Source: Sulfurimonadaceae bacterium
GTDB lineage: Bacteria > Campylobacterota > Campylobacteria > Campylobacterales > Sulfurimonadaceae
Length of the DNA: 15,396 nt
NCBI GenBank assembly: GCA_041548245.1
Contig: JBFESZ010000044.1
Span: forward strand, 1 to 15,396
Reading direction: 5' to 3'
Shown here: one piece after another, positions 1-15,396 of the stretch
Position numbering within the stretch: position 1 is the stretch's first letter
How the letters are laid out: the number at the start of each line of letters is the position of its first letter
Program-made: the position numbers and the translations under genes
The notes under the pieces: generated by a model
What the model was told of the DNA's origin: nothing
What the model saw: the letters and a program-made list of their open reading frames with translations, nothing else
Database searches by the model: none

Positions 1-69
1 CTATAAGTGTTTATTGGAATCGAATTTTATAGGAAATCGTTGTTATGTAGCTGAAAGTTTTGGAAGAAA

Positions 70-144
70 TGGCTCCGGATACTGGATTCGAACCAGTGAC
101 CAAGTGATTAACAGTCACCTACTCTACCGCTGAGCTAATCCGGA
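70..144 (-). tRNA. tRNA-Asn (anticodon GTT), CCA encoded
   Basis: Reverse complement TCCGGATTAGCTCAGCGGTAGAGTAGGTGACTGTTAATCACTTGGTCACTGGTTCGAATCCAGTATCCGGAGCCA: 7-bp acceptor stem, D arm, anticodon loop CTGTTAA, GGTTCGAATC T-loop, 3' CCA. The U1-A72 pair is typical of bacterial tRNA-Asn. Confidence 0.98.
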
Positions 145-161
145 ATAGTTGAGAGGCCGGA

Positions 162-190
162 ATTATAGGAAAAAGAGTTGATTTTGTCAA
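162..190 (-). promoter_or_regulatory. sigma70 promoter of tRNA-Asn
   Basis: Minus strand TTGACA (190-185), 17-nt spacer, TATAAT (167-162), followed by GC-rich TCCGGCC discriminator. Confidence 0.9.
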
Positions 191-229
191 GGGGTTCTTG
201 TGAAAAGTATTGTATTTTTTAAGTGGGGA

Positions 230-1174
230 CTAATTCGTTTTTTGACGTTTCCTATGAAGGTTATTTACCGGAACGTAGAAGTCCAGATGGGAAATTCTCT
301 TGAGTGTGATGATTCCCTTGTTCAAGAGAGTGTTCAAGCGCTGTATAGATGATAGATCAAATAAAAGCCGGACATCATCCGGTGTCAAAGGACGTTTGTC
401 CAGTGTGTTGATTATCTCTTCATCTGTATATGAAGAGGGCTGCGATTTGACATTTTTTCTGGATGCGATATGAATTGGCAGGTCTGGGCTGAATTGTTGA
501 GAAATACGAAAGAGCTCGTCATAGGATACACCTTCGATAGGATAGGCGGGTGGTCTGTCTATGGTGCCCAGATCGATACGTTCACACTTGACCTGTTTTA
601 AGACTTCATTGAGTGCTTTGATCTCTTCATTAGTATCATTGAGTGTTTTGACAAATAGGATCTCGATGAAGAGTCTGCCCTTGAACTCCTGTGAGAAGGA
701 AATGACACTTTTAACCAATTGACTAAGGTCAATACTTTTATGTGGTCTATCTATCTTTTCAAAGACTTTTGGCGTAACAGCATCTAAAGAGAGTTTTACC
801 TGATCAAGGTGCAAAAGGCTTTCATAAGTTTTTTTGTCACTGAGTGTCGCGGAATTGGTAAGGATGAGGGTCTGCTTGTCACCTTTAAGACGATCAATCT
901 TAACAATGAGTTCGTCAAGGTACGGATAGAGACTCGGTTCACCGTTGGCCGTAAGGGTAATGACTTCTGTATTGGGATGTTCCTGCAGAGCCTCTTTGAG
1001 TTCGACTATGATCTCATTAGGAGTATGGGCTTTGGAATAAGTCTCAACTGTGGCTGCAGGAGCGAGTTCACAATAGAGACAGTCAAAGTTACACTGCTTC
1101 TCTTCAGGTGAGAGGTCTATACCGAGCGAGGTTCCAAAACGACGTGATGCTACAGGTCCAAATATAAATTTCAT
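230..1174 (-). CDS. Radical SAM protein (COG0731/Tyw1-like Fe-S oxidoreductase family), function unknown
   Basis: CxxxCxxC (CNFDCLYC), N-terminal GPVxSRRFGxSLGID and GEPSLY motifs. Start moved to ATG 1174 (MKFIFGP), preceded by AGGA; 314 aa. Confidence 0.9.
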   Translation of the reverse strand: MKFIFGPVASRRFGTSLGIDLSPEEKQCNFDCLYCELAPAATVETYSKAHTPNEIIVELKEALQEHPNTEVITLTANGEPSLYPYLDELIVKIDRLKGDKQTLILTNSATLSDKKTYESLLHLDQVKLSLDAVTPKVFEKIDRPHKSIDLSQLVKSVISFSQEFKGRLFIEILFVKTLNDTNEEIKALNEVLKQVKCERIDLGTIDRPPAYPIEGVSYDELFRISQQFSPDLPIHIASRKNVKSQPSSYTDEEIINTLDKRPLTPDDVRLLFDLSSIQRLNTLLNKGIITLKRISHLDFYVPVNNLHRKRQKTN

Positions 1175-1216
1175 GTGACATCCTAACGCATGAATGTTTA
1201 AAATCACGTATGGTGC

Positions 1217-1222
1217 ATTGTA
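1217..1222 (-). promoter_or_regulatory. Possible -10 element for the radical SAM gene
   Basis: TACAAT on the minus strand in the short gap after the kinase stop, about 45 nt upstream of the ATG; no clear -35. Confidence 0.35.
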
Positions 1223-1235
1223 GAATAGATAGGAG

Positions 1236-3710
1236 TTATTTTATGAGATATTTGAGGAGAGTTTCGAAGAGTTTTGTATTTTCAATAGGCTTGTGAAGGT
1301 AGTCGTTCATACCGACGTCATAGGCTTTTTGGATGTCATCTTCCATTACATTGGCACTCAGAGCGATAATCGGTATCTTAGGGTCAATCTCTCGGATCTT
1401 TTGCGTGGCTTGATAACCGTTCATGTTTGGCATCTGTATATCCATAAGGATCATATCATAATCGTTTTGTTTAAACTTCTCCAGCGCGATTTGGCCGTCT
1501 TGGGCGAAATCAAGCATCAAGGTGCTCTCTTCAAGTAACATCTGCAGCAGCATTTGGTTCATCTTATTGTCTTCTGCGACAAGGATTCTTGCACTCGCAA
1601 TTGCATGGACCCGTGTCTCCAATTGTTCATATTCTACAGAAGCATCCGATTCGTCAATGTGTGTCTTAGACTTTATAGGAGGCAGAGGCAGTTCAAACAT
1701 GAAGGTACTACCAACACCAAGCTCACTCTTTACAGATATACTCCCGCCCATCATCTCTACAAGCTTTTTTGATATAGCCAGTCCAAGACCAGTACCTCCG
1801 TATTTCCTGCTTGTGCTCATATCAGCCTGAGAAAAGTTTTGAAAGAGTAGTTGTATCTCATTCTCATTTAAACCGATACCGGTGTCTTCAACCTCAAAGC
1901 GTATTGTATCGGAACCGGCATCGATGACACGCAAAGAAACAGTTCCGATGTGCGTAAACTTGATGGCATTGTTAAGCAGATTGGTAAGCACCTGAGTTAT
2001 TCTCATTGGATCACCTATACGCTGAGAGTTCTTTATATCCTTGCAGTTAATGTTCAAGGACAGTTTTTTTTCTTTTGCATTTTCCTTGAGGATGTCACGG
2101 ACATTTTGAGTAAGATCCTTTAAATCGAACTCTATGTGTTCAATCGGCATCTTTCCGGCTTCGATTTTAGAGATGTCCAAGATGTCATTAATCACATGTA
2201 GCAATATTTCAGATGTGGCACTGATGTTTTGTAACAATTTTTTTTGTTTCTCATCGTATTCATTTTTAAGTGCCATATGTGTAAAACCGATGATTCCATT
2301 AAGCGGTGTTCTGATTTCATGTGACATATTGGAGAGGAAGAGACTTTTGAACTCAAGTGCTTCTTGTGTCTTTCGTTTCTCCTCTTCTAGCTCTTTTTCA
2401 TTACTGATGTCTTCGCGATAAGCGTTATAACCTATGATTTCACCGTCTGAATCAAGTTCGGGTGTAATAGTAAGGTGTATCCAGTAAAAACTATTGTCTT
2501 TTTTTCGATTTTTAAGTTCTCCCGTCCAAGTTTTTTTACTCGTTATTGTCTTCCACAGGTCATCAAAGATCTTAGGGTCATTTTCGTGATGTTTAAAGAC
2601 GGTATGGGTTAGACCGATAAGCTCGTCTTTTGAGTATCCTGAAAGTTTTTCAAGTGCAGTGCTGACATAAGTGATCCTTCCCTGTTCATCCGTCTTGGAA
2701 AATATCACATGCTTGTCCAGTATGTCGTTTATCTTCTTTATCTCGAGGTCTTTGCGAATGTTGCTCATCACACCACGATACCAATAGAAGATAGCCAAGG
2801 AGATCATCAAAAAAGCGAGGCTGACAATTATAGTTGAGTCGAGTACCTTTTGCTCATATTTTCTCTCTCTTTTATGTAGATCAGATTCGAGAATCGTCAT
2901 ATATTCATTATTAAGTTGCTGGGTGAGGGTCAAGAGTTTGGAAAAGCTGTGTTTATGGTCTATAGTTTTGTGTATCACTTGCTCAAATGCTGTCAGTGAA
3001 GTCATTTCATCCGCTTGGTATTTAAGCTCGGCATTGATCTGATTCATCAGACTGCGTAGGCCTATTGTGTCATCATAGGGTTTTAAGAGTCGGATGATCC
3101 CGCTTATCTCTTCAGCACTGAGTTCCACCAGTTTGTTCTGCTGAGTATAAAGTGCTTTTTCATAATGTGAAAGAGAGCCCTTTGTCTTAAATTTATTGAT
3201 AATGTTGTTGATGGTATGCAAACTGATGAGGAATTCCGGCATATAGTGTGTTGTCAGTGCAGAGAGAAAATAGAGTTTTCGATCGTATTCAAATAAGAGC
3301 TTGGAGGTGTCACCGGCAGTATAGTTTTCATGGTTAAGATAATCTAAAAAGGCGTAAAGATCTTCTTCTTCATGTTCTGATGTGGAAATCCTCTTTAGGT
3401 AGGCATAGAAGTTCTGGTTTTTAAACTGCGGGTATTCGTCGTGCAGTACATAGATAGCATTGATGTCATCAAGCATCGATTTTTTAATCAAAGATAACTT
3501 GAGAGGATTTTCCACTATACTTAAAGCACCTGCGTATACAGCAGTACTGATGCTTAAGTGATATATCCCTTTTAGGTATTGGATACCTGCAAGTTCACTT
3601 TGTGCCAGCGTTATTTGGTCCTTATACTCTTTTGTGACCTTGATATAGAGTGTTGATATGGAGATAACGACAATAATATAGGCCAGCAGGAATCTCAAGA
3701 AAATATTCAT
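1236..3710 (-). CDS. Membrane-bound hybrid sensor histidine kinase (TM-periplasmic helical domain-TM-PAS-HisKA-HATPase_c-REC)
   Basis: Two hydrophobic segments flanking about 270 aa; PAS (YVSTALEKLSGYSKDELIG...WTGELKNRKKDNSFYW); H-box FLSNMSHEIRTPLNG; N/G1/G2 boxes (NLLNNAIKFT, DTGIG, GGTGLGL); receiver (AEDN, LMDIQMP, KP). Confidence 0.95.
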   Translation of the reverse strand: MNIFLRFLLAYIIVVISISTLYIKVTKEYKDQITLAQSELAGIQYLKGIYHLSISTAVYAGALSIVENPLKLSLIKKSMLDDINAIYVLHDEYPQFKNQNFYAYLKRISTSEHEEEDLYAFLDYLNHENYTAGDTSKLLFEYDRKLYFLSALTTHYMPEFLISLHTINNIINKFKTKGSLSHYEKALYTQQNKLVELSAEEISGIIRLLKPYDDTIGLRSLMNQINAELKYQADEMTSLTAFEQVIHKTIDHKHSFSKLLTLTQQLNNEYMTILESDLHKRERKYEQKVLDSTIIVSLAFLMISLAIFYWYRGVMSNIRKDLEIKKINDILDKHVIFSKTDEQGRITYVSTALEKLSGYSKDELIGLTHTVFKHHENDPKIFDDLWKTITSKKTWTGELKNRKKDNSFYWIHLTITPELDSDGEIIGYNAYREDISNEKELEEEKRKTQEALEFKSLFLSNMSHEIRTPLNGIIGFTHMALKNEYDEKQKKLLQNISATSEILLHVINDILDISKIEAGKMPIEHIEFDLKDLTQNVRDILKENAKEKKLSLNINCKDIKNSQRIGDPMRITQVLTNLLNNAIKFTHIGTVSLRVIDAGSDTIRFEVEDTGIGLNENEIQLLFQNFSQADMSTSRKYGGTGLGLAISKKLVEMMGGSISVKSELGVGSTFMFELPLPPIKSKTHIDESDASVEYEQLETRVHAIASARILVAEDNKMNQMLLQMLLEESTLMLDFAQDGQIALEKFKQNDYDMILMDIQMPNMNGYQATQKIREIDPKIPIIALSANVMEDDIQKAYDVGMNDYLHKPIENTKLFETLLKYLIK

Positions 3711-3715
3711 ACACT

Positions 3716-3724
3716 ATATTAGCA
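3716..3724 (-). promoter_or_regulatory. Candidate extended -10 promoter (TGcTAATAT) for the kinase, 5 nt before the ATG
   Basis: Minus strand TGCTAATAT-AGTGT-ATG; no Shine-Dalgarno upstream. Confidence 0.45.
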
Positions 3725-3759
3725 TGATTTTTATGAAATCTATGAAGAGGAAAAGTACA

Positions 3760-3789
3760 GCTGTGAAGCCTTAGAAAAGCCTCCACAGC
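3760..3789 (-). terminator. Stem-loop after hemE, likely intrinsic terminator
   Basis: Minus strand GCTGTGGAGGCTT-TTCT-AAGGCTTCACAGC (13 positions, one G-U pair, one mismatch), followed by TGTACTTTT; starts 18 nt after the hemE stop. Confidence 0.55.
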
Positions 3790-3807
3790 AAGCGGTAGTT
3801 GAATTTC

Positions 3808-4848
3808 TTAGCGGGCAGTCATCTCATGAACGAGATCGACAAGGTATTTTGCGTTATCAGGGTCAAGGTCCGGGAGCATACCGTGACCAAGGTTGAAGAT
3901 ATGCCCAGGCGCTTTACCCATGACATTGATGATGTGCTCTACACCTTCTTTTGTCGCTTCTTGGGAGTAAAGACGTGTCGGTTCCATGTTGCCTTGAAGT
4001 ACATATTTGTCGCCAAGTTTTGCTTTTGCTAGTTCAATAGGTGTTGACCAGTCGACACAGAAGACATCAAAATTTCCACCTATCTGGGCAACTTTGTCAA
4101 GGTACCCCGAGATGCCTTTAGGGAAAAGAAGAACAGGGATGTGAGGATATTTGGCTTTGACATGCTCGGCAATACGCAGCATATATTTCCATGAAAAATC
4201 AATAAAGGCAGACTCTTCAAGCGCGGAAGCCCATGAGTCAAAGATCTGCACCGCATTGGCTCCTGCCTCGATCTGTTTGCAGAGATAGTCTTGAACGACA
4301 ATCGTCAGTTTTTCAAGAAGTTTATGCATGAAATCAGGGTCTGTGGCAATCTTCTTTTTAACGATGGCATAGGTCTTGGTTCCTTGGCCCTCGATCATGT
4401 AAGTGGCCAAAGTCCACGGACTACCTGTAAAACCGATCAGGGCTTTATCTGCACGCAGGCGCGACCGCACTTTTGCGACAGTGTCGTAGACATAGACAAG
4501 TTTGTCTGCAGCTTTCATATCCAGTGCGTCAAGGTCGGCATCAGTAGAGATAGGTTCAGGGAACTTTGGTCCAAAGCCAGGGATAAACTCCAGTTTCATA
4601 CCCATTTCATTAGGTACGACAAGAATGTCCGAGAAGAGAATGGCCGCATCCACATCCAAGCGTTCAACAGGCTGAATGGTGACTTCACAGGCTTTTTCCG
4701 GATCATGACAAAGGTTCAAAAAGTTACCCGCTTCTTTGCGAACAGCCATATATTCTGGAAGGTAACGGCCGGCTTGGCGCATCATCCAGATTGGAGTGTG
4801 AGTTGTTGGTTTCCTAAAACATGCATCGACAAAGATCATATTTGACAT
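3808..4848 (-). CDS. hemE: Uroporphyrinogen decarboxylase
   Basis: Signatures [53 protein letters not shown]; purine-rich RBS AAGGG. Confidence 0.97.
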
Positions 4849-4890
4849 ATGGTTTTCCCTTTTATAAGTTGATTTCTTACGTAAAACGTA

Positions 4891-5409
4891 TTAGTGTTTT
4901 TTTCCTACTTTTCCTAAAAAGTACAATCCGACCGCTACGGCCATGATAGAGAGTGCAAAATAGAGCATATCCAGAGCCCCATGATATTCAGTGTGCCCAA
5001 CTTTTTGGAAAAAACCGACGACGAGTACCATCACGATGACTTTGGAAATCTTGTCTTTAAGTTGATCAAGCGAATGAATAGCTAATATCCTGTTCTCTTC
5101 GCCCGGTTCATTTCTGGCTGCATCGATCTCCGAGATAAAGAGTTCATACAGACCAAATGCGAACAGAAGCATCACAACACCAATAAGATAAAGATCAACG
5201 GCACCAATGATACCGCCGACGACATCTTCATGGAAGTTTTCAGGATGGGCACCGGCCGAGTAAGTGTTAAAAACAAATTGAGCCGTATGAAAAATATCAA
5301 CGCTTGCCACTGCAAAGAGAACGATCCCACCGATCAGACCGAAGACAACGGCAAGAAGAACAATAAAACGTGAGCTCCAAAGAGTGTTTTCAAAAAGTTT
5401 TTCCAACAT
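4891..5409 (-). CDS. YqhA family (UPF0114) membrane protein
   Basis: Four hydrophobic helices with FENTLWSSR, VDLYLI, GLYELFIS and LDQLKDKI motifs. Start ATG 5409, 1 nt after the asd stop, with GGAGG upstream; 172 aa. Confidence 0.85.
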   Translation of the reverse strand: MLEKLFENTLWSSRFIVLLAVVFGLIGGIVLFAVASVDIFHTAQFVFNTYSAGAHPENFHEDVVGGIIGAVDLYLIGVVMLLFAFGLYELFISEIDAARNEPGEENRILAIHSLDQLKDKISKVIVMVLVVGFFQKVGHTEYHGALDMLYFALSIMAVAVGLYFLGKVGKKH

Positions 5410-5410
5410 A

Positions 5411-6439
5411 TTATGCCTCCTGTTGCTCAACCCATTTTTGGGCAATCCTTACCGCATTAGTCGCAGCACCGACGCGTAGGTTGTCAGCAACAATGAAGAG
5501 GTGAAGAACATTCTTTCTATAGATGTCATTTCGGACACGCCCGACAAAAGTCTCATCTCTATCAACACAGCTTGCTGGCATTGGATAGAGACTCTCAGCA
5601 GGGTTGTCAAGGACAATGACATTTGGTGCTTTAGAAAGGATCTCTCGTGCCTCAGCCGCATCGACATCAGCGTCAAACGTCAGTGTTAGAGACTCAGCGT
5701 GACCGCGGAGTGTAGGTACACGTACACAGGTCGCAGACACCTCTACTTTTTTACCGAGGATCTTGACCGTCTCATTGACCATTTTCATCTCTTCTTTTGT
5801 ATAACCGTTCTCCATAAAGACATCGATTTGAGGGATGACGTTTAAGGCGATTTGATGAGGAAAGGCTTTATGCTCAGACTCGTCCAACTTGAACTGGAAG
5901 AAGTCTTGCATCTGAGTGACCAGCTCTTCCATCGCTTTCTTGCCCCCGCCTGAAGTCGCTTGATAAGTTGAAACATCGACACGTTGAAGATCATAGGCCT
6001 CATCCAATGCTTTAAGGACCTGTACCATCTGGATGGTCGAACAATTAGGGTTTGCGATGATTCCTGTCGTTTTCCATTCGCGTATCTCTTGTGGATTGAC
6101 TTCAGGAACCACAAGAGGAACATCCTCGTTCATTCTGAAGTGGCTGGTGTTATCAATGACAACGGCACCGGCTTCGGCAGCAAAGGGTGCATATTTAGCA
6201 GAGATTGAACCACCGGCAGAAAAGAGAGCGATCTCGATCTCTTCCTCAGTAAAGACACTCTCGGTCAGTTCTTTGATGACAAGCTTATCACCGTTAAACT
6301 CAATAGTATTTCCTGCTGAACGCTCGCTGGCCAATGGCACAATTTTATTGTATGGAAAGTCTATCTCTTCAAAGATGCGAAAGATTTCTTCTCCCACAGC
6401 TCCAGTGGCACCGACTACGGCTACATTATACTTTTTCAA
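5411..6439 (-). CDS. asd: Aspartate-semialdehyde dehydrogenase
   Basis: VVGATGAVG Rossmann motif, catalytic ANPNCST, YQATSGGG, CVRVP..RGH, DNLRVGAA; TTG start with GAGGA RBS. Confidence 0.97.
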   Translation of the reverse strand: MKKYNVAVVGATGAVGEEIFRIFEEIDFPYNKIVPLASERSAGNTIEFNGDKLVIKELTESVFTEEEIEIALFSAGGSISAKYAPFAAEAGAVVIDNTSHFRMNEDVPLVVPEVNPQEIREWKTTGIIANPNCSTIQMVQVLKALDEAYDLQRVDVSTYQATSGGGKKAMEELVTQMQDFFQFKLDESEHKAFPHQIALNVIPQIDVFMENGYTKEEMKMVNETVKILGKKVEVSATCVRVPTLRGHAESLTLTFDADVDAAEAREILSKAPNVIVLDNPAESLYPMPASCVDRDETFVGRVRNDIYRKNVLHLFIVADNLRVGAATNAVRIAQKWVEQQEA

Positions 6440-6452
6440 TTTACTGTCCTCT

Positions 6453-7751
6453 CTAAGAATTTATCTTATATTGTTGAATTTTTTTATTTAAAACGGTTAT
6501 AGTCATCCCTAAGGTCTCTGCACTTTTGTCTAAGTCCATATCGCATGAGTTGAGTACTTCTTCGATCAGTTCTTTTTCCATATCTGTGATGCTTTTAGGC
6601 TTTTGACGGCTATCGAGGAAAAGTTCATCAACAGTGATGGAGTTGCCTTCGCTCAATATCGTGGCCCGCTCAACGACAGAGACCAGTTCTCTGACGTTTC
6701 CTGGCCAGTTGTATGCCAGAAGTGCCTCTTCGGCTTGCTTGTCAAATTGTTTGGACTCAAAACCATACTTTTCGCAATTGTCCGCAAGTACATTGGCCGC
6801 GATATCAAGAATCTCTTCACGCCTCTGTCTCAAAGGAGGGATAGAGACGGGGATAGTGTTAAGACGATAATAGAGGTCCTCTCTGAATTCGCCTTGCTCA
6901 ATATGCTTATGCAGATTGGCATTTGTCGCAGAGATGATACGTACATCTATCTTGATCGGTTTTTGTGAGCCAAGGCGCTGAACCTCTCTCTCCTGCAGGA
7001 CACGCAAGAGTTTAGCCTGAACAGGGTAAGGCATTTCGCCGATTTCATCTAGAAACAGCGTACCGCCATCAGCGAGTTCAAATTGACCAGGTTTGGCCTG
7101 TATAGCATCAGTAAAAGCACCCTTTTCAAAGCCGAAAAGCTCACTTTCGATCAAGTTGTCCGGGATCGCTGCCATATTGATAGCGACAAAAGGTTTTTTG
7201 CTTCTGGGTGAGACATCATGAATAAACTTCGCAAAAACCTCTTTGCCCACACCGCTTTCACCAGTCAAAAGAATGGATGCATCTGTCTTGGCCGCTTTTT
7301 CAGCCATCTTGACAGCTTTTTCAAGAGCAGGCGAACTCGCGGTAAATGAAGAAGTCGAACACTGCTTTTTGCTCTTTTTAGCGGGAGACTTTTTAACAAC
7401 TTCTTGGATTTTGTGCGAGCGCTTGATCGCTTTTACAAGGGTCTCTATCTCAAAGGGTTTAAGTAAAAAGTCTTTAACACCTAACTGAATAGAGTCAATT
7501 GCTTTTTGCAAGGTTGCATTGCCCGTCATGATGATGACTTCATACTTTCCACCGAGTTTCTCAACGAACTCTATACCATCCATACCTGGCATATTGATGT
7601 CAGTAACGATCAGGTCGAAACTCTCATCAAGCTTTGGAAGGGCATCTTTGGCACTTTTAAAGCTGACGATTTCAAACTCATCATAATCCCCCATAGCTAT
7701 TTCAAGGGATTTACGCATATTTATATCGTCTTCGACAATCGCTATTTTCAC
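6453..7751 (-). CDS. flgR: Sigma54-dependent response regulator (REC-AAA+-Fis-like HTH), flagellar FlgR
   Basis: Receiver (EDD, TDINMP, KP), Walker A GESGVGKE, GAFTDA loop, Walker B LFLDEI, FREDLYYRL; position between flgQ and asd as in Campylobacter; GTG start with AAGGA. Confidence 0.88.
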   Translation of the reverse strand: MKIAIVEDDINMRKSLEIAMGDYDEFEIVSFKSAKDALPKLDESFDLIVTDINMPGMDGIEFVEKLGGKYEVIIMTGNATLQKAIDSIQLGVKDFLLKPFEIETLVKAIKRSHKIQEVVKKSPAKKSKKQCSTSSFTASSPALEKAVKMAEKAAKTDASILLTGESGVGKEVFAKFIHDVSPRSKKPFVAINMAAIPDNLIESELFGFEKGAFTDAIQAKPGQFELADGGTLFLDEIGEMPYPVQAKLLRVLQEREVQRLGSQKPIKIDVRIISATNANLHKHIEQGEFREDLYYRLNTIPVSIPPLRQRREEILDIAANVLADNCEKYGFESKQFDKQAEEALLAYNWPGNVRELVSVVERATILSEGNSITVDELFLDSRQKPKSITDMEKELIEEVLNSCDMDLDKSAETLGMTITVLNKKIQQYKINS

Positions 7752-7777
7752 GAAATTCCTTTACTACAAGAGATCGA

Positions 7778-8170
7778 TTATTTTAATATTAATCGCGTGA
7801 TTGTAGCGTAATCATCATTAAAGTCGACTGTTATATAGGTGGGAGGAAGTGTGAGGTCGATCAAAGAAGAGCTTTTAAGTTCACTGATCTTTTCATGTGA
7901 ACGCGTATGTACTCCATGGAACATCAAGAACTCGAGGATTTTATCTTTGTGTTGGTGCATGATTACATTGAGATTTGCTTCTTCAGGCAAATGGATATTC
8001 AGTGAGTCGGCAGGAGTGGCTTGAACTTCACTCATTGCCTGTGAAAAGTGGTAAGACTCAGATATGACTACCGCATTTTTGATTTGCGCGCGGTAGCTTA
8101 AGATGTAGGTTTCAGAAGCTTGCAAGCATGCAGAAGCAAGAATTAGCGCGATGCTAAGATAGATTGCCAT
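7778..8170 (-). CDS. flgQ: Exported protein, probable FlgQ (FlgP partner)
   Basis: Signal-peptide-like N-terminus; overlaps the flgP 3' end by 28 nt; syntenic position between flgP and flgR. Assignment rests mainly on synteny. Confidence 0.6.
   Translation of the reverse strand: MAIYLSIALILASACLQASETYILSYRAQIKNAVVISESYHFSQAMSEVQATPADSLNIHLPEEANLNVIMHQHKDKILEFLMFHGVHTRSHEKISELKSSSLIDLTLPPTYITVDFNDDYATITRLILK
7800..7805 (-). promoter_or_regulatory. Candidate internal sigma70 -10 for flgR
   Basis: Minus strand gcTACAAT within the flgQ 3' end, about 50 nt upstream of the flgR GTG; a second TAAAAT lies at 7785-7780. Confidence 0.4.
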
Positions 8171-8748
8171 TGCTCAGGGTTGATTACCAGTTCCATTTCT
8201 ACTTCGCACAGACCGTCTTTAAATACAGTCTCAATAAGTTCAGCTTCAGCGATAACGGCATCAACAAAGGTTCTCACTTCAGAACGTTGTACCATCATGT
8301 TTTTGATTTTATCAGAACCTTCTATTCTAACACCTTTGACTTTTTCGGCAAGTAGTCTGTATGCATCTGCGATTGCCGCACGTTTTGCTAGGGCATAAGC
8401 TTGAGCAGGTGAAGAAGTCATAGTTGGAGCTACTCCCTGGCCGATGACATTGATACGAATAGTCTTATAGCTGTCTGGTGAAAGCTGCTTTGTCGGTTGT
8501 TTCATCTCATGCGGACAGACCTCTGCTTTGTTCGGTTCTCTCATTTCCATCTTGGCTTCAGGTTCAGGCGCCGTTTCAGTTTTGGCTTCAGGAGCAGGGG
8601 TGACAACAACAGGTTGTACGACGACTGGTTGAACGACAACAGGTTCAATGGTCTCCAGTTTTTTTGGCTCTTGAGGCGTGTTTGTCGGTGCTTCATCAGC
8701 CATCAAAAGAGCTGATAAAAGGGCACTCAATAGTAGAGTTTTGTGCAT
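8143..8748 (-). CDS. flgP: FlgP / LPP20-family flagellar basal-disk protein
   Basis: C-terminal domain VIGQGVAP...AQAYALAKRAAIADAYRLLAEKVKGVRIEGSDKIKNMM closely resembles C. jejuni FlgP as I recall it; directly downstream of gyrA; sigma54 promoter upstream. Confidence 0.85.
   Translation of the reverse strand: MHKTLLLSALLSALLMADEAPTNTPQEPKKLETIEPVVVQPVVVQPVVVTPAPEAKTETAPEPEAKMEMREPNKAEVCPHEMKQPTKQLSPDSYKTIRINVIGQGVAPTMTSSPAQAYALAKRAAIADAYRLLAEKVKGVRIEGSDKIKNMMVQRSEVRTFVDAVIAEAELIETVFKDGLCEVEMELVINPEQWQSILASR
8602..8646 (-). repeat. Degenerate 15-bp tandem repeat encoding EPVVV-QPVVV-QPVVV in FlgP
   Basis: Three 15-nt units with synonymous variation; TTGGCTTCAGG (PEAK) also recurs at 8552-8562 and 8582-8592. 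Confidence 0.7.
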
Positions 8749-8783
8749 AATACATCCTTACATCTTAATTGTTGTAAAGGTTT

Positions 8784-8801
8784 AAGCAATGATTGTTCCA
8801 A
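8784..8801 (-). promoter_or_regulatory. sigma54 (-24/-12) promoter upstream of flgP
   Basis: Minus strand TTGGAACAATCATTGCTT: GG-N10-GC, matching the epsilonproteobacterial TTGGAAC-N5-TTGCTT form; 35 nt upstream of the ATG. Confidence 0.88.
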
Positions 8802-8869
8802 GTTGAGAGGTGTTTGATAAAGGGGAAAAAGGAAGAGATGACTCAAGCCCTTTTATTAGGAAGTGAAGG

Positions 8870-11338
8870 TTATTCTTCACCTTCTTCGAAGTCATCATCA
8901 TCTTTTTCCTCTTTTGGACAGCGGGAGATACTGACAACATCATCACCTTTGATGATGAATACACCAGAAGTATTACGTCCAGATTTAGAGATAGACTGCA
9001 TATCTACACGGATCATCTTGCCTTTTTTGGTTAATGCCATCATATCCATGGATTCGTCAACCATCAGACATCCGACAACTGCATTTCCTGTTTTCGCATT
9101 GAGTTTCATTGCAATAACACCTGAACCTGCACGGTTTGTCAGGCGGTACTCTTCTGCCGTTGTACGTTTTCCAATACCTTTCTCACTGACAGTCAGGATC
9201 TCTTGTTCATCATCGCGGATTATATTGGCATCGATGACAAAGTCACCTTCATGTTTGAACTTGATACCTCTAACACCGCGAGTAGAACGTCCCTGATCTC
9301 TTGTTTTACCGATCTCAAACTTGATACATTGTGCTTGGCGAGTAAGGATAAAGAGATATTGCGTATCAATGGTCGCAATTTTTGCTGTGACAAGGGTATC
9401 ATCCTCATCAAGTACGATAGCACGGACGCCGCTTGAGCGCACATTAGAGAACTCGCTCAGTTTTGTACGTTTGACGATACCGTTTTTGGTAAAGAAGACT
9501 AAAGAGTTCTCTTCGTTGAAGTCAGTTGTCGGGATGATAGACTGGATCTCTTCATCTTGTACGAGGTTGATCAGGTTGACGATTGCCTTACCTTTAGCCG
9601 TACGAGACCCTTCTGGGATGCGGTACACTTTTAACCAGTGAAGCTGACCACGATTTGTTACGATGAGAAGCGTGTCGTGGGTATTGCAGGTAAAGAAGCT
9701 TTCAATAAAATCATCATCATAAGTAGTTACAGCAGTCTTCCCTTTTCCACCGCGATTTTGTTTCTCGTATTGAGCAAGAGGCACACGTTTGATGTACCCA
9801 CGGTGAGTGATGGTCACAACCATCGGTTCATTAGGAATAAGGTCTTCGATATCGATATCATCATAGTTGTCCACGATATCAGTAAGACGAGGTGTAGTCA
9901 AGGCCTCTTTTGCCTCTGCTAACTCTTCTTTGATGATGTTTTGAAGGACTTCTTCGCTTTTTAGGATTGACTCAAGGTACTCAATAAGCGCATGTAGTTC
10001 TTTAAGCTCATTCTCTATCTTCTCACGCTCAAGTCCGGTAAGCTTTTGAAGACGCATATCCAAGATAGCTTGTGCTTGAAGTTCTGAGAACGAAAATTCG
10101 TTCATCAAGCCCTCTTTGGCATCAGCTGTGTCTTTTGAGCCGCGGATCAGTTTGATGATTGCATCGATATGATCAAGTGCCTTTTTCAGACCCTCTAAGA
10201 TATGTGCTTTGGCTTTGGCTTTTTCAAGGTCAAAGATAGTACGGCTGATGATGACCGTTTTACGATGTGCAATAAAGGTGTTAAGCACTTCCATCAAATT
10301 GAAGACTTTAGGCTCTTGGTTTTTGATAGCAAGCATGATGATACCAAAGGTCGTCTGCATGTTTGTCTGCTTGTAGAGATTGTTCAAGACGATCTCTTGC
10401 ATTGCATCACGTTTAAGTTCGATTACCACACGGATACCTTCACGGTCAGACTCGTCTCGTATCTCAGAGATACCTTCAATTGCCTTGTCTCTGACTAATA
10501 AAGCGATTGACTCGATTAGACGTGCTTTATTGACTTGGTAAGGAAGCTCATCGATGACAATGACATCCTTATTCCCTTTTTTCTCAATATGTGTCTTCGC
10601 GCGCAGTTTGATACGCCCACGACCTGTCTCGTAAGCATCCAGGATACCTTTTTGACCATAAATAGTAGCACCTGTAGGGAAGTCCGGTGCTTTGATAAAC
10701 TGCATGATGTCCTGTAGGGATGCCTTAGGGTTCTCAAGAAGGTGAATAAGTCCATTCAAGACTTCACCAGGATTATGAGGAGGGATGTTGGTTGCCATAC
10801 CAACGGCAATACCAGAAGATCCATTGATAAGCAAGTTAGGAACACGGGTAGGGAAGACAGAAGGTTCCTGTGTCGTAGCATCATAGTTGTCGATCATATC
10901 AACGGTATCTTTGTCCAGGTCCTTCATGAGTTCACCGGAGTATTTGGTCATACGTGCTTCCGTATAACGCATTGCTGCTGCATTATCGCCATCAACAGAA
11001 CCGAAGTTTCCCTGACCGTCGACTAAGGTCATACGCATTGAGAAGTCTTGTGCCATACGGACAAGGGCATCATAGACAGAGTTGTCACCATGCGGGTGAT
11101 ATTGACCGATTACGTCACCGACGATACGGGCAGATTTTTTGTACTTAGCACCGGCTGAGAGGTTAAGTTTGTCCATTGCATATAAGATACGTCGGTGAAC
11201 CGGTTTCAATCCATCACGGACATCGGGCAGGGCACGACCAATGATAACACTCATCGAATAATCAAGGTAGGATGCCTTAACTGTGTCTTCTATATTAATA
11301 TTGTCAATATTCTGGCTGTTTTCCAGTAAATCGCTCAT
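8870..11338 (-). CDS. gyrA: DNA gyrase subunit A
   Basis: [22 protein letters not shown], catalytic AAMRYTE, GyrA-box QNRGGKG (gyrase rather than ParC), beta-pinwheel repeats, acidic tail; GAGGA RBS. Confidence 0.99.
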
Positions 11339-11521
11339 GCATATCCTCTACATTCGAAAACCGTGTATTTAAAGTACGGCTCTCTAAAAATTGCTTTCAT
11401 AATATCTAAGATTGATTAAGTCATAGATAAAGGATGCATAGAAAGCTTAAAGAAAAGAATTAAAATTTAAAATAAGCGTGAAAAGGTAACAGTCTGTAGA
11501 AAAGCATCGTTTAAAAACAAA

Positions 11522-11562
11522 TGATTAAAAATTAATCACAAGTTTTGATTATTTAAAAATCA
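11522..11562. promoter_or_regulatory. Two tandem 17-bp palindromes TGATT-N7-AATCA (candidate operator of amtB)
   Basis: TGATTAA-AAA-TTAATCA (11522-11538) and TGATT-ATTTAAA-AATCA (11546-11562), 24-bp period, directly upstream of TATAAT. Confidence 0.65.
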
Positions 11563-11569
11563 CCGGGGT

Positions 11570-11575
11570 TATAAT
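11570..11575 (+). promoter_or_regulatory. sigma70 -10 of amtB-PII operon
   Basis: gtTATAAT, 30 nt upstream of the ATG, with AAGGA RBS in between. Confidence 0.75.
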
Positions 11576-11605
11576 TTGCTCAGCTTATTTAAAAAGGAAA
11601 GTTCA

Positions 11606-12913
11606 ATGAAAAAAATGTTTGCAGCATTATTGCTTACTCCGCTTCTTGCATTAGCGGAAGAGACCCCGACTTTGGATACGGGAGATACGGCTTGGATGAT
11701 GGTGTCAACAGCATTTGTAATGTTGATGACACCAGCTGGTTTGGCACTGTTTTATGGTGGTATGACACGTGCAAAGAGCATGCTTAATACTTACCTTATG
11801 GTATTAGCGGCTTTTGTGGTCGGTTTTGTTGTATGGATTGCAGCAGGTTATTCAATCGCATTTGGTACGTCGGAAAGTGCTGGATTGCAAAAGGTCATGG
11901 GTGGTTTTGGACACCTTTTCTTAAACGGTATTACATGGAATGAGTTGAGTGGAACGTATCCAGCTTATGTGTTTATTGTATTTCAAGGTACATTTGCTGC
12001 TATTACTGTGGCTATTGCTTCGGGTTCTGTCATCGAGCGTATCAAGTTTTCGACATGGATCGTATTTGTGGCCATCTGGGGTCTTGTGGTTTATGCTCCG
12101 ATCACACACATGGTATGGGGTGGAGAAGGTGCGCTTCTGTTTGATGCAGGTGCTCTTGATTTCGCGGGTGGTACGGTCGTACACATGAATGGTGGTCTCG
12201 CCGGTCTTGTTCTGGCTATCTTGGTCGGTAAACGCATGGGTTATCCTAAAACAGCGATGAAGCCTGCTTCAGTTATTCTTACTGCTCTTGGTGCTGCACT
12301 CTTGTGGTTCGGATGGTACGGATTTAACGGTGGTTCTGCATTTGGTGCGAATTCAATTGCCGGTCTTGCTTTCTTGACAACGACAATTGCAGCTTCTGTT
12401 GCGGCACTAGCGTGGATGATTTTGGAATGGGTTACATATAAAAAACCCACACTTCTAGGGGCAGCGACAGGTGCTATCGCTGGTCTGGTTGCGATTACTC
12501 CAGCAGCCGGTTTCGTTGATGTCTCAGGTGCATTTATCATTGGTACAGCAGGGGCACTGTTTGCGTTCTTTGGTGTGACCGTATTGAAGAAGAAACTGGG
12601 ATTTGATGACTCCTTGGATGCTTTCGGAGTCCACTTTCTTGCAGGTCTATGGGGTGCATTGGCAACGGGTCTTTTCGCTCTTAAAGACAATGACCTTCTG
12701 TGGGATGGACCACTTAAAGAATCAGGTGACAGAATGGGACAATTCTTCGTACAAGTTGAATCTGTGGTCGTTGTTGGTCTATTCACACTTGTTGGTACGG
12801 TTGTCGTCTATTACATCGCAACGGCGATTACGGGTGGAAGCCGTGTGAGTGAAGATAATGAAGTCGCAGGTCTTGATGAGTCAGTTCACGGTGAACGTGG
12901 ATTCAACCTATAA
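11606..12913 (+). CDS. amtB: Ammonium transporter AmtB (canonical, with signal peptide)
   Basis: Signal peptide MKKMFAALLLTPLLALA; FQGTFA, HMVWGG, DFAGGTVVH, WFGWYGFNGGS, DDSLDAFGVH (twin His); C-terminal GLDESVHGE. Start ATG 11606 after AAGGA. Confidence 0.97.
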   Translation: MKKMFAALLLTPLLALAEETPTLDTGDTAWMMVSTAFVMLMTPAGLALFYGGMTRAKSMLNTYLMVLAAFVVGFVVWIAAGYSIAFGTSESAGLQKVMGGFGHLFLNGITWNELSGTYPAYVFIVFQGTFAAITVAIASGSVIERIKFSTWIVFVAIWGLVVYAPITHMVWGGEGALLFDAGALDFAGGTVVHMNGGLAGLVLAILVGKRMGYPKTAMKPASVILTALGAALLWFGWYGFNGGSAFGANSIAGLAFLTTTIAASVAALAWMILEWVTYKKPTLLGAATGAIAGLVAITPAAGFVDVSGAFIIGTAGALFAFFGVTVLKKKLGFDDSLDAFGVHFLAGLWGALATGLFALKDNDLLWDGPLKESGDRMGQFFVQVESVVVVGLFTLVGTVVVYYIATAITGGSRVSEDNEVAGLDESVHGERGFNL

Positions 12914-12917
12914 TTAA

Positions 12918-13310
<393 letters not shown>

Positions 13311-13329
13311 TCATTTTAGAACAGGACCT

Positions 13330-13363
13330 TCTTTTTTACTCCTGAGATAAGGAGTGGAAAAGA
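13330..13363 (+). other. RNA stem-loop 3' of the PII gene
   Basis: TCTTTTTTACTCCT-GAGATA-AGGAGTGGAAAAGA, 14 bp including two G-U pairs that form only on the + strand; no downstream U-tract. Confidence 0.55.
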
Positions 13364-13468
13364 CACTCAAGACTCCATATTCACGTCATCTTCTCTTTTT
13401 ACAAAAAGAAACATCGTATATTCCCTCATCGTATCTTTTGAAATTAAAGTAGCATCTAAAGCTTGTTC

Positions 13469-13477
13469 TGCCATAAT
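13469..13477 (+). promoter_or_regulatory. Extended -10 promoter (TGcCATAAT) for amt2-crp/fnr
   Basis: TGCCATAAT ending 27 nt before the ATG, with AAGG RBS at 13493-13496. Confidence 0.55.
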
Positions 13478-13504
13478 GTATGATCTTTTTTTAAGGCTCT
13501 TTAA

Positions 13505-14704
13505 ATGAATGAGTTTCTTCCGGTGAATGATTTTAAATATATCATTAATACCCTGTTTATTATCTTCTCTATGACACTTATTATTCTTATGGTACCAGGC
13601 TTTGCAATGTTGGAAGCTGGCCTTGTGCGTACAAAGAATGTCTCTACAGTACTGACAGTTAATACAATGATCTATGCGGTTGCATCGATGGCTTTTCTAC
13701 TCATCGGCTATCAATACGCTTTCGGTTCATGGGAAAACAGTTCGCTCAGTATGTATGCGGCATTTATGTTTCAAATGGCGTTTGTGGGTAAGACCATTAA
13801 TATTATGAGTGGTGGTGTGAGCGAACGTGTCCGTATTATTCCTTTGACGATGTTTACCGTCGTTATGGGTGCATTCATATATCCTACCGTTGTCAATATC
13901 ACCTGGGGTGCGAACTTTTTAGAGGGTACGGCTTTAGCGCTTAGTATGTATGATTTGGCTGGTTCAACCGTTATTCACTCAACCGGTGGCTGGGCACTGC
14001 TTGCGGCTATTTTGATCATGGGCTCACGTAAAGGGCGATATGTGAATGGAAAGGTACGCGTCATTCCAGCTTCTAATATCCCGCTGGTCGTGCTGGGAGC
14101 CTTTTTGCTTTGGATAGGATGGTTTGGCTTTAATGGCGGTTCGGTAGGTTCTATTTCGAGTAAAGAGGGTGCTGATGCCGTAGCCTTGACCATCATGAAC
14201 ACAAATACAGCTGGACTTTCCGGAGCGATTATGGCAGGTTTGGCAATGTATGTCCGCTATAGAAAATTTGATATCACTATGATACTAAACGGTGCTTTGG
14301 GTGGTCTTGTGGCTGTAACAGCTGGACCGGACCTGTATGATATTCATGAGCCGATCATCATCGGTGTTGTTGGCGGTGTGTTGGTCGTTATCGCGGTTCC
14401 TCTGTTTGATAAAATTCGTATCGACGACCCCGTAGGTGCTCTTTCTGTTCACTTGATCAATGGTATTTGGGGAACATTGGCAGTCGGCATCTTCGCCGCA
14501 AACCCGCACGAGGGAATCAGTTTGATGGGGCAACTTAAGGGTGTTGCTGTAGTGGGTGTATTCGCTTTTGTCTCTTCATTTCTAGTCATTTATCTTATCA
14601 ACAAGATTGTAAGGTTTAGAGCGAGTGATGAAGAGCAGGTCAAAGGGCTTGACATTGATGAATGCGGGCTTGAAGCTTACCCTGAACATCAACGTTCTAT
14701 CTAG
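13505..14704 (+). CDS. Second, divergent Amt-family transporter
   Basis: GFAMLEAGLVRTKN, DLAGSTVIH, WIGWFGFNGGS, NGALGGLVAVTA, DDPVGALSVH, GLDIDECG; no signal peptide; short first extracellular loop. Confidence 0.93.
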   Translation: MNEFLPVNDFKYIINTLFIIFSMTLIILMVPGFAMLEAGLVRTKNVSTVLTVNTMIYAVASMAFLLIGYQYAFGSWENSSLSMYAAFMFQMAFVGKTINIMSGGVSERVRIIPLTMFTVVMGAFIYPTVVNITWGANFLEGTALALSMYDLAGSTVIHSTGGWALLAAILIMGSRKGRYVNGKVRVIPASNIPLVVLGAFLLWIGWFGFNGGSVGSISSKEGADAVALTIMNTNTAGLSGAIMAGLAMYVRYRKFDITMILNGALGGLVAVTAGPDLYDIHEPIIIGVVGGVLVVIAVPLFDKIRIDDPVGALSVHLINGIWGTLAVGIFAANPHEGISLMGQLKGVAVVGVFAFVSSFLVIYLINKIVRFRASDEEQVKGLDIDECGLEAYPEHQRSI

Positions 14705-14707
14705 ACA

Positions 14708-15334
14708 ATGGAGAAAGAAAGGCTTCCATCTCTCTTAAAAGAGATATATCTTTTTGCTTTCATGAGTGAAAGTGAATTGGAAAGATTGGCAGAGATATCA
14801 TCGATTCATAATTATGAAAGTAACAGCTATCTCTTTATGCAGGGCGAGAAGAGTGAACACCTTTTGATCCTTATCGAGGGTGTTGTAAGTGTCTTTAAAC
14901 ATGACAGTAAGGGGAATGAGATCATCATAGGTCTCTTTCGACCCTATTCTTTACTGGCAGAACCTGCTATTTTAAAAGGAGTGCCTTTTCCCTCTACAGC
15001 CGTATTTAAGACAAAAGGTTCCGTCATCAAGGTCAAACTTAATGCATTTATAGAGGGTTTTTTAAGTGACCCGCATATCTCTTATGAGGTGATTCAATCC
15101 TTACTTGGAAAGATACAGCTTTTACAGCAGAATATTCATCTCAACATCGCCTCAAGCGCCAAAGAGAAGATCCTGCATTTTTACCAGCAAAATGGAACGC
15201 TTGAGAATGAGTTGAAACATTATGAGATAGCTTCGCTTTTAGGGATGACAGCCGAGACTTTTTCGCGTAATCTCAAGCAATTGCTTCTGGAAGAAAAGTT
15301 GATAAAGGGATCCTCGGGATATCAGATTGCTTGA
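14708..15334 (+). CDS. Crp/Fnr family transcriptional regulator (Cys-less; Dnr/NssR/HcpR-like)
   Basis: cNMP-binding-like barrel (YLFMQGE...GVVSVFK...GNEIII...LAE), HTH IASLLGMTAETFSR with the E-x-x-S-R recognition motif; no cysteine in the protein. Confidence 0.92.
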   Translation: MEKERLPSLLKEIYLFAFMSESELERLAEISSIHNYESNSYLFMQGEKSEHLLILIEGVVSVFKHDSKGNEIIIGLFRPYSLLAEPAILKGVPFPSTAVFKTKGSVIKVKLNAFIEGFLSDPHISYEVIQSLLGKIQLLQQNIHLNIASSAKEKILHFYQQNGTLENELKHYEIASLLGMTAETFSRNLKQLLLEEKLIKGSSGYQIA

Positions 15335-15340
15335 TATAAT
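15332..15340 (+). promoter_or_regulatory. Extended -10 promoter TGaTATAAT overlapping the crp/fnr stop codon
   Basis: Exact TGnTATAAT pointing to the gene beyond the right edge. Confidence 0.55.
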
Positions 15341-15357
15341 TTTAAAAAGCAAGGATC

Positions 15358-15371
15358 TTGATATATATCAA
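15358..15371. promoter_or_regulatory. Perfect FNR/Dnr/NssR-type box TTGAT-ATAT-ATCAA
   Basis: 14-bp perfect palindrome matching TTGAT-N4-ATCAA, 23 nt after the Crp/Fnr gene that carries the ExxSR helix. Confidence 0.85.
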
Positions 15372-15396
15372 TAGTTTTTTTTACGGGCTTGAGTAA

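Follow-up and report, generated by a model that had tools for sequence, protein, structure and literature searches.

What does a lysine do in the pore helix of an ammonium transporter? The question is raised by a 15,396-nucleotide stretch of DNA from a Sulfurimonadaceae bacterium (hereafter, the window), in which four genes follow one another on the forward strand. The first (11606-12913) encodes an AmtB/MEP-class transporter with a signal-peptide-like N-terminus (TIGR00836, 418.8 bits, above the cut-off). A PII gene of the glnK/glnB type (12972-13310, PF00543) separates it from a second amt gene (13505-14704), and a gene for a Crp/Fnr-family regulator (14708-15334; cNMP-binding domain, HTH just below the cut-off) starts 3 nt past the stop codon of the latter. 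The second amt gene encodes a protein of 399 aa that matches PF00909 with 305.6 bits (gathering threshold 23.2) and shares ~30% identity with the neighbouring canonical AmtB. Its TM3 reads FQMAFVGKTINIMSGGVSER, and the equivalent segment of the neighbouring AmtB is FQGTFAAITVAIASGSVIER; the lysine, K96, is encoded by AAG at 13790-13792. The source genome (96% complete) gave two Amt matches, both in the window, and the closest named locus is that of a Sulfurimonadaceae MAG with 89% identity. The remainder of the window (230-11338) holds what we take, by translation, to be a radical SAM-like protein, a hybrid histidine kinase, hemE, asd, a sigma-54 response regulator and gyrA; these appear to be housekeeping and two-component genes.

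The protein is predicted to adopt the 11-helix Amt fold. Its AF2 model has a pLDDT of 95.7, and fold searches with this model matched Amt structures with TM scores of 0.85-0.88 and Z scores of 54-57. The ESM Atlas search returned just generic ammonium-transporter clusters. By alignment, K96 corresponds to Ile110 of E. coli AmtB, as the first-pass annotation had proposed, with F93 at Phe107 and E37 at Tyr32. The alignment to Sd-Amt1 places W134 at W139, F93/F209 at F98/F221, H158/H316 (codons 13976-13978 and 14450-14452) at H169/H323, S213 at S225, and K96 at T101. Thus, the twin His pair, both gate Phe residues and the Trp, Asp and Ser of the recruitment site are retained, and W134, S213, D150, F93, F209, H158 and H316 are all kept in 96/96 members of the lysine-bearing clade. 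The change from HMVW in the neighbouring AmtB to NITW was also seen. By inspection, the protein lacks a signal peptide.

We then asked how far the lysine is conserved. It was present in all of the 120 nearest homologs, in 240/240 homologs after a deeper-branching set had been joined, and in 152 of 153 homologs of a third set, where the sole exception was a gap. Both Lys codons are in use (AAA 79, AAG 18, n=97). Because of this invariance and the use of both codons, we exclude sequencing error, chance or a private mutation as the origin of K96. For residue comparisons, 281 sequences were grouped by their identity to the query and not by the lysine, with 11/150 representatives and 7/148 locus ORFs left out as partial or off-length. 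In these groups, position 96 is Lys in 96/96 clade members, Thr in 11/11 sister paralogs, Thr in 118 of the 138 other AMT-class representatives, and Ile in 36/36 AmtB-type proteins. The earlier description of the position as normally hydrophobic therefore applies to the AmtB/MEP class and fails for the protein's own class. The first loop is very short, with a median of 11 residues in the clade compared to 26 in the sister paralogs and 35 in the AmtB-type proteins.

The family assignment had to be revised as well. The first-pass annotation regarded the protein as a divergent Amt paralog and took AmtB as its frame of reference. However, its best NCBIfam model is TIGR03644, the marine subtype, although the score of 391.1 bits lies below the cut-off of 514. 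Four other clade members scored 405-472 bits, again under 514, while 6/6 Thr-type relatives passed this cut-off and the sisters reached 554-670 bits. The AmtB/MEP-class models scored below their cut-offs too (PRK10666, 135.4 vs 657; TIGR00836, 310 vs 343.3). The exit-lining Tyr and Ser of the AmtB/MEP class (Tyr27 and Ser251 of Af-Amt1) are absent, with E37 and N262 in their place. Performing a quick maximum-likelihood analysis of 87 rows (midpoint root, SH-aLRT branch tests in place of a bootstrap), we find that the 25 clade members form one branch (SH-aLRT 100, stem 0.45), nested with TIGR03644 members in a branch that holds the Thr-type sisters and six representatives (SH-aLRT 100). The branch persisted after masking positions 52 and 96. 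Judged by these results, the lysine clade branched off, as a monophyletic group, from the marine-subtype AMT-class transporters. As Thr occupies position 96 in the sisters and in most of the AMT class, the change was from Thr to Lys.

The clade shares with the TIGR03644 marine subtype the missing signal peptide, E37, N53, S102 and N262, and a YPEF-type C-terminus. It differs by the Thr-to-Lys change at position 96, the loss of K52, a His-to-Asn change at position 131 in most members, and a first loop of 11-18 residues against a median of 26 in the sisters. Compared to E. coli AmtB (~30% identity), it has Glu for Tyr32, Lys for Ile110 and Asn for Ser263, and it is without the signal peptide. 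The similarities to E. coli AmtB and A. fulgidus Amt-1 lie in the fold (Z 54-55), the Trp/Ser/Asp site, the Phe gate, the twin His and the glnK linkage. The nearest described change at the position of K96 is the engineered I110N suppressor of E. coli AmtB.

The lysine clade is widespread in one phylum. A match of at least 59% identity was found in 94 of 401 Campylobacterota genomes, and K96 was read directly in 25/25 of those fetched among the 94. Two families (f2 and f3) lack the gene in all of their 276 genomes; elsewhere, 94 of 125, about three-quarters of the sampled genomes, carry it, and a broken copy is present in one further genome. Among the carriers with names are Sulfurimonas, Sulfurovum, Sulfuricurvum, Arcobacter, Sulfurospirillum, Nautilia, Caminibacter and Nitrosophilus. 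Searching 1.84 billion 50%-identity representatives, we found K96 in one of the best 150 matches. Scanning metagenomes for the lysine in its ancestral context yielded a single record out of 241 million, with a pattern frame that fits 95/138 representatives and 0/11 sisters. A few records are labelled outside the phylum (L053 and P0275); from its Sulfuricurvum-like sequence and gene order, L053 is probably mislabelled. Thus, in the data searched, the clade looks confined to Campylobacterota. A lysine-clade-like amt interrupted by TAA was seen at G057:C43:20481-21180.

Why would a lysine be fixed at this position? The AMT-class proteins have a side pocket below the His pair (PMC11152129). In Sd-Amt1, Glu29 is salt-bridged to Lys44 as long as the pocket is empty, and it takes an inward, sealing pose once NH4+ is bound (PMC11152129). 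The equivalents in the present protein are E37 (codon 13613-13615) and V52 (codon 13658-13660). Position 52 is Lys or Arg in 135/138 representatives and 11/11 sisters, and this TM2 switch residue was found in none of the 240 clade homologs. Taking the three positions together, E37 with K/R52 and without K96 is the pattern of 134/138 AMT-class representatives and of all the 11 sister paralogs. E37 with K96 and without K52 is the pattern of 96/96 clade members, repeated in 240/240 homologs. Only two of the 138 representatives have E37 with neither lysine, so nearly all E37 sequences carry exactly one; the AmtB-type proteins (36/36) are without E37, K52 and K96 alike. This reciprocal loss of K52 beside a kept E37 offers a structural reason for K96.

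We therefore favour, with somewhat better than even confidence, the reading that the protein imports ammonium under nitrogen limitation and that K96 is a relocated counter-charge for E37, which replaces the TM2 lysine and keeps a disused side pocket closed. NH4+ would be recruited at W134/S213/D150 and would then pass the Phe gate and the His pair and move out to the cytoplasm. K96, a tethered amine on the pore side, would stand in for the Lys44-type lysine and hold E37 in its sealing pose without substrate. A fixed charge beside the His pair would probably alter affinity, pH dependence or charge coupling.

The geometry of TM3 is consistent with this pairing. A helical-wheel projection puts K96 at -60 degrees, with the pore face (F89, F93, I100) on one side of it and the pocket ligand N99 (codon 13799-13801; Thr104 in Sd-Amt1, Asn or Ser in the clade) on the other. 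In a crude ideal-helix model, the K96 amine comes within 2.7-2.8 Å of Asn99 and remains ~5.4-5.9 Å from an N1-like point, a gap that a bridging carboxylate could span. As the amine reaches N99 and not N1, the model is in line with a cluster of K96, E37 and N99 where the pocket opens. We also considered that the tethered amine might occupy N1 itself; this was not supported, as the same ideal-helix geometry leaves 5.4 Å at best.

Several findings count against the swap. It is a single event on the tree, and a tree-based co-change test had one independent pair (p=1). The clade stem is long and carries at least 10 diagnostic changes. The sole K96 record found outside the clade, L113, retains K52 and D56. 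Growth was impaired by substitutions at Q57, N80 and D83 of AtAMT1;1 (PMC13745463), and the equivalents of Q57 and D83 are missing in the lysine clade and in the sister paralogs. Q30, K52 and D56 of the side pocket are gone in the clade; the Gln and Asp had already disappeared in the sisters and the marine subtype. L113 (LULJ01000267.1) is itself a lone AMT-class gene whose Lys codon, AAA, is one base from Thr, and it may be an error or a rare variant.

The same position permits a different role. K96 was said to lie on the pore side of the helix, and the helical wheel bears this out, with the residue within 40-60 degrees of F93 and I100. Ile110 of E. coli AmtB sits across the pore from the His positions, I110N rescues double-acidic His mutants (PMC3355798), and Ile110 contacts the substrate in simulations (PMC3647058). 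As Ile110 faces the His pair, a lysine there could obstruct or retune the pore. K96 might then act in the lumen on ammonium import, as a proton relay or as a barrier to cations, so that transport becomes electroneutral or excludes K+/Na+ more strictly, with the loss of K52 being incidental. The ammonium-uptake context described below fits this equally. However, it would leave the invariant, buried E37 without its usual partner, and a Lys side chain would be expected to obstruct the narrow pore. We consider the lumen role unlikely. Ammonium uptake by one mechanism or the other, K96-E37 pairing or K96 in the lumen, is in our judgement quite probable.

The best sequence and fold matches of the protein are Sd-Amt1 (PDB 8qj3/8qj4) and Ks-Amt5 (6eu6), the best receptor match having an E value of 3e-57, a Z score of 56.6 and an rmsd of 2.1 Å over 373 residues. 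The Z scores to Sd-Amt1 and Ks-Amt5 are ~1 unit above that to AmtB. These nearest structures are those of non-conducting sensors (PMC5764959). The protein could thus be a non-conducting receptor or PII scaffold, in which K96 imitates bound ammonium or blocks the pore and the signal passes via GlnK. N262, which matches the exit-narrowing Asn269 of Sd-Amt1, and the frequent PII neighbour would agree with such a role. However, the Asn is general to the AMT class (131/138), including proven transporters (PMC11152129). The ORF ends at 14704 without a fused signalling domain, cyclase or kinase, and ORFs of the clade from the loci are likewise ~388-404 aa. The sensing site is also broken. Glu29, Asn45, Ser107 and Asn269 of Sd-Amt1 have their equivalents in the lysine-clade protein, but Gln22, Lys44, Asp48 and Thr104 are replaced by V, V, I and N, and Thr101 by Lys. 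The ammonium-receptor N1/N2 signature, QX6EX15NX2D...TX2S/T, here becomes V30, E37, N53, I56, N99 and S102, with the Gln, Asp and Thr missing. The lysine-clade gene is, moreover, the sole Amt in nine of ten genomes tested. A receptor or scaffold has a slim chance on this evidence.

The genomic neighbourhood was examined next. The lysine-clade gene has a PII neighbour in 75 of the 86 loci whose flanks are long enough, and it is preceded by an AmtB-type gene in 33/75 loci and by a Thr-type marine paralog in 9/75. The Crp-family gene was considered as a conserved partner and rejected, as the pairing occurs in 2/81 loci only (the window and L001). Two short genes (L076:4495-5232 and L057:2016-2717) often stand directly upstream of the amt operon, in 20/81 and 16/81 loci, respectively; both gave faint sigma-54-activator and PAS matches, below the cut-off.

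In 52 of 100 loci, an operator-like palindrome lies in the 250 nt upstream of the gene, compared to 1.1% of shuffles (two mismatches allowed, four duplicate loci removed, related loci not being independent). In the source genome, the palindrome stands in front of amtB, glnA and nitrate/nitrite assimilation genes, among them a siroheme synthase/nitrite reductase pair and an assimilatory nitrate reductase-like gene. The sites are at 11522-11562 in the window, as two 17-bp copies upstream of amtB (11522-11538 and 11546-11562), and at G000 C2:8445, C102:188 and 5520, C47:11983 and 12287, and C14:14453. No palindrome was found directly upstream of the lysine-clade gene in the window or in 48/100 loci, and its absence here counts against the favoured reading. 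The gap between the PII gene and the lysine-clade gene contains a weak 14-bp hairpin (13330-13363, forward strand, z -1.73), a possible terminator or repeat. It was absent from the terminator-scan predictions, and the output of the promoter/terminator scan was at chance level. Two palindrome copies precede an Opr-like porin gene, which may be an unrecognised member of the nitrogen regulon.

The palindrome also bears on the idea of an ammonium release valve in nitrate-ammonifying or nitrogen-fixing cells, as reported for a bacterial Rh protein. Export can be achieved by retuning an Amt/Rh pore (bioRxiv 10.64898/2026.09.24.754001), and a positive charge close to the exit could work against the inward flow of cations. 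However, the sharing of a palindrome with glnA, amtB and nitrate assimilation genes points to a gene that is expressed under nitrogen shortage, and D150, which was required for inward uptake in the same preprint, is invariant in the clade. We regard a release valve as very improbable.

Some genomes carry the lysine form alone. Among the 11 genomes with a single match, ten were tested with PF00909; the lysine form was the only Amt in nine and was accompanied by a broken remnant in one. The ten belong to six genera and three families, with five in one genus, and four are single-contig. An adjacent PII gene was found in all ten, and so was glnA. A broken remnant of another amt was seen at G106:C15:4764-5154. 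Cells are able to grow without any Amt when ammonium is high. The neighbouring PII gene, the nitrogen-regulon palindrome and the sole-Amt status in 9/10 genomes together point to ammonium uptake as the context of the gene. On the other side, most carriers of the lysine clade keep a second Amt, and the two proteins may thus differ in task or in kinetics. The altered transport properties expected from the K96 charge would explain why the second Amt is kept in most genomes.

Does the lysine change the substrate instead? Hydroxylamine, nitrite or another small nitrogen compound could be carried, and nitrite and hydroxylamine had been put forward in the first-pass annotation. A NirA ortholog (E under 1e-100) turned up in 44 of the 93 carriers examined and was as common among hand-picked non-carriers (11/26). 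NirB was above the cut-off in four of the 49 NirA-less carriers, bringing the carriers with NirA or NirB to 48/93. With these queries, neither cytoplasmic nitrite reductase was found in the other 45 or in any of the 11 single-match genomes. Hcp was present in 22 of the 80 carriers searched (of 94), in 2/11 single-match genomes and in all six carriers tested from family f5, and it was not found in the source genome. Ammonium is the substrate with a sink in every genome tested.

The proposal that hydroxylamine enters via AmtB homologs was made for Nautilia (PMC3701875), and one of its two homologs belongs to the clade. We find that the N. profundicola AmH record P0510 has the clade motif and contains the translations of primer pair 397 of that study. 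The amt transcripts on nitrate exceeded those on ammonium 4.5-fold (P<0.08) and 10.3-fold (P>0.10) (PMC3701875). Neither rise reached P<0.05 and both paralogs were affected; text and table label the two amt genes inconsistently, so the fold value of the clade member is not assignable. Higher expression on a poorer nitrogen source is also expected of an ammonium scavenger. The cation-recruiting W134, D150 and S213 are, moreover, invariant. A changed substrate is thus rather improbable, and the likelihood of a sensor or altered-substrate role is lowered by these results.

A bolder formulation covers several of these roles. The clade may represent a naturally occurring Amt whose conduction path contains a tethered amine. 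K96, set against the twin-His pair or E37, would then alter what the channel conducts or how, and this state would be fixed across most free-living Campylobacterota. The protein might be an ammonia channel that is electroneutral or cation-proof, a carrier of hydroxylamine, or a GlnK receptor with a permanent ligand. This formulation is tentative, and on balance we doubt it. If the protein is truly an ordinary importer with a structural salt bridge, as in the favoured reading, it would be of modest interest, mostly to those who work on Amt proteins.

The clade bears on two open questions, the handling of charge by Amt proteins and the role of the N1/N2 pocket in AMT-class proteins without a signalling domain. 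It is a natural experiment in which the path residues are kept while the lysine has moved between helices round the same glutamate. The Thr-type sister paralogs, often in the same operon, are natural controls. The hosts are dominant organisms of vents, sulfidic sediments and aquifers. In databases, the protein carries the plain label of an ammonium transporter. In genome papers, the Campylobacterota genes are named AmtB (PMC2628731, PMC5401914, PMC4674564). Our literature search, with little coverage of subscription papers, gave no description of the lysine clade or of a Lys at this position, and no measurement of transport by a clade member. The word lysine was not found in PMC10433425, PMC10794816 and PMC4814505, and two reviews were also without I110 or Campylobacter.

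Two further residues drew our attention. The AmtB C-terminal tail region contacts loops and PII. In the lysine clade, this tail carries a Cys at position 387 (14663-14665 in the window) in 90/96 members; the residue is His in most Amts and Thr in the sisters. Among the AmtB-type paralogs, 8/36 have Gly for the conserved Glu of the 'ER' motif at the end of TM3 (E121 in E. coli); these ORFs (L020, L023, L025, L028, L034, L044, L045 and L064) are all from Sulfurovum records.
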